NCBI GenBank assembly: GCA_963822445.1
Contig: CAWGHO010000003.1
Coordinates: forward strand, 1,632,001-1,696,000
Direction: 5' to 3'
From: an uncultured Acidobacteriota bacterium
GTDB taxonomy: Bacteria; Acidobacteriota; Thermoanaerobaculia; Gp7-AA8
DNA length: 64,000 nt
Shown piece by piece: positions 1 to 64,000 of this stretch; the stretch's first letter is position 1; each line of letters opens with the position of its first letter. Below the pieces are notes generated by a model that saw nothing but the letters and a program-made list of their open reading frames with translations, had not been told where the DNA came from and ran no database searches. A program made the position numbers and the translations under genes.

Positions 1-2
1 GC

Positions 3-764
3 GACCTCGAGCTGTCCGTCATCGACGAGCTACCTCCCGGCCGGCAACGGATCAAGACGGCGGTGCGCGCCGCGCATGAAGTCGAGCGCGTTTACGACTT
101 CATCGACGCCGAGATCGCCGACGGCGCGCAGATCTACATCGTCTACCCGATCATCGAGGAGTCGGAGAAGTCGAACCTCAAGCCGCTCACAATCGGTTTC
201 GAGCAGACGCAGAAGCGCTTTCCCAATCGCCGCGTGGCCATGATGCATGGGCGGATGAAGTCAGACGAGAAGGAAGAGGTGATGCAGCGCTTCAAAGGCG
301 GCGAGATCGACATCCTCGTGGCCACGACGGTCATCGAGGTCGGCATCGACGTTCCGAACGCCTCGATGATGTTGATCGTCGACGCCGACCGCTTCGGTCT
401 CTCCCAGCTGCACCAGCTTCGCGGCCGCGTCGGTCGCGGCGAGCGCAAGTCGTACTGCGTGCTGCTGCACGACGTGAAGATCACCGGCGACACGAAGGAC
501 CGCCTGCGCGCGTTCGAAAAGTCGCGCGATGGATTCGAGGTGGCCGAGGCGGATTTGCAGAGCCGGGGACCGGGAGAGTTCCTGGGAACGCGGCAGTCGG
601 GGGCGATGAAGTTTCGGATGGGCCACATCCTTCGCGACTACGATTTGATGGAGAGGGCGCGGGACCTTTCCATCGCCCTGGTGGCCGAGGATTTCAGGCG
701 TGCAGAAGCGACCGCGAAGGACCTTCTGGGCATGACCGTTCCCGCGGCCACGGCGCGGGATTGA
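3..764 (+). CDS. recG: ATP-dependent DNA helicase RecG (C-terminal part; gene starts before the window)
   Basis: Frame open from base 3 (DLELSVIDELPPGR); motifs ATTVIEVGIDVPNA, RFGLSQLHQLRGRVGRG, DGFEVAEADLQSRGPGEFLGTRQSG. Confidence 0.97.
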   Translation, partial: DLELSVIDELPPGRQRIKTAVRAAHEVERVYDFIDAEIADGAQIYIVYPIIEESEKSNLKPLTIGFEQTQKRFPNRRVAMMHGRMKSDEKEEVMQRFKGGEIDILVATTVIEVGIDVPNASMMLIVDADRFGLSQLHQLRGRVGRGERKSYCVLLHDVKITGDTKDRLRAFEKSRDGFEVAEADLQSRGPGEFLGTRQSGAMKFRMGHILRDYDLMERARDLSIALVAEDFRRAEATAKDLLGMTVPAATARD

Positions 765-797
765 CCTGCTACACTGCGCCGCTCAATTCGAACCCCG

Positions 798-1823
798 GTG
801 AGTCTTCATTTGAATCAACCTTCTCAACAACATGTGCTCAGCGGACTCCGTCCGACCGGACGCGTCCATCTGGGCAATTACTTCGGCGCGATCAAGAACT
901 GGGTCGAGCTGCAGGACCGCTATCCGTCCTACTGCTTCATCGCCGACTGGCACGCGCTGACCTCCGACTACGCGGACACCTCGCGCGTCCGAAGCTCGAC
1001 GTTCGAGGCGACCGCGGATCTGCTCTCCGCGGGGCTCGATCCAGAGAAGTGCGTCATCTTCCTGCAGTCCGAAGTGAAGGAGCACGCCGAGTTGCATCTG
1101 CTGCTCTCCATGGTCACGCCGTTGCCATGGCTCGAGCGCGTGCCCACCTTCAAAGACCAGCAGGCCCAGCTCGAGGACAAGGACCTCAACACCTACGGGT
1201 TCCTCGGATACCCGCTGCTGCAGACCGCGGACATCATCGTCTACCGCGCCGGCTTCGTTCCGGTGGGTGAGGACCAGGCGTCGCATCTCGAGCTGTCGCG
1301 CGAGATCGTGCGCCGCTTCAACAACTTCTACGGTCCGGTTTTCCCCGAGCCGCAGGCGCTCTTCACCGCGTCCGCGAAAGTCCCCGGGCTCGACGGACGG
1401 AAAATGTCGAAGTCATACGGCAACACCATTCCGCTGACGGCATCCGCGGATGAAGTTCGCGCGCTGGTGATGACCATGTTCACCGACCCGAATCGCGTGC
1501 GGCGCACCGATCCCGGCAATCCCGACATCTGCAACCTCTTTCAGTTCCACAGGATCTTCTCGGACGACGCGACCATCGCCCGCGTCGATCACGAATGCCG
1601 CACCGCGCAGATCGGATGCGTGCAGGACAAGAAGCTTCTCGCCGACATCATGATCGAGAAGCTCCAGCCCATCCGCGCGCGCCGCGAGCAGATCGATCGT
1701 GATCCCTCGATCGTCTGGGACGTGCTGCGCGAAGGAAGCGCGAAAGCCCGTGCTCGCGCCGCGGAAACGCTGGCGCTGGTGCGCGACGCGATGAAAATCG
1801 ATTATCCCGAGCTGCGGCGATGA
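798..1823 (+). CDS. trpS: Tryptophan--tRNA ligase
   Basis: SGLRPTGRVHLGNY (HIGH), GYPLLQTADI, VPVGEDQ, KMSKS. Confidence 0.97.
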   Translation: MSLHLNQPSQQHVLSGLRPTGRVHLGNYFGAIKNWVELQDRYPSYCFIADWHALTSDYADTSRVRSSTFEATADLLSAGLDPEKCVIFLQSEVKEHAELHLLLSMVTPLPWLERVPTFKDQQAQLEDKDLNTYGFLGYPLLQTADIIVYRAGFVPVGEDQASHLELSREIVRRFNNFYGPVFPEPQALFTASAKVPGLDGRKMSKSYGNTIPLTASADEVRALVMTMFTDPNRVRRTDPGNPDICNLFQFHRIFSDDATIARVDHECRTAQIGCVQDKKLLADIMIEKLQPIRARREQIDRDPSIVWDVLREGSAKARARAAETLALVRDAMKIDYPELRR

Positions 1824-2629
1824 GCGACGAGACCCCCGTGCAGGGCGCACCAATGCCCGAGGAGCAGGAAGAGGCGGCGTACAAAGTCACCCTCCCGTCC
1901 TTTCACGGACCGCTCGACCTTCTCCTGCACCTGATCAAAAAGCACGAGGTCTCGATCTCGGACATCCCCATCGTGCTGATCACCGAGCAGTACAACGCTT
2001 ATCTCGATGCGATGACCGAGCTCGATCTCGACATCGCCGCGGACTACATCTACATGGCCTCGCTGCTGATCAACATCAAGTCGCGCATGCTCCTGCCGCG
2101 CGACGAGACGGAAGGCACCGATGCCGAGGATCCGCGGAAGGAGCTGGTCGACCGGCTGCTCGAGTACCAGCGCTTCAAGGCCGTGGCCGAGACCTTCGCG
2201 GAGCTCGACGTCGTGCGCATGGGCATGTGGGCCCGCCCGCGCGTGCCGGTTCCGGGAACGCAGGACGCGCAGGAGATGGACATGAGCGAGGTCGGCCTGT
2301 TCGACCTCATCGACGCGTTCCGCACCGCGCTGTCGCGTTATGCCGAGGCCCATCCGCAGGCGATCGAGTTGCGGCGGACGGTCCACAAGATCTCCGACAA
2401 GATGCGCGAGCTGTATGAGAAGGTGCGCGAGAAGTCCCCGCTCCGCCTGCAATGGTTCCTGGAGAACCGCGATCGCAACGAATTGATCGCCGTCTTCCTC
2501 GGCACCCTCGAGCTGGTCCGCCTCGGCGGCATCGCACTACAGCAGGGCGACAACTTCGGCGAGATTCTGATTTCAAAAACGGACAAGGAGATCGAGGAGG
2601 CGACCTTCGCCATCTTCGACAATTCGTAG
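1820..2629 (+). CDS. scpA: Segregation and condensation protein A
   Basis: FHGPLDLLLHLI, KSRMLLP, EDPRKELVDRLLEYQRFK; directly upstream of scpB. Confidence 0.95.
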   Translation: MSDETPVQGAPMPEEQEEAAYKVTLPSFHGPLDLLLHLIKKHEVSISDIPIVLITEQYNAYLDAMTELDLDIAADYIYMASLLINIKSRMLLPRDETEGTDAEDPRKELVDRLLEYQRFKAVAETFAELDVVRMGMWARPRVPVPGTQDAQEMDMSEVGLFDLIDAFRTALSRYAEAHPQAIELRRTVHKISDKMRELYEKVREKSPLRLQWFLENRDRNELIAVFLGTLELVRLGGIALQQGDNFGEILISKTDKEIEEATFAIFDNS

Positions 2630-2631
2630 TC

Positions 2632-3378
2632 ATGCCCATGGAACCAAACGAACTGCGCGCGGCACTGGAAGCAATCCTCTTCGTCAGCAGCGATCCGGTG
2701 AAGGTCGACGATCTGGCCGAATCATTCGCGGACGAAGGAAAAGAAGCGGTGGCGGCGCAGCTCGAAGAGATCAAGCGCATCCTCGACGAGCACGTCGGCG
2801 GATTCCAGCTCGAGCAGACCGCCGGCGGATGGCGTCTGGCCACACGCGCCGAGCACGACGCCGTTCTTCGCAAGTACTTCGCGAAGAAAGGGGAGAACCG
2901 CATGTCCATCGCGGCGCTGGAGACGCTGGCCATCGTCGCCTATCGCCAGCCCATCACCGCGCCGGAAGTGTCGGAGATCCGTGGCGTCAACGCGACGGCG
3001 GTCATCCGCACGCTGCTCGAGCGCCGCATGGTTCGCGTGTCGGGACGCAAGAACGTGGTCGGCAGTCCGTTTCTGTATCGCACGACGAAAGAGTTTCTCG
3101 TGCACTTCGGACTCAACGACATTCGCGATCTGCCGCGCCTCGAAGAGTTCGGAGATCTGATCGGCGAGACCATCAACGACGATCTCGTGCACGCGATTCA
3201 ACACGCCGAGCCGACGCCGGAGTCGGCGGAGTTGCCGCTCAGCGAAGATGAGCCGAACGTCGATGCGACTGTCGATGCGAGCGTCGATGCGCTTGAAGGC
3301 ACGGATCTCGAAGAACAACCTTCCGTTGCCGCCGAAGAAAGTCAGTTAGAATCGAACGGCGGCCAACAAGAAGAGTGA
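2632..3378 (+). CDS. scpB: SMC-Scp complex subunit ScpB
   Basis: LEAILF, AALETLAIVAYRQPIT..E...IRGV, YRTTKEFLVHFGL; start set at ATG 2632 (or 2638); acidic C-terminal tail. Confidence 0.95.
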   Translation: MPMEPNELRAALEAILFVSSDPVKVDDLAESFADEGKEAVAAQLEEIKRILDEHVGGFQLEQTAGGWRLATRAEHDAVLRKYFAKKGENRMSIAALETLAIVAYRQPITAPEVSEIRGVNATAVIRTLLERRMVRVSGRKNVVGSPFLYRTTKEFLVHFGLNDIRDLPRLEEFGDLIGETINDDLVHAIQHAEPTPESAELPLSEDEPNVDATVDASVDALEGTDLEEQPSVAAEESQLESNGGQQEE

Positions 3379-4322
3379 TGGAACTCGAGCGACTGCAAAA
3401 GATCATCGCCCACGCGGGCTTCGCATCGCGAAGAGAAGCGGAGACGATGATTCGGGAGGGACGGGTCACGGTGAACGGCAAGGTCGTCACCGAGCTCGGA
3501 ACGAAGGCTGCTCCCGGTCGCGATCACATCAAAGTCGACGGAAAGCTCATCACCCGCGCGGAGACGCACCGCTACATCCTTCTCTACAAGCCGCGCGAAG
3601 TGACGTCGACGGTCAACGATCCCGAAGGCCGCAAGACCGTCATCGATCTGGTGAAGGGCATCCGCGAGCGGATCTATCCCGTCGGCCGTCTCGACTATCA
3701 ATCCGAAGGTCTGCTGCTGCTCACCAACGACGGCGACCTCGCATTCAAGGTCTCCCATCCCGCGCATGGATCGGTGAAGACGTATCACGTGAAGGTGCGC
3801 GGCGTTCCCGACGAACGGATCATCGGGAAGCTCGAGCGCGGCATCACCATCGAAGGCAAGCGCACCGTTCCCTGCGAGATCTCGCGGATGAAGACGACGG
3901 GACGTTCGACTGGGAAAGGCGAGGATGAAGGCAACAGCTGGTTCGAGGTTCGTTTGCGCGAAGGACGCAATCAGCAGATCCGCAAGATGTTCAAAGCGGT
4001 CGGACATCCGGTGTCGAAACTTCGCCGCGTGGCGATCGGACCGATTGCCGATCCGCGATTGAATCCCGGCGACTGGCGCGAGCTCACCAAGCATGAAGTG
4101 AAGATGCTGTCGACGATGCAGGAGATGCCGAAGCCGAAGGCCCGCCGCTCGTCGACCCGTCCGACGAAGAAAAAGTCGACGTCGAAGAAGAAGACCCAGC
4201 CCTCCGCGACGAAGCGTCCAGCCGCCACGAAACGCGCGGCTTCGACGAAACGTGCGCCGGCAGCTTCCCCGCGGCGACGCAGCACCGGCCCGGTACGCGA
4301 GCCTCGACGGGGACGCGGCTGA
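3378..4322 (+). CDS. rluB: rRNA pseudouridine synthase (RluB/RsuA family) with Lys/Ala-rich tail
   Basis: S4 domain ERLQKIIAHAGFASRREAE, GRLDYQSEGLLLLTNDG, EGRNQQIRKM; scpAB-rluB-cmk order. Confidence 0.9.
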   Translation: MELERLQKIIAHAGFASRREAETMIREGRVTVNGKVVTELGTKAAPGRDHIKVDGKLITRAETHRYILLYKPREVTSTVNDPEGRKTVIDLVKGIRERIYPVGRLDYQSEGLLLLTNDGDLAFKVSHPAHGSVKTYHVKVRGVPDERIIGKLERGITIEGKRTVPCEISRMKTTGRSTGKGEDEGNSWFEVRLREGRNQQIRKMFKAVGHPVSKLRRVAIGPIADPRLNPGDWRELTKHEVKMLSTMQEMPKPKARRSSTRPTKKKSTSKKKTQPSATKRPAATKRAASTKRAPAASPRRRSTGPVREPRRGRG

Positions 4323-4325
4323 GCC

Positions 4326-4988
4326 GTGCCCCTCATCGTTGCCATTGACGGCCCCTCCGGCGTCGGCAAATCCACCACCAGCAAGCTCGTCGCGCGGGAG
4401 CTCGGCATTCCGCACATCGACACCGGGGCGATGTATCGCGCTATCGGTTTGGCCGCTACCCGCGCCGGCATCGATGTTCATGACGCCGAAGCCCTGGAAG
4501 CGCTGGCCGCTCGCTCGGTCATCGAATTCGTCCCCGGCGACAACCCGCGGATCATCCTCGACGGCGAAGACATCACCCACCTCATCCGCACCCCGGAGAT
4601 CAGCATGGCCGCCAGCCACGTCTCGGCGGTCCCGGCCGTCCGGCGCGTGCTCGTCCGCCTGCAGCAGGACCTCGGCCGCCGCAGCGGGGGAGTCCTGGAA
4701 GGCCGGGACATCGGGACGAAGGTTTTTCCCGGGACCCCGCACAAGTTCTTCCTGACCGCCCGCCCAGACGTTCGGGCCCACCGCCGCTTCGCCGAGCTCG
4801 TCGCCAAGGGGGAGTCTCCGGATTTCGAGTCAGTGCTTGCTGACTGCCTGCAGCGGGACGAGCAGGATTCGACCCGCGCCGACTCCCCACTGACGCACGA
4901 CGAGACCTATTCGGTGGTCGATACTTCCGACCTCACCATCGCGGAAGTGGTTGAAAAAATAGTGAGTTCCGTCCGCGCCGTTTCTTGA
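4326..4988 (+). CDS. cmk: Cytidylate kinase
   Basis: AIDGPSGVGKST, DTGAMYRA, EGRDIGTKVFP. Confidence 0.96.
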   Translation: MPLIVAIDGPSGVGKSTTSKLVARELGIPHIDTGAMYRAIGLAATRAGIDVHDAEALEALAARSVIEFVPGDNPRIILDGEDITHLIRTPEISMAASHVSAVPAVRRVLVRLQQDLGRRSGGVLEGRDIGTKVFPGTPHKFFLTARPDVRAHRRFAELVAKGESPDFESVLADCLQRDEQDSTRADSPLTHDETYSVVDTSDLTIAEVVEKIVSSVRAVS

Positions 4989-5013
4989 CTCCCCTAAATC
5001 CGGCGACTAAACT
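4985..5013 (+). promoter_or_regulatory. Putative sigma70 promoter for rpsA
   Basis: TTGACT (4985-4990), 17-nt spacer, TAAACT (5008-5013), about 100 nt upstream of the rpsA ATG. Confidence 0.6.
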
Positions 5014-5110
5014 CCCGATTCCGACGTGTATCAACAACTTAGCGTCGTTTTGGCCGGCGGCTGCACCGTGTGCGGACCGCCCAACAATTTCGGAGGGGGT
5101 TCCCCAGTAC

Positions 5111-6889
5111 ATGGCGTCCAATGACGAGTCGAAGAAGCCTCAGCCACCGCGTCAGGCGGACACCACGGATCTGGAGAGCCTCGGCATGGAGCAGCTTCTC
5201 GACCTCTACACCAAGCCGACTCTGGCGGAAGGTGAGATCGTCAAGGGCCGCGTCCTCAAAGTAACCCCCACCGATATCGTCGTCGACATCGGTTACAAAT
5301 CCGAAGGCCTCCTGCCCGCAACCGAAGTGACCGGCTATGACGGCCAGGTCCGGGTCAAGCGGGGCGACGAGATCGAAGTCTTCATCGAGCGCCTCGAAGA
5401 TTCTTCGGGTTACGTCGCCCTCTCCCGTGAGAAAGCGGCTCGCATGCGCGTCTGGGACGACATCGAGGCCGCGTTCAAAGCCGATCAGCCGATCAACGGC
5501 CGCGTCATCGATCGCGTCAAAGGCGGACTGTCCGTCGACGTCGGCGGCGTGAAAGCCTTTCTGCCGGGCTCGCTGATCGACACGAAGCCGGTCAAAAACC
5601 TCGACGCCCTTCGCGGCCACGAGATGAAGTTCAAGATCGTCTCGTTCGACAAGAAGCGCAGCAACATCGTGCTGTCTCGCCGGGCCATCGTCGAAGTCGA
5701 GCAGCAGCATGCGAAGGCCGACACGTTCGCGCGTCTGAAGGAAGGCGAGCTCACGCACGGCGCGGTGAAGAACATCACCGACTACGGCGTGTTCGTCGAC
5801 CTCGGCGGCGTCGACGGTCTGCTGCACATCACCGACATTTCCTGGGGCCGGGTCACGCATCCGTCCGAGTACTTCAACGTCGGCGATGAGATCGAAGTGA
5901 TCGTGCTCAAGTTCGATCCTGCTGCGGAGCGCGTGTCGCTCGGCTACAAACAGAAATCGCAGGATCCCTGGAGCGACGTCTCAGATCGGTATCCGCTCGG
6001 CAGCCGCGTCAAGGGTCGTGTGGTTTCGTTGACCGATTACGGCGCGTTCCTCGAGCTCGAGGAAGGTGTCGAAGGGCTGATCCACGTCAGCGAGATGTCG
6101 TGGACGAAGAAGATCCGCCATCCGGCCAAGGTCATGAACATCGGCGACGAAGTGGAAGCGGTCGTCTCCGACGTCAACGTGCCCAATCGCCGCATCTCGC
6201 TGTCGCTGAAAGCGCTCGAGCAGAATCCGTGGGACACCATCGCCGAGCGTTATCCGGTCGGCGCCGTCATCGAAGGCCGCGTTCGCAACCTCACCGACTT
6301 CGGCGCGTTCGTCGAGGTCGAGGAAGGCATCGACGGGCTGATTCACATCTCCGACATGTCCTGGCACCGCCGCCTGAAGCATCCGTCCGAGGTGCTGAAG
6401 AAGGGGGATACGGTGAAGGCTCGGGTGATCAATGTCGACGGCGAGAATCAGCGCCTGTCGCTTTCGATCCGCGAGTTCCTGCCGAACGAGTGGGACAACT
6501 TCGCCCGCGGCCACAACGTCGGCGACGAAGTGATCGGCAACGTCTCCAAGATCACCGACTTCGGCCTGTTCATCCGCCTCGCGGACGGAGTGGAAGGGCT
6601 CGCGCACGTTTCGGAAGTGGAGCGCGATCGCGGACAGAAGCTCGACAAGAGCTTTGCCGTCGGCGAGCCGGTGCGCACGCGGATCATCAAAATCGATCCC
6701 GCCGAGCGGAAGATCGGTCTGACCACGCGCGGCGTCGAGCCGCTGACCGAAGAAGAGCGCAACACGCACGGTGCCGCGCACGAAGAGCATGGCCACGAGG
6801 AACCGGTCGCCGCGGAAGCGTCCGCGGGATCGACGGACGAAACGGCGAACGCCGGCGAGCCGCCCGAAGACGACAACCCTCAGACCTGA
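5111..6889 (+). CDS. rpsA: 30S ribosomal protein S1
   Basis: Six S1 repeats (DIGYKSEG, DYGVFVDLGGVDGLLHITDISW, DFGAFVEVEEGIDGLIHISDMSW); ATG 5111 after GGAGGGGG. Confidence 0.97.
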   Translation: MASNDESKKPQPPRQADTTDLESLGMEQLLDLYTKPTLAEGEIVKGRVLKVTPTDIVVDIGYKSEGLLPATEVTGYDGQVRVKRGDEIEVFIERLEDSSGYVALSREKAARMRVWDDIEAAFKADQPINGRVIDRVKGGLSVDVGGVKAFLPGSLIDTKPVKNLDALRGHEMKFKIVSFDKKRSNIVLSRRAIVEVEQQHAKADTFARLKEGELTHGAVKNITDYGVFVDLGGVDGLLHITDISWGRVTHPSEYFNVGDEIEVIVLKFDPAAERVSLGYKQKSQDPWSDVSDRYPLGSRVKGRVVSLTDYGAFLELEEGVEGLIHVSEMSWTKKIRHPAKVMNIGDEVEAVVSDVNVPNRRISLSLKALEQNPWDTIAERYPVGAVIEGRVRNLTDFGAFVEVEEGIDGLIHISDMSWHRRLKHPSEVLKKGDTVKARVINVDGENQRLSLSIREFLPNEWDNFARGHNVGDEVIGNVSKITDFGLFIRLADGVEGLAHVSEVERDRGQKLDKSFAVGEPVRTRIIKIDPAERKIGLTTRGVEPLTEEERNTHGAAHEEHGHEEPVAAEASAGSTDETANAGEPPEDDNPQT

Positions 6890-6897
6890 GTTGACGA

Positions 6898-7902
6898 ATG
6901 TCCGAGCTCGAGTCGCCTGCCGTTACCCCTCCCGCACCGCCGGACATACCGGCGCTGCCGCAGGCTGAAGTTCCGCCGCCTCCACCGCCCGCGCCGAAGA
7001 AATCGCGCACGGGCGTCTTCTTCATCGGTGCGCTCAGCGGTTGCCTGCTCGTGCTCATCGGCGGCGCGCTGCTGGCGATGTTCGCCTTCGCGCTCGACAA
7101 GGACTCCGGCGAGCTCTCGCTGAGCACGCACAAGGTCGCGATCATCCCCGTGGAAGGGGAGATCTTCGACTCGCGTGAGACTCTCGACGCCCTCGATCGC
7201 TACGCCGACAACGCGACGGTGAAAGCGATCGTCATCCGCATCAACAGCCCCGGTGGCGCCATCGCGCCGTCGCAGGAAATCTACTCGGCCATCCGCCGCA
7301 CCCGTAAGGAAAGCGGCAAGCCGATCGTCGCCTCGATGGACAGCGTCGCGGCGTCGGGCGGTTACTACATCGCCGCCGGTTGCGACTCGATCGTCGCCAA
7401 TCCGGGGACGATCACCGGCTCGATCGGCGTGGTGCTGCAGTGGTTCGACATGGAAGACCTGGTGCGCTGGGCGAAGATGAAGCCCGAGACCATCACCAGC
7501 GGTCCGCTCAAGGCAGCCGGCTCGCCGTACAAGGAGCTGAGCGAAGAGGAGCGGGCGTACTTCCAGCGCATCGTCCTTCAATTGCACTCGCAGTTCGTCC
7601 GCGCGATTGCCGAAGGCCGTTCCGGCAAGATCACCCAGGCCGAGGTTGCGAAGATCGCGGATGGACGCGTGTTCACCGGCGAAGAAGCGATGTCCTTGAA
7701 GCTCGTCGATCAACTCGGCTCGATCGACGATGCCGTCCTCGCGGCCGCGAAGCTCGCCGGCATCAAAGGCGATCCGGCCACGATCTGGCCGAAGCGCCGT
7801 GAAGCAACGTTGTTCGACGTGTTGACCGATGGCGGCGATGCGAAGGCCACGCTCGAAAAGATCCTGAGCCGGCGGCTGCCGCAGTTCCTGTACAGGTGGT
7901 GA
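6898..7902 (+). CDS. sppA: Signal peptide peptidase SppA (36K type, S49)
   Basis: N-terminal TM segment; RINSPGG, AASGGYYIA, TGSIGV, DGRVFTG. Confidence 0.93.
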   Translation: MSELESPAVTPPAPPDIPALPQAEVPPPPPPAPKKSRTGVFFIGALSGCLLVLIGGALLAMFAFALDKDSGELSLSTHKVAIIPVEGEIFDSRETLDALDRYADNATVKAIVIRINSPGGAIAPSQEIYSAIRRTRKESGKPIVASMDSVAASGGYYIAAGCDSIVANPGTITGSIGVVLQWFDMEDLVRWAKMKPETITSGPLKAAGSPYKELSEEERAYFQRIVLQLHSQFVRAIAEGRSGKITQAEVAKIADGRVFTGEEAMSLKLVDQLGSIDDAVLAAAKLAGIKGDPATIWPKRREATLFDVLTDGGDAKATLEKILSRRLPQFLYRW

Positions 7903-7905
7903 AGG

Positions 7906-8349
7906 TTGAGTGAGGAGGCTACCTTGGATTCACACGACGAAGATCTCGAACTCGATCATGACGAGCATGATGAGCACGACGACGAGCACGATGAGCATCT
8001 TCTCGAGGATGCACGCCCGAATGCCGGTGTGATGACCAAGGCCGAATTGGTCGACGAGGTCGCACGAGTCGTTCAGTTGACCAAGAAACAGGCCGAGACC
8101 ATCGTCAACATCGTCTTCGACTCCATCGTCGACTCCCTGCGGGCCGGCCAGAAAATCGAGCTCCGCGGTTTCGGCAGCTTCCGCCTGCGCAGCCGCAAAT
8201 CGCGCACGGGCCGCAATCCGAAAACCGGCGAGAAGGTGGAAGTGCCGTCGAAGAAGATCCCGTACTTCAAACCGGGGAAAGAGCTGAAGGAGCTGATCAA
8301 CAAGGCACTCGCCGACGTGGAATCGGAGACGGCAGCCGCTTCCGAGTAG
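7906..8349 (+). CDS. ihfB: Integration host factor/HU-family DNA-binding protein (IHF beta-like); start TTG 7906 or ATG 8032
   Basis: MTKAELVDEVA...IELRGFGSF...GRNPKTGEKVEVP...PYFKPGKELKE; rpsA-sppA-ihfB order; in-frame His/acidic N-terminal extension. Confidence 0.8.
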   Translation: MSEEATLDSHDEDLELDHDEHDEHDDEHDEHLLEDARPNAGVMTKAELVDEVARVVQLTKKQAETIVNIVFDSIVDSLRAGQKIELRGFGSFRLRSRKSRTGRNPKTGEKVEVPSKKIPYFKPGKELKELINKALADVESETAAASE

Positions 8350-8364
8350 GCGGGCCGCCGCGCC

Positions 8365-8865
8365 GTGGACATCCTCTTCACTCCCTGGAGATACTCCTAC
8401 TTGACCGCCCCCAAGAACGACGCACCCGGCTGCATCTTCTGCAATGCCGCGGCGGTGTCCGATCAACGAGAAACGCTGACGCTGCTCCGCACCGGCGACG
8501 CCCTGGTGATGCTCAATCGCTATCCGTACACGAACGGCCATCTGATGGTCGCGCCGATCGCGCATGAGGCGCGGCTGTTCGACAGCGCGGATCGTTCGCT
8601 GACGGCCTTGATCCGGCTGACGGCCGAAGCGCAGCGGATTCTTTCGGATGTCTACCGGCCGGATGGATTCAATGTCGGGATGAATTTCGGCCAAGTCGCG
8701 GGCGCGGGCGTCGCCGATCACTACCACCTGCACATCGTGCCGCGCTGGAGCGGCGACTCGAACTTCATGACCGTCACCGCGCGCACGCGCCTGGTGCCGG
8801 AGGAGCTCGAGGTCACGTTCGACAAGCTCGCGCCGCGCTTCCAGGACGTGCGCGTGCCGCAATGA
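8365..8865 (+). CDS. HIT-family hydrolase (Ap4A phosphorylase-like)
   Basis: CIFC, LNRYPYTNGHLMV, GFNVGMNFGQVAGAG, HYHLHIVPRW. Confidence 0.9.
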   Translation: MDILFTPWRYSYLTAPKNDAPGCIFCNAAAVSDQRETLTLLRTGDALVMLNRYPYTNGHLMVAPIAHEARLFDSADRSLTALIRLTAEAQRILSDVYRPDGFNVGMNFGQVAGAGVADHYHLHIVPRWSGDSNFMTVTARTRLVPEELEVTFDKLAPRFQDVRVPQ

Positions 8866-9233
8866 ACAAACGCTCCGTGGTGGCCATGATCCTGGCCTAC
8901 GTCGTCCCCGGCGCCGGCCACATCTACCTCGGCCGCCGGAGCCGCGGCCTGATCTTCTTCGGCATCGTGACGATGCTGTTCGTCACGGGCCTCTGGCTCG
9001 ACGGCGTGCTCTACACGATCGCGAACGCGCAACGGCAGCTCCTGGGCATCCTCGCCGCGATCGGCTCGATGGGGTCGGGCGTCGTCTATCTCTTCGGACG
9101 GATGTTCGGTCCGGCCGGCGACTTCCGCTCCTTCACCTTCGAATACGGCCGGATGTTCACACTTACCGCCGGCCTGATGAATCTCCTGCTCGTCCTCGAC
9201 TGCCACGACATCGCGCAGGGGCGGAAGCAGTGA
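8862..9233 (+). CDS. Membrane protein (DUF6677-like)
   Basis: VPGAGHIYLGR, EYG.MF...AGLMNLL; several hydrophobic segments. Confidence 0.7.
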   Translation: MNKRSVVAMILAYVVPGAGHIYLGRRSRGLIFFGIVTMLFVTGLWLDGVLYTIANAQRQLLGILAAIGSMGSGVVYLFGRMFGPAGDFRSFTFEYGRMFTLTAGLMNLLLVLDCHDIAQGRKQ

Positions 9234-9406
9234 AAAACCACATCGCCCTGATGTTCATCTACGCCGCCCTGACCGCGCTGTTCTTCACTTTGCTCTGGAA
9301 AGAGCCGCGCGACCGCAAACGCTTCTTCCTCATCGTCTTCTGCTCGCTGTTTTTCGGCGGGATCATCGCGGGGTGGGTGATGTACCCGTTTCCGCTGAAC
9401 CGATGA
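9230..9406 (+). CDS. Small two-TM membrane protein, 58 aa (not in ORF track)
   Basis: GTG 9230 overlaps the upstream TGA; its TGA overlaps the lpxB ATG (ATGA); MKNHIALMFIYAALTALFFTLLWKEPRDRKRFFLIVFCSLFFGGIIAGWVMYPFPLNR. Confidence 0.8.
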   Translation: MKNHIALMFIYAALTALFFTLLWKEPRDRKRFFLIVFCSLFFGGIIAGWVMYPFPLNR

Positions 9407-10499
9407 AGCTCGCCGTCGTCGCCGGCGAGGCTTCCGGCGATCTTCACGCCTCGGAAGTCATCCGCGAGCTGAAGAAACTCGATCCCTCCTTGCAGCTCTA
9501 TGGGATCGGCGGGGATCTCCTCGCCAGCGAAGGCACGGAGCTCATTCATCACGCGAGTGAGATGGGGCTGGTCGGGCTGTTCAACGTCATCCGTCATCTG
9601 CCGATGCTCCGGCGCGTGTTCAACGACCTGATCAAGCGCATCGAGCGCGAGCGTCCCGACGTCGTCTTTCTCATCGACTATCCCGGCTTCAACCTGCGCG
9701 TCGCCAAGCGGTGCAAGGAGCTCGGGCTGCGCGTCGTCTACTACATCTCGCCGCAGATCTGGGCGTGGCGGCAGGGGAGAGTGCGGCACATCGCCCGCTA
9801 CGTCGATCGAATGATCGTCGTGTTTCCGTTCGAGGAAGACTTCTACAAAGCGCATGGCGTGCCGGTGAAGTACGTCGGCCATCCGCTGGTCGAGCAGCTC
9901 GGGCACGTGCAGAAACCGCCGCGCGGCGAGACGCTGCGTCTGGCGTTGTTGCCCGGATCACGCCGGCAGGAAGTGGACGAACTGCTGCCGGCAATGCTCG
10001 ACGCGGTCGCGGTCCTGCGCCGCGAGCGCAAGGTCGATGCGTACGTCATTCAGGCGCCGACCATCGATCGAGCGCACCTGGACATCCTCATCGCGGCGAA
10101 AGCCATCGACGTCCGCATCGTCGAGCGCGATCGCGGAGAAGGCGTTGCCGCCGCGGACGTCTCGTTATCCGCATCCGGCACGGCCACGCTCGAATCTGCG
10201 GTTCTCGGTACGCCCGTCGTGGTGATGTATCGCTTGAGCCGGCTCACATACTGGGCGGGCCGCAAGCTCGTGCGCGTTCCGCATTTCAGCCTGGTGAACA
10301 TCGTGGCCGGGAAGCAGGTCGTGCCCGAGTTGATTCAGAACCAGGTCAACGGTGAGCGCATCGCCGAGGAAGTGCGGAAGATGATTGCGCCTGGCGCTTA
10401 TGAGCGTCTCACCGAGGAGCTTTCCCGCGTCCGCGACCTCCTCGGCGGCCCCGGCGCCAGCGGTCGCGCCGCGTCTGAAATTCATGAGATGGTAAAGCG

Positions 10500-10503
<4 letters not shown>
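9403..10503 (+). CDS. lpxB: Lipid-A-disaccharide synthase
   Basis: VVAGEASGDLH, IDYPGFN, YYISPQIWAWR, YVGHPL, LLPGSR, SGTATLE. Confidence 0.96.
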
Positions 10504-12360
<1,857 letters not shown>

Positions 12361-12363
12361 CGC

Positions 12364-14607
12364 TTACCGGTTCGCGTGCTGCCGCGGCGGTTCGGTTCGA
12401 AGACGCAGCTCGCTGAAGGGCGCCAGGTATCCGCGCGTACACCGTGCCGGTTCGTAGGTTGGAACCGCCAGCCCGCGCGTGATCGCTCGCCATTCGTCCG
12501 TGCCCTTCCAACAAACAGAGTACTCGCCCGGCTCGGCAAGCGGCAGCGTGACGGTTTGAACGTCCGCGGTACTGTTGAACCCTTCTCCGGCCCGGAACGG
12601 AATGCTCAGGAGACTCGCGTAGGCCGCGCCATGAGCGAACACAGGCACGGCGCCCCACTTGTCGCTGTCACCTGTTGGAAGTTCCACGATGAGGCGTCCT
12701 CCGATCTGATCGACGTTGACGAGCAGTGGTTCGGCGCTCACGTCGGTCCTGAAGAATCGAAACGCATAGCCCGGCGCGGCGACGGAGAGCGTCACGCCAG
12801 GCGAACCCGCGTTCAAGGGCGCCTCGAATCTGCCCTCGGCGTCGGATGCCCGCGGAGCTGAAAAGCTCGTGGAGCGGTCATCGGGCATGGCCGTGATCCG
12901 CGCACCGGCCACAGGCCCGCTGCTGGAGCGGATGACGCCGTGAACCCGTTTCCTCGGTCGCAGACGAAGCTCGACGACGGGCGGCTTCTGTTCCGCTTCG
13001 ATCTTTACAGGGACCGAACTGCTTTCCGCATCCCTCGAGGCGGCGCGCAGATGAAACGTTCCTTCTTCGAGACCGTGAATCGAAAACCGGCCTGCTTCAT
13101 CCGCTTCGATTTGGAGGAGGCGATGAGGGTCTTCGCGCGTGAGATTGATCGTCGCTTCGCGGGCAGGGTTGCCATCGTTGTCCACGACGCGCCCCTGCAC
13201 ACCGCGATCGCTGACCTCCAGCAGCACGTGGGCGATCTCTCCGCCGCTCACGGGCTTCACGAGCACATCGTTGAATGTCGCCCGGACGATTGGGTCTTCG
13301 GCGTCGACTTCGACCTCGGGCCACAGGTCGTCCGGCTGCCTTGGCAGGTATGCGCGAAACGCTCCGGTTTTGGGCACGCGGATCGGAATTTCACCGTTTG
13401 CACCCCGGAACCGAACGACAGCTCCCGCCAGCGGTGTTCCGCCGATCTGCACCTTCCCAGCGACTTTCACCACGTCGATGGGGAGGACGATCCGCGTCTC
13501 GTCGTGCAACTGGATCTCCTTCTGCAACCAGACTCCGCCCCTCGCTCGTTCGACACTCACCAGATATTCACCGGCCGTAAGACCCGTGACTTGCCAAGCT
13601 CCTGCGGCATCGGCGGCATGGTGTGCGAAGTCTTCGGCCTCGTTCGGCGTGCCGTTCCGGCGCTTCAGATCGAGGACCCACGGCTCGTTCGCCGGATCGA
13701 CCGGCGGCGTTACGACCACATGAAAATCGAACGGCACTTGGAGCAGAAGGGGCTCCTTCAGTTGCGCCTCGAGGTTTGGGTGAATCGTGACTTTGGTCGC
13801 TGCGGAACGCTCGCGGCCGGAGACAGCAGTGAGGACATAGGCTCCTGGACGGAGGCCGCGGAACTGAAAAAAGCCGTTCTTCGTCGGCTGCACACGCTGC
13901 GTGGCAAGCGCGGCGCGGTTCTGCTCTTCGCCACTGAGTCCGATGGCCCGTTCCGCCGCGAGCTCGACGACGGTTCGCGCCAGTGAGTAACCCTTGTTCC
14001 TGCTGGTCGCGTATCCGCTCAGGGAGGCCCCTGCGACGAACGCGATCTCTCCTTCCGAACGGGTCTTGCCGGCGCCGACTGCAACGGACCACAGATAGTG
14101 CGGTACGAGTCCCTCCGCCGAGATGCGAACGTCGACAGGCAGCGCGATGACCGTACAGGCGACCGTCCGCTCACGTGTGACGCACTCGGTGGTTCCGCTG
14201 ATCTTCCTGTCTGCCGACTGGAACGTTGCACGAAAGGCGCGATCGGAGTTGTCCGCGGCGACCTTCCGACGAAATTCAAAGGTGGCTGTGGGGATGACGT
14301 CGAAAACCACGTTTTCGGCTCGATTGCCGGAAATCACCTGTGACGCGGCCCAACCACCCTTCGATTGTACCGACAGGGTCCATGCGGGTGCGTCGTCGGG
14401 CAACTTGATGGTGACCTCTGATGGGGCCTTCATCTCCACGCGGACCGGTGCGACGCCAGGGCCTGCCGGTTCCGCGAGGAGAACCCCACTCACCGGGGTT
14501 GTCGATCGCAGTTTCACGTTCACGACCGCTGCACCGGCACTTCCAGCTAAGAGCACAGCCACCAGCAGGAGCGAACCGCACAGAACTACTAGCCGACGTA
14601 CTTGCAT
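12364..14607 (-). CDS. Large secreted protein with carboxypeptidase-regulatory-like (beta-sandwich) repeats; start ATG 14607 or 14625
   Basis: Signal peptide RRLVVLCGSLLLVAVLLAGSAGA; repeats GFFQFRGLRPGAYVL, VQGRVVDNDGNPAREATI...DEAGRFSIHGLEEGTFHL, SDAEGRF. Confidence 0.75.
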   Translation of the reverse strand: MQVRRLVVLCGSLLLVAVLLAGSAGAAVVNVKLRSTTPVSGVLLAEPAGPGVAPVRVEMKAPSEVTIKLPDDAPAWTLSVQSKGGWAASQVISGNRAENVVFDVIPTATFEFRRKVAADNSDRAFRATFQSADRKISGTTECVTRERTVACTVIALPVDVRISAEGLVPHYLWSVAVGAGKTRSEGEIAFVAGASLSGYATSRNKGYSLARTVVELAAERAIGLSGEEQNRAALATQRVQPTKNGFFQFRGLRPGAYVLTAVSGRERSAATKVTIHPNLEAQLKEPLLLQVPFDFHVVVTPPVDPANEPWVLDLKRRNGTPNEAEDFAHHAADAAGAWQVTGLTAGEYLVSVERARGGVWLQKEIQLHDETRIVLPIDVVKVAGKVQIGGTPLAGAVVRFRGANGEIPIRVPKTGAFRAYLPRQPDDLWPEVEVDAEDPIVRATFNDVLVKPVSGGEIAHVLLEVSDRGVQGRVVDNDGNPAREATINLTREDPHRLLQIEADEAGRFSIHGLEEGTFHLRAASRDAESSSVPVKIEAEQKPPVVELRLRPRKRVHGVIRSSSGPVAGARITAMPDDRSTSFSAPRASDAEGRFEAPLNAGSPGVTLSVAAPGYAFRFFRTDVSAEPLLVNVDQIGGRLIVELPTGDSDKWGAVPVFAHGAAYASLLSIPFRAGEGFNSTADVQTVTLPLAEPGEYSVCWKGTDEWRAITRGLAVPTYEPARCTRGYLAPFSELRLRTEPPRQHANR

Positions 14608-14951
14608 GCGCCGCTCGCAATGCATGAGCCCGTTTCCGTACTACATTTGCAATAGCCGTCCGCATATTCTTCCGTTGCGCACACCGACTTTCGGTCGATT
14701 GACCCGTCCGGGATGACGCACTTCTTACAGCCTCTCGTGCTGGTACAACTATTCATTCCCGGAGCGGAGCCGCCGCCACTCATCCCGTCCTCGCCCATGG
14801 AGTCGCACATGACCCAATTACCAGTCATGTCCTGACACATCGCACCATCTTCTTCGAACTCCTCGAACACGAGTTGGGCCTTCGCCGGCGAAGCGAGAAG
14901 CGCCGTCAGTAGCACCATGCAAGTCAGGACGATCCAGTTTGCGTTTCGCAT
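14589..14951 (-). CDS. Small secreted cysteine-rich protein (120 aa; 10 Cys in predicted mature part)
   Basis: SD-like AAGGA; signal peptide ending PAKA; Cys-rich C-terminal half; stop overlaps the start of the downstream large gene. Confidence 0.75.
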   Translation of the reverse strand: MRNANWIVLTCMVLLTALLASPAKAQLVFEEFEEDGAMCQDMTGNWVMCDSMGEDGMSGGGSAPGMNSCTSTRGCKKCVIPDGSIDRKSVCATEEYADGYCKCSTETGSCIASGACKYVG

Positions 14952-15109
14952 TTCATGTCCTTTTCTGCTTGAGACGGTTGAGCATTCTTGAATGCCTTCC
15001 AGATATATCCGACGTCTGTATGGACGTCAAGATGCACCGAAAGGTGTCTTCGAACTCGACGCGCGGCGCGTAAGGCGTCACCGCCCCCGGATCACGTAAG
15101 ATCCGCGCT

Positions 15110-15721
15110 TTGAAGCTCCTCTCCTTCCTTGGATACCTCTTCATCCGCGCCCTTCACACCACGTTGCGCGTGCGGCATGTTCGCGCGCACAACCTCGTCG
15201 ACACACCGCGGTACATCGTCGCGTTCTGGCACGAGTGCGTTCTGCTGTCGCTGCACTCGCGGTGGCGGAAGCCGACCACGGCGATGATCTCGCGATCGAA
15301 GGACGGCGAGATCGTGGCCCGTGTCCTCGAGCTTTACGGCGCGACAACGGCTCGCGGTTCGTCGACGCGTGGCGGGGACATTGCGTTGCGGGAGGTTCTG
15401 CGCGACGTGCGCGACGGAAAGAACATCGCCTTCACTCCCGACGGCCCGAAAGGTCCTCCTCGCGTCGTGAAGGAAGGCATCGTCTACGTGGCGAAGATGA
15501 CCGGGCTGCCGGTCGTTCCATTTCACTACGCGGCGAAGTCGAAAAAACGGTTGCGCTCCTGGGACCGGATGGTCGTCCCCTGGCCCTTCACGAAAGTCGC
15601 GTTTCTTTACGGCGATCCGATCCTCGTTCCGCGGGACGGCGACGTGGAGGAATGGCGCTTGAAAATCGAAAAGCAGATGAATGACCTCGCCGATGAGGCC
15701 GAGGTCGAGGTGAACCGATGA
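15110..15721 (+). CDS. Lysophospholipid acyltransferase family protein (DUF374)
   Basis: AFWH, SRSKDGEI, RGSSTRGG, TPDGPKGP, SWDRMVVPWPF. Confidence 0.9.
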   Translation: MKLLSFLGYLFIRALHTTLRVRHVRAHNLVDTPRYIVAFWHECVLLSLHSRWRKPTTAMISRSKDGEIVARVLELYGATTARGSSTRGGDIALREVLRDVRDGKNIAFTPDGPKGPPRVVKEGIVYVAKMTGLPVVPFHYAAKSKKRLRSWDRMVVPWPFTKVAFLYGDPILVPRDGDVEEWRLKIEKQMNDLADEAEVEVNR

Positions 15722-16605
15722 TTCAGAGCATGACCGGCTTCGGCCGCGCGTCCGGCGCGATCTCCGCGCGTTATTTCGTCACGATTACTGCCAAAAGCGT
15801 CAACCATCGCTTCCTCGAGCTGGGCGTGCGCCTGCCTGAGTACTTGTGGGATATGGAAGCGCCGCTCCGAGCGATCGCCTCGGAAGTCTTCTCCCGCGGC
15901 AAGATCGATCTTTCCGTCCGCGTCCAGCGCACGCAGCAGCCCGAGTACAGCGTCCGCATCAACACCCAGATCGCGAATCAGGTCATCCCGCAGTTGAAAT
16001 CGATCGCGGAAGAGCTCGGCCTGAGCTCCTTCACCGGCAGCGATCTCATGCGCGTTCCCGATCTCCTCCAGGTAGAACCTGTTGACGCGGAGGTCACCGA
16101 TGAGGAGCGTGAGGGGTTGATGAAGATCGTCCGCGAGACCTTCGAGCTGATGGCCGTCATGCGCAGGCGGGAAGGGGAGTCGCTCAAGACCGACATTACC
16201 TCGCGCGTGAAGACGATCCGCGAGCTGCGCGATCGCGTCGCATCGCATCGCGACGACATCCGCGCCGAAGTTCTGGCCAGCTATCAGCAACGCGTGCAGG
16301 AGATCGCCGCAGCGGCGGGCGTCGAAGTGGGGCAGGATCGCATCGCCCAGGAGATCGTGATCATGGTGGAGAAAGGGGACATCGCCGAGGAGCTGACCCG
16401 GCTCGACCATCATGTCGATCAGATCGAGAAGGCGATCGCCGGCAAGGAAGCGGCCGGCAAGAAGCTGGACTTCCTCTCCCAGGAGATGCTCCGCGAGATC
16501 AACACCATGGGCTCGAAGTCGCGCTCGGCGGCGATCCGGACCGTTGTCGTAGAATTGAAGACCGAGGTCGAGCGGATCCGCGAACAGGTACAGAATGTCG
16601 AGTAA
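15718..16605 (+). CDS. yicC: YicC/YloC-family endoribonuclease
   Basis: MIQSMTGFGR, SVNHRFLE, GKKLDFLSQEMLREINTMGSK, IREQVQNVE. Confidence 0.93.
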   Translation: MIQSMTGFGRASGAISARYFVTITAKSVNHRFLELGVRLPEYLWDMEAPLRAIASEVFSRGKIDLSVRVQRTQQPEYSVRINTQIANQVIPQLKSIAEELGLSSFTGSDLMRVPDLLQVEPVDAEVTDEEREGLMKIVRETFELMAVMRRREGESLKTDITSRVKTIRELRDRVASHRDDIRAEVLASYQQRVQEIAAAAGVEVGQDRIAQEIVIMVEKGDIAEELTRLDHHVDQIEKAIAGKEAAGKKLDFLSQEMLREINTMGSKSRSAAIRTVVVELKTEVERIREQVQNVE

Positions 16606-17281
16606 CTTTCACTCGGACGGGACTTTATTCATCGTGTCCGGCCCGTCCGGGGCGGGGAAGACGACCCTCATCAACGGCGTCCGCGCCGAGCTTTCCCCGC
16701 TGGGCATCCCGCTCTATTTCTCGGTCTCCCACACCACCCGTCGCCCGCGGACGGGGGAGATCCCCGGCCGGAGCTATCACTTCGTCGACGAGGCGGAGTT
16801 CATGCGCATGGTCGGTGCCGGGGAATTCCTCGAATGGGCTCACGTTCATGCTCACCGGTACGGCACCTCGCGCGCGGAAGTCGTTCAGCGCCTGAGGGAT
16901 GGCCAGGATGTGATCCTTGACATCGATTATCAGGGCGCCAAGCAGATCGCCGACGACCCTGAGCTCAGTCCCCGATCGTTGAGCATCTTCATCTTTCCGC
17001 CCGCGCTGGAAACGCTGGAGCAGCGGCTGCGCGACCGCGGCCTGAACAGCGAGGACGAGATCGACATCCGCATCCGCAAGGCGGTGGACGAGATCGACGC
17101 GCACAAGGATTTTTATCAGTACGTGATCATCAACGACGACCTGCGGGCCGCTACCGAGTGCCTCAAGGCCGCCATCATCGCCAAGAAACTACAGACCAAG
17201 ACTGCGCTCGAAGCCATCACCGTGATGGCCGAGCGATTCAAAGAGGAGGATCGCAATGGAAGGACTGCCCGAAGGAGTTGA
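16595..17281 (+). CDS. gmk: Guanylate kinase
   Basis: SGPSGAGKTT, SHTTRRPR, FLEWAHVH..YGT, LDIDYQGA. Confidence 0.96.
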   Translation: MSSNFHSDGTLFIVSGPSGAGKTTLINGVRAELSPLGIPLYFSVSHTTRRPRTGEIPGRSYHFVDEAEFMRMVGAGEFLEWAHVHAHRYGTSRAEVVQRLRDGQDVILDIDYQGAKQIADDPELSPRSLSIFIFPPALETLEQRLRDRGLNSEDEIDIRIRKAVDEIDAHKDFYQYVIINDDLRAATECLKAAIIAKKLQTKTALEAITVMAERFKEEDRNGRTARRS

Positions 17282-17471
17282 CTCCAAGTTCCGCTACGTG
17301 CTGCTGGTCTCGAAGCGCGCGGAACAGTTGATTCAGGGAGCCCAGCCCCGAACCAAGAGCAAGCACGCCAAACCGACGCGTGTGGCCATGGAAGAGGTTG
17401 AGAAGAATCAGGTGAAGTGGCAGCTCACGGCCCCGGTCGAGGAATCGACGGCGCTGGAGAACGAAGAATAG
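17256..17471 (+). CDS. rpoZ: RNA polymerase omega subunit
   Basis: DSKFRYVLLVSKRAEQLIQGA, KPTRVAMEE; gmk-rpoZ-coaBC order. Confidence 0.92.
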   Translation: MEGLPEGVDSKFRYVLLVSKRAEQLIQGAQPRTKSKHAKPTRVAMEEVEKNQVKWQLTAPVEESTALENEE

Positions 17472-17547
17472 TTGTCGGGTTGTCAGGTGATCAGGTTGTC
17501 AGGTCTCATCCACCGGACACCCGACAACCCGACAACCGGACAACCTG
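17471..17547. repeat. Period-8 inverted tandem array A (GTTGTCRG x4 / ACCSGACA x~4)
   Basis: Left: GTTGTCGG GTTGTCAG GTGATCAG GTTGTCAG GT; right: ACCCGACA ACCCGACA ACCGGACA ACCTG; fills the rpoZ-coaBC gap. Confidence 0.9.
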
Positions 17548-17549
17548 CT

Positions 17550-18734
17550 ATGAAGATCGTTCTCGGCATCTCCGGCGGCATTGCCGCCTACAAGGCTCCG
17601 GAGCTGGTTCGCCGGCTTCGTGATGCTGGTGCCGAGGTGCGGGTGATCCTGACTCCGAATGCGGCGAGATTCGTCTCGCCGCTTTCGCTTGCGGCCGTTT
17701 CCGACCACGGCGTGATCATCGATCAGTGGGGCGATTCCGAGCGCGGCGGGGTCGATCACATCGATCTGGCTCGCTGGGCGGAACTGTTGCTGATTGCGCC
17801 GGCTACGGCGAACATCCTGGCCAAGCTCGCCGTCGGGATCGCCGATGACGCGTTGACGACGTACGCGCTCGCGCATCGCGCGGAGGTCCTCGTCGCGCCG
17901 GCCATGAACACGTTCATGCTCGGCCATCCCACCGTTCGCGAGAACATCGAGACCTTGCGCGCGCGTGGCGTAGGGATCATCGAACCGGTGAACGGACTGC
18001 TCGCGTGCGGCGACGAAGGCGCGGGGAAGATGCCCGACGTTCCTGTGCTCGTCGATCACGTGCGCGCGTATTTCGCGTCACGCGACCTCGAAGGGAAGAC
18101 CGTGCTGGTCACGGCCGGACCGACGATCGAGGCCATCGATCCCGTTCGTTACATCTCCAATCGATCCTCCGGAAAGATGGGTTACGCCATCGCCCAGGCC
18201 GCCCGACGGCGCGGCGCGCACGTGACGCTCGTTTCCGGCCCGACGTCCCTTCCCATGCCGGCCGGCGTCGAGATGACCCGCGTTCGGACCGCCACGGAGA
18301 TGCACGCCGCGGTCATGGCTGCCGCGCCGCTGAATCAGATCGTGATCAAAGCCGCGGCCGTGGCCGACTTTGCACCGACGGAAGTCGCTGATCGGAAGAT
18401 CAAGAAAGGCGCCGCGGAGGAGTTGACCATCATCCTTCGCAAGAACCCGGACATCCTCGCCGACGTCGCCCGCATCAACCCGCGGCCGTTCATCGTCGCC
18501 TTCGCCGCGGAGACGGACATGGTCGAGCAGAACGCGCGCGAGAAGCTCCAGCGCAAAGGCGCGGATCTCATCGTCGCCAACGACGTCGCCGACATGTCCA
18601 TCGGCTTCGACTCCGATCAGAACGAAGTGCTGGTGATCGGGCGGGAGGGGGCGGTGGTGAGAATCGAGAAGGCGGCCAAGGCCGTCATCGCCAACCGCCT
18701 TCTCGATGTGATCGTAGCGAAGCTCGGCGCGTAG
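17550..18734 (+). CDS. coaBC: Bifunctional phosphopantothenoylcysteine decarboxylase/ligase
   Basis: MKIVLGISGGIAAYK, IAPATANILAK, APAMN, TAGPTIEAIDPVRYISNRSSGKMG, FAAET. Confidence 0.96.
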   Translation: MKIVLGISGGIAAYKAPELVRRLRDAGAEVRVILTPNAARFVSPLSLAAVSDHGVIIDQWGDSERGGVDHIDLARWAELLLIAPATANILAKLAVGIADDALTTYALAHRAEVLVAPAMNTFMLGHPTVRENIETLRARGVGIIEPVNGLLACGDEGAGKMPDVPVLVDHVRAYFASRDLEGKTVLVTAGPTIEAIDPVRYISNRSSGKMGYAIAQAARRRGAHVTLVSGPTSLPMPAGVEMTRVRTATEMHAAVMAAAPLNQIVIKAAAVADFAPTEVADRKIKKGAAEELTIILRKNPDILADVARINPRPFIVAFAAETDMVEQNAREKLQRKGADLIVANDVADMSIGFDSDQNEVLVIGREGAVVRIEKAAKAVIANRLLDVIVAKLGA

Positions 18735-19085
18735 CTACTCGTACCCTTCGCACTCCAGAAGATCCTTGTCCGTGATCTTCCAGTACGACGCGTCGCCGCA
18801 GAGGTCGACCTCTTCGATGATGCACTCGTCGCCGTCTTCATCGACGACCTTCACATCGTAGAGATCGCAGGAGATGTTGGTGATGGTGAGCGTGTCGCCC
18901 TTGACCAGGATCTCGTCCTCGAGCAGATCCTCACCCCAGCTCTCATCCTCGGTCGACGAGAGGAAGACGTGGTGAATCTCCCATTTGCTCTGGTTGATGA
19001 TCTTGACCGTGGCCTTCTTCGGCGCGGCAAAGGAGGGGAGGGCGATGGCGAAAAGAATGAGGAGAGCGAGTGCGGTTTTCTTCAT
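18735..19085 (-). CDS. Small secreted acidic protein, function unknown
   Basis: Signal peptide [20 protein letters not shown]; SD GAGG-like context; WGEDLL and [16 protein letters not shown] motifs; host-like codon usage. Confidence 0.8.
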
Positions 19086-19120
19086 GAGGTAGACCCGGGA
19101 GTATAGAAGATAATCGGACC

Positions 19121-19795
19121 ATGACGGACGACGTCCTCCACGAGCTCGCGGTGCTGCGCGATTTCGGCTTCACCCACCTCGATCTACAAAGCGTCGCAGT
19201 TCCCCCAGCAACCCAGCAACCCAGCAACCCAGCAACCGGCGTCAGCGACTGGGACGCCCTCGCCGCCGAAGCCCACGACTGCCGCAAATGCAGCCTCGCC
19301 AACGGACGCACCACCGTCGTCTTCGGCGTCGGCAATCCGAACGCGGACCTGATGTTCATCGGCGAAGCACCCGGCCGCGATGAGGACCTGAAGGGCGAGC
19401 CTTTCGTCGGCAAAGCGGGTCAGCTGCTCACCGACATCATCAAAGCGATGAAGCTGACCCGCGACGACGTCTACATCGCCAACGTCATCAAGTGCCGCCC
19501 GCCGGACAATCGCAATCCCGAGCCCGACGAGCTCGATGCCTGCCGCCCCTTCATCCGCCGCCAGGTCGAGCTGATCAATCCCAAAGTCATCGTCACCCTC
19601 GGCAAGTTCGGCCTGCAGAGCCTCACCGAGAAGAGCTACGGCATCACCGCCATCCGCGGACAGTGGCTCGACTACAACGGCATCAAGCTCATGCCCACGT
19701 ACCACCCCGCGTATCTGCTCCGCACGCCCGCGGCGAAGAAGGATGTGTGGGCGGACATGAAGAAGGTGATGGCGGAGCTGGGGATCTCGTTTTAG
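19121..19795 (+). CDS. Uracil-DNA glycosylase family 4 (Fe-S)
   Basis: [47 protein letters not shown]. Confidence 0.95.
19203..19237 (+). repeat. Orphan period-8 array (ACCCAGCA x~4) inside the UDG coding sequence
   Basis: CCCCAGCA ACCCAGCA ACCCAGCA ACCCAGCA ACC, encoding [12 protein letters not shown]; same unit as the right arm of array C. Confidence 0.85.
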
Positions 19796-19800
19796 ATGGA

Positions 19801-19889
19801 GTTACGGGGTTTCGAGGTTTCGGGGTTTCGAGGTGGTTCTCTCGTCGCATTGACCCCGCAACCTCGTAACCCCGCGACCTCGTAACCCC
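19801..19889. repeat. Period-8 inverted tandem array B (GTTWCGRG x4 / ACCYCGYR x4)
   Basis: Left: GTTACGGG GTTTCGAG GTTTCGGG GTTTCGAG GT; right: ACCCCGCA ACCTCGTA ACCCCGCG ACCTCGTA ACCCC, immediately followed by the priA ATG. Confidence 0.9.
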
Positions 19890-22323
19890 ATGCCCGGCCT
19901 CTCCGAATACGCCCAGATCGCGATCCCCGTCGCCGTCCACGACACTTACACCTACCGCATCCCTGAGCCGCTCCGCGACGCGGTGCGTCTCGGCTCGCGC
20001 GTCGAAGTTCCGCTCGGCACCAAGACCACGACGGGATTCGTGATCGCGCTGCTCGACCAGACCACCGTCGACGCGAAGAAGATGAAGCCGATCCGGGCCG
20101 TGCTCGATGATGAAGAACCGGCGCTGATTCCGGAGATCATCGACCTCTGTCGCTGGGCGGCCGAGTACTACATCGCTCCGCCCGGCGAAATGCTGCGCGT
20201 GGCGTTGCCCGCGAACATGGCCGCGCGCGGACGGCGACAGGCGGTGCTGACCGGCGACGCGGCGATGATCGAAAGCGCGATCGAGCGCAAACAGATTCTT
20301 CCCGCGGACCTGGCCGTCGTCGACGAGCTTTCCAAACGGCCCGTCGCCCTCAATTCCCTGTTCGAAGACATGAAGGTGTCGCGATCGGCGATCGAGCGAT
20401 TGCGCGATGCCGGGATCATCGCCATTCACGATCGTCTGCGCGATGCCGAGGGCGTGCGTTACGACCGGTTCGTGATTCTCGAAAGCGCACCTGGACCGCT
20501 CACGCCCAAGCAGGAAGCCGCGGCGGACTTGTTGCGTGCGCGTGGCGGCGAGCTTTCCGTTCGTGCGCTCGAGCATGGCGGCGTGAGTGCGTCGGTTCTT
20601 TCGGCGTTGCTGAAGAAAGGGGTCGTGCGCATCGAGCGCCGCGCGCGCCGTCACACCCTCGACGCCTTCCTGGCCGGCCTCGGCGAAGTGCCGACGGGCG
20701 AGATCACCTACTCGGACGAACAACGCGCTGCAATCGCCGCGGTCCGTCCGGCCCTGGGCACATTCGCGCCGTTTCTTCTCGAAGGGGTCACCGGGAGCGG
20801 GAAGACCGAGGTTTACATCGAGTTGATGCGGGAAGTGGTGAAGCGGGGAGAGCAGGCCATCCTGCTCGTGCCGGAAATCTCGCTGACGCCCGTCTTCGCC
20901 TCGCGATTGAAAGAGCGCTTCGGCGAGCGCATCGCCATCCTGCACAGCAACCTCTCCGCGAGCGAGCGTTACGACCAATGGTGGCGCGCGCGGCGCGGCG
21001 AAGTCGACGTCGCGATCGGTCCGCGTTCCGCGCTCTTCACGCCGTTCCAGCGGCTCGGACTCATCGTCGTCGACGAAGAAGGCGACGGTGCCTACAAGCA
21101 GGAAGAAACGCCGCGCTACAACGCGCGCGATCTCGCTGTCGTGCGCGCGCAACTGCGCAAGATTCCGGTCGATTCTCGGTTCAGCTACGCCGTCGCTCGA
21201 ATCGCGCGAGAACGCCGCTCGCGGCAAGTACACGTTGCTTCGAATGACCGCGCGCGTTGAGGCACGGCCGCTACCGGACGTGGAGATCATTGACTTGCGC
21301 AAAGAGCGCGCGGAGAAGGAAGACAAAGGCTTCGTCATCTTCTCGACCGATCTGAAGAGAGCGCTGCACGAGACGTTCGAGGCCGGCGAGCAGGCGATCA
21401 TCCTCATCAATCGCCGCGGCTACGCGCCGTACCTGCTCTGCCGCGAATGCGGCCACGAGTTCCGCTGCCGCGACTGCAGCGTGACGATGACCGTCCATCG
21501 CCGCGAGGGTCTGCTGATCTGCCATTACTGCGGTCTCAGCGCGCAGATGCCGAAACGCTGTCCGCTCTGTCAGGGCGAAGTGCTGCAGCCGATCGGCTTC
21601 GGCACGGAAAAGGTCGAAGAACGGTTTCTGCGCGATTTTCCGGGCATTTCCTCGGCTGTTCTCGATCGCGACTCGACCCGTAAGAAAGGATCGCTGGTCG
21701 GGATCCTCGATCGCTTTCGTCGCGGCGAGACGCGGGCGTTGATCGGCACGCAGATGTTGAGCAAGGGCCACCACTTTCCCAGCGTCACCCTCACCGCCGT
21801 GCTCAACGCCGACTCGATCCTCGGCTATCCCGACTTCCGGTCCGCGGAGAAGACGTTCTACCTGCTCACCCAGGTCGCGGGACGCTCCGGCCGCGGCGAG
21901 TTGCGCGGGAAGGTGCTGATTCAAACCGCTTTTCCGACGCATTACGCGATTCAGCACGCGCTGCGGCATGACTACGAGTCGTTCTACGAAGCGGAGATCC
22001 AGTTCCGCAAGACGTTTCACTACCCGCCGGTGACGTCGATGATCGCCATCCTCTTTCGCGGCGAGAATCTGACCGACGTCGAGCGCGCCGCGACCGAATG
22101 CGGCCGCATGCTGGAGGAGGCACTCGAGCCACAGGCCGGATCACGCATTCAGGGACCGGCCGCGGCGCCCCTCGCTCGCATCAAAGGCGTCTGGCGGTTT
22201 CAGATCCTGTTGCGCTCGCCTCAGCGGATCGCACTGCGCCGCGCGGTCGAAGCGGTGATGCTTCCGCGAAAGTTCAAAGGAGTGGACATCGCCATCGACG
22301 TCGATCCGATTAACATTCTCTGA
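19890..22323 (+). CDS. priA: Primosomal protein N' (one apparent +1 indel near 21171)
   Basis: GVTGSGKTEVY, LVPEISLT, DEE..AYKQEETPRYNARD, then ILGSATPSLES, CxxC zinc fingers, GTQMLSKGHHFP, IDVDPINIL in the shifted frame. Confidence 0.93.
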
Positions 22324-23589
22324 ATGCTCGCCGAGCTCGTTCTCGTGACCCGCCTCCTCGGACTCCTCAGAGGCGAATACCAGGTCGCGATTCAGGTCGA
22401 TCCGAAAGTCGCGCGGGTCGATCTTCTGCGCGACGGCCAGATCGCTGCGACCGTCAAAGGCGCGCCGTGGCAGGCCTTGCTCAATTTCGGCGAAGAGCTG
22501 GTTCCACAGGAGCTCACCGCGGTCGCCTACGACGCGAACGGCACCGAAGTCGGACGGGACACGCAGCTCGTGAATCTGCCGCGTCCTCCCGCGGAAGCCT
22601 CGATCGATCTGCGGCGCGAAGCGAACGGCTTACGCGCGACCGTGCTATGGCAGCACATCGCCTCCGCGAACATCCGCCACATCACCTGGAAGCTCGACGG
22701 AAAGGATCTCGGAGGGGACGGCCCGACGGTGCTGCTTCCGCCGTTCGAAGCGAAGAATCTGCATGTCGTCGAAGCCGCGGTGACGTTCCGCGACGGCGTC
22801 GTCGCGCGGCACGAGCGCGTTTTCGGCGGCGTGTTCACCGAGGAGGTGCCGACCGAGCTGACTGGGATCGTGGTTCGCCGTGAGGAGGGTTCTACCGATC
22901 TCGCGCGCTGCTTCAGTCTGCGCGGTGACCCTGTTCCGGCGGCGGCCGTCGAGCTGGGGGATTCACCGATCGTCATGTTTGTGCGCAATCCTGATGGTGC
23001 GCAGGCCCGGTACGCGTTGGGAAAGCTCAGCCCCGGCGGGAACGTCAATCGATTCGACCTCGCCTCCGACGTCCGGATCATCTGGCCGAATGCGACCGCG
23101 ATCGTCGCGAAAGAAACGCGGTTCGTAACGAACCTGTTCGAGCACACTCAGGTCATCCCCGGGAAACGCGGCACGTATGAATTGCTAACCGGCGGAGCAC
23201 GGCCGCGGAAGATCGAGCATCGTTATGCCGACGCGGTTGCGGTCGCGGGGCTTCACGCGGCCCTCGGAGCGCGGCGGCGCGCGGTCGTACTGGTGCTCGG
23301 AAGCGAGAAGGATCACAGCCGTTTGAATGCGCAGGTGGTTAAGCGTTACCTCGAGCGGATCGGCGTGCCGCTGCAGGTCTGGTCGCTGCTCCGTTCGAGC
23401 AAGAACATCGCCGCGGTCTGGGGAGATGTGGTCGATGTTTCCGATCAGAAGAAGCTGCAGCGCGCGACCGCGGATCTGCAGAGAGACCTCGATGAGCAGC
23501 GCGTGGCCTGGTTGCCGTTGAAGCCACTGGATGCGCTGAAGGTGGAGACCGAGGAAGACTGCGCGCTCGAGCCGGTCGCGCGGCCGTAA
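22324..23589 (+). CDS. Hypothetical protein (Ig-like N-terminus, possible degenerate VWA-like C-terminus)
   Basis: 421-aa ORF abutting priA; ELTAVAYDANGTEVGRD resembles Ig-like repeats; RRAVVLV...D.S...YLERIGVPLQV resembles a VWA core (inference). Confidence 0.65.
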   Translation: MLAELVLVTRLLGLLRGEYQVAIQVDPKVARVDLLRDGQIAATVKGAPWQALLNFGEELVPQELTAVAYDANGTEVGRDTQLVNLPRPPAEASIDLRREANGLRATVLWQHIASANIRHITWKLDGKDLGGDGPTVLLPPFEAKNLHVVEAAVTFRDGVVARHERVFGGVFTEEVPTELTGIVVRREEGSTDLARCFSLRGDPVPAAAVELGDSPIVMFVRNPDGAQARYALGKLSPGGNVNRFDLASDVRIIWPNATAIVAKETRFVTNLFEHTQVIPGKRGTYELLTGGARPRKIEHRYADAVAVAGLHAALGARRRAVVLVLGSEKDHSRLNAQVVKRYLERIGVPLQVWSLLRSSKNIAAVWGDVVDVSDQKKLQRATADLQRDLDEQRVAWLPLKPLDALKVETEEDCALEPVARP

Positions 23590-23590
23590 G

Positions 23591-23658
23591 GGTGTGGTGT
23601 AGGCCTCTGGCCTGCCTTTCCCAGCGCTCCGAGGCAGGCCGGAGGCCTGCACCACACC
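23591..23658. repeat. REP/REPIN-like palindrome between convergent genes
   Basis: 27-bp arms GGTGTGGTGTAGGCCTCTGGCCTGCCT / AGGCAGGCCGGAGGCCTGCACCACACC, 25/27 complementary plus two T-G wobbles; internal AGGCC-GGCCT hairpin in each arm. Confidence 0.85.
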
Positions 23659-24261
23659 TCAGGCCATCGGCTCGCGACGAAGCGGCTCGTTCAACACGAC
23701 CAGCCCTTCATACAACCGCTCATCGATGCCCGGATCGATCTCGCGGATGCGCGGCACGAGCCGCTGCACGTGATCGATGACGCTCAACATCGCCGCCCAG
23801 AGAGGCTCGGCATTCGAGCGCTCGAAGGTCTGGAAAGGGAAGCGGCGGCCGAACGTCTCCGCGTCGGCTTCCTTCAGATTCGTGACCGCGTGACTGATGC
23901 TCCAGCTGACCCGATTGGCGAGATCCGCCGGTGGATGATTGTTGCCGCGGGGGCGGCGCGCGACGTCGGCAACGCGATCGATGTCGCGGCATAGCGCGCG
24001 CAGCTCGTGCTCGAGCGGCGAGTGACGCGGATCGTTTCCCGGAAGCGCCGCATACACGGCATACAGCTTCTCGATGCGGTGGCGCAGGTCGCCGTCGAGC
24101 TTCTGGATCATCCAGCCGATGGCCGGGACATGGCGCATGCGCTCGTTGTCGCGCCAGTGCTCCTGCAACGAAAGTTGTGCAGTCGGTTCGGGCGTCACAG
24201 GCTCCGGTGCAGAGCCTTCTGGATCATCACTCGGAGTGACCGGTTCTTCAGTTGCCAGCAT
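23659..24261 (-). CDS. Hypothetical protein (200 aa, predicted helical)
   Basis: ATG after an AAAGAAAG purine tract; fills the gap divergent from accA; no recognised motif. Confidence 0.7.
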   Translation of the reverse strand: MLATEEPVTPSDDPEGSAPEPVTPEPTAQLSLQEHWRDNERMRHVPAIGWMIQKLDGDLRHRIEKLYAVYAALPGNDPRHSPLEHELRALCRDIDRVADVARRPRGNNHPPADLANRVSWSISHAVTNLKEADAETFGRRFPFQTFERSNAEPLWAAMLSVIDHVQRLVPRIREIDPGIDERLYEGLVVLNEPLRREPMA

Positions 24262-24289
24262 GTACTTTCTTTGTTAGGGTCCACCCGCG

Positions 24290-25244
24290 ATGAGCGCCGA
24301 CCCGACGCAGTTCGAAGAGCCAATCCTCCGTATTCGGCGTCGCATCGATGAGCTCACGGCACTGGAGTCGGAGCCGGCGCGGGAAGCTGAGATCGCTGAG
24401 CTGCGGACGAAGCTTACCAAAGTCTCCTCTGAAATCTACTCGAACCTCACCCCTTGGCAGAAGACGCTGGTCGCGCGCAACGCCCAGCGGCCCTACACCC
24501 TCGACTTCATCGCCATGATGTTCGAGGAGTGGACGGAGATCCACGGCGACCGCAAGTTCTGGGACGACATGGCCGTGGTGACTGGATTTGCCCGCTTCCG
24601 GGGCACGCCCTGCTGCGTGATCGGCCATCAGAAGGGGCGGAACACCAAGGAAAAGATCGCCCGCAACTTCGGCCAGCCCCGTCCGGAAGGCTTTCGCAAG
24701 GCGCTTGCGGGTGATGAAGCTGGCGGAGAAATTCAAGCTGCCGATCTTCACCTTCATCGACACGCCAGGGCGCGTATCCCGGCATCGGCGCCGAAGAGCG
24801 CGGACAGGCCGAGGCCATCGCCGTGAACCTGCGGGAGATGGCCGCGCTGAAGGTGCCGATCATCGTCACGGTGATCGGCGAAGGCGGCAGCGGCGGCGCA
24901 CTGGCGCTCGGCGTCGGCGATCGCGTCCTGATGCTCGAGCATGCTGTCTACTCGGTCATCTCGCCCGAGGGATGTGCCGCGATTCTCTGGAAGAACTCGG
25001 CCGCTGCACCGGATGCCGCGGCGGCGCATGAAGATCACCGCCGAGCGATCTCAACAAGCTCGGCGTCATCGACGAGATCGTCCCCGAGCCCAACGGCGGC
25101 GCGCACGCCGACCCTGCCGCGGCAGCCGAGCTGCTCGCGCCTTACCTCGAGCGCGCGCTCAAGGACGTGCAGAAGTTGAAAGGGCCGGCGCTGCTGGACG
25201 AGCGGTTCAAGAAGTTCAGGAAGATGGGGGTTTTCGAGAAGTAG
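24290..25244 (+). CDS. accA: Acetyl-CoA carboxylase carboxyltransferase alpha (about four apparent +1 indels)
   Basis: [39 protein letters not shown] (shifted), [37 protein letters not shown] across frames. Confidence 0.9.
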
Positions 25245-25294
25245 TCTACCGGGCAGTCGCATGAATTTCCCCATTTGCGCTACCCTCCCAAACG

Positions 25295-26963
25295 GTGATC
25301 CACGACCTCTGGACCCTCGCCACACCACCCCCTGACAACCCGCGGATTCCCATCGCCAACGCGACGTTGCGCTCGCTGCTCATCCGTCGCGGCGTCGAGG
25401 ACGAGGAGTCGTACCGGCGGTTCGTCGCGCCGGCGATCGGCGATCTGCACGACCCTCCACGATTCACGGAATCGACCATGCCTGCGAGCGCATCGCCCGC
25501 GCTGTTCGCGACAAAGAAGGGATCGTCATCTACGGCGACTACGACGTCGACGGCGTCACCTCGATCGTCCTGCTGCAAACCGTCCTCAAGTCCCTCGGCG
25601 CGGACGCCGGCTTCGTCGTCCCGCATCGCCTCGTCGACGGCTACGGACTCAAGACCGAAGTGCTGGAGCGCGTGCTGGCCGAGCGGAACGTAAAGCTCGT
25701 AATCACAGTGGATTGCGGCATCACCAGCATCGAGCCGGTGCGTCGCGCGCTCGGCCCAGGGCATCGACGTCATCATCACCGACCACCACCTGCCGCCGGG
25801 CGAGCTTCCCGATGCCGCGGCGGTGCTGAATCCGAAGCAGCCCGGATGCGAGTATCCGTTCAAGGAGCTGGCGGGAGTCGGCGTGGCCTTCAAGCTCTGT
25901 TGCGAGTTGATCCGCCGGGCGGGGAAGAAGATCTCCATCGACTCGCTGCTGAAGATCGCCGCCATCGGTACCATCGCCGACGTCGCACCGCTGATCGGCG
26001 AGAACCGCACCATCGCCAGCCTCGGACTCGCCGGTCTGGCCACCGTCCGGAACGCCGGTCTTCGGGCGCATGTTGCGGCGCCTGGGCCTCGAAGGGCGGC
26101 CTCTACGAGCGGTAGACGTCGGCTTCAAGATCGGACCACGAATCAACGCCGCGGGACGCCTCGCATCCGCGAATACGGCCATCGATCTTTTCGCGGCGGT
26201 TGATGAAGAAGCAGCGTGGGAGCTCTGCGCGGAGCTCGACCGGATGAATGTCGAGCGCCAGCAGATCGAGCTGCAGGTGCGCGAGGCGGCCGAAGCGCAG
26301 GTGCTTGGCGGCGAGCGCATCCTGATCCTCGCCGGCGAGGGCTGGCACCGCGGGGTCCTCGGCCTGACCGCCGGCCGCATCGCCCAGCGCTATCACCGTC
26401 CGACGCTGGTCATGACCATCGAAGGTGACCTGTGCGTCGGTTCGGGCCGCAGCATCACCACCATCAACCTGCACGAGCAGCTCGACGCGGTGCACGAGCT
26501 CTTCACCCATTTCGGCGGCCACGAGTTCGCCTGTGGTTTTTCGCTCGAGACGCGCAATCTGCCGGCTCTGCGCGAACTGCTGCACGCACGCTTCGCCGCG
26601 ATCGACGAAGAGCGTTTCTGCCGCGAAGCCCACATCGACGCGACGCTGACGCTCAGCGAGGTCGGCGAGGAGTTCCTCGCCGCACACGAGATGCTCCAGC
26701 CTTTCGGTGCCGGCAATCCGCAGCCGCTGTTTCTCATCGAGAACGTCGAGATCACCGGCACGCGCACGTTTGCGGAGGATTGCTGCGAGCTGTCGCTGAA
26801 GGACGCGACGGGGAGGGCGGTGGGGGTGTTGTGGCCGAGCGCGAAGCAGCTCGCCGGTGCGATCGCGAAAGGGCCTTTGGATCTGCTCGTGAAGCTCGAG
26901 CCGGATCGGTATCACGCAGCCCGGCTCGAGATCGTCGACGCGCGCGTCACCGCATCTGCGTAG
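25295..26963 (+). CDS. recJ: Single-stranded-DNA exonuclease RecJ (about three apparent indels)
   Basis: IYGDYDVDG, ITVDCG, ITDHH, LAGVGVAFKL, GTIADVAPL.GENR, GPRINAAGR, GSGRS, FGGH across frames. Confidence 0.92.
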
Positions 26964-27375
26964 CCGGTTTCACGAACCCCCGGTGGCAGGTCGTGCAATT
27001 CACCGTGGCCTCGGTGTTGTCGATGTGGTCCATCGTCGCCAGCTTTTTGTTCAGCTCCTCGGTCATCAGGATCATTTCGCGAGCGGCGTTCTTGGGCCGC
27101 TTCTCGTCGGCCTCCCAGCGATCCTCGCTGTGGCAATGGTCGCAGCCGACGCCGAGGGAGCGGGAGTAGCCGATGTCCATGACGCGGAGGAAGCGGGCGG
27201 CCGGCATCGACTTGAGAATCGTGACGTTCCTGAAGACTTCGCCGGCGGGCCGGTTCTCCTTGCCTTTGATGGCCTGGAGCAGCTCGGTGACGTGGTGGTT
27301 TTCCTTCGGAGCCTCGCCGGCGCCGAGAAAGAGGAACATCGCGGCGAGCGCGACCGCAACACGGATCCGCATCAT
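26947..27375 (-). CDS. Periplasmic diheme c-type cytochrome, photosynthetic-reaction-centre cytochrome c-like
   Basis: Signal peptide; two CxxCH motifs (CDHCH, CTTCH); SLGVGC.HCH and AREMI.M...LN...VNC.TCHRG pattern; AGGAGG SD. Confidence 0.8.
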   Translation of the reverse strand: MMRIRVAVALAAMFLFLGAGEAPKENHHVTELLQAIKGKENRPAGEVFRNVTILKSMPAARFLRVMDIGYSRSLGVGCDHCHSEDRWEADEKRPKNAAREMILMTEELNKKLATMDHIDNTEATVNCTTCHRGFVKPATQMR

Positions 27376-27449
27376 GACCTCCTGATGTCGGCCGATCGTA
27401 CACGGCGGTCGGAACGAATCCCGTGGCGAAGGTGTTACGGCCCAACGAC

Positions 27450-29412
27450 ATGCAGCGCACAGTCCGAGTCCTGCGCATCGCGCTGCCCATCCTCTTCGTC
27501 GGTTTCGTGGCCGTGCTCGTCCTGAGTTGGAACCGAAGCACAGCCGGAACCCGCAAGACGAACACTGCTCCGGTCACCTCCACCCAGCGCCCGAACGACA
27601 AAGGTCTCGTAGAAGGCATGGCCTTCGAGGACGTGCAGACGATCGGCGGGCGGGTCGTCTCGCGGATTCGCGCGCGCCGGGTCACGTCGCATGAGTCGGG
27701 CTGGGCCACGCTCGAAGAGGCGTACCTGACCGTGTACCGCGCGAATGGTCTGACCTACGAGGTGGCCTGTCCGCAGGCGCAGTTCCACGCCGACACCAAG
27801 GAGGCCGAGGCCAAGGGCGGTGTGAGCGTGACGTCGAGCGACGGCATTTCGCTGAAGACCGCGGAGATCAAGTTCGACGGGAACCGGCTCACGAATGATG
27901 TGGCGGTGGAGTTCACCATCGATCGCTGGCAAGGCAAGGCCGGCGCGCTCGATCTGGATGTCGCCGGCGAGACATTGCGCCTGCACAAGAACGTTACTGC
28001 GGTGATGACACCGGCCAGCCCGACGGAGCTGCCGATGACCCTGAGCGGCGAGCAGAGCATCTTCCATCGCCGCGACAACACAGTCAGCCTTCGAAAAATC
28101 GGTGGAGATGGTGCGCGGCCCGGAGAACGTGAAGGCCGATTTCGTGATCGGACGCTTCACCCAGGACCGCAAGCAGATCATCGGCCTCGAGGGCAACGGC
28201 AACGCCAAGATCGTCATGGCCGGGTCCACTGCACCAGGCGAAGACCTCGGCGGCCGCAAAGAGATCACCTGCGACGGGTTCTTCACCGAGATCGGACCCG
28301 GTGGCGAGCTCACCGCGATCAACGCCCGCAGCGCGGAGAACCTGGCGAAAGCGATCCTCGACGGGCCGCCGCGCCGCGAGATCACCGCGCGTGGGTTCCG
28401 CGTGGCGCTCGCGAACAAAGCGGTCACCGAGATCAAAGCCGACTGGCAGGTGGTGATGAAGGAGCTCGGTCCGGCGCCGCGCGAGATTCTCTCGGAGCAT
28501 GTGACCGTTTACTTCGATCCGAACTCGCGGCGCGCCCGCTCGGCGTATCTCGAAGGCAACTTCCGCTACACCGATCCGAAGACCACCGCGTCGGCGTTCC
28601 GCGCGAACTACGACATCGCTGGCGATCGCATCGTGCTGACCACCGATCCGGGCTGGCAGGCGACAGTCGTCGCCGACGGCCACACGCTGAAAGCGAAGCA
28701 GATCGAGTTCTCGCCGCGGGGCCAGACCGCACGCGCATCCGGCGCGGTCATCGCCCAACTCGCGTCGAAGGGGAAGGGAACCGTATCGGCTGACGCGACG
28801 ACGCTCTTTCCATCGGGCAAACCGGTCTTCGTGAATGCCGACGAGCTGCTGATGCGGCAGGCCAATCGCACGGCGGTCTTCACCGGCAACGTGAAAGCCT
28901 GGCAGGACACGAACACGATCCTCACCGATGAGCTGCAGGTGCAGGGAGCAGGCGACGGCGTGACCGCGCGCGGCAACGTGCGCACGATGCTCTACAACAG
29001 TGCCGACCCGCAGCGCCGCACGCCGGTGCAATCGACGAGCGATCAGATGATCGCGCGCAAAAGCGACAAGCGCATCGACCTGGTCGGCAAAGTCACGATC
29101 ATCGACGACGCCCGCCGCCTCGAATCGGAGAAGGCCTCGTTCTTCTTCACCGACGCGCAGAAGATCCAGCGCATCGAGGCGGAGACGAACGTTCGGGTGA
29201 ACGAGATCCCGACGCAACGCAAAGGCGTCGGCGACAAGGCCACGTACAACGTCGACAAGAAGATGATCTACCTGTACGGCTCGCCGGCAACGGTCACCGA
29301 TCCTCGCGGAACGCTGCACGGAGGCCAGATCCTCTTCGATCTGAATCGCAACAAGGTTCAGGTCATCAGTCCGAGCGGTCAGACCACGGGAACGTACAAG
29401 CACGAGGGGTGA
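27450..29412 (+). CDS. LptC/LptA (OstA beta-jellyroll) multidomain LPS transport protein (one apparent +1 indel near 28089)
   Basis: N-terminal TM anchor and LptC-like region, then OstA-like repeats (PVFVNADEL...AVFTGNVKAWQ, GVGDKATYN...IYLYGSPA); directly upstream of lptB. Confidence 0.75.
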
Positions 29413-29432
29413 CCAACCCGCCCGCCTGACCG

Positions 29433-29458
29433 GTTGCTGAGTTGCTGAGTTGCTGGGT
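29433..29458. repeat. Period-8 array C, left arm (GTTGCTGR x3)
   Basis: GTTGCTGA GTTGCTGA GTTGCTGG GT. Confidence 0.88.
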
Positions 29459-29469
29459 AGGATCGGCGC

Positions 29470-29757
29470 GTGTTTGTGACTGTCTGGAAGTTCGTCGTGC
29501 GACCCGAGCGTGCTGCTGAATTTGAGCGGCACTACGGACCGGATGGCTCCTGGGCAGAGCTGTTCCGTCGTTCAGCCGGGTACGTTCGAACGGAGCTGTT
29601 TCGCGGTGACCAGCACGAGTACATCACCATCGACTACTGGGAGAACGCCGACGTCTACCGCGAGTTTCGAGACCGTCACGCTGCCGAGTACGAACGGTTG
29701 GATGCACGGATGGAGGAGCTGACCGAGCGTGAAGAGGCGATTGCCACAACAACCTAG
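29470..29757 (+). CDS. Antibiotic biosynthesis monooxygenase (ABM)-like dimeric alpha-beta barrel protein
   Basis: 95 aa; FVVRPERAAEFERHYGPDGSWAELFRRSAGYVRTEL...YITIDYW; lies between the two arms of array C. Confidence 0.75.
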   Translation: MFVTVWKFVVRPERAAEFERHYGPDGSWAELFRRSAGYVRTELFRGDQHEYITIDYWENADVYREFRDRHAAEYERLDARMEELTEREEAIATTT

Positions 29758-29788
29758 CAACTCAGCAACCCAGCAACTCAGCAACCCC
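29752..29788. repeat. Period-8 array C, right arm (ACYYAGCA x4)
   Basis: ACCTAGCA ACTCAGCA ACCCAGCA ACTCAGCA ACCCC; reverse complement of the left arm; contains the ABM stop codon. Confidence 0.88.
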
Positions 29789-29805
29789 AATACAATGCCC
29801 TCCGC

Positions 29806-30597
29806 GTGACCGAACGCTACAAAGTTACCCCCGACGTAATCAACGACACCACCGCCGCCGCGCCGCAGGGTCTGCGGCTGGCGGCGTCGCATCTGGTGAA
29901 GGTCTTCAAGAGCCGCAAAGTCGTGCGGGACGTGTCGGTCGAGATTCAGCAGGGGGAGATCGTCGGGTCTTCTCGGGCCGAACGGGGCGGGGAAGACCAC
30001 CACCTTCTACATGATCGTCGGCCTGGTCCGCCCGGACGACGGCACGGTCACCCTCGGCGACGACGACATCACCGACCTGCCGATGTATCTCCGTGCGCAA
30101 CGCGGCCTCAGTTATCTGCCGCAGGAGCCGTCGGTGTTTCGCAAGCTCACCGTCGAAGAGAACCTGATGTCGGTCTTCGAGACCATGCGCCTGCCTCTCG
30201 CGGAGCGCGAGCGTCGCACGCAGCAGCTTCTCGAGGAGTTCGGAATCACGCACATCGCGCGGAGCAGGGCCTACGCGCTTTCAGGGGGTGAGAGGCGGCG
30301 TGTGGAGATCGCCCGCAGCCCTCGCCATCAACCCGGCATTCATCTTGCTAGATGAGCCGTTTGCAGGAATCGATCCAATCGCGGTGTTCGAAATCCAACG
30401 CATCGTTTCGCAGCTTCGGGCGCGTGGGATCGGCATTCTGATCACGGACCATAACGTGCGGGAAACTTTGAAGATCACGGATCGCGCCTATATCATCAAA
30501 GAAGGTGAGATCTTCCGGGCCGGGAGTGCCGGAAAGTCTCTCAGCCGACGCAGAGGTCCGCCGCATCTATCTCGGCGAACAATTCAATCTCAACTGA
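29806..30597 (+). CDS. lptB: LPS export ABC transporter ATP-binding protein (about three apparent +1 indels)
   Basis: GEIVG(LL)[75 protein letters not shown] across frames. Confidence 0.92.
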
Positions 30598-30629
30598 CCG
30601 GAGTCGGCACCACAGACGTACCTACCGTA

Positions 30630-32081
30630 ATGGCACTTGAACAAAAACTACATCTAAAACTCAGCCAGAAGCTGATCATGACGCCGTCGTTGCAGCAGGC
30701 GATCAAGCTGCTGCAACTCTCGAAGCTCGAGCTCCAGGAAGTCCTCAACCAGGAGCTGCTGGAGAACCCCCTTCTCGAGGAGACCGCCGAAGAAGCGAAG
30801 GCCGAGGAAACGCCCGCCGAAGAGACCGAGGCGAAGAGCGAGACCGACGAGCCGCCGAAAGTCGAGACCCAGGACAAAGACAAGGATTCGTTCGACGAGA
30901 TCGACTACGACGCCTACTTCCAGGACTACATCGAATACGGCTACAACCCCCGGGGGATGTCCGAGGAGCACGAAGAGTTCCCGATCGAGAACACCCTCAC
31001 CCGGCCGCCCAACCTCGCCGATCACCTGACCTGGCAGCTCTCCATGTCCGACGCCTCACCGCGGACCAAGGAGATCGCCCAGTTCATCATCGGCAACATC
31101 GACGAGGACGGATACCTCCGCGCCTCGAACGACGAGATCGTGGCCTCGGGCAACTTCGAGCCGGAAGAGGTGGAGAAGGCCGTCGCCGCGGTGCAATCCC
31201 TCGATCCGATCGGCGTCGGCGCGCGCGATCTTCGCGAGTGCCTGCTGCTCCAGCTCCGCTTCCTCGAGATCGACGAGCCGCTCGTCGAAGTCGTCATTCG
31301 CGATCACTGGGACGAGTTCATGCAGCGCAAATTCGTCCCCCTGGCGAAGTCCCTCGGTATCGACATGAAGTCTCTCGAGGGCATCGTTGAGATCATCAAG
31401 CACCTCGATCCCAAGCCCGGGAGGAAATACTCCAATGAGCGAGCGATCTACGTCGAGCCCGATGTTTACGTTCATAAGGTTGGGGACGAGTACGTAATCG
31501 TTCTGAACGAAGACGGGATGCCCAAGCTGCGCATCAACAGCGGCTACCGCTCGATGCTCAACTCGATGGATTCCAAATCGGATGGCGAGACCGTCAACTA
31601 CATCAAGGACAAGATCCGCTCCGCGGTGTGGCTGATCAAATCGCTCGACCAGCGCCAGCGCACGATCTACAAGGTTGCCGAGTCGATCGTGAAGCACCAG
31701 CGGGAGTTCCTCGAAAAAGGCATCGACTTCCTCCGCCCGCTGGTTCTGCGCGACGTGGCCGACGACATCCAGATGCACGAGTCGACCGTCTCCCGCGTCG
31801 TTTCCAACAAGTACATGCACACGCCGCGCGGCCTGTTCCTGATGAAGTACTTCTTCCACAGCGGCATCGACTCCGATACCGGCGAAGACATCTCCTCGCT
31901 GACCGTGAAGAAGAAGATCCAGAGCTACATCGAGAACGAGGATCCCCGCAAGCCCCTCAGCGATTCGAAGATCATGAAGATCCTCAACGACGAGGGCATC
32001 AACATCGCACGTCGCACCGTGGCGAAGTACCGCGACGAGCTGAACATCCCTTCATCCACGGACCGCAAACAGGTCTTTTAG
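30630..32081 (+). CDS. rpoN: RNA polymerase sigma-54 factor
   Basis: [30 protein letters not shown], RpoN box ARRTVAKYR. Confidence 0.97.
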
Positions 32082-32096
32082 TTTCGAGGTACGACA

Positions 32097-32657
32097 ATGG
32101 CGACTGAGATTTCAGGACGGAACTACGAGATTCCCCCCGACGTACGCGAACTGGTCGAGAAGAAGCTGGCCAAGATCACGGAGAAGCTGTTCGACGACGT
32201 GATCGACGTGCGCGTCGTGCTGCAGGTCGAGAAGTACCGCAACATCTGCGAGATCCTCATCGTCGGCAAAGAGCACGACGTGAAGTCGGTCCAGGAGTCG
32301 GACGAGTCGATGCAGGACGCCGTCAATTCCGCCCTCGACCACCTCAAGCGGCAGGCCCAGAAGAACCGCAAGAAGATTCGCGATCACCACCGCGGCAACA
32401 AGGGCAAGAGCGTCGTCACCGAGTGGAACATCAACGTCCTCGAGCCCACCCAGCTGCGCACCACCGGCAACAACAGCCCGCGGATCGTGAAGACGAACAA
32501 CATCGCCATCCGGCCGATGTCGATCGAGGAAGCCGCGCTGCGGCTCGATGACTCCAAGAACGAGTTCATCGTCTTCCGCGACATCGACACCGACAAGGTC
32601 TCGGTCATCTACAAACGCCGCGACAGCAACCTGGGGCTGATCTCACCGGAGTTCTGA
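32097..32657 (+). CDS. hpf: Ribosome hibernation promoting factor (long HPF/RaiA)
   Basis: S30AE N-domain; C-domain PMSIEEAA.....FIVFRD.....SVIYKRRD..LGLI; directly after rpoN. Confidence 0.92.
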   Translation: MATEISGRNYEIPPDVRELVEKKLAKITEKLFDDVIDVRVVLQVEKYRNICEILIVGKEHDVKSVQESDESMQDAVNSALDHLKRQAQKNRKKIRDHHRGNKGKSVVTEWNINVLEPTQLRTTGNNSPRIVKTNNIAIRPMSIEEAALRLDDSKNEFIVFRDIDTDKVSVIYKRRDSNLGLISPEF

Positions 32658-32662
32658 GGCGC

Positions 32663-33253
32663 ATGGGCCGGCTTCCGCTCGCCTTCCTCCTCCTGGCGGC
32701 CTGCACCTTTTCGGTCTCCGCGCAGACGTTCTCGAAATACAGAGGATGGGGTGAGACGCCCGAGGCCTATTTCATGACGGCGGCTGAGCGCGAGCAGTGG
32801 CGCGGGATCGTCAACGACGAGAAGGCGGAGCCGTTCGTCAACGACTTCCGCGCAAAGCGTGGCGGCGAGGACTTCGTCCACGAGGTCAGGAAGCGGATCG
32901 AGAACGCAGACAAGCACCTCTCGATCGGCAGGATCAAAGGGTCGAAAACCCTCGGTGGGAAAGCGGTGGTCCTCTTCGGCGCACCGATCAAGCTCGCGGT
33001 CAAGAATCGTGTAGAGAAGCGCCCTTACCCGACCCCCAAGATGACGGCGGTTCATCTTCCGCCACTCCGGCTCCGCGACTTCACCTTTACCTTCTCCGGA
33101 AGAGACACGCCGGCGTTGAACGGCGAGGATTTCGTGGTGGTCATCGAAGCAGACCTGGGAACCGGCATGACCAGAACCGGCAAAGGCATGAGCCAGAAGG
33201 ACCTCGACGCGCTGTTCGAGGCTGCGGCCGCGGCCTCGATTACAAAACGGTAG
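32663..33253 (+). CDS. Secreted GWxTD-like domain protein, paralog 1
   Basis: Signal peptide; W..TPEAYFMT..EREQW, RIENADK.LS, GSKTLGG.AVVLFGAP (degenerate GWxTDRG). Confidence 0.65.
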   Translation: MGRLPLAFLLLAACTFSVSAQTFSKYRGWGETPEAYFMTAAEREQWRGIVNDEKAEPFVNDFRAKRGGEDFVHEVRKRIENADKHLSIGRIKGSKTLGGKAVVLFGAPIKLAVKNRVEKRPYPTPKMTAVHLPPLRLRDFTFTFSGRDTPALNGEDFVVVIEADLGTGMTRTGKGMSQKDLDALFEAAAAASITKR

Positions 33254-33322
33254 CGGCAAGATGATCCGGCGAGCGGTTCAGGTTATCCTGACCGTTCCAG
33301 ATCGACCATCCAGGAGAGCTCC

Positions 33323-33982
33323 GTGTACCGTTCCTTTGCGATTGCCGTCATGCTGCTGCTGTGCGTTGTCTCCGCCTCCGCGGAGACGCTCACCAAATAC
33401 AAGGATTGGGCTGATTCGCCCGAGGCTTACTTCATGACCGGCGTCGAGCGGGAGCAGTGGCGCGCCGTCGCCGACGACACGGCCGCGGAGACTTTCGTCA
33501 ACGAATTTCGCGCCCGCCGCGGTGGCGATGCCTTCGTGAAAGAAGTGACGACGCGCATCGAGAACGCCGACAAGTACCTCTCCATCGGAAAGGTCAAAGG
33601 CTCGGCCACGCTTCGCGGGAAGGCCGTGATTCTGTTCGGCGCGCCTGCCAACATCGGCGTGAACGACCGAGTGGTCAAAGGCGGCTACACCCCTGGTGCT
33701 TCCTCCGCGGCCGTCACCGACCTCGGCGTCGGTGCCAGCACCCGCGACGCCGAAGGCAACAAGCAGCAGATGGGCACCGGCCAGCCCGGCCGGAGCTTCC
33801 GCGACTTCACCTTCACCTTTCCCGCGAAGAACACGCCGGCATTCAACGGCAAGGACTACGTCGTCGTCATCGAAGCCGACACCGCGACCGGCAAGGACCG
33901 GGCCGGTAAAGGCGTGAAGCAGAAAGATCTCGACGACATGTTCGAAGCCGCGGCCGAGGCGTCGATCAAGAACAAGTCATAA
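33323..33982 (+). CDS. Secreted GWxTD-like domain protein, paralog 2
   Basis: Signal peptide; WADSPEAYFMTGVEREQW, RIENADKYLS, GSATLRGKAVILFGAP; clearly homologous to 32663-33253. Confidence 0.7.
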   Translation: MYRSFAIAVMLLLCVVSASAETLTKYKDWADSPEAYFMTGVEREQWRAVADDTAAETFVNEFRARRGGDAFVKEVTTRIENADKYLSIGKVKGSATLRGKAVILFGAPANIGVNDRVVKGGYTPGASSAAVTDLGVGASTRDAEGNKQQMGTGQPGRSFRDFTFTFPAKNTPAFNGKDYVVVIEADTATGKDRAGKGVKQKDLDDMFEAAAEASIKNKS

Positions 33983-33989
33983 TGCCCTC

Positions 33990-35060
33990 GTGCGCGACGA
34001 GGACTACATCGAGACCACCGTCGAGTCCCTTCGCTCGGGTGAGCTCGATGATCTGCAGCTGAAGCTCGTCACCGGCGACGACGGCATGGGCCGGGTGATC
34101 GCCAGGCCGCGCGTGCAGAAGCCCGGCCTGGCCTTCGCCGGCTACTACGAATACATCAAGCCCTGGCGCGTGCAGATCATCGGCGCGTCGGAGACCAAAT
34201 ACCTGCAGAGCCTTCCGCCGCGCCTGCGGGAGAAGCGCATCCGCGACGTGGCCGGTCTCGACGTTTCCACGTTCATCGTCACCAAAGGGATCACGCCGCT
34301 CGACGAGTTCCGCACCGAATGCGAGAAGCGCTCGGTGCCGCTGTTTTCGACGCCGGCGATGTCCTCGACCACCATCACCCGGACCACGTACTTCCTAGAA
34401 GAGACGATGGCGCCGCGGCTGACCATGCACTCGGGACTGCTCGACGTCTACGGCATCGGCGTGCTGCTCCTCGGCGACAGCGGCATCGGCAAGAGCGAGT
34501 GCGCGCTGGACCTCGTGTCGAACGGACATCGCCTCATCGCCGACGACCTGGTCGTCATCAAACGCCATCCGAACGACGTCCTCCTCGGATATTCGAACGA
34601 TCTCCTGCGCCATCACATGGAGCTGCGCGGCATCGGCATCATCGACATCAAGGATCTCTTCGGCGTCGCCTCGACGCGCGACGTGAAACCGATCGACCTC
34701 GTGGTGCGCCTGGAAAAGTGGGCGGAAGGGGCGGAGTACGACCGGCTCGGCGTGAGCGGCGAGACTTACGAGCTCCTCGGCGTCGCCAAACCGTACGTGC
34801 GGCTGCCCGTCGCGTCGGGCCGCAACCTTGCTCTGCTCGTGGAGATTGCGGCGCGGAACCATCTGATGAAGCTCCAGGGCTACGACTCGGCGCGTGAATT
34901 CACGCGGCGCATCGACGAGCAGATCGCGCGACAGGGGACGATCTCCGATGCCCTTCCGGCGACGAATCGCGAGGAGATGACCAGCTCGGAGATGCGGAGC
35001 GTGAACTCGCGCAACCGTTTCGCGCCCGATGTCATCGATCGGACCCGGAGGCAGCGCTAG
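33990..35060 (+). CDS. hprK: HPr kinase/phosphorylase
   Basis: QKPGLAFAG, GVLLLGDSGIGKSECALDL, HRLIADD, MELRGIGII, YDRLG, GRNLA. Confidence 0.96.
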   Translation: MRDEDYIETTVESLRSGELDDLQLKLVTGDDGMGRVIARPRVQKPGLAFAGYYEYIKPWRVQIIGASETKYLQSLPPRLREKRIRDVAGLDVSTFIVTKGITPLDEFRTECEKRSVPLFSTPAMSSTTITRTTYFLEETMAPRLTMHSGLLDVYGIGVLLLGDSGIGKSECALDLVSNGHRLIADDLVVIKRHPNDVLLGYSNDLLRHHMELRGIGIIDIKDLFGVASTRDVKPIDLVVRLEKWAEGAEYDRLGVSGETYELLGVAKPYVRLPVASGRNLALLVEIAARNHLMKLQGYDSAREFTRRIDEQIARQGTISDALPATNREEMTSSEMRSVNSRNRFAPDVIDRTRRQR

Positions 35061-35061
35061 C

Positions 35062-35931
35062 TTGAACGCGTTGCCCGACCACCTGGTCGTCATCACCGGT
35101 CTGTCCGGCTCCGGCAAGAGCTACGTGCAGTCGACACTCGAAGACCTCGGCTTCTACTGCACCGACAACCTGCCCATCGAGCTGATCGAGCCGTATCTCG
35201 ACGAGGTCGTGACTCATGAGAAAGCCACGCGCGTCGGCATCGTCGTCGACGTCCGCACGCATGACTTCGCGACCATCTTCCCGTCGTTCTACCGCGAGCG
35301 GCTGAAGAAGCGCGTCCCGAACGCGCACCTGATCTTTCTCGAGGCCTCGGAGGAAGTGCTCGCGCGACGGTATTCAGAAACGCGCCGCCCGCATCCGCTC
35401 GCCAAAGATCGCCCCGTGCTCGAAGCGATTCACGAAGAGCGCGAAGCCCTGACGGAAGTGAAGTCGCTGGCGGACATGGTCCTGGACACGTCCGCGTTTT
35501 CGGTCCACGAGCTCAAGGCCGAGGTCATGCGGCGTTTTTCGTTGCCGGGCGAGCAGCCGACCATGCTCGTCACGGTGATCTCCTTCGGCTTCAAGCACAG
35601 CATGCCGTACAACCTCGACCTGCTCTTCGACGTGCGATTCCTGCCGAATCCTCACTTTGTCGCGGAGCTGCGGCCGAAGACGGGGCTCGATCCGGAAGTG
35701 CTCGAGTACCTCGCCGCGCAGCCTGACTACGAGGAGTTCTACAAACGGCTGTACGACTTCGTGGCCTACGTGCTGCCCGGCTATCAGAAAGAGATGAAGA
35801 GCTATCTGACCATCGGGATCGGCTGCACGGGCGGGAAGCACCGGAGCGTGGCCATTGCCCAGCGGCTCGCGGACGATCTCGACCGCGCGGGGTACGCGAT
35901 CGAGATCGTGCATCGGGATTTCAAGAGGTAG
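35062..35931 (+). CDS. rapZ: RNase adapter RapZ/YvcJ-family P-loop protein
   Basis: ITGLSGSGKS, RYSETRRPHPL, SFGFKH, DVRFLPNPH, IGCTGGKHRSV; TTG start after GGAGG. Confidence 0.93.
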   Translation: MNALPDHLVVITGLSGSGKSYVQSTLEDLGFYCTDNLPIELIEPYLDEVVTHEKATRVGIVVDVRTHDFATIFPSFYRERLKKRVPNAHLIFLEASEEVLARRYSETRRPHPLAKDRPVLEAIHEEREALTEVKSLADMVLDTSAFSVHELKAEVMRRFSLPGEQPTMLVTVISFGFKHSMPYNLDLLFDVRFLPNPHFVAELRPKTGLDPEVLEYLAAQPDYEEFYKRLYDFVAYVLPGYQKEMKSYLTIGIGCTGGKHRSVAIAQRLADDLDRAGYAIEIVHRDFKR

Positions 35932-35947
35932 GTGTTTCTCTCTCTCC

Positions 35948-36098
35948 AGTTTATCCCCGCGCGAAGACGCGGGGATCTCCGGTTACACCGCGGCAGCCGA
36001 AGCCCATCAACGATGATCGTAGCCCCGCCTGCCTGACCGCTTGCGAGATTTCCGTTCGTGCACGGAGAGATCCCCGCGTCTTCGCGCGGGGATAGACT
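35948..36098. repeat. MITE/REPIN-like element, copy 1 (32-bp terminal inverted repeats)
   Basis: AGTTTATCCCCGCGCGAAGACGCGGGGATCTC ... GAGATCCCCGCGTCTTCGCGCGGGGATAGACT (31/32); each arm has an internal hairpin; between convergent rapZ and hsp20. Confidence 0.85.
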
Positions 36099-36535
36099 CA
36101 AGAAACCGCAATCTTGATGTGCTTCGGCTTCGCCTCTTCGCGCTTCGGCACCTCGACCTCGAGAATCCCCTCGCGGTAACTGGCCGAGATCCTCTCCGGA
36201 TCGACAGAGCGGGGCAGGGTGAACGAGCGGCTGAAGTTTCCGTAGATCCGTTCCACGCGATGCCAGGTCACCCCTTCCGACTTCTCGAGCTTCCGCTCAC
36301 CGCGCAGGGTCAAAAGGCCGTTCTCGAACTCGATGGAGATGTCCTCCTGCCGGATCCCCGGCACCTCGGCGCGGACCAGGATCCTGTCCTGCGTCTCGGC
36401 GACATCGACCGGCGGCACCCACGTGCCGCTCACCAGATCCTCGTCACCGGTGGCGAACCGGGCGAAGGGCTCGAACAGCCGGTTGAGTTGCGCCTGGAGA
36501 TTCTTCACGTCGCGATCATTCGTGTAGTGGGTCAT
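36098..36535 (-). CDS. Hsp20/alpha-crystallin small heat shock protein
   Basis: WVPPVDVAET, AEVPG, LTLRGERK, ERIYGNFSRSFTLP, A.Y..GILEV.VPK; ATG 36535 after AAGGAG. Confidence 0.95.
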   Translation of the reverse strand: MTHYTNDRDVKNLQAQLNRLFEPFARFATGDEDLVSGTWVPPVDVAETQDRILVRAEVPGIRQEDISIEFENGLLTLRGERKLEKSEGVTWHRVERIYGNFSRSFTLPRSVDPERISASYREGILEVEVPKREEAKPKHIKIAVS

Positions 36536-36544
36536 GGGCTTGCT

Positions 36545-36611
36545 CCTTAGTGGATAAGACTCAAGTTTCAATCTCATGACGGCGATTCTAGCAGAAATAG
36601 ATGAGTGTCAA
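36545..36611 (-). promoter_or_regulatory. Putative hsp20 promoter with HAIR-like (HspR) operator
   Basis: Minus strand TTGACA (36611-36606) and TAGAAT (36590-36585), short 15-nt spacer; CTTGAGT-N7-ACTAAGG at 36565-36545 versus HAIR CTTGAGT-N7-ACTCAAG. Confidence 0.55.
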
Positions 36612-36681
36612 GCAATCACATCATGTGCGACCGGAGGGGATGGACGGATCGGGTATCATGCCCTGTCCTTGGGGAGGTAGC

Positions 36682-37101
36682 TTGATCGGGGCCTTAATCG
36701 TTACTCATGGAAACCTGGCGCACGAGCTATTGAACGCCGCCCGCCAGATAGAAGCCGATGTATCCGCAATCGAAGCCGTTCCTCTCGAATGGAGCGACAC
36801 CGTCGAAGACGCCCGGGCCAAGATCGCCGCGGCCTTCGAGCGCATCGGGCCCGAGCGGGGAGTGATCATCTTCACCGACATGTTCGGCGGCACCCCCAGC
36901 AACATCAGCCTCTCGTTTCTCGAGCCCGGCCGGGTCGAGATCGTGACCGGCGTGAACCTGCCCATGGTCGTCAAGTTCGCCATGGTCAAGGAAGAGGCGA
37001 AGGACGTCTCCACGCTCGCTCACCTGATCAGCGAGAAGGGCTCGAAAGCCATCCGCGTCGCCTCGGATCTGCTCACCGCTGAAAAACGGGCTACTGCTTG
37101 A
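36682..37101 (+). CDS. PTS EIIA component, mannose/fructose family
   Basis: LIVTHG.LA, IFTDMFGGTPSN, VTGVNLPM; TTG start after GGAGG. Confidence 0.92.
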   Translation: MIGALIVTHGNLAHELLNAARQIEADVSAIEAVPLEWSDTVEDARAKIAAAFERIGPERGVIIFTDMFGGTPSNISLSFLEPGRVEIVTGVNLPMVVKFAMVKEEAKDVSTLAHLISEKGSKAIRVASDLLTAEKRATA

Positions 37102-37370
37102 TGACCGAGCGCGACGTCGAGATCAAGAACAAGCTGGGGCTTCACGCGCGCGCGGCGGCGAAACTGGTCCATGTCGCGGCGAAGTTCAAATGCGACATCA
37201 AGATTCGCAAGGGCGACGAAGAAGTCGACGGCAAATCGATCCTGGGCATCCTTCTTCTCGCCGCCGGCCGCGGCTCGACCATCAAGCTGCGCGCTGATGG
37301 TCCCGACGAGCGCGAGGCCCTCGATGCGATCGAGAACCTCATCGACGCGAAATTCGACGAAGTAGAATGA
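37101..37370 (+). CDS. ptsH: Phosphocarrier protein HPr
   Basis: NKLGLHARAA (His15) and VDGKSILG (Ser46 region). Confidence 0.95.
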   Translation: MTERDVEIKNKLGLHARAAAKLVHVAAKFKCDIKIRKGDEEVDGKSILGILLLAAGRGSTIKLRADGPDEREALDAIENLIDAKFDEVE

Positions 37371-37374
37371 CCTG

Positions 37375-39159
37375 ATGCCTGCTGCCCAGACGCGTTCCGA
37401 TATCCGGACTTACAAGGGAATCGGTGTGTCGCCCGGCATCGCCATCGGCCGCGCGGTGATCGTCGAAAAGCGCGTCGCCACGGTCTACCGCATCCCCATC
37501 CGCGACGAGGAAGTCCCCTCGGAGATCACCCGGTTCCACGAATCGCTCGAGAAAACGCGCGATGAGCTCCTCGAGCTGAAGCACAAAGTCAGCCGCTCGA
37601 TGGGCGACGAGTACGCCTCCATCTTCGAGGCCCACGCCATGATCGTCAGCGACGCCTCGTTCGCCGACAAGGTCGTGCAGAAGATCGAAAACGAGCAGGT
37701 CAATGCGGAGTGGGCGCTGGCCGAGGTTCAGGAAGAGCTGCAGGCGCGCTTCGAGAGCTTCGACGATGAGTACCTGCGCGAGCGCACCGCCGACGTGAAA
37801 GACGTCGCCGAACGCGTCCTCGTCAACCTGCAGGGCGTCGCCCATCACGAGATCTCCGAGATCGAGCACGACGTGATCATCCTCGCGGACGACCTCACGC
37901 CCTCCGACACGATTCACTTCAACCGCAGGCCGATCGTCGGCTTCGCGACCGAGGCCGGTGGACGGACGTCGCATACGTCGATCATTGCCAAGTCGCTGTT
38001 CATGCCGGCGATCATCGGCGTCCCGCGCCTCACCAAGATCGTCGACAACGACGAGCTGGTCATCGTCGACGGCTACGAAGGCGCGCTGATCGTCAACCCG
38101 ACGCCGGCGATGATCGCCGAGTACCTCAGCCGCGTTTCCCGTCACGAGGAAGCCGAGCAGAAACTGCTCGAGAATCGCAGCCTGCCGGCGGTTACGAAAG
38201 ATCACCACCAGATCGAGCTGCTGGCGAACATCGAGCTCGTCGAAGAGCTGCAGGACGCGGTGAAGTTCGGATCCGAGGGGATCGGGCTGTATCGCTCGGA
38301 GTTCCTGTACATCTCCAAGAGCCCCGATCTCCCGAACGAGGAAGAGCACTTCGAGATTTACAAGACGCTGATCGAGGCCACGAATCCCAACCGCTGCGTC
38401 ATTCGCACCTTCGACCTCGGCGGCAAGAAACTCGCCCGGGCCATCACCGGCTCGAAAGAAGACAACCCTGTCCTTGGCCTCCGCGCGCTGCGCCTGTGCA
38501 TGCAGCATCGGGACATGTTCCGCACCCAGCTTCGCGCGCTGCTGCGCGCGTCGGTTTACGGCAATCTCCAGATCATGTTCCCGCTCGTTTCCGGCGTGCA
38601 GGAGCTGCGGCAGGTGAAGACGCTCATCCGCGAGATCCGACTCGAGCTCGATGCCGAGGGCGTTGCGCACAACCCGGACATGAAGATCGGAATCATGATC
38701 GAGGTGCCGTCCGCGGCAGTGATCGCGGACCTGCTCGCGACCGAGTCCGACTTCTTCGCCATCGGCACGAACGACCTCATTCAGTACTCACTGGCCATCG
38801 ACCGCGGCAACGAGAACGTCAGTTACCTGTACGAGCCGCTACATCCAGCGATTCTGAGGCTCGTAAAAGGCGTGATCGACGCCGGCAAACGCGCAGGGAT
38901 CCCCGTGGAAATGTGCGGCGAGATGGCTTCCGATCCGATCTACGCGATCGTGCTACTCGGCCTCGGACTCGAGCAGTTCTCCATGAACCCCTCGTCGATT
39001 CCGATCATCAAGAACGTCGTCCGCTCCGTCCGTTACAAAGACTGCCGCCGTATCGCCGAAGCGGCGCTGCAGAAGAAGACCGCTCAGGAGATCGAGGAGT
39101 TCATCATCGAGAGCGTGGCCATGCGCTTTCCCGAGGGGCTCGTCAGCCAGAACATATGA
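37375..39159 (+). CDS. ptsI: PEP-protein phosphotransferase (Enzyme I), no GAF domain
   Basis: GGRTSHTSI (catalytic His), GIGLYRSEFL, RTFDLGGKK, NPVLGLRALR, MIEVPSA, IGTNDLIQY, CGEMA. Confidence 0.96.
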   Translation: MPAAQTRSDIRTYKGIGVSPGIAIGRAVIVEKRVATVYRIPIRDEEVPSEITRFHESLEKTRDELLELKHKVSRSMGDEYASIFEAHAMIVSDASFADKVVQKIENEQVNAEWALAEVQEELQARFESFDDEYLRERTADVKDVAERVLVNLQGVAHHEISEIEHDVIILADDLTPSDTIHFNRRPIVGFATEAGGRTSHTSIIAKSLFMPAIIGVPRLTKIVDNDELVIVDGYEGALIVNPTPAMIAEYLSRVSRHEEAEQKLLENRSLPAVTKDHHQIELLANIELVEELQDAVKFGSEGIGLYRSEFLYISKSPDLPNEEEHFEIYKTLIEATNPNRCVIRTFDLGGKKLARAITGSKEDNPVLGLRALRLCMQHRDMFRTQLRALLRASVYGNLQIMFPLVSGVQELRQVKTLIREIRLELDAEGVAHNPDMKIGIMIEVPSAAVIADLLATESDFFAIGTNDLIQYSLAIDRGNENVSYLYEPLHPAILRLVKGVIDAGKRAGIPVEMCGEMASDPIYAIVLLGLGLEQFSMNPSSIPIIKNVVRSVRYKDCRRIAEAALQKKTAQEIEEFIIESVAMRFPEGLVSQNI

Positions 39160-39521
39160 CCGATTTGTTTACTCATCGTGAAATCAGGCGGGTCTCGAAG
39201 CCCTGGGGATACGAGCTGATCTTCGCGCACACCGACCGTTACGTCGGGAAGATCCTGCACATCAACGAAGGCGAGTCGCTGAGCCTGCAGTACCACGAAA
39301 TGAAAGAAGAGACGCTGTACGTTGTCGAAGGCGAACTGAAGCTGACGATCGAGCACGACGGCGATCGCCGCGAGCTCACCCTGAAAAAAGGCGAGGCCTT
39401 TCACATCCCGCCGCGGTTGATTCACCGGATGGAAGCGATCGCCGATACGGATGTCGCGGAGGTGTCGACGACCGAGCTCGACGACGTCGTCCGCCTCGAA
39501 GACAGATACGGCCGCACATGA
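39156..39521 (+). CDS. Cupin-domain protein (mannose-6-phosphate isomerase-like)
   Basis: KPWGYE, LSLQYH..KEE, HRM, EVST.ELDDVVRLEDRYGR. Confidence 0.88.
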   Translation: MTDLFTHREIRRVSKPWGYELIFAHTDRYVGKILHINEGESLSLQYHEMKEETLYVVEGELKLTIEHDGDRRELTLKKGEAFHIPPRLIHRMEAIADTDVAEVSTTELDDVVRLEDRYGRT

Positions 39522-39973
39522 ACATTCCGGTCATCGCGCTGTTGGTCCTCGCGCTCGCGCAGAGCGATACGACGGCGCTCGTCGAGGCGGCGAAAGACGC
39601 CAAGGCCAAACGCAAGACGACGGGCACGCGCAAAGTCATCACCAACGCCGATCTCGCCAAGTCGAAGGGCAAGGTCATCCAGCGCAAGCCGGAAGACCTC
39701 GCGCCGCTGCCGCCCGTCGAGTCGCTCGTCGAAAAATACGAGGCCGAGCGGAAGGCCAAAGCGATCCTCGACGAGAAGCTGCTCGCGCTCGATGCGACGA
39801 TCGCAGGTCTCGAGAACGAGCTCGCGTCCATCGAGCAGCGCTACTACGAGGCGAGCGACTTCGAATTCCGCGACACCCACCTCGTAGCGAAGTTCAACGA
39901 GGCGAAGGTGAAGCTGGATAAGGCACGCACGGAGCGCGACGCGTTGGTTCCAAAACCAAAAGCGGATGAGTAA
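39518..39973 (+). CDS. Secreted coiled-coil hypothetical protein
   Basis: Hydrophobic N-terminus, KVITNADL motif, heptad-like C-terminal half; overlaps both neighbours. Confidence 0.7.
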   Translation: MNIPVIALLVLALAQSDTTALVEAAKDAKAKRKTTGTRKVITNADLAKSKGKVIQRKPEDLAPLPPVESLVEKYEAERKAKAILDEKLLALDATIAGLENELASIEQRYYEASDFEFRDTHLVAKFNEAKVKLDKARTERDALVPKPKADE

Positions 39974-41264
39974 GACCTTCTACATCGAAACCTGGGGCTG
40001 CCAGATGAACGAGCTCGACACGCAGCGCCTGTCGGGCAATCTGAAGCTGCGCGGGTATCGGCGCGTGGAGAGCGACACCCAGGCGGATCTCGTCCTCCTG
40101 AACACCTGCTCGATCCGCGACAAGTCCGAGCAGAAGGTCTACTCCCACCTCGGCCGCCTGCGCGAGCTCAAGAAAGTACGCGACATCAAGATCGGCGTGT
40201 GCGGTTGCGTCGCGCAGCAGGAAGGGCAGCAGATTCTCGACCGCGCGCCGTGGGTCGACTTCGTTATGGGTCCGGGCAACGTCGGCCATCTCGATGACGT
40301 CCTCGAGAACGGCAAACGCCTCGCGCTCGAGTTCCATGAAGACCGCAACTACGACTACGTCAACATCGATCGCACGTCCGCGACGAAGGCCTGGATCACG
40401 ATCATCGAGGGCTGCAACAAGAACTGCACCTTCTGCATCGTGCCGACCACGCGCGGCCGCGAGGTTTCCCGGCCGTTCGACGACGTCGTCGCGGAGGCTC
40501 GCGCGGCCGTGGCGAGCGGTCGCGTGGAGATCGAGCTCCTCGGACAAACGGTGAACGCGTATCTCTGTCCTGTCACCGGTAAGGACTTCGGCGCGTTGCT
40601 GCGCGCGATCGCGGAGATCGAAAGCGTCGTTCGTTTGCGGTTCATGACTTCGCATCCGGCCGAAGTCAGCGATTCGATGATCGAGGCCATGCGCGACCAC
40701 GCGAACATCTCGCGCTTCCTCCACCTGCCGGTGCAGTCGGGCTCCTCGCGAATCCTGAGGCGCATGAAGCGGCTGTACACGCGCGAGAAGTACATCGAGA
40801 CCATCGCCCGCATCCGCGCGGCCGTTCCGGACATCCACTTCTCGACCGACATCATCGTCGGCTTCCCGGGGGAGACCGAGGAGGACTTTCGGGAGACGCT
40901 GAGCCTGATTGAGGAAGTGCGGTACGGATCGCTGTTCGCCTTCAAGTACTCGCCGCGACCGGGGACGCCGGCGCTGAAGATCGGCGAAGCAGTCGATGAT
41001 GCCGTCGCGTCGGAGCGTCTGCAGCGCCTGTTCGACCTCCACGAGCGCCACAAACGCGAGCGGCTGGAGTCCTATCGCGGCAGGGTCATGTCGATTCTCG
41101 TGGAAGGGCCGAGCAAGCACGATCCGGTGATGCTGGCCGGCCGGACGGACGATTACTGGGTCGTGAATTTCACCGGCGATCCGGCGACGCCCGTCGGGAG
41201 TATTCTTGACGTCCGCATCGAGTCGGCAGGGCACCACACGCTCCGCGGGGAGGCCGTCGCATGA
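39966..41264 (+). CDS. miaB: tRNA-2-methylthio-N6-dimethylallyladenosine synthase
   Basis: ETWGCQMN, NTCSIR.KSEQK, CNKNCTFC (radical SAM), RGREVSR, TRAM C-terminus. Confidence 0.95.
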   Translation: MSKTFYIETWGCQMNELDTQRLSGNLKLRGYRRVESDTQADLVLLNTCSIRDKSEQKVYSHLGRLRELKKVRDIKIGVCGCVAQQEGQQILDRAPWVDFVMGPGNVGHLDDVLENGKRLALEFHEDRNYDYVNIDRTSATKAWITIIEGCNKNCTFCIVPTTRGREVSRPFDDVVAEARAAVASGRVEIELLGQTVNAYLCPVTGKDFGALLRAIAEIESVVRLRFMTSHPAEVSDSMIEAMRDHANISRFLHLPVQSGSSRILRRMKRLYTREKYIETIARIRAAVPDIHFSTDIIVGFPGETEEDFRETLSLIEEVRYGSLFAFKYSPRPGTPALKIGEAVDDAVASERLQRLFDLHERHKRERLESYRGRVMSILVEGPSKHDPVMLAGRTDDYWVVNFTGDPATPVGSILDVRIESAGHHTLRGEAVA

Positions 41265-41758
41265 GCAGCTTGTCACCACTGGTTCCGATGTCCATCAAGG
41301 GTCTGATGCTCGACCCGGTCTCGAATTCTCCGATCGTGGTGCTCAAGGACGACGACGAGAAGTTCTTCCTGCCGATCTGGGTCGGCATCTTCGAAGCCAA
41401 CGCCATCGCCTTGCAGCTCGAGAACGTCACTACGCCGCGGCCGATGACCCACGACCTCCTGCGCAACATGATCTCCGAGCTCGACGGGCACGTGACCCGC
41501 GTGGTGATCAACGACCTCCGCGACTCCACCTTCTTCGCCCAGATCCGGCTGAATGTCGGCGCGAAGACCCTCGAAGTCGACGCCCGCCCCAGCGACGCCA
41601 TCGCCCTCGCCCTTCGCACCGAAGCGCCGATTTACGTGGCGCAGTCCGTCCTCGATCAGGCCCAGACCATCACTCCCGAAGGCGAGGACCAGGACGAGAA
41701 GATGAAGAAGTGGTTCGAGAACCTCGGACCCGACGATCTGGGCAAGTACAAGATGTGA
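41261..41758 (+). CDS. Bifunctional nuclease family protein (DUF151)
   Basis: LPIWVGIFEANAI, PRPMTHDLL, DARPSDAIALA. Confidence 0.93.
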   Translation: MSSLSPLVPMSIKGLMLDPVSNSPIVVLKDDDEKFFLPIWVGIFEANAIALQLENVTTPRPMTHDLLRNMISELDGHVTRVVINDLRDSTFFAQIRLNVGAKTLEVDARPSDAIALALRTEAPIYVAQSVLDQAQTITPEGEDQDEKMKKWFENLGPDDLGKYKM

Positions 41759-41845
41759 GTCTCAGAGTCGCAGAGTCGCAGAGTCGCAAAGTTGGAGCGA
41801 AGCACTTTGAGACTCTGCGACTTTGAGACTCTGAGACTTCCCGAC
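41759..41845. repeat. Period-8 inverted tandem array D (GTCKCARA x4 / ACTYTGMG x4)
   Basis: Left: GTCTCAGA GTCGCAGA GTCGCAGA GTCGCAAA GT; right: ACTTTGAG ACTCTGCG ACTTTGAG ACTCTGAG AC. Confidence 0.9.
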
Positions 41846-41864
41846 TAGAATCCGCTCCGGCCCA

Positions 41865-42620
41865 ATGATCATCACTGTCGCGAACCAAAAAGGCGGCGTT
41901 GGCAAGACAACGACGGCGATCAACCTCTCTGCCGCGGTCGCCAACAAAGGCTTCAAGACCCTCCTGATCGACCTCGATCCGCAGGCCAACTCGACGATGA
42001 GTTACGTCGACGCGCGCGCGGTCACGAAGTCGATGTACGACGTTCTGGTCAGCGAGGAGCTCGAGTTTCCGGAGGTCATCGTCCAGACGCCGCTGCCGAA
42101 TCTCTGGCTGGCACCGTCGCGGATCGCGCTGGCCAAGCTCGAATCGAAGCTGATCGGCGATCTCGACGGCCCCTTCCGGTTGAAAGACCGGATGAAGGAA
42201 ACGGCCAGCGAGTACGACTACATCTTCATCGACACGCCGCCGACGTTGGGCATGATCACCGTCAACGCGCTGGTCGCCTCGACGCACGTGCTCGTGCCGA
42301 TCCAGTCCTCGTACTTCGCGCTGGAAGGCACCGACGACCTGCTGGAGACGATCGAGAAGATCAAGGCCCGCCCCAATCCCAACCTGCAGCTGCTGGGTGT
42401 GGTCATCACCATGCACGACAAGCGCACGACCCTTTCGAAAGACATTCACGAAGCCATCGGCAACGTCTTCGGCGATCGCGTTTTCAACACCGTGATCACC
42501 AAATCGATCCGGCTCGAGGAGAGCCCGGCGTACAAGGAATCGATCTTTACCTTCGCCCCGCGATCGAGCGGGGCCATGGAGTACTACTCGCTGTCCGAAG
42601 AGCTGCTGGCCCGGGTGTGA
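41865..42620 (+). CDS. parA: ParA/Soj-family ATPase
   Basis: NQKGGVGKTTT, IDLDPQAN, IDTPP, RLEESP. Confidence 0.9.
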   Translation: MIITVANQKGGVGKTTTAINLSAAVANKGFKTLLIDLDPQANSTMSYVDARAVTKSMYDVLVSEELEFPEVIVQTPLPNLWLAPSRIALAKLESKLIGDLDGPFRLKDRMKETASEYDYIFIDTPPTLGMITVNALVASTHVLVPIQSSYFALEGTDDLLETIEKIKARPNPNLQLLGVVITMHDKRTTLSKDIHEAIGNVFGDRVFNTVITKSIRLEESPAYKESIFTFAPRSSGAMEYYSLSEELLARV

Positions 42621-42631
42621 GGAACGAATCG

Positions 42632-43465
42632 ATGGCAAAACGCGGACTCCCCGAACGCTCCGTCATGCGACACGACTCGCATTACGTCGAGGAGTTGACC
42701 AAGCGCTCCGGCCGGCACATCGGCTCGATGTTGCCGCTCGCGTTCGTGGAACCGAACTCCGAGCAGCCCCGCACGCAGCTCGGCAACATCGAAGAGCTTG
42801 CGGCCAGCGTTCGCGAAAAAGGCGTGCTCGAGCCGATTCTGGTCCGGCTCATCGGACCGAATCGCTACCAGATCATCGCCGGCGAGCGCCGGTTCCGCGC
42901 CGCGACGATGGCCGGACTCGATGAGATTCCCGCGATCGAGCTCGACGTGGACGAGCGCGAGCAGCTCGAGATCGCCCTCATCGAGAACATCCAGCGCAAG
43001 GATCTGACGCCGTTCGAAGAAGCGGAAGGGCTGGCCGTGCTGCAGGAGAAGTTCGACTACACGCACGAGAAGATCTCCCAGGTCATCGGGAAATCGCGCT
43101 CGACCGTCACCGAAACCCTGCTCATCAACGAGATCCCCGACCGGATTCGGGTGATGTGCCGCGAGGCCGGAATCTCGAACAAGAGCGTGCTCGTGCAGGT
43201 CGCGCGCGCGGGCTCGGAAGAGGCGATGGAGCAGGTGGTGCGCGCGTTCGCGGCAGGGGAGTTGTCCCGCGACGATCTCCGCCGGCAGACCGCGTCGAAG
43301 CCCGAGCCGAAGAAGGCCGGCCGGCCGAAGAACTACGTGTTCCAGGTCAAGGACAAGTCCCTGCCGTTCTCGTTGAATCTCTCGTTCAAGAAGCCGAACG
43401 TGGAGAAGAGCGAGGTCATCGACGCCGTGCGCGAGCTCCTTCGCCGGCTCGAAGACGAGCCGTGA
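42632..43465 (+). CDS. parB: ParB/Spo0J-family partition protein
   Basis: PN.EQPR, GVLEPILVR, IAGERRFRA, ALIENIQRKDL, HTH GKSRSTV. Confidence 0.88.
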   Translation: MAKRGLPERSVMRHDSHYVEELTKRSGRHIGSMLPLAFVEPNSEQPRTQLGNIEELAASVREKGVLEPILVRLIGPNRYQIIAGERRFRAATMAGLDEIPAIELDVDEREQLEIALIENIQRKDLTPFEEAEGLAVLQEKFDYTHEKISQVIGKSRSTVTETLLINEIPDRIRVMCREAGISNKSVLVQVARAGSEEAMEQVVRAFAAGELSRDDLRRQTASKPEPKKAGRPKNYVFQVKDKSLPFSLNLSFKKPNVEKSEVIDAVRELLRRLEDEP

Positions 43466-44406
43466 CGCCCGACGTCAGCATCATCGTTCCGGTCTACAAC
43501 CGGGTCTCGCTGATCGGCGAGGCGCTGGCCTCCGCGCTCGCTGAAGATTCCGTCGAAGTGATCGTGGTCGATGACGCTTCGACGGATGGAACGTGGGAAG
43601 TCATCTCGCGTCTCGCCGATCCGCGCGTTCGCGCGATCCGGATGGAGCAGAACAGCGGCCAGTCTGTGGCGCGCAATCGCGGTCTGGATGCCGCCCGCGG
43701 CAAGTACATCAAGTTTCTCGATTCCGACGATCTACTCGTGCCCGGTCATCTCGGCCGTGAAGTTCAGGCGATCGGCGATGCGGACATCGCGGTCTCAGGC
43801 TGGATCAATGTCGATGAGGCCGGGAACGAGCGCGAATGGCCTGCGCCGCACTTCGACTCGATCGTCGACGATGTGCTGGCAGGGCAGGGCGTTCCCACCT
43901 CGGCCGCGCTGTACCGCCGGCGTGAGGACTGGCGCTGGGATCCCACGCTCCGCAAGCTCGATGACTGGGACTACTTCGCCCAGGCCGCGCTGAGCGCGAA
44001 GAGAATCGTCACAGTCGAAGGTTCCGCGTACCGCTGGCGCGATCACAGCGGCCCGCGAGAGACGAACGTGACCATGGTCGTGAACGCGCGCGCATTCGTT
44101 CGGATCCTCGGAAAAATCGAGGCGCGCATTTCCGCAAACGGCGATCTCACCGAACCGCGCCGGAGACGCCTCGCGCAGTATTTCTACAAAGAGCTGCGCG
44201 TGCTCAGCCTGCACGACCGCGCCGAGTTCGAGCGGGTCCTCGCGCACATCCACGAGCTCGACCCGAAGTTCGCGCCGCGCGACGAAGAGAGCCAGTGGTG
44301 GATGCGCGCGGCGGCGCGCGTCCTCGGTACGCGCCGCGCGGTGCTCGCGCACACGGCGATCAAGCGCCTGGTGATGCGTCAGGGCTTCCAGTCGAAAACG
44401 CCGTAG
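43462..44406 (+). CDS. Glycosyltransferase family 2
   Basis: VSIIVPVYNR, VVDDASTDGT, ARNRGL..ARG.YI.FLDSDD; GTG overlaps the parB stop. Confidence 0.9.
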   Translation: MTPDVSIIVPVYNRVSLIGEALASALAEDSVEVIVVDDASTDGTWEVISRLADPRVRAIRMEQNSGQSVARNRGLDAARGKYIKFLDSDDLLVPGHLGREVQAIGDADIAVSGWINVDEAGNEREWPAPHFDSIVDDVLAGQGVPTSAALYRRREDWRWDPTLRKLDDWDYFAQAALSAKRIVTVEGSAYRWRDHSGPRETNVTMVVNARAFVRILGKIEARISANGDLTEPRRRRLAQYFYKELRVLSLHDRAEFERVLAHIHELDPKFAPRDEESQWWMRAAARVLGTRRAVLAHTAIKRLVMRQGFQSKTP

Positions 44407-44987
44407 AAGTGATCGACGAACGACTGCTTTTCCGACGCGACCAGCGGCTTGCCGGGCGTGCGCCACAACACCGGACGCATGTAGGTCGTCATCTGCAGCG
44501 ACACGAAGAAAAACAACACCAGCCATAGTCCGACGGCGCCGCGAGCGGCCTTCGTGCTGAGCACGAGGAACCGGCGCCCGAAGGCGAGGGCCGTGACCCA
44601 GACGAAGGCGTGCAGCCAGACCAGAAACCCCAGCGAGATCGTGCTGACAGAGAACAGCCAGATCACCGGCACGAGCGCGAGCAGGATCAGGCCGGTGATC
44701 CCGGCGAATCCCGCGACGGCCGACGAGAACGTCCGCGCCGAAAAATCGACGCCGCTAAGGCCCATGAACACGTACAGGCTCGGCAGACAGAGCACCGTCG
44801 ACGCGAGGATGATCAGCGGCACCTTCGTCGCCGCCAGAGCCACCGACCAGCCGCCCTGGAAAAAGCCGGTGCCCAGCCCGTAGAGCACGTAGCAGCAGAA
44901 CGCGCCGGTGAGCAGAGCGAATGGATGCGCGGTCAGCGCGGACTCAGGCTTCTTGAGCAGGTCGTCCATCGATCGAAGAACGTTCAT
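44379..44987 (-). CDS. Multi-pass membrane protein, paralog B (possibly Yip1-like)
   Basis: About five hydrophobic segments; KVPL...LCLPSLY and QMTTYMRPVL motifs. Confidence 0.75.
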   Translation of the reverse strand: MNVLRSMDDLLKKPESALTAHPFALLTGAFCCYVLYGLGTGFFQGGWSVALAATKVPLIILASTVLCLPSLYVFMGLSGVDFSARTFSSAVAGFAGITGLILLALVPVIWLFSVSTISLGFLVWLHAFVWVTALAFGRRFLVLSTKAARGAVGLWLVLFFFVSLQMTTYMRPVLWRTPGKPLVASEKQSFVDHFYGVFDWKP

Positions 44988-45676
44988 AACTGTCTCCAGA
45001 GGTGAGGAAGGATCTCGGTGAGGATGAATTCGTACACATTGCCGCGCAGGGCGTCATCGCGCAGGAAAACGACGGGGAGATAGACGCTGCCGACGAAGGG
45101 CCTGAGCGCCCAGGCCAGTTCGCCGCCGACGAACGCGTACGCGGCGAGCCAGCCGATCCGGATGCGATGCGCGCGTTGCGTGTCGCCATTGCAGATGGCC
45201 AGCAATGCGCGATGCAGCGTGACCGTGCCGGCAACACCGGCCGACGCGATCAGCGAGAGGTGGGTGAGATAGAGCATGTTGTGCAGCGTGCGCTGTGAAG
45301 GCGACGGCGGCGGCAGCGAGGTCGTGAACAGCCACGCCACCGGCGCGAGCGAGGCGGCGACGATTGCGACGATGGCCAGAGGCAGCAGGGTCAGCGCGAA
45401 AATCTGCCGGAAGCGAAGGGGCAGACCGAGAAGCGCGGCCACGACCCAGTTGAACAGGCCCGTGAGCGCGGCCGTGGACAGGAGCAACAGCGGCACTTTG
45501 ATCGCGACGTACGCCGCGAGCCGCGGCCCGTGCCATGCCCCGAGAACGGCGCCGTAGGTTGCGCCAAAGAGCGTGATCGTCGCGAGCAGCGTTCCCAGAT
45601 GATGGGGAACATCGCGATCGAGTTGCAGCTCATCGAGCAGAAGCCGGCGTCCGCGCGGAAGCACGATGGACCGCAT
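44984..45676 (-). CDS. Multi-pass membrane protein, paralog A (possibly Yip1-like)
   Basis: AIKVPLLL, LAPVAWLF, GELAWALRPFVG; homologous to the downstream gene; ATGA coupling. Confidence 0.75.
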   Translation of the reverse strand: MRSIVLPRGRRLLLDELQLDRDVPHHLGTLLATITLFGATYGAVLGAWHGPRLAAYVAIKVPLLLLSTAALTGLFNWVVAALLGLPLRFRQIFALTLLPLAIVAIVAASLAPVAWLFTTSLPPPSPSQRTLHNMLYLTHLSLIASAGVAGTVTLHRALLAICNGDTQRAHRIRIGWLAAYAFVGGELAWALRPFVGSVYLPVVFLRDDALRGNVYEFILTEILPHLWRQL

Positions 45677-45703
45677 GAATGCCAGTGATACGGAGTCGCC
45701 GCG

Positions 45704-47296
45704 CTAAGCGTCCTGCAATGGCTCCGCGGTCGCCCGCAACGCCTTCTTGTCGAATTTCCCCACCGACGTTTTCGGCACGGCCTCGATGAAGCGGATCTCG
45801 TCCGGAAGCCACCACTTCACGAACTTCTGCGAAAGGTGCTCGAGGATCTCCTCGGAGGAAACCGATTCGCCGGCGCGAGGGACGACGTAGCCCACCGGCC
45901 GCTCCTGCCATTTCGGATGGGGGACGCCGATCACGGCGGCTTCGAGCACTTTCGGGTGGGCCATGATCGCGTTCTCGAGCTCGACCGACGACACCCATTC
46001 GCCGCCCGACTTGATCACGTCCTTGGCCCGGTCGACGATGGTGATGTAGCCGTCGGGCGTGATCGCCGCGACGTCACCGGTCCGGAACCAGCCATCGGCG
46101 GTCATGCGATCCGTGGCCGTGTCGTTGTGATAGCCGTTCGTCACCCAGGGGCCGCGCACCTCCAACTCGCCGAACGCCTCGCCATCCCACGGCAGCTCGC
46201 TGTTCGTCGCGAGATCGGTGATGCGGATCTCCAGGCAGGGGACGGGCGGACCGGCCGTCGCGCGTGCATCCATCGCGTCGCCTTCATGCCAGCTGCGCGG
46301 GCGGGCGATCGAGCCCATCGGCGACGTCTCGGTCATGCCCCAGGCCTGAATGAGATTCAGCCCGCGCGCTTCGTAGGCGGCGATCAGCGAGCGCGGAACC
46401 GCGGAGCCGCCGCAGATGATCTGCCGGATGTTGCCGAGCTTCCGATCGCCCATCTTCGCCAATGCGCCGACCCAGATCGTCGGCACGCCGCTCAGACAGG
46501 TGACCTTCTCCGATTCCGCCAGCGCCAGCACCGCTTCCGGATCACCCATCCAGCGGTCGGGAAAAACGAACGTCGCGCCGGCCATCCCGGCGGCGTACGG
46601 CTGGCCCCAGGCATTCGCGTGAAACATCGGCACGAGCGGCAGGATCACGTCGCTCTCGACCATGCCGATGGTGTCGGTCTGGAGAACGGTCAGCGTGTGC
46701 AGAAAGTTGGAGCGGTGGGTGTAGACCACGCCTTTGGGATGGCCGGTCGTGCCCGACGTGTAGCACATGGCCGCGGGCGCACGCTCATCGAGCTCCGGCC
46801 ACTGATACTGATCGGATTCGTTCGCGATCAGAGTCTCGTAATCGAGATACTTCCCGGCGACGGAAGGATCGTCGCTCATGACGATCACGTGCTTCACGGT
46901 TTCGCAACGGTGGATGAACTTCACCAGCAGCGGCAGCAGAGTGTCGTCCACGATGATCACGGAGTCCGCGGCATCGTTGGCGATGAACGCGAGCTGGTCC
47001 GGCGAGAGCCGCAGATTCAACGTGTGCAGCACGGCGCCCATCAAGGGCACGGAGTAATACAGCTCGAGGTGGCGGTAGTTGTTCCAGGCCAGTGTGGCCA
47101 CGCGATCGCCCTCGCGCACGCCGAGCTTCGCCAGCGCGTTGGCGACTTTCCGCACGCGCCTGGCCATGTCGGCGTAGGTGTAGCGATGAACGCCGCTGGC
47201 CCGCTTGGTGATGACTTCCTTCCGCGAGAACAGCTTCTCCATGCGCCAGAGCACGTGATGAAGCGTGAGCGGGTAGTCCTGCATCGATCCCTGCAT
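45704..47296 (-). CDS. Fatty-acid--CoA ligase (AlkK/ttLC-FACS-like adenylate-forming enzyme)
   Basis: MCYTSGTTGHPKGV, PMFHANAWG, AWGMTE, GWFRTGD, DRAKDVIKSGGEW, KTSVGKFDK; ATG 47296 after GGAGG. Confidence 0.92.
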   Translation of the reverse strand: MQGSMQDYPLTLHHVLWRMEKLFSRKEVITKRASGVHRYTYADMARRVRKVANALAKLGVREGDRVATLAWNNYRHLELYYSVPLMGAVLHTLNLRLSPDQLAFIANDAADSVIIVDDTLLPLLVKFIHRCETVKHVIVMSDDPSVAGKYLDYETLIANESDQYQWPELDERAPAAMCYTSGTTGHPKGVVYTHRSNFLHTLTVLQTDTIGMVESDVILPLVPMFHANAWGQPYAAGMAGATFVFPDRWMGDPEAVLALAESEKVTCLSGVPTIWVGALAKMGDRKLGNIRQIICGGSAVPRSLIAAYEARGLNLIQAWGMTETSPMGSIARPRSWHEGDAMDARATAGPPVPCLEIRITDLATNSELPWDGEAFGELEVRGPWVTNGYHNDTATDRMTADGWFRTGDVAAITPDGYITIVDRAKDVIKSGGEWVSSVELENAIMAHPKVLEAAVIGVPHPKWQERPVGYVVPRAGESVSSEEILEHLSQKFVKWWLPDEIRFIEAVPKTSVGKFDKKALRATAEPLQDA

Positions 47297-47330
47297 GGCG
47301 AGCGACCTCCGGCTGAATTTTGCGAACGGG

Positions 47331-47359
47331 TTGACAGGATAACAAAGGGCGCGTATCGT
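47331..47359 (+). promoter_or_regulatory. Sigma70 promoter for the Met leader/operon
   Basis: TTGACA (47331-47336), 17-nt spacer, TATCGT (47354-47359). Confidence 0.7.
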
Positions 47360-47371
47360 CCGCGGCCAACC

Positions 47372-47434
47372 ATGAGTCATTCATCGCATGCCGCGGTTCG
47401 AATGATGATGCGTCGCCCGGACGCGATCGCGTAG
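47372..47434 (+). CDS. Putative Met-rich leader peptide (MSHSSHAAVRMMMRRPDAIA)
   Basis: ATG 12 nt after the -10 box; ATG ATG ATG at 47402-47410; TAG at 47432; 80 nt upstream of the Met-pathway gene. Confidence 0.7.
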   Translation: MSHSSHAAVRMMMRRPDAIA

Positions 47435-47512
47435 CTACGCGTTTGTAGATCCGGGTCCTCCGCGCTTTTCCCTCCACACAACCTGTAACGCATCGAACTT
47501 TCTGGAGGAAAG
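47396..47512 (+). promoter_or_regulatory. Putative attenuator RNA structure with anti-Shine-Dalgarno
   Basis: CTTTTCCCTCCA (47465-47476) complements SD TGGAGGAAAG (47503-47512); GTTC...GATGCGT over the Met codons complements ACGCATCGAAC (47488-47498); CCCGGA (47416-47421) complements TCCGGG (47450-47455). Confidence 0.55.
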
Positions 47513-47514
47513 TC

Positions 47515-48693
47515 ATGGCCTACCGTTTCGATACCCGTGCAATCCACGCCGGTCAGCACAACGACGTCGCCACCGGCTCCGTCACCACACCGATCCATCA
47601 GACCTCGACCTTCGGGCAGACCGAGCCCGGGCTGAACAAAGGCTTCTGCTACGCGCGCACCGGCAATCCCACGCGCACCGCCCTCGAAGAAAACCTGGCC
47701 GCGCTCGAGAACGCGCGGCACGGGCTCGCATTCGCCAGCGGCATGGCCGCCATTCAGGCGGTGCTGTCCACGCTGAGCAAAGGCGACCACGTCGTCTCGA
47801 CGCAGGACCTGTATGGCGGCGCGTGGCGCATCTTCACCAAAGTCTTCAGCCGCTTCGGCATCGACTTCACCTTCGTCGACACATCCAATCCCGCGGCCAT
47901 CGAAAACGCCATTCGGCCGGAGACGAAACTGCTCTGGCTGGAGACGCCATCCAATCCACTCCTGCGCATCACCGACATCGCCCGCTGCGCCGCGATCGCG
48001 CGCGGCAACGGCATCACCACCGTCGTCGACAACACCTTCGCCACACCTGTGTTGCAACAACCGCTGTCCCTCGGCGCCGACATCGTCGTGCACTCCACCA
48101 CGAAGTACATCAACGGCCATTCCGATGTGATCGGCGGGGGAGTGCTCACCAACGATGACGGCCTGTTCGAAGAGCTGAAGTTCCTGCAGAACGCGATCGG
48201 CGCCGTGCCCGCCCCGCAGGACTGTTTCCTCATCCTCCGCGGCATCAAGACCCTCGGCCTGCGCATGGAGCGGCATTGCTCCAGCGCCGAGCTCCTCACG
48301 CGCTGGCTGCTGGCGAACGATCGCGTGCGGCGCGTCTACTATCCCGGCCTCGTCGATCAACCCGATCACGCCGTGGCCCGCCGGCAGATGAACCGGTTCG
48401 GTGCGATCGTTTCCTTCGAGCTCGATGCCGGACTCGAGGAGACCAGGGCCTTCACGCGCCGTCTGCACCTCTGGACGCTCGCGGAAAGCCTGGGCGGCGT
48501 GAAGAGCCTTTTCTGTCATCCGGCGACGATGACTCACGCGTCGGTCGAGGCCGACGTTCGGCGGAGTGTGGGGATCGGGGACGGTCTGATCCGGCTGTCG
48601 GTGGGGCTCGAAGACGTTCGGGACCTCATCGACGATCTCGAACAGGCCTTTGCCAGGACGGCGCGGTCGAATGCCGAGGAGCGTGTCGCGTGA
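47515..48693 (+). CDS. Cys/Met metabolism PLP-dependent enzyme (cystathionine gamma-synthase/lyase, MetB/MetC-like)
   Basis: TRAIHAG, YARTGNPTR, FASGMAA, ETPSNP, VDNTFATP, HSTTKYINGHSD (PLP Lys), AESLGGV, RLSVGLED. Confidence 0.93.
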   Translation: MAYRFDTRAIHAGQHNDVATGSVTTPIHQTSTFGQTEPGLNKGFCYARTGNPTRTALEENLAALENARHGLAFASGMAAIQAVLSTLSKGDHVVSTQDLYGGAWRIFTKVFSRFGIDFTFVDTSNPAAIENAIRPETKLLWLETPSNPLLRITDIARCAAIARGNGITTVVDNTFATPVLQQPLSLGADIVVHSTTKYINGHSDVIGGGVLTNDDGLFEELKFLQNAIGAVPAPQDCFLILRGIKTLGLRMERHCSSAELLTRWLLANDRVRRVYYPGLVDQPDHAVARRQMNRFGAIVSFELDAGLEETRAFTRRLHLWTLAESLGGVKSLFCHPATMTHASVEADVRRSVGIGDGLIRLSVGLEDVRDLIDDLEQAFARTARSNAEERVA

Positions 48694-49613
48694 GGCGGGT
48701 TCGGATCGGGTTACTGGGTTGCGGAACGGTCGGCGGCGGGTTGGTGAGGCTGGTCGCGCACGAGCGCGACCGCGTCCGCGCGCGATTCGGCGTCGACCTC
48801 GAGATCGGCCGCATTCTGATCCGCGACCCGAAAAAGCCGCGCGCGAACGTCGATCGGAAACTGTTGACGACGAACGCGCTGGACGTCATCGACAGCGACT
48901 GCGATCTGGTCGTCGAGGCCGTGGGCGGCGTTCACGCAGCCGGAACGTTCGTACGGCGCGCCATCCAGCGCGGCCGCCACGTCGTTACCGCCAACAAAGC
49001 CTTGCTGGCGGCCACGGGCGGTGAATTGTTCGCCGCCGCCGCCCGGCAAGGCGTGACCATCGGATTCGAGGCCAGCGTCTGCGGCGGTGTGCCGGTCGTC
49101 GGCGCGCTGCGTCGCGGGCTGGCCGGCGACACCATCGAGAGCATTCGCGGAATCCTGAACGGGACCTCGAATTACGTCCTGTGTCGCATGGACGAGGGTC
49201 TGACGCTCGAACAGGCCGTGGCGCTCGCGCAGCAGAAAGGGTTTGCCGAGGCCGATGCCTCGCTGGACATCGGCGGCCACGATGCGATGCAGAAGTTGAA
49301 GATCCTGGCCGGGCTGGCGTTCAACGAGCCGGTGCGGAGGACGACGGTCGTGGGAATCGAGAGCGCGTCGCGTGCGGGCACTGGCTATGTAGTCCGCCAG
49401 GTCGCCGAGGCGCGGCGCGTTGCCGGCGGCGTGGAGCTGGTGGTCGAGAATCGACGGCTGCCGGCCTCCGATCCGCTGGCCGGCGTGCGGGACGAGCAGA
49501 ATGCAGTCGCCATACGAGGGCGGGCGGTAGGCGAGATCTGGCTGAGCGGACGAGGAGCTGGATCGCTGCCGACAGCCGCAGCCCTGCTTGGCGATATCCT
49601 CAATTTAACATAA
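48690..49613 (+). CDS. hom: Homoserine dehydrogenase, short form without ACT domain
   Basis: GLLGCGTVGGG, HVVTANKAL, FEASVCGGVP, GILNGTSNY, GFAEAD, GRGAGSLPTA; GTG overlaps the upstream TGA. Confidence 0.92.
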   Translation: MRRVRIGLLGCGTVGGGLVRLVAHERDRVRARFGVDLEIGRILIRDPKKPRANVDRKLLTTNALDVIDSDCDLVVEAVGGVHAAGTFVRRAIQRGRHVVTANKALLAATGGELFAAAARQGVTIGFEASVCGGVPVVGALRRGLAGDTIESIRGILNGTSNYVLCRMDEGLTLEQAVALAQQKGFAEADASLDIGGHDAMQKLKILAGLAFNEPVRRTTVVGIESASRAGTGYVVRQVAEARRVAGGVELVVENRRLPASDPLAGVRDEQNAVAIRGRAVGEIWLSGRGAGSLPTAAALLGDILNLT

Positions 49614-49686
49614 TCCATCTTATGAGACTCTGTGGAAAGGTAGTTTCGGGCCTGATTCTCGCGATAATCGCGCCCCGGCAGTCTTG

Positions 49687-52119
49687 ATGAACATCCTTAC
49701 CCGCTACATTCTCAAAGAGATGATCGGCCCGACCTTCCTCGGGTTCCTCTTCTACACATCGATCATCGTCATGCAGCGGCTCTTCGACATGGCCGCCATG
49801 ATCATCCGCCGGTCGCTGTCGGCCGACGCCGTCGGCCGCCTGCTCATGTACTCGCTGCCGAACATCGTCGTGCTGACCGTCCCCATGTCGATCCTCTTCG
49901 GGATCCTCATCGCCGTCGGCCGGCTCTCCTCGGATTCCGAAATCGTGGCCATGCGCGCCCTGGGCCTCTCCACGCGCACGATTTACCGGCCAGTCTTCTT
50001 CTTCAGCTTCGTGGCGTTCCTGCTGAACCTCTACCTGATCAACAACGTCCTGCCCCAGGGCAACCGCCAGTTCGTGGCGTTGCGCGCGGAGCTGATGACG
50101 TCCTCGGCCGAGAAAGCGATCAAGCCGCGGGTCTTCTACGACGAGTACCAGAACCTGATGATCTACGTGAACGACGTCGATCCGGCCACAGGGCTCTGGA
50201 AAGGCGTCTTCATCGCCGACAACCGGTCCGACGAGTCGCGCGACGCCACGAGCGCCTCTGCTGCCGCGGAAAATGTCACCGGCCCCCAGGACGATCCCGA
50301 GCTGGCCGCCCTCGGCCGCGACACGTCCGGCCAGCGCATGATCGTGGCCCGCAGCGGCACGCTGACCGTCAGCGAGCCGAGCAAAGACATCTGGATGAAT
50401 CTCACCGGCGCGGAGACCCACATCTGGAATCCCGCCAGGCCCGACCGTTACGACCACACCCGCAACAAGAGCCAGCGGCTGCTCCTGCCGTCACCGGCCG
50501 GCGAATTCGACGCGAGCACTCTGGTCCGGTCGCTTCGGGAGATGAACCTCCGGGAGCTGGTCGAACAGGAACGCCAGCTTCAGCGCGCGGACCGCGAGGA
50601 AGACCGCGTCACGCGCAACCTGGCCCGGGTCGAGATCCACAAGAAGTTCGCCATTCCATTTGCCTGCATCGCCTTTGGAATCCTGGGTTTACCGCTGGGC
50701 ATCACCAACCGGCGCGGCGGCAAAAGCTCAGGTTTTTCTTTAAGTATCCTGATCATCCTTTTCTACTACGTGATGATCAACAACGGCGAGCAGCTCGCCG
50801 CCCGCGGCCGCGTTCCGCCCGCCGTCGGGATGTGGGCCGCGAACCTGATGCTCCTCGCGCTGGGCATCTATCTTCTCGCCCGCGCCAACCGCGACGCCGG
50901 CGCGCGCCAGGCCGGCGGCGGCATCTTCGCCGTGGTCATCCGCACGATTCGTCGCCTCATCGTCCGCAAGCGGCCCGGTCCGGTCGTGGCCATCGAGGAC
51001 GAGCCGTCGCTCCTCAACCGCCTGGACATCACCTTCCCGAACATCCTCGATCGTTACGTGCTCCGCGAGTTCCTGAAGATCCTGGCCATGGTGCTGATCT
51101 CGGTCATCGCTTTGTTCGTGATCGTCGATTACAACGAGATCGCCAAGGACATCCGCGAGAACCGCATCGGTCTGTCGGTGCTGGCGACCTACTACCGCTT
51201 CCAGATCTTCCAGGTCATCGACTGGACGCTGCCGATCTCCGTGCTCGTCGCGACGCTCGTGACGTTCGGCATGCTCTCGAAGAACAACGAGGTCACGGCG
51301 ATGAAGGCGAACGGCGTCTCGCTGTACCGCGTCTCGCTGCCGATCGTGGCCGTCGCCGCGCTCGTTGGCGTGCTCGCCTACTTCGTTCGCGATTTCGTCC
51401 TGCCGTACTCGACCCGCCGCGTGCAGGAGGTGCGGCGCAGGATCGAAGGCAAGGAAACGCGCAGCGCCGCCACGCAACAGAAGCTCTGGTACCTCGGCGC
51501 AGGCCGCTACGTCATCAACTTCCTCTCGTACGACCGCACCCTGCGCCAGCTGTCACAGGTGCAGGTCTTCGAGTTTCATCCGACCGAGTTCCGCCTGGTT
51601 CGCCGCGTTTACGCCCGCACCGCCACATGGACCGGACTGGCGTGGCGCTTCGAGGACGGCTGGATCCGTTCGTTCCAGGACGACGGAAATTCGACGTTCA
51701 CGCCGATGACCCGGCCGGTCACGTTGTACTACCGCGAGACACCGGAAGACTTTGCGACCGAGGTGAAGGCGCCGGATCAGATGTCGTACGCGGAGCTGCG
51801 GACATACATCGAAGCCATTCGCGCCTCGGGATACGGCGCGGACGAGCTGGAAGTCGAGCTCTGGGAGAAAACCTCATGGCCGGCCATCAGCGTGGTCATG
51901 GCTCTGATCGCGTTGCCGTTTGCGTTTCGAATGGGCAAGCGCGGCGCGTTGTACGGCATCGGCCTCGCGCTCGTGCTGGGGATCGTCTATTGGATGGTCT
52001 TCGCCGTCTTCACCAAATTTGGCGAGGTCGGAAATCTCCCGCCGCTGTTATCGGCGTGGGCCGGAAACATCCTGTTCGCGATCGCGGCGGTTTACGGGTT
52101 TTTGCACGTGGAAACGTGA
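49687..52119 (+). CDS. Fused LptF-LptG LPS export permease
   Basis: Two tandem YjgP/YjgQ units in one frame: ILTRYILKE...GRLSSDSEIVAMRALG...EIHKKFA and ILDRYVLREF...NNEVTAMKANGVSLYR...LPPLLSAW. Confidence 0.9.
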   Translation: MNILTRYILKEMIGPTFLGFLFYTSIIVMQRLFDMAAMIIRRSLSADAVGRLLMYSLPNIVVLTVPMSILFGILIAVGRLSSDSEIVAMRALGLSTRTIYRPVFFFSFVAFLLNLYLINNVLPQGNRQFVALRAELMTSSAEKAIKPRVFYDEYQNLMIYVNDVDPATGLWKGVFIADNRSDESRDATSASAAAENVTGPQDDPELAALGRDTSGQRMIVARSGTLTVSEPSKDIWMNLTGAETHIWNPARPDRYDHTRNKSQRLLLPSPAGEFDASTLVRSLREMNLRELVEQERQLQRADREEDRVTRNLARVEIHKKFAIPFACIAFGILGLPLGITNRRGGKSSGFSLSILIILFYYVMINNGEQLAARGRVPPAVGMWAANLMLLALGIYLLARANRDAGARQAGGGIFAVVIRTIRRLIVRKRPGPVVAIEDEPSLLNRLDITFPNILDRYVLREFLKILAMVLISVIALFVIVDYNEIAKDIRENRIGLSVLATYYRFQIFQVIDWTLPISVLVATLVTFGMLSKNNEVTAMKANGVSLYRVSLPIVAVAALVGVLAYFVRDFVLPYSTRRVQEVRRRIEGKETRSAATQQKLWYLGAGRYVINFLSYDRTLRQLSQVQVFEFHPTEFRLVRRVYARTATWTGLAWRFEDGWIRSFQDDGNSTFTPMTRPVTLYYRETPEDFATEVKAPDQMSYAELRTYIEAIRASGYGADELEVELWEKTSWPAISVVMALIALPFAFRMGKRGALYGIGLALVLGIVYWMVFAVFTKFGEVGNLPPLLSAWAGNILFAIAAVYGFLHVET

Positions 52120-54024
52120 TTACTTCACGGACAGCCGGTGCACGCCGCCGCCGCTGAATCCCACCAGCAGCGTCTTTCCTCCTGACTCGAGCGCGAGGTC
52201 GATCACGTCCTCATGCGGCGGCTCGCCGCCGACGCGCGACCAGGTCTTGCCGTCGTCGGTCGAGCGGAAGATGCCCTCCCTCAGCGCCCCTGCCCAGATC
52301 GTTTCCGCCGCTGCATCGAACAGAAGTACGGTCACGTTGAGGTCCTTGACGCTCCCGCCCACCGCGGTCCAGGTCTTTCCGGCGTCGGCAGAGCGGTAGA
52401 TGCCCTGATGCGTTCCCGCGAAAAGATCCTGGGGCGTCCTGGCGGCGATGATCGTCTGAATGCGCGACGTCGGCGGGATGCCCGTGCCATTCGTCCAGTT
52501 CGTGCCGCCGTCCGTGGAGAGGTAGAGATTGCGGTCCGTGTTGAACGCGATCCTGTCCGGCTCCGTGGCGTCCACGTAAAACGCGAACCGGCCGAGCATC
52601 GAGCTGTCCGGACGCGGCGTCTTCACCTCTTTCCAGGTCACTCCGGCGTCGTCGCTGCGCATGACCTGGCAGAAGTCCCTTCCGCTGTGCGCGTACACCC
52701 GCTTGGGATTCGAGGGCGCGAAACGGAGGTGCTGGACCACCGGATCGCAACCGCCTTTCAGCGTGTGCGTCCACGACGCGCCGCTGTCCGTCGATCGAAA
52801 GGCGCCTTCGGTCGTGCCGACCATGAACGTTCCCTTCGCGGTCGGATGCGCGGCCAGCGAATGCACGGAGCGGTCGGTCATCTCTTCATTCGAAAGCACC
52901 CACGTCGCGCCACCATCGTCCGAGCGGTGCACGCCGGCCTGCGTAGAACCGACGAAGATCCGTTTCGGCGACGCGGGATCGATCAGCACCGAGGTGACCT
53001 GCAGTGAGAGGAAGCCGGCGCCGGTCGTCCAGGTCGCACCGCCGTCCGTCGACTTGACCACGCCGTCGCGGCCCGTGCCGCCCCAGATCGTTCCCGATTT
53101 CTCGTCGATCGCGACCGAGCGGAAGTTGATCCAGTTGAAGCCTTTCGTGATCGTCTTCCAGCTTTCGCCGCCGTCGGTGGATCGCAGGATTCGGTTAGGA
53201 ATCCCCGCGTAAAGAAGACCGGGCGTCGCCGTCGAGCTGACCAGTGAGTAGACGCGGTTGCCGCTCATCCTCGCGTCGGTCGTGGCCACGGTCCAGGTCG
53301 TCCCTCCATCGACGGTGCGCCAGATCCCATCGCCCTGCGTTCCGGCCACGACGAGCCCCTCGGGACCAGTGGCGACGCTGTGGACCGCTTTTCCGGACAA
53401 CGTCAGCTTCCAGGTCGCACCGCCGTCATCCGACTGATAAACGCCGTCGGAGGATGCAGCGAACACCGACGCGCTGTCGCGCGCGACGGCGACGTTGTAA
53501 ACGCGTGAGTTCTGATGAATGCCGCCGTTCGCGGCCTTCCAGGTCGCGCCGGAATCGGTGGACTTGAACACACCGTGCGGATTCCCATCGGAATCCGAGC
53601 TCGCGTACACAGTGGTGGGTTTGCCGGGATCGAAGGCAAAGCCGGTCATCTCCGGCTGGCTGATTTTCTGGTCCAGCACTCTCTTCCAGGTCGCTCCAGC
53701 GTCGGTGGACCTGTAGAGAGCGAGCGGGCTGGCGGCGAGGATGATTCGCGAGTCGACCGGACTCACCGCGACTCCGTTGAAGGTCTCGCCGATGGGTGCG
53801 CCCGCGAGCCGCGTCCAGGTCGCGCCGCCATCCTTCGACTTCCACACGCCGCCGCCCCACGTCCCCGCGTAGAGCACGTTCGCGTCCTTCGGATCAATCG
53901 TCAGCCCGTAAACGGCGCCTCCCGGCGGGCCGACCGGCGTCCAGGGCGATGCGGCGAAGAGAGTGCCGGCGATGCAGAGCAGCGCCAACGCGAAGAGCGT
54001 GCGAAGCAGAGCGCGTGTTGTCAT
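52120..54024 (-). CDS. Secreted BNR/Asp-box repeat beta-propeller protein (VPS10/Ycf48-like)
   Basis: Signal peptide; more than ten S.D.G.TW Asp-box repeats. Confidence 0.88.
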   Translation of the reverse strand: MTTRALLRTLFALALLCIAGTLFAASPWTPVGPPGGAVYGLTIDPKDANVLYAGTWGGGVWKSKDGGATWTRLAGAPIGETFNGVAVSPVDSRIILAASPLALYRSTDAGATWKRVLDQKISQPEMTGFAFDPGKPTTVYASSDSDGNPHGVFKSTDSGATWKAANGGIHQNSRVYNVAVARDSASVFAASSDGVYQSDDGGATWKLTLSGKAVHSVATGPEGLVVAGTQGDGIWRTVDGGTTWTVATTDARMSGNRVYSLVSSTATPGLLYAGIPNRILRSTDGGESWKTITKGFNWINFRSVAIDEKSGTIWGGTGRDGVVKSTDGGATWTTGAGFLSLQVTSVLIDPASPKRIFVGSTQAGVHRSDDGGATWVLSNEEMTDRSVHSLAAHPTAKGTFMVGTTEGAFRSTDSGASWTHTLKGGCDPVVQHLRFAPSNPKRVYAHSGRDFCQVMRSDDAGVTWKEVKTPRPDSSMLGRFAFYVDATEPDRIAFNTDRNLYLSTDGGTNWTNGTGIPPTSRIQTIIAARTPQDLFAGTHQGIYRSADAGKTWTAVGGSVKDLNVTVLLFDAAAETIWAGALREGIFRSTDDGKTWSRVGGEPPHEDVIDLALESGGKTLLVGFSGGGVHRLSVK

Positions 54025-54077
54025 GGCGACGGAAAACGTACCACGGGCGCCAACACCCCCGCTGCTATCCTCTGCGA

Positions 54078-56549
54078 GTGCTGGCGGCCGGCGAACGCAT
54101 CGAGCATTACGAGATCATCGCGCTCATCGGTGCGGGCGGCATGGGCGAGGTCTATCGCGCGCACGACACGCGCATCCGCCGCGATGTTGCGTTGAAAGTG
54201 CTGCCGATGCTCCGCCGCGACGCCGACTCCCTGCGGCGTTTCGAGCAGGAAGCGCGGGCCGCGGGGATGCTCAACCACCCGAACATCCTCACCGTTTTCG
54301 ACGTCGGGATGCACGACGACGCACCGTTCATCGTGTCCGAATTGCTCGAAGGGAGCTCGCTGCGGGACGAGCTCACTCGTGCGCGGCTCCCACTCCGCCG
54401 AGCGCTCGACTACGCGTCGCAGATCGGCCAGGGCCTGGCCGCGGCACACGACAAAGGCATCGTCCATCGCGATCTGAAGCCGGAGAACGTCTTCGTGCTC
54501 GACGACGGCCGGGTGAAACTGCTCGACTTCGGCCTGGTCAAGCTGCTGCGACCCGACTCGATCTCTCCGAGTGAGGAGACGCAGCGCCAGCCGACGAACC
54601 CCGGCGTGGTCCTCGGCACCGTCGGATACATGTCCCCGGAGCAGGTCCGCGGCGGGCCCGTCGATCATCGCTCGGACATCTTCTCCCTCGGCGTCCTGCT
54701 CTTCGAGATGGTCAGCGGCCGGCAACCATTCCATCGCGACAGCGCGGTGGAGACGATGAACGCGATCCTGCACGACGACCTGCCTGCGACCACGGTCGTG
54801 CCGGCCGGACTGGCGCGGATCATCGGGCACGCCGTCGAGAAGAAGGCCGGCAATCGCTTCCAGTCGTCGCGGGACATCGCCTTCGCCCTCGAAGCGATCA
54901 GCGACAGCGAGACCAGCGCGACACCGGCGATCAAGCCTTCGCGCCGCAAGAGCGAGAAACCGGCGCCGGTTCACTATCACCGCGTCACGTTCCGGCCCGG
55001 ATTCGTCATGAGCGCACGGTTCGCACCGGACGGGTCGGTGGTGTACGGCGCGGCATGGCAGGAGGACGACGTCGAGGTTTTCTCGTCGATCCTCTCCACG
55101 CCCGAATCGCGATCGATCCTCGCGGGCGCCGACGTGCATTCCGTGGCGCCGTCCGGCGAGCTGGCGGTCTCCCTCGGGCGGCATTTCCTTGGCGGGTACG
55201 TCATGAATGGGACGCTGGCGCGTGCCCCCCTCGCCGGAGGTCCTCCCCGGCTCATCTGCGAGAGCGTGCAGGATGCGCAGTGGACGCGCGACGGCCGGGA
55301 CTTCCTCATCGTCCGGCACGTCGAAGGCGTCTACCGCATCGAGTCGCCGATCGACAACGTGCTCTATGAGACGCCCACCTGGATCAGCCACGCGCTGTTC
55401 TCGCCGAACGAACAGGCCATCGCATTCCTCGAGCATCGCGTGTGGGGCGACGATGGTGGAACGCTCGTCGTGATCGACCGCGAAGGGCGGGAGATCGTCC
55501 GCGGTACCACTACCTGGAACAGCACCGCGGGCCTGGCCTGGACGCCGAAGGGAGACGAGATCTGGGTCGCCGCGGAGACGACCGGTGACGGCCGCGCCCT
55601 CGTGGCCACGACGCTCGCGGGACGACAGCGCACCGTTCAATCGTTTCCCGGACGTGTGTCCGTGCACGACATCGCGCCGGACGGACGCGTGCTCATCGCC
55701 CTCGAGAGCGGCCGCCGGGAGATCATGGCCGGCCGTCGCGGAACGAACGAAGAGCGAAACCTCTCCTGGTTCGACTGGTCCTGGCTGTCCGCGCTGAGCC
55801 GCAACGGGACGTTCGTGCTGATCGAAGAGCAGGCCGCCGCGGCGCGCGGAAAACATCTGCTCTACATCCGCGGCACCGACGGTTCACCCGCTGTCCGCAT
55901 CGGCGAGGGACGTGCGCGCGGAATGGCCATTTCACCCGATGAGCGCTGGGTCGCCGTGCTCTCAGATGAAAGCCAGGAACTGCAACTGCTCCCCCTCGGC
56001 GTGGGCCAGCCGCGGCGGATCGCCTGCAATGGCCTCAACCACTCGATGTGGTGGCAGTTCACGCCGGACGGCCGCCGGCTGATCATTCTCGCCTTTCGAA
56101 CGAATGAGCCGATGCGCCTGTTCGAGGTGGCCATCGACGGCGACGGCACTCCGCGGCCATTGACGAACGAGCCGGTCGGCTGGCCGTGCGTGCTCTCGAC
56201 GGATGGGAAGTGGGTCGCCGCGACTGGTACCAATCAACGCATCGTGCTCTTCTCGACGGAGGCGTTCGAGTCGCGAACCGCTCCCGGATGCACGGAGTCG
56301 GACGTTGCGATCGGATGGACGGAAGACAGCCGGTGTTTGTACGTGTATACGAGAGGTCGCACGACCGTCCCCGTGTATCGCGTCGATGTGACCACCGGAG
56401 AGCGCGAAGAGTGGCTGACGCTCGAGCCGCCCGATCCCGCGGGCGTGCTCGACATCATGCCGGTCACCATCACCGCCGACGGCGAGGCGTATGCGTACGG
56501 ATACCGCCGCCTGCTCGCCGATCTGTACATCGTCACGGGGTTACTCTGA
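54078..56549 (+). CDS. Ser/Thr protein kinase with C-terminal TolB/WD40-like beta-propeller
   Basis: IGAGGMGEVY, VALK, HRDLKPEN, DFG, GTVGYMSPEQ, DIFSLG; then FAPDG/FSPNE/WTPKG/ISPDE/FTPDG repeats; GTG start inferred at 54078. Confidence 0.92.
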   Translation: MLAAGERIEHYEIIALIGAGGMGEVYRAHDTRIRRDVALKVLPMLRRDADSLRRFEQEARAAGMLNHPNILTVFDVGMHDDAPFIVSELLEGSSLRDELTRARLPLRRALDYASQIGQGLAAAHDKGIVHRDLKPENVFVLDDGRVKLLDFGLVKLLRPDSISPSEETQRQPTNPGVVLGTVGYMSPEQVRGGPVDHRSDIFSLGVLLFEMVSGRQPFHRDSAVETMNAILHDDLPATTVVPAGLARIIGHAVEKKAGNRFQSSRDIAFALEAISDSETSATPAIKPSRRKSEKPAPVHYHRVTFRPGFVMSARFAPDGSVVYGAAWQEDDVEVFSSILSTPESRSILAGADVHSVAPSGELAVSLGRHFLGGYVMNGTLARAPLAGGPPRLICESVQDAQWTRDGRDFLIVRHVEGVYRIESPIDNVLYETPTWISHALFSPNEQAIAFLEHRVWGDDGGTLVVIDREGREIVRGTTTWNSTAGLAWTPKGDEIWVAAETTGDGRALVATTLAGRQRTVQSFPGRVSVHDIAPDGRVLIALESGRREIMAGRRGTNEERNLSWFDWSWLSALSRNGTFVLIEEQAAAARGKHLLYIRGTDGSPAVRIGEGRARGMAISPDERWVAVLSDESQELQLLPLGVGQPRRIACNGLNHSMWWQFTPDGRRLIILAFRTNEPMRLFEVAIDGDGTPRPLTNEPVGWPCVLSTDGKWVAATGTNQRIVLFSTEAFESRTAPGCTESDVAIGWTEDSRCLYVYTRGRTTVPVYRVDVTTGEREEWLTLEPPDPAGVLDIMPVTITADGEAYAYGYRRLLADLYIVTGLL

Positions 56550-56565
56550 TAAGTGAGGCAGAAGA

Positions 56566-57291
56566 ATGAGAAAGACCGCAGTCGCCCTGTTTACGATCGT
56601 ATTGATGACCGGCTGCGTAACCAGCCGCCAGGCCAGAACCATCGAGCCCAGCGCATTCCTCGGCGAATCCGCCGCGCTCCTCGAGAAGGGTGACAAACAG
56701 GAGTCGCTGCTCGTCTACCGCAACGGGCGCGCGGACTGGCGTTCGTTCGACAAGATCCTGCTCGACCCGGTGCAGGTCTGGAGCGCGAAGCCGTCGACGC
56801 TTCCGTCCGACCAGGCCGCCGACTATCAGAAGATGGTCGACAGCTTTCATCTGACGCTTCACGAAAAGCTGGCGCGCAGCTACGAGATGGTGGACGTTCC
56901 TGCTGCGAATGCGTTCCGCATCCAGATGGCTCTCGTCAACGGATCGCAGGCCAACCAGACCCTGAAAGTGGCGAAGCTGATTGCGCCCTACGCCGGCGTC
57001 GCCGATTTCCTCTGGACCTTCGCGACGGGCAAGCCGGCGTTCGCCGGAGAAGTGTCGCTCGAATACATGATCAGGGATGCGCAGACCGGCGAGCTTCTCG
57101 CCGCCGGCGCTGACCGCCGCGTCGGCGGCAACCAGGTCGGCAAAGCCACATTCACCAGCTGGGGCGACGTGAAGAACATCCTCACCTACTGGTCGGACCT
57201 GACCGTCTATCGTCTGTGTGTCGATCGCGGTGACACCGGCTGTCAACGGCCCGGCGCGGGATTGACGCAGCCGGCCGCGCCTGGGAGATGA
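56566..57291 (+). CDS. DUF3313-like lipoprotein
   Basis: Lipobox LMTGC; S.FLG...L, KILLDPV, E..IRDAQTGELLAA..DRR.G. Confidence 0.8.
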   Translation: MRKTAVALFTIVLMTGCVTSRQARTIEPSAFLGESAALLEKGDKQESLLVYRNGRADWRSFDKILLDPVQVWSAKPSTLPSDQAADYQKMVDSFHLTLHEKLARSYEMVDVPAANAFRIQMALVNGSQANQTLKVAKLIAPYAGVADFLWTFATGKPAFAGEVSLEYMIRDAQTGELLAAGADRRVGGNQVGKATFTSWGDVKNILTYWSDLTVYRLCVDRGDTGCQRPGAGLTQPAAPGR

Positions 57292-57295
57292 AACG

Positions 57296-57889
57296 ATGCC
57301 GAAGAAACTCACCGACGAAGACAGCCGCTTCTACGCGCTGCTCGAGCGTCTCTTCAAGGAGATCGATCAGGAGTCGATTCAGGCCGAGGTCGAGGCGCTG
57401 AAGAAGGCGAAGCCGGAGATGTCTCGCGAGAAGCTCGCGGATCACCTCACGAAGAAGGCGTCCGTGCGCGTCGCGAGCGTCGGTGCGGCCGCGGGGATTC
57501 CCGGAGGACCGCTGGCGGTTCTGGCCATGGCCCCCGACATCTTCAATCTCGTCATGCAGCAGAGCCGTCTCATTCTCTCGATCGCATTTCTGTACGATCG
57601 CAAAGCCAATCTGAAGCAGCGCTTCAATGAAGTCCTGGCGACGCTGGCCGTTGCCACGGGCGCGTCGGCCGGGCGTCTCGGCGTCCGCGTCCTGCTCGCG
57701 AAAGGTCTCGAGCAAACGGTGGCGAAGAAGCTGGCCAGGAAGATCTTCGGCCGCTTTCTCGCGCGGAAGGTGCCGATGATCGCGCCGGCGCTCGGGACCG
57801 TCGCCGGCGCGTCGATCAACTACTTCTCCATGCGTGCGGTCGGAAAAGCGGCGGTGGCCTTTTACAGCAGAGCAGAGGAAAAATCCTGA
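57296..57889 (+). CDS. EcsC-like family protein
   Basis: GAAAGIPG...A.D, KVPMIA..LG..AGASIN...RAVGK.A pattern. Confidence 0.65.
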   Translation: MPKKLTDEDSRFYALLERLFKEIDQESIQAEVEALKKAKPEMSREKLADHLTKKASVRVASVGAAAGIPGGPLAVLAMAPDIFNLVMQQSRLILSIAFLYDRKANLKQRFNEVLATLAVATGASAGRLGVRVLLAKGLEQTVAKKLARKIFGRFLARKVPMIAPALGTVAGASINYFSMRAVGKAAVAFYSRAEEKS

Positions 57890-58317
57890 TGAAACGATTC
57901 ACAGTCGCAGTGCTCGCTCTTGCCGTAATCGCAGCCGTGCCGATGCAGGCCGGAACAGTCTGCGAGATGACCTTCACGATGAGCGGCTGGTCCGCGTTCT
58001 ACAAAGCGTCGTCGGGCACGGGCACGATCAAGTGCGACAACGGCGAGAGAGCGAAAGTGAAGCTGTCTGCAAAGGGCGGTGGGATTACCTTCGGACGCTC
58101 GAAGATCAAGGACGCCATCGGCAAGTTCACCGAAGTCGACTCGATCTCCGACCTGTTCGGCTCTTATGCTCAGGGTGAAGCCCATGCCGGGGCCGGCAAG
58201 TCCGCGAAGGCATCGGTCGTCACGAAGGGCGACATCTCGCTCGCCATCGCCGGCAAGGGCACGGGCGTCGACGTCGGGATCGCCTTCGGCAAGTTCACGA
58301 TCGAAAAGGCGAAGTGA
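57889..58317 (+). CDS. Secreted Gly-rich beta protein of unknown function
   Basis: Signal peptide; C...F...GWS.FY....G.G.I.C; DLFGSY; coupled to the upstream stop (TGATG). Confidence 0.75.
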   Translation: MKRFTVAVLALAVIAAVPMQAGTVCEMTFTMSGWSAFYKASSGTGTIKCDNGERAKVKLSAKGGGITFGRSKIKDAIGKFTEVDSISDLFGSYAQGEAHAGAGKSAKASVVTKGDISLAIAGKGTGVDVGIAFGKFTIEKAK

Positions 58318-58494
58318 TTACTTGATCTGCTCCGGCCTGTTGTCGGCCAGACCTTCGCCGAGGCCGTCCTTCTCGCGCGGGGATTCCTGGCCGGAGTGCT
58401 CGCCGTGGGCAGGTCCGTCGTAGCCGAGAGCCTCATCGCCGACGATCGCGTCGATCTTCGTGTTCTGCTCTTCGGTTGATTTTTCGTCGCTCAT
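58318..58494 (-). CDS. Small acidic hydrophilic protein (58 aa)
   Basis: MSDEKSTEEQNTKIDAIVGDEALGYDGPAHGEHSGQESPREKDGLGEGLADNRPEQIK; host-like codon usage; fills the gap exactly. Confidence 0.6.
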   Translation of the reverse strand: MSDEKSTEEQNTKIDAIVGDEALGYDGPAHGEHSGQESPREKDGLGEGLADNRPEQIK

Positions 58495-58571
58495 GACCGG
58501 TTCAAAGAGCAAGGACCGCTCCACTTGTGACCGCTGTTCCAAGTCTCGGGGTATGAAGGAGTAAGCAGGAC

Positions 58572-59399
58572 ATGGACGTTCAACGGATTGCTGCATTCTC
58601 GGATGGCGATGCCGGCGGAAACCCCGCCGGCGTCGTGATCGCCGATGCGTTTCCCGCGGAAGCGGAGATGCGGCGGATCGCGGCGGACGTCGGCTTTTCC
58701 GAAACCGCCTTCGCGGTTTCGATCGCCGATGGCTGGCGGGTGCGTTACTTCTCGCCCGAATCGGAAGTGCCGTTCTGCGGCCACGCCACGATCGCGCTCG
58801 GCGCTGCATTGGCCCTGCGGTTCGGTGACGGCGTGTACACGCTGACGCTGAACGAAGCCCGCATCACCGTCGAAGGACGTGCGAGCGGAGGCCTGGTCGA
58901 AGCGGCGCTGCAGTCCCCGCCGACGCGCGGCGTTCCCGCGCAGCCGTGGCTCATCGAAGACGCGCTGGAGCTCTTCGGGTTATCGGAAGACGATCTCGAT
59001 CCGCGCATTCCGCCGGCGATCGTGCATGGCGGGGCGGATCATCTGCTTCTCGCCCTCCGCGACCGCGCCACTCTGGCATCGATGCGTTATGACCTCGACG
59101 CCGGCCGCATCCTGATGAACCGCGATGGGCTGGTCACGATCGTTCTTGCGTACGCCGAAACGCCGCAACTCTTTCACACGCGCAATGCCTTCGCGTCCGG
59201 CGGCGTCTACGAAGATCCCGCGACAGGCGCCGCCACGGCCGCTCTGGCCGGCTACCTCCGCGACATCGGCTGGCCGCACGGCGGCCACATCGACGTCGTG
59301 CAGGGCGAAGACATGGGCATGCGCTCGCGGTTGCGCGCGGAGATTCCGGCCGAAAAGGGCAGCTCGATCAGGGTCTCGGGCACGGCGCGGCGCATGTGA
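58572..59399 (+). CDS. PhzF-family isomerase
   Basis: AF....GGNPAGVV, SETAF, RYFSP..EVPFCGHAT, EDPATGAA, QG..MG. Confidence 0.93.
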   Translation: MDVQRIAAFSDGDAGGNPAGVVIADAFPAEAEMRRIAADVGFSETAFAVSIADGWRVRYFSPESEVPFCGHATIALGAALALRFGDGVYTLTLNEARITVEGRASGGLVEAALQSPPTRGVPAQPWLIEDALELFGLSEDDLDPRIPPAIVHGGADHLLLALRDRATLASMRYDLDAGRILMNRDGLVTIVLAYAETPQLFHTRNAFASGGVYEDPATGAATAALAGYLRDIGWPHGGHIDVVQGEDMGMRSRLRAEIPAEKGSSIRVSGTARRM

Positions 59400-59465
59400 C
59401 GCGGATCGCGTTCGCGGCAGCCGTACGCGCATCAGCGCAGCAACCAGCGCCGCCGGCCGTGCCGG

Positions 59466-61082
59466 CTAGATCGCGTTGACGATCTCCTCGTCCAGCCCCT
59501 TCCACTTGCGCAGGTACTCGCGGCGGTCGGTGTTGTACTTGGCGACGAGTTGCTTGTACTCGTCGAGCCTCCCCTGCCGCTCGTACATCGCTTTCGGCTG
59601 CAGGTAGTCCATGTCCTCGATGCCCGGTACTTCCGTGGCCACGAGGTAACCGAAGTCCGGATCGACGGCCCACTTGATCATCCCCTCGGCGATCGCCTTG
59701 ACCACCGCCGACGAGTGCTGGATCTTCACCTTCTTCGACCCTTCCGCCTTCCCGTCTCCGCCGATCGCGCCGGTGTTCATCAGGTAGACGTCCATCGGGC
59801 TTTCCTTCATCAGCTCGTTCATCCGGTTGCCCTGCAGCGCGTGCAGCAGCGGGAAGAACGGGTTCGTGCCCGGCACGCGCAGCGACTTGCCCGCTTCCGC
59901 GGCGCCGCCGGCGCTGGTGCCCTTGGTCTCGCCGAGCATGAAGTACGCGGCTGCCAGCGGCCCTTCCAGCTTCACCACCGCGGGGATGATGTTCTCGTTG
60001 CGATTGAGGATCAGCAGGAAGTCGACCTTCGTCACCTCACGCGCGTCCGCGGCACCGGCGATGTCCTCCATCCGGATGACGGCGCGCCCATTCGGCGTGT
60101 AGGACGTGTCGAAGTAATCGATCTTGCCGTCGTCGCTCTGGGAGACGTTCTCGAGATACGCGTGCTTCGACGCGCAGGCGTGGTAGATCGTCGGCTCATC
60201 GTTCGGATTCAGGCCGAAAGTCTTCGCGAAGCAGCCGTTCTCCGTCGCGTACACCTTGCCGCCGGGCATCAGCGCGCAGAAGTCGTCCTGCACCGGCTGC
60301 GATTCGTTCTGCTTGGTGAACGTCGTCGTGGTCTTGCCCGTGCCGGAGAGGCCGACGATCAACCCGACGCGCTTGGCGCCGTTTTCGGCAGGGCCGACGG
60401 GAATCACCTTGCAGCCCGCGTGCAGCGCCAGACCACCGCGCTCGTACACGAGCTTGTTCCACATCCGCAGCCCGCCCTTCTTCGACTCGCCGAAGTAATC
60501 GGAGTTGAAGACGCGGGTGATGTAGCTCTCGAGGTCCACCGCGATCAAACGCTCGTCCGGATATCCCTCGGCCTTCAGATTCGGCGTGTAGATGACCGTC
60601 AGCGCCGGCTCGAAGCTCTCCAGCTCCTCGGGCGTGGCCGGGTAATAGAGGATGTGCTGCATCGCGGCGATGTTGGCGTTCGCCTTCTCGATGATCAGGC
60701 GCGTCGGAACGCGGAAGGCCGGATCGTTTCCGATGAAGCCCTCGATGGCGAGCATGTCCTGCTGCCGGATGTAGTCATCCTGAATTTTCGCGATGCGCGC
60801 GTACTCGGCGCGGCTGATGGTCTGGTCGGAATGATGCTCCGGAGTATCGGTGGCGATGAACGTCGACATCTTCGAGCGCGACACCACGCGGGTGGCCACA
60901 TTGAGGTTGCCGAACTCCGTCGCGCGCGCATTGGGCATCTGCTCCGCGAACGACCTGAGCTGCTCGGGCGTCGGGTTCCAGACGATCGATTTCGGCTCGA
61001 CCGGAAGCGTCTTCTGCTGCTTCTCAGAACGGGCGGCAGGCCGCACGGAAGGCGTTGGCGTGGCGGTCACCAGGTCAGTCAT
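59466..61082 (-). CDS. pckA: Phosphoenolpyruvate carboxykinase (ATP)
   Basis: YFGESKKG, LHAGC, GLSGTGKTT, QDD, ENGCFAKT, LENV, NGRA, YLMNTG. Confidence 0.88.
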   Translation of the reverse strand: MTDLVTATPTPSVRPAARSEKQQKTLPVEPKSIVWNPTPEQLRSFAEQMPNARATEFGNLNVATRVVSRSKMSTFIATDTPEHHSDQTISRAEYARIAKIQDDYIRQQDMLAIEGFIGNDPAFRVPTRLIIEKANANIAAMQHILYYPATPEELESFEPALTVIYTPNLKAEGYPDERLIAVDLESYITRVFNSDYFGESKKGGLRMWNKLVYERGGLALHAGCKVIPVGPAENGAKRVGLIVGLSGTGKTTTTFTKQNESQPVQDDFCALMPGGKVYATENGCFAKTFGLNPNDEPTIYHACASKHAYLENVSQSDDGKIDYFDTSYTPNGRAVIRMEDIAGAADAREVTKVDFLLILNRNENIIPAVVKLEGPLAAAYFMLGETKGTSAGGAAEAGKSLRVPGTNPFFPLLHALQGNRMNELMKESPMDVYLMNTGAIGGDGKAEGSKKVKIQHSSAVVKAIAEGMIKWAVDPDFGYLVATEVPGIEDMDYLQPKAMYERQGRLDEYKQLVAKYNTDRREYLRKWKGLDEEIVNAI

Positions 61083-61170
61083 GAGAGATCCTCTTTCGGG
61101 TGGTTTTAAATCTGGATTTTCGACGCAAGGATCGCGCCGTCTTGCCGGAGGCGGCGGATTTTACAGCAAA

Positions 61171-62193
61171 ATGGCGGCGATGCCGAAGCGCCACCTGCAC
61201 CGCGCCGCACACCTGCTCGAGAGAGGGATCGACCGCCGTTTCCGAGGCCGGCCCGGCAAGCTCGTGATCAGTGCCTATCGAGGTTTCGGACGTTCCGACG
61301 AGATGCTCCTTCGAGGACGCATGCTCATGGAAAGGCCCGTGACGCGGGCCCGCGAGGCGGAGTCGCTCTGGCGCAACCTCCTCAACACCTACCACCGCTT
61401 TCAAAGCGATGAAGTCGCGGGCGCGAAGGTGCGTGCGTCCTACCGCGACGCCGTCGTGGAAACCGTCAGCGACGACGAGGGGCACTTCCAGGTCCGCCTG
61501 CAGCCGCGCGAGATGGCCGAGCACACGCTGTGGCATCAGGCGGCGATCGAGCTTCCGGACGGCGGCGTTTCCGCGATCGCCGAGGTGATGATTCCGTCGG
61601 ACGCGGCGAAGTTCGGCATCATCAGCGACATCGACGACACCATCGTCCAGACCAACGCCACGAGTCTGCTTCGAATGGTGAAGTCGATCGTCAACAACGC
61701 CGCGGCAAGGCTCCCATTCGAAGGAGTGTCCGAGCTCTATCAGGCCCTGCACGCCGGTCACAATCCGATCTTTTACGTCTCCAGCAGTCCGTGGAACCTG
61801 TACGAGTTGCTCAGCGACTACATGGACATCAACCGGATCCCGCACGGACCGATGTTCCTGCAGGACTGGGGCATCGACGAAAAGACGCTGATCCTCGCCT
61901 CGCACACGGAGCACAAGCTCGCGCAGATTCAGGCGGTCGTCGATTACTACCCGAAGCTGCGGTTCGTGCTCATCGGCGACAGCGGCCAGCACGATCCGGA
62001 GATCTACCTCCAGGTCATCCGCGCGCATCCTGGCCGCGTCATCGCCGTCTTCATCCGCGACGTCACGCCGGACGTGCGCGACAAGGGCGTGGCCCAGATC
62101 GCGAACGAGATGAAGGACCTTGGTGTTGAGATGATTTATGTGAAGGACTCGCACGAGGCCCTCACGCACGCCCGACGATTGGAGCTGGTATGA
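61171..62193 (+). CDS. App1-family phosphatidate phosphatase (DUF2183)
   Basis: IISDIDDTI, FYVSSSPWNLY, GPMFL.DW, FVLIGDSGQHDPEIY; start 61171 or 61180. Confidence 0.88.
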   Translation: MAAMPKRHLHRAAHLLERGIDRRFRGRPGKLVISAYRGFGRSDEMLLRGRMLMERPVTRAREAESLWRNLLNTYHRFQSDEVAGAKVRASYRDAVVETVSDDEGHFQVRLQPREMAEHTLWHQAAIELPDGGVSAIAEVMIPSDAAKFGIISDIDDTIVQTNATSLLRMVKSIVNNAAARLPFEGVSELYQALHAGHNPIFYVSSSPWNLYELLSDYMDINRIPHGPMFLQDWGIDEKTLILASHTEHKLAQIQAVVDYYPKLRFVLIGDSGQHDPEIYLQVIRAHPGRVIAVFIRDVTPDVRDKGVAQIANEMKDLGVEMIYVKDSHEALTHARRLELV

Positions 62194-62699
62194 ACGACCT
62201 GATTCTCGAGGCGCTCCGCCTCCGCATCACCCGCGTTTTCCCCGCACAGATCCGCGCCGCGATCGCGCCGCTCACCGAGGAACAGATGTGGTGGCGGCCG
62301 AACGAGTCCTCGAACTCGATCGCGAACCTCGTCATCCACCTCACCGGCTCGCTCAATCACTTCCTGAACCGCAACCTCGGCGGCGTCGACTTCACCCGCG
62401 ATCGCCCCGCTGAATTCAGCGAGCGCAGCGAGCGGCCGAAGTCCGAAGTCCTGGCCGCGTTCGACGCCATGATCGCCACCGCCGAAGAAACGTTCTCGAA
62501 GCTGACGGCCGCGCAACTCGCCGATCCCTCACCCGAGCCGAAGCTGAACGCGAACATCTTCGAAGATCTCCTCGGCATCGCCGTCCACATCTCCAATCAC
62601 GCCGGCCAGATCGTCTGGATCGCGAAGATGCTGCAGGAAGGCTCCGTCGACGAGGTCTGGATCAAGACCCATCGCTCGGAAGGAGCCTGGAAGCGATGA
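62190..62699 (+). CDS. DinB-superfamily protein (DUF1572-like)
   Basis: WWRPNESSNSIANLVIHLTG, RDRPAEF, H...HAGQI. Confidence 0.85.
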   Translation: MNDLILEALRLRITRVFPAQIRAAIAPLTEEQMWWRPNESSNSIANLVIHLTGSLNHFLNRNLGGVDFTRDRPAEFSERSERPKSEVLAAFDAMIATAEETFSKLTAAQLADPSPEPKLNANIFEDLLGIAVHISNHAGQIVWIAKMLQEGSVDEVWIKTHRSEGAWKR

Positions 62700-63625
62700 C
62701 GCGGATCGCCGTGGTCGGCGCGGGCGGCGTCGGAGGCTACTTCGGCGGCCGTTTGGCGAAGGCCGGCCTCGACGTCACGTTCATCGCCCGCGGCGCGACG
62801 CTCGAGGCGCTGCGGACGAAGGGCCTGCGCGTCGAGAGCATCAACGGCGATTTCACGATCGAATCCGTGAAAGCGACGGACGATTGCGAGACGGCGGGGC
62901 AGTTCGACGCGATTCTGATGACGGTGAAGTCGTGGCAGATTTACGACGCCGCGGTGCGCCTCGTGCCGATGGTCGGTCCGGACACAGTGGTGATTCCGCT
63001 GGAAAACGGCGTCGACGCTCCCGACGTCCTCGCCACGATCCTCGGCGCCCCACACGTCCTCGGCGGTCTCTGCGGCATCGTCAGTTTCGTCGTGGAGCCG
63101 GGGCACATTCGCCACGCGGCATCCGAGCCGTTCGTGATGTTCGGGGAACTCGACAACCGTCGCACCGCGCGCGTGGAGCGTCTCCGCGAGCTGTTCGTGA
63201 GCGCCGGAGTAAAAGCGGACATCCCGCAGGACATCCACCGCTCGATGTGGAGCAAGTTCCTGTTCATCGCCTCGCTGAGCGGCATCGGCGCATTGACGCG
63301 TGTGCCGATCGGCGAATGGCGAACCGTGCCCGAAGTGCGCCTGATCGTCGATCGCTCGCTGCGCGAAGTGGTTGCGGTCGCCGAGGCACGAGGAATCGAC
63401 CTCGGCACGGACGCTCTCGAACGAACCTGGCAGCACTACGACGCACTCGCCGCCGCGTCGACATCGTCGCTGCAGCGGGACATGATGGAGGGCAAGCCGT
63501 CCGAGCTCGACGCGCAACTCGGCGCGGTGGTGCGGTTCGCGCGGGAGAGCGGCGTCGCGACGCCCGTGACCGAGGTGCTCTACCACCTGCTTCTGCCGCA
63601 AGAGCGTCGCGCTCGCGGGGGGTAG
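62696..63625 (+). CDS. panE: 2-dehydropantoate 2-reductase
   Basis: VVGAGGVGGYFG, VKSWQ, PLENG, MWSKF, SSLQRD...GKPSELD. Confidence 0.9.
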   Translation: MTRIAVVGAGGVGGYFGGRLAKAGLDVTFIARGATLEALRTKGLRVESINGDFTIESVKATDDCETAGQFDAILMTVKSWQIYDAAVRLVPMVGPDTVVIPLENGVDAPDVLATILGAPHVLGGLCGIVSFVVEPGHIRHAASEPFVMFGELDNRRTARVERLRELFVSAGVKADIPQDIHRSMWSKFLFIASLSGIGALTRVPIGEWRTVPEVRLIVDRSLREVVAVAEARGIDLGTDALERTWQHYDALAAASTSSLQRDMMEGKPSELDAQLGAVVRFARESGVATPVTEVLYHLLLPQERRARGG

Positions 63626-63632
63626 GGCTCAA

Positions 63633-63779
63633 AGTCTATCCTTCGGCCCGCAGGGCCGGAGGATCTCCGGTTACACCGGGTCCATGTGGCCTAACGTGTA
63701 GCGTCTTTGGGTCCGGCCGTCGCGGTGTAACCGTTGATCCTCCGCGCCCCCCACCCACCGCCCGCGCGAAGGATAGACT
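63633..63779. repeat. MITE/REPIN-like element, copy 2
   Basis: AGTCTATCCTTCG...GGATCTCCGGTTACACCG ... CGGTGTAACCG..GATCC...CGAAGGATAGACT; shares termini and an 18-mer with 35948-36098. Confidence 0.8.
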
Positions 63780-63804
63780 CGAGAATGTCATACCATCCGC
63801 GCGC

Positions 63805-64000
63805 GTGAATCACCCGGCAATAGAAGAAGCCAAGCGAGTCCTCGAGGTTGAAGCGGCGGCCATCCTCGGCCTCGTCGAGCATCTCGATCAGCACTTCGTC
63901 GATGCCGTCGAGCTCATTGCCACCTGCAACGGGCGGGTCGTGACGATGGGCGTCGGCAAGTCCGGGATCATCTGCAAGAAGATCAGCGCGACCCTCGCTT
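63805..64000 (+). CDS. kdsD: KpsF/GutQ arabinose-5-phosphate isomerase (5' part, runs off the window)
   Basis: Translated by hand from GTG 63805: ...AKRVLEVEAAAI...FVDAVELIATCNGRVVTMGVGKSGIICKKISATLA. Confidence 0.9.
   Translation, partial: MNHPAIEEAKRVLEVEAAAILGLVEHLDQHFVDAVELIATCNGRVVTMGVGKSGIICKKISATLA

Follow-up and report, generated by a model that had tools for sequence, protein, structure and literature searches.

A methionine-codon-rich leader ORF with a covarying hairpin before MetB-type genes in one family of Acidobacteriota: a candidate ribosome-mediated attenuator

Leader-peptide attenuation is textbook regulation for Trp, His, Leu, Thr, Phe and Ile/Val, with Cys in mycobacteria as a further demonstrated case. 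The RNA-level controls known for Met are SAM riboswitches and T-boxes. A stalled ribosome can act through several outputs: in systems of the tnaC/mgtL type, a ribosome stalled in the leader ORF governs Rho access to a C-rich site, and in ermC/cat a ribosome stalled in the leader ORF beside a hairpin alters the accessibility of the next gene's SD. TnaC is an arrest peptide with a small-molecule cofactor, Trp.

Leaderless short ORFs with cognate codons have also been described. In the mycobacterial polycysteine leaderless sORFs the cognate codons lie near the 3' end, there is no intrinsic terminator, and the authors propose downstream translational control via SD sequestration, according to the accessible part of the report (Canestrari et al., bioRxiv 10.1101/834739). 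For Met, our literature search found no characterised leader peptide, in line with the earlier note on this DNA, and a single predicted one in the accessible text of its sources. This is metL of S. lividans, a leaderless sORF upstream of metNIQ that is annotated in one genome, proposed to be Met-dependent and has no clear terminator; its peptide, MSTTSDRTPATEATTTPGARCMCRRMCAF, contains two internal Met residues interleaved with Cys, and neither comparative nor experimental support is given for it (accessible part of PMC8079986).

The leader described here lies within a window of 64,000 nt, this being the whole stretch of DNA that was analysed. Its features, and those of the genes that follow, are listed below in window coordinates.

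47331 to 47359, + strand: sigma-70-type promoter, TTGACA (47331-36), 17 nt, TATCGT (47354-59), from a consensus scan
47372 to 47434, + strand: near-leaderless leader ORF of 20 codons, MSHSSHAAVRMMMRRPDAIA followed by a stop, from sequence reading
47399 to 47413, + strand: Met block CGA AUG AUG AUG CGU (R-M-M-M-R), conserved across family leaders
47415 to 47421, + strand: P1 5' strand GCCCGGA, within leader codons R-P-D, from covariation and MFE
47423 to 47446, + strand: P2 inner hairpin with the leader stop UAG (47432-34) at its apex, from MFE and covariation
47450 to 47456, + strand: P1 3' strand UCCGGGU, from covariation and MFE
47456 to 47461, + strand: proximal anti-SD UCCUCC, abutting the P1 foot, from the family alignment
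47465 to 47476, + strand: distal anti-SD CUUUUCCCUCCA, partner of UGGAGGAAAG in the window MFE
47457 to 47503, + strand: C-rich, G-poor, rut-like spacer that includes the box ACGCAUCGAAC (47488-98), from composition
47504 to 47517, + strand: SD GGAGGA and start codon of the presumed regulated gene, from sequence reading
47515 to 48693, + strand: cystathionine gamma-synthase (CGS)-like PLP enzyme of the MetB family, 392 aa (Pfam PF01053, Cys_Met_Meta_PP, 497.7 bits)
48690 to 49613, + strand: homoserine dehydrogenase, 307 aa, lacking the C-terminal ACT region (PRK06349 positions 2-318 of 430)

The promoter was the sole site returned by the consensus scan (10 of 12 matches, with 0.2 expected from shuffles), and the leader ATG at 47372 lies 12 nt past its -10 element without an SD. 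The three AUG codons occupy 47402-47410, the SD is contained in the tract UGGAGGAAAG at 47503-12, and 80 nt separate the end of the leader ORF from the ATG (47515) of the CGS-like gene. The promoter, ORF and tracts were all found where the earlier note had placed them. The gene coupling that it had claimed is also present, with the stop of the CGS-like (Cys_Met_Meta_PP) gene overlapping the start of the homoserine dehydrogenase gene in the sequence GTGA. The nearest NCBIfam model for the CGS-like protein, PRK07811 cystathionine gamma-synthase, scores 508.2 bits, below its cut-off of 513. The leader is present once in its own genome, and none of the other short ORFs that follow a relaxed promoter pattern there (86 in all) is Met-rich. 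A second MMMRRP string of this genome was not counted as a leader, as it lies in an unrelated region without a nearby promoter or Met gene. The sequence ATGATGATG has 83 occurrences on both strands of the 6.0-Mb genome. Two soil metatranscriptome runs, consisting only of contigs that reveal neither transcript ends nor strand, hold 0.05 and 0.04 of the stretch; one 182-nt contig spans 47337-47517, including DNA upstream of the predicted TSS, and DNA carry-over is possible.

The arrangement shares with trpL, hisL, leuL, thrL, pheL and ilvL a short ORF, rich in cognate codons, before a biosynthetic gene, with the regulatory codons placed just ahead of an RNA structure that the ribosome must enter. 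It differs from these classical attenuators in its amino acid, Met, in the near-leaderless ORF and in the position of the stop at the hairpin apex; furthermore, there is one conserved hairpin, with no competing terminator/antiterminator pair and no U-tailed terminator. Likeness to the polycysteine sORFs, as far as the accessible part of that report describes them, extends to a predicted leaderless short ORF, cognate codons and the absence of an intrinsic terminator. There, however, the SD region is the predicted partner of the codon tract itself, a pairing that here is supported in the window's genus only, and the family-wide anti-SD of the present leader lies beyond the hairpin. The S. lividans metL, in the available text, controls a transporter and has no sequence or structure likeness to the Acidobacteriota leader.

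The distribution of the leader was determined with a covariance model (R1), which gave one match each in 82 of 124 family genomes, covering 20 of 40 genera. In a sample of the class, R1 matched in 24 of 35 genomes of the leader's family, and the 115 class genomes outside the family held no true copy and one false match. Inspection led to the rejection of class match G149, located in the signal peptide of a sulfatase-like protein, as well as class match G089:C89 and the 2-mismatch genus matches L035 and L056-L059, all of which are coding DNA. All inspected leader copies sit upstream of the same CGS-like gene. Within the genus, the leader was found in 16 of 16 genomes with an 82-86% CGS-like orthologue (G000 included) and was absent from 9 of 9 with only a 45-55% paralogue, showing that leader presence tracks orthologue presence. 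Homoserine dehydrogenase follows the CGS-like gene in 30 of 53 loci of relatives (duplicates counted); in loci lacking it, an LptF/G-like gene comes directly after. A pattern scan of genome contigs returned 110 stretches, of which 80 were fetched and 23 proved to be leaders, all 23 from records titled Thermoanaerobaculia, Acidobacteria or Acidobacteriota, while the non-leader stretches were chance matches in unrelated taxa. The Acidobacteriota that carry the leader are uncultivated and known as assemblies only.

A Met-rich uORF accompanied by a covarying hairpin is thus conserved in relatives, as the earlier note had anticipated. The layout TTGnnn-N17/18-TAnnnN-N8-12-ATG is present in 63 of 67 unique family leaders, with the leader ATG 8-12 nt past the -10 and without an SD in these 63 (the TSS being predicted only). 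In 58 leaders the promoter and ATG could be located without regard to frame, and in all 58 the ATG nearest the promoter shares the frame of the Met block with no stop between, at 11 distinct spacings of 24-72 nt. The 67 unique leader peptides range from 15 to 34 aa, with a variable N-terminus and constant surroundings of the Met block, and the stop lies 8 codons past the last Met codon in 62 of the 67. Internal Met accounts for 225 of 1453 peptide residues (15.5%), compared to 1.48% in long ORFs of the genome, and still makes up 53 of 714 residues (7.4%) in the variable N-terminal part; one genus has additional Met codons in the leader (MSRHTMMSMRRMVMRRPGADA).

Within the block, the first and third Met codons (M1 and M3) are ATG in 67 of 67 leaders, and the middle codon is ATG in 35, GTG in 29, GCA/GCG in 2 and ATC in 1. 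The Met-Met-Met run originally claimed therefore holds as a conserved Met-rich uORF with M1 and M3 invariant, but its middle Met occurs in only 35 of 67, the conserved unit being M-x-M (x = M, V, A or I), commonly as MGRMxM. Two Met codons, the case in the 29 of 67 leaders that read M-V-M, would make a thin sensor, which counts against an attenuator reading. All 65 leaders with an Arg before the block encode it by CGA, compared to CGT 31, CGA 20 and CGC 12 for a comparison Arg codon in the downstream gene of the same genomes, and the Gly codon of the block is GGC in 54 of 54. With 12.6% of the Arg codons in the genome's long ORFs, CGA is not especially rare, hence a rare-codon account of its invariance was set aside. 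Such conservation at synonymous sites points to an extra RNA- or codon-level constraint beyond the attenuator model.

At the peptide level, Pro is invariant (67 of 67), while the other post-block positions vary (R/P, R/C/S, G/S/D) with the RNA pairs maintained. The conserved block near the C-terminus, with its invariant Pro, M1 and M3, would suit a nascent arrest peptide, in which M-x-M-R-x-P-G stalls the ribosome from the exit tunnel, with or without a cofactor (Met/SAM); the stall would fall on the P1 strand, and Met would matter as a residue and not as a hungry codon. A stall there would keep the hairpin open for long. R-x-P-G also loosely resembles the RAPG/RAPP arrest cores, which stall the ribosome while their third codon is in the P site and the fourth in the A site (accessible part of PMC12992588). 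However, the residues near Pro (R/P at +1, R/C/S at +2, G/S/D at +4) change along with RNA pairing and not with peptide chemistry. The accessible part of PMC12992588 further states that the ApcA RAPG core tolerates no substitution and that RAPP-like cores have a small second residue, whereas the second core residue here is Arg, Cys or Ser and the window's own core is RRPD. The leaders depart from the RAPP-like core R-(A/G)-P-(P/G), reading R/P-R/C/S-P-G/S/D and then 4 more codons, and the scattered extra Met codons of the variable N-terminus are left without account. We consider an arrest peptide quite unlikely, since a peptide that varies while its RNA pairs stay is better explained by codon sensing than by sequence-specific arrest. 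The same data make it exceedingly improbable that the 20-residue peptide is itself the product, as a functional micropeptide co-expressed with MetB: the C-terminal half is conserved as this would require, but the N-terminal half varies in both length and sequence, and non-conservative changes in the conserved half follow the RNA pairing.

The pairing of CCCGGA with UCCGGG, suggested from the window sequence, proved to be real and covarying. CCCGGA (47416-21) and UCCGGG (47450-55) form the base of a -23.1 kcal/mol hairpin (z = -2.77), and 1 of 200 shuffles folds as well. When 68 distinct sequences are aligned by fitting to the model, 85.7% of cells pair, compared to 27-50% in slid controls. Double changes in this alignment affect 10 of 17 hairpin pairs (53 cells), a level reached by 0 of 500 shuffles, and include 6 of the 7 P2 pairs. 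A plain MAFFT alignment gave double changes in 5 pairs and 12 cells, with 0 of 500 shuffles equalling the cell count. P1 variants comprise CCCGGG:CCCGGG, CCCCGG:CCGGGG and CCCCGG:CUGGGG, in addition to CCCGGA:UCCGGG, CCCUGG:CCAGGG and CCCGAG:CUCGGG, while the apical loop is free to vary in length, with insertions up to ~40 nt. RNAalifold did not return P1 on either the MAFFT or the fitted alignment, and gave invariant local hairpins and anti-SD:SD pairs; on the fitted alignment these included a small invariant hairpin (GCGYC/GRCGC) and part of P2. The support for P1 hence comes from single-sequence MFEs and pair counts.

With moderate confidence, we propose that the element works as a ribosome-mediated leader-peptide attenuator, making the MetB-type gene responsive to methionine supply. 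The sequence supports the conservation and frame of the ORF, the Met enrichment, the covarying hairpin and the fixed spacing, together with the anti-SD, the rut-like spacer, the presence of rho and the gene context. From these we infer leader translation, stalling on Met codons and the direction of control, and in particular the final step, by which a parked ribosome would open the SD or block Rho. Transcription would start a few bases before the AUG of the 15-34-codon ORF, allowing a 70S ribosome to load without an SD. The ribosome would then meet the Met-rich block (M-G-R-M-x-M), four bases after which the strong P1/P2 hairpin begins. The 5' strand of this hairpin would form the end of the ORF, with the stop codon at the apex, and its 3' foot would lead at once into the anti-SD, followed by the C-rich, G-poor spacer and the SD of the gene. 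When Met-tRNA(Met) is ample, the ribosome would traverse the hairpin, terminate and depart. The RNA would then refold into the hairpin and the anti-SD:SD pairing with a naked C-rich spacer, a state closed to translation and open to termination by Rho (OFF). Under Met-tRNA(Met) shortage, the ribosome would be parked on the Met codons, over the conserved block and at the hairpin foot, with the hairpin still intact. Since the hairpin would bring the anti-SD and the first part of the spacer to this place, the ribosome would crowd both, leaving the SD usable and Rho kept off (ON). Met-limited stalling would thus turn the operon on. As a counterpoint, Met limitation also limits initiator tRNA and could reduce loading of the leaderless ORF. 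A covarying, family-wide Met-rich leader would extend ribosome-based sensing to Met, and would give a phylum in which gene regulation has hardly been explored a well-defined element open to testing.

The two anti-SD tracts proposed for the window are both present. A (G)UCCCUCC or UCCUCC sequence follows P1 by 0-2 nt in the family alignment, and in most leaders this proximal anti-SD is the predicted partner of the SD; in the whole-leader MFE of the window, the distal anti-SD is paired with the SD. Anti-SD and SD covary weakly (cognate -13.9 versus non-cognate -13.5 kcal/mol; 192 of 5000 permutations). The earlier suggestion that the Met-codon region pairs with the box beside the SD has statistical support in the window's genus, which contributes all 12 of the 67 leaders with z < -2, but not in other genera, where z is near zero (mean over all leaders -0.6); it was dropped as a family-wide mechanism. 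Covariation gives no family-wide support to a second, mutually exclusive structure. Two other pairings, one between the conserved GGGCC and the P1-3'/anti-SD junction and one between CGCGGA of the P2 5' strand and UCCGCG, were rejected by eye, as variants were uncompensated or the topology sterically implausible.

The proposed switch was assessed by equilibrium folding with the ribosome footprint masked, and showed no consistent SD opening in 61 leaders. SD opening costs 8.4 kcal/mol in the free leader, 7.6 with a footprint at the stop and 8.2/8.5/7.2 kcal/mol with footprints at M1/M2/M3. The largest drop under a Met-codon footprint is 1.3 kcal/mol, calculated in silico from nested structures, with sterics, kinetics and pseudoknots outside the model. 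At this level of modelling, a simple thermodynamic translational switch was rejected. The lack of a switch also agrees with a constitutive expression element (5' stabilisation, pause hairpin or fixed damping) without Met sensing, whose Met codons mirror RNA-level constraints only. Codons 2-5 at the 5' end are also complementary to the Met block beyond chance (mean z = -1.19; z < -1 in 39 of 60), which could explain part of the nucleotide conservation. We nonetheless regard such an element as very unlikely, given that Met is enriched tenfold, also outside the conserved block, that the leader is exclusive to a Met-pathway gene in 20 genera, and that a SAM-responsive element takes its place in two genera.

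Within the attenuator reading, the parked ribosome would act differently from that in ermC/cat, where the SD lies in a hairpin that the ribosome melts; the present hairpin would stay intact, with the SD partner on its far side. A more specific version, which we hold to be unlikely, is that this is the first Met-sensing leader peptide, with the starved ribosome docking at the hairpin foot and the hairpin serving as a relay that is not melted. The anti-SD and the start of the Rho-loading tract, ~35 nt downstream, would be set against the stalled ribosome and occluded sterically, and the invariant CGA-AUG context would tune the stall. If true, the mechanism would be undescribed for any amino acid. 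The odd architecture, with no terminator, a stall site outside the hairpin and an anti-SD at its foot, makes the coupling mechanism a worthwhile question.

The absence of a U-tailed terminator, remarked on previously, was confirmed for the + strand between 47000 and 47800. The absence carries weight, since two SAM-II-like elements of this genome are followed by U-tailed terminators. As in tnaC/mgtL systems, a C-rich, G-poor spacer is present alongside a rho gene (722 bits, above the cut-off of 509), and Rho dependence is putative; in contrast to these, the presumed stall site here is ~50 nt from the spacer in sequence and would adjoin it only via the hairpin. The window spacer contains 10.4% G and 41.7% C, a skew equalled by 0.05% of genome windows. 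Across the 58 leaders with spacers <=70 nt, the mean is 41.6% C and 15.3% G, compared to 32% each for the genome.

A search of Rfam against the 64-kb window gave no family at gathering score. Between 47200 and 47620, no SAM or T-box family was found at E<=10, upholding their earlier exclusion, and the two matches obtained were mir-305 and sR38 at 12-14 bits. This lack of an Rfam match counts against the idea that the RNA itself is the sensor, as an unrecognised riboswitch or protein-binding leader in which SD sequestration would be stabilised when the 5' tail (GGGCCGAAUGRUGAUGCG), hairpin and anti-SD bind a regulator, SAM or Met, the ORF being incidental or merely modulatory. Invariance of the block at the nucleotide level, synonymous sites included, would be expected of such an RNA, and a covarying hairpin directly followed by an anti-SD is the layout of translational riboswitches. 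Furthermore, two sister genera have a SAM-I/IV-like riboswitch in front of the orthologous gene. However, an untranslated RNA has no need of an in-frame ATG in 58 of 58 leaders over 11 spacings, nor of a fixed stop, and the freely varying apical loop offers no conserved junction or loop for a pocket. An RNA sensor of this kind hence appears distinctly unlikely.

The SAM-I/IV-like elements were found in two family genomes that lack the leader, one from each sister genus (one being G138, unpublished), before a 65-68% orthologue of the CGS-like gene. Their scores of 40.9 and 40.2 bits lie just under the gathering score of 41.1 (RF01725). They occupy the same place as the leader and are its functional counterpart for Met/SAM feedback with SD sequestration, but sense the metabolite directly and contain no ORF, and the leader has no sequence or structure match to them. 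The leader's own genome has neither a SAM-I nor a SAM-I/IV match. Under the attenuator reading, Met-tRNA charging and SAM level would be read by different elements in one regulon, with the leader on metB and SAM-II-like elements on methionine synthase genes. In this genome, SAM-II-like elements with U-tailed terminators precede two homocysteine-methyltransferase genes, indicating that the Met regulon is RNA-controlled and that intrinsic terminators exist where they are used.

The MetB-like gene is preceded by a family-wide, covarying element that combines a Met-rich leader ORF, a hairpin and an anti-SD sequence. An earlier note had described window positions 47331-47517 as a candidate methionine-sensing attenuator with a Met-Met-Met uORF, and the promoter, ORF, SD and gene were all found where it placed them. 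The features of the region are as follows.

45704-47296, - strand: AMP-binding acyl-CoA ligase, divergent, sharing the 217-nt intergenic region
Within 47331-47517, + strand: promoter TTGACA-17 nt-TATCGT, score 10/12 against 0.2 expected in shuffles
47372-47434, + strand: leader ORF of 20 codons, MSHSSHAAVRMMMRRPDAIA*, starting 12 bases past the -10 and without an SD
47415-21 with 47450-56, + strand: P1 in the window fold
47423-32 with 47437-46, + strand: P2 in the window fold, with the UAG stop at the apex
ATG at 47515, + strand: MetB-like PLP enzyme of Cys/Met metabolism, 392 aa (Pfam, 497.7 bits)
48690-49613, + strand: homoserine dehydrogenase, 307 aa, its start overlapping the MetB-like stop (GTGA)

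TTGACA/TATCGT was the only promoter-like site returned by a consensus scan of 47000-47800. The leader stop lies 80 bases before the start region of the MetB-like gene (SD GGAGGA, ATG 47515), which comes closest to NCBIfam model PRK07811 (cystathionine gamma-synthase), with 508 bits, below the cut-off of 513. The homoserine dehydrogenase has no C-terminal ACT region, aligning to positions 2-318 of a 430-position model, and may be a Met-branch-specific isoenzyme; only some members of the genus carry it after the MetB-like gene. Against 3-(methylthio)propionyl-CoA ligase, its second-best NCBIfam model, the acyl-CoA ligase scores 599 bits (cut-off 822). DNA upstream of the leader differs among the genus relatives examined, hence the divergent ligase arrangement is not general. 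A 182-nt soil metatranscriptome contig (run X2; 7 differences, 1 gap) spans 47337-47517, extending exactly from just past the -35 to the gene start codon. As this includes DNA 5' of the predicted TSS, the contig may stem from carried-over DNA or from a transcript of other origin.

The Met-rich uORF was sought in related genomes, as the earlier note had advised, and is present family-wide. A MetB-like orthologue (82-86% identity) occurs in 15 of 24 other sampled genus genomes, and the same leader arrangement was seen at all orthologue loci with sufficient upstream DNA. The remaining 9 hold only a paralogue (45-55% identity), which sits behind another coding region in the upstream regions examined. 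A motif scan placed the leader in 24/35 genus genomes, including the window's own and the unpublished genome G002; a 25th match proved to be coding DNA. A covariance model built from 32 leaders gave one match per genome in 82 of 124 family genomes (20/40 genera), with matches on two contigs in one family genome; the positives include the unpublished genome G086, whose sequence was not retrieved. In a class sample drawn evenly, the model matched 24/35 family genomes and, among 16 other families, 1 of 115 genomes. That lone match (30 bits) was rejected, as it encodes the signal peptide of a sulfatase-like protein. When all species genomes were scanned with a pattern, 110 stretches came up, of which 80 were retrieved; 23 of these 80 are leaders, all from records titled Thermoanaerobaculia, Acidobacteria or Acidobacteriota. 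The gene 3' of the leader starts M(S/A)YRFDT(L/R)AIHAG at every inspected locus and is thus the same enzyme. Homoserine dehydrogenase comes next at 30/53 loci (duplicates included), with an LptF/G-like gene elsewhere, so the regulated unit is the MetB-like gene.

Translation of the leader was assessed by locating the promoter and then the first ATG 5-13 nt after the -10, chosen regardless of frame. Such a pair was located in 58 of 67 unique leaders, and in 58/58 this ATG shares the frame of the Met block with no stop between, despite 11 distinct ATG-to-block spacings of 24 to 72 nt. The 67 unique peptides (15-34 residues) have a variable N-terminal half and the consensus M-(H/S/T)-R-...-M-G-R-M-(M/V/A/I)-M-R-(R/C/S)-P-G-A-x-A-stop, the stop lying 8 codons past the last Met codon in 62/67. 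An in-frame ATG and a fixed stop are expected of a translated leader and are not needed by an untranslated RNA.

Internal Met makes up 225/1453 leader residues (15.5%), compared to 1.48% in the genome's long ORFs, and 53/714 (7.4%) in the variable N-terminal part, although the leaders counted are not phylogenetically independent. The proposed AUG-AUG-AUG run holds for its outer codons only: M1 and M3 are ATG in 67/67 leaders, while the codon between them is ATG in 35, GTG in 29, GCA/GCG in 2 and ATC in 1. MMM is found in 23/24 leaders of the window's genus and MVM in most other genera, one MVM genus having additional upstream Met codons (MSRHTMMSMRRMVMRRPGADA). In 44 leaders an ATG stands three codons ahead of M1. 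Among 86 short ORFs following a relaxed promoter pattern in the own genome, the window leader is the only Met-rich one. The leader could instead be a sequence-specific arrest peptide, its R-x-P-G loosely recalling the RAPG/RAPP arrest cores as outlined in passages of PMC12992588. However, the strict RAPG/RAPP motif is absent, and residues past the Met block are replaced non-conservatively (R/P, R/C/S, G/S/D) with the RNA pairs retained, which favours codon sensing. The Arg codon preceding M1 (window 47399-47401) is CGA in 65/65 leaders and the Gly codon ahead of M1 is GGC in 54/54; the downstream gene of these genomes shows free variation at both its Arg and its Gly codons, and CGA accounts for 12.6% of the genome's Arg codons. 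This points to constraint at the nucleotide level and argues against a purely coding reading. No covarying pairing partner for these invariant codons was found in the family alignment.

The hairpin starts four bases past the last Met codon and in the window has a folding energy of -23.1 kcal/mol (z = -2.77). Its CCCGGA/UCCGGG stem had been picked out in the earlier note, and covariation was indeed found. Six compensated forms of P1 were seen (CCCGGG:CCCGGG, CCCCGG:CCGGGG, CCCCGG:CUGGGG, CCCGGA:UCCGGG, CCCUGG:CCAGGG and CCCGAG:CUCGGG). In a model-fitted alignment of 68 distinct sequences, which is biased towards its own structure, 85.7% of cells pair (27-50% in slid registers) and double changes occur in 10/17 pairs and 53 cells, with 0/500 shuffles reaching any measure. 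A plain MAFFT alignment has 79.2% of its cells paired, with double changes in 5 pairs and 12 cells, a cell count attained by 0/500 shuffles. RNAalifold did not return P1, preferring part of P2 and an invariant mini-hairpin (GCGYC/GRCGC). The latter, GCGYC-GCCCG-GRCGC at window 47412-47426 (alignment columns 21-35), overlaps the P1 5' strand, is mutually exclusive with P1 and could be a transient co-transcriptional fold. A window G-to-A change (Asp for Gly) preserves both the mini-hairpin pair (U-A) and the P1 pair (A-U).

(G)UCCCUCC follows 0-2 nt past P1, with the SD as its predicted partner; covariation between the two is weak (192/5000 permutations). The median spacer to the SD is 50 nt long, the spacers of 58 leaders contain 41.6% C and 15.3% G (genome, 32% each), and the skew of the window spacer is equalled by 0.05% of genome windows. 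A rho gene is present in the genome. The pairing noted earlier between the Met block and a pre-SD box is real in the window (GAUGCGU/ACGCAUC, GUUC/GAAC) and enriched in the genus, but its z is near zero elsewhere; it may add a genus-specific lock, by analogy with the mycobacterial Cys leaders in passages of 10.1101/834739. Complementarity between codons 2-5 and the Met block occurs more frequently than expected by chance (mean z = -1.19).

A scan of the + strand from 47000 to 47800 was empty of U-tailed terminators, in agreement with the earlier note. An Rfam search of the whole 64-kb window gave no family at gathering score, and no SAM- or T-box-like match lay around the leader at E<=10. Searches of the own genome for SAM-I and SAM-I/IV gave no match; two SAM-II-like (RF00521) elements were found, at 32.5 and 28.6 bits, both below the gathering score of 36.

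G000 (own genome), C2:1057926-1057999, - strand: SAM-II-like element L261, upstream of a homocysteine S-methyltransferase/MTHFR fusion
G000, C2:959019-959093, + strand: SAM-II-like element L262, upstream of a MetH-like gene (S-methyl_trans + Pterin_bind)

Both are probably true SAM riboswitches belonging to a divergent acidobacterial type. A hairpin and U-run terminator comes after each of them, so this organism employs U-tailed terminators where termination is intrinsic. Of five examined family genomes lacking the leader, four have no orthologue, and the fifth (unpublished G138; L249/L258) carries a SAM-I/IV-like element (40.9 bits, gathering score 41.1) upstream of a 68% orthologue. G052 (L259), also without the leader, has such an element (40.2 bits against the same gathering score) upstream of a 65% orthologue. 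Family-wide, 5/124 genomes matched SAM-I/IV, the others being G135, G015 and G061. SAM elements on Met-pathway genes place the pathway under RNA-level feedback, and those on orthologues indicate that the gene is repressed by SAM in relatives and hence biosynthetic.

To assess a translational switch, a 28-nt ribosome footprint was masked and the SD-opening free energy computed for 61 leaders. The cost was 8.4 kcal/mol for the free leader, 8.2, 8.5 and 7.2 kcal/mol with the footprint at M1, M2 and M3, and 7.6 kcal/mol at the stop; M3 fell >3 kcal/mol below free in 6/61 leaders, and genus-level folding gave the same picture. Equilibrium folding of this kind, proposed in the earlier note, gives no switch, and the simplest, thermodynamic form of the translational model was rejected. 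The parts found universally are the near-leaderless ORF with its Met block, P1/P2 from 4 nt on, the apical stop, the anti-SD at the 3' hairpin foot, the C-rich spacer and the SD. With a Met codon in the A site, the hairpin would stay essentially intact, the distance between the P-site codon and P1 being 11-17 nt; a ribosome moving on would have to unwind the whole 5' hairpin strand. As there is no second covarying structure, the sole robust difference between the states lies in the ribosome, which would be parked at the hairpin foot. The hairpin would bring the anti-SD and the first rut-like spacer bases to this foot, and our best guess is that the parked ribosome would occlude the anti-SD, Rho loading, or both.

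The leader would work like a leader-peptide attenuator in the broad sense. Unlike classical transcriptional attenuators, the family leader has neither competing hairpins nor a U-tailed terminator, and the codon-tract/SD-region pairing that defines the mycobacterial Cys type is not found family-wide. Passages of PMC8079986 predict that metNIQ of one Streptomyces genome is preceded by a Met-dependent leader, metL; PMC1262725 states that Met operons in Actinobacteria yielded no RNA element, and the methionine passages of PMC2965389 hold nothing about Met attenuators. Searches of the literature outside subscription journals found no characterised Met leader peptide. The most likely identity of the element is a Met-sensing attenuator of the ribosome-mediated kind, an assignment made with moderate confidence; the earlier observation is confirmed and its interpretation supported in part.

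One genus (loci L216, L230 and L231) has a longer leader ORF, MHRFAVPAMMMMRRPGASDVCRG*, with its stop abutting the P1 3' strand. Here the SD past the spacer belongs to a second ORF, poorly conserved and beginning MHRP, and the arrangement may be a two-step relay; at L230 the MetB-like gene lies only ~330 nt farther downstream. Inverted arrays of tandem heptamer-like repeats (e.g. GGATTGA/TCAATCC, GAAATTG, GAAATCC) occur in intergenic DNA upstream of the paralogue at L019, L022 and L024, and are inserted between leader spacer and SD in two genomes (L215, L230). These arrays look like a REP-like intergenic repeat family.
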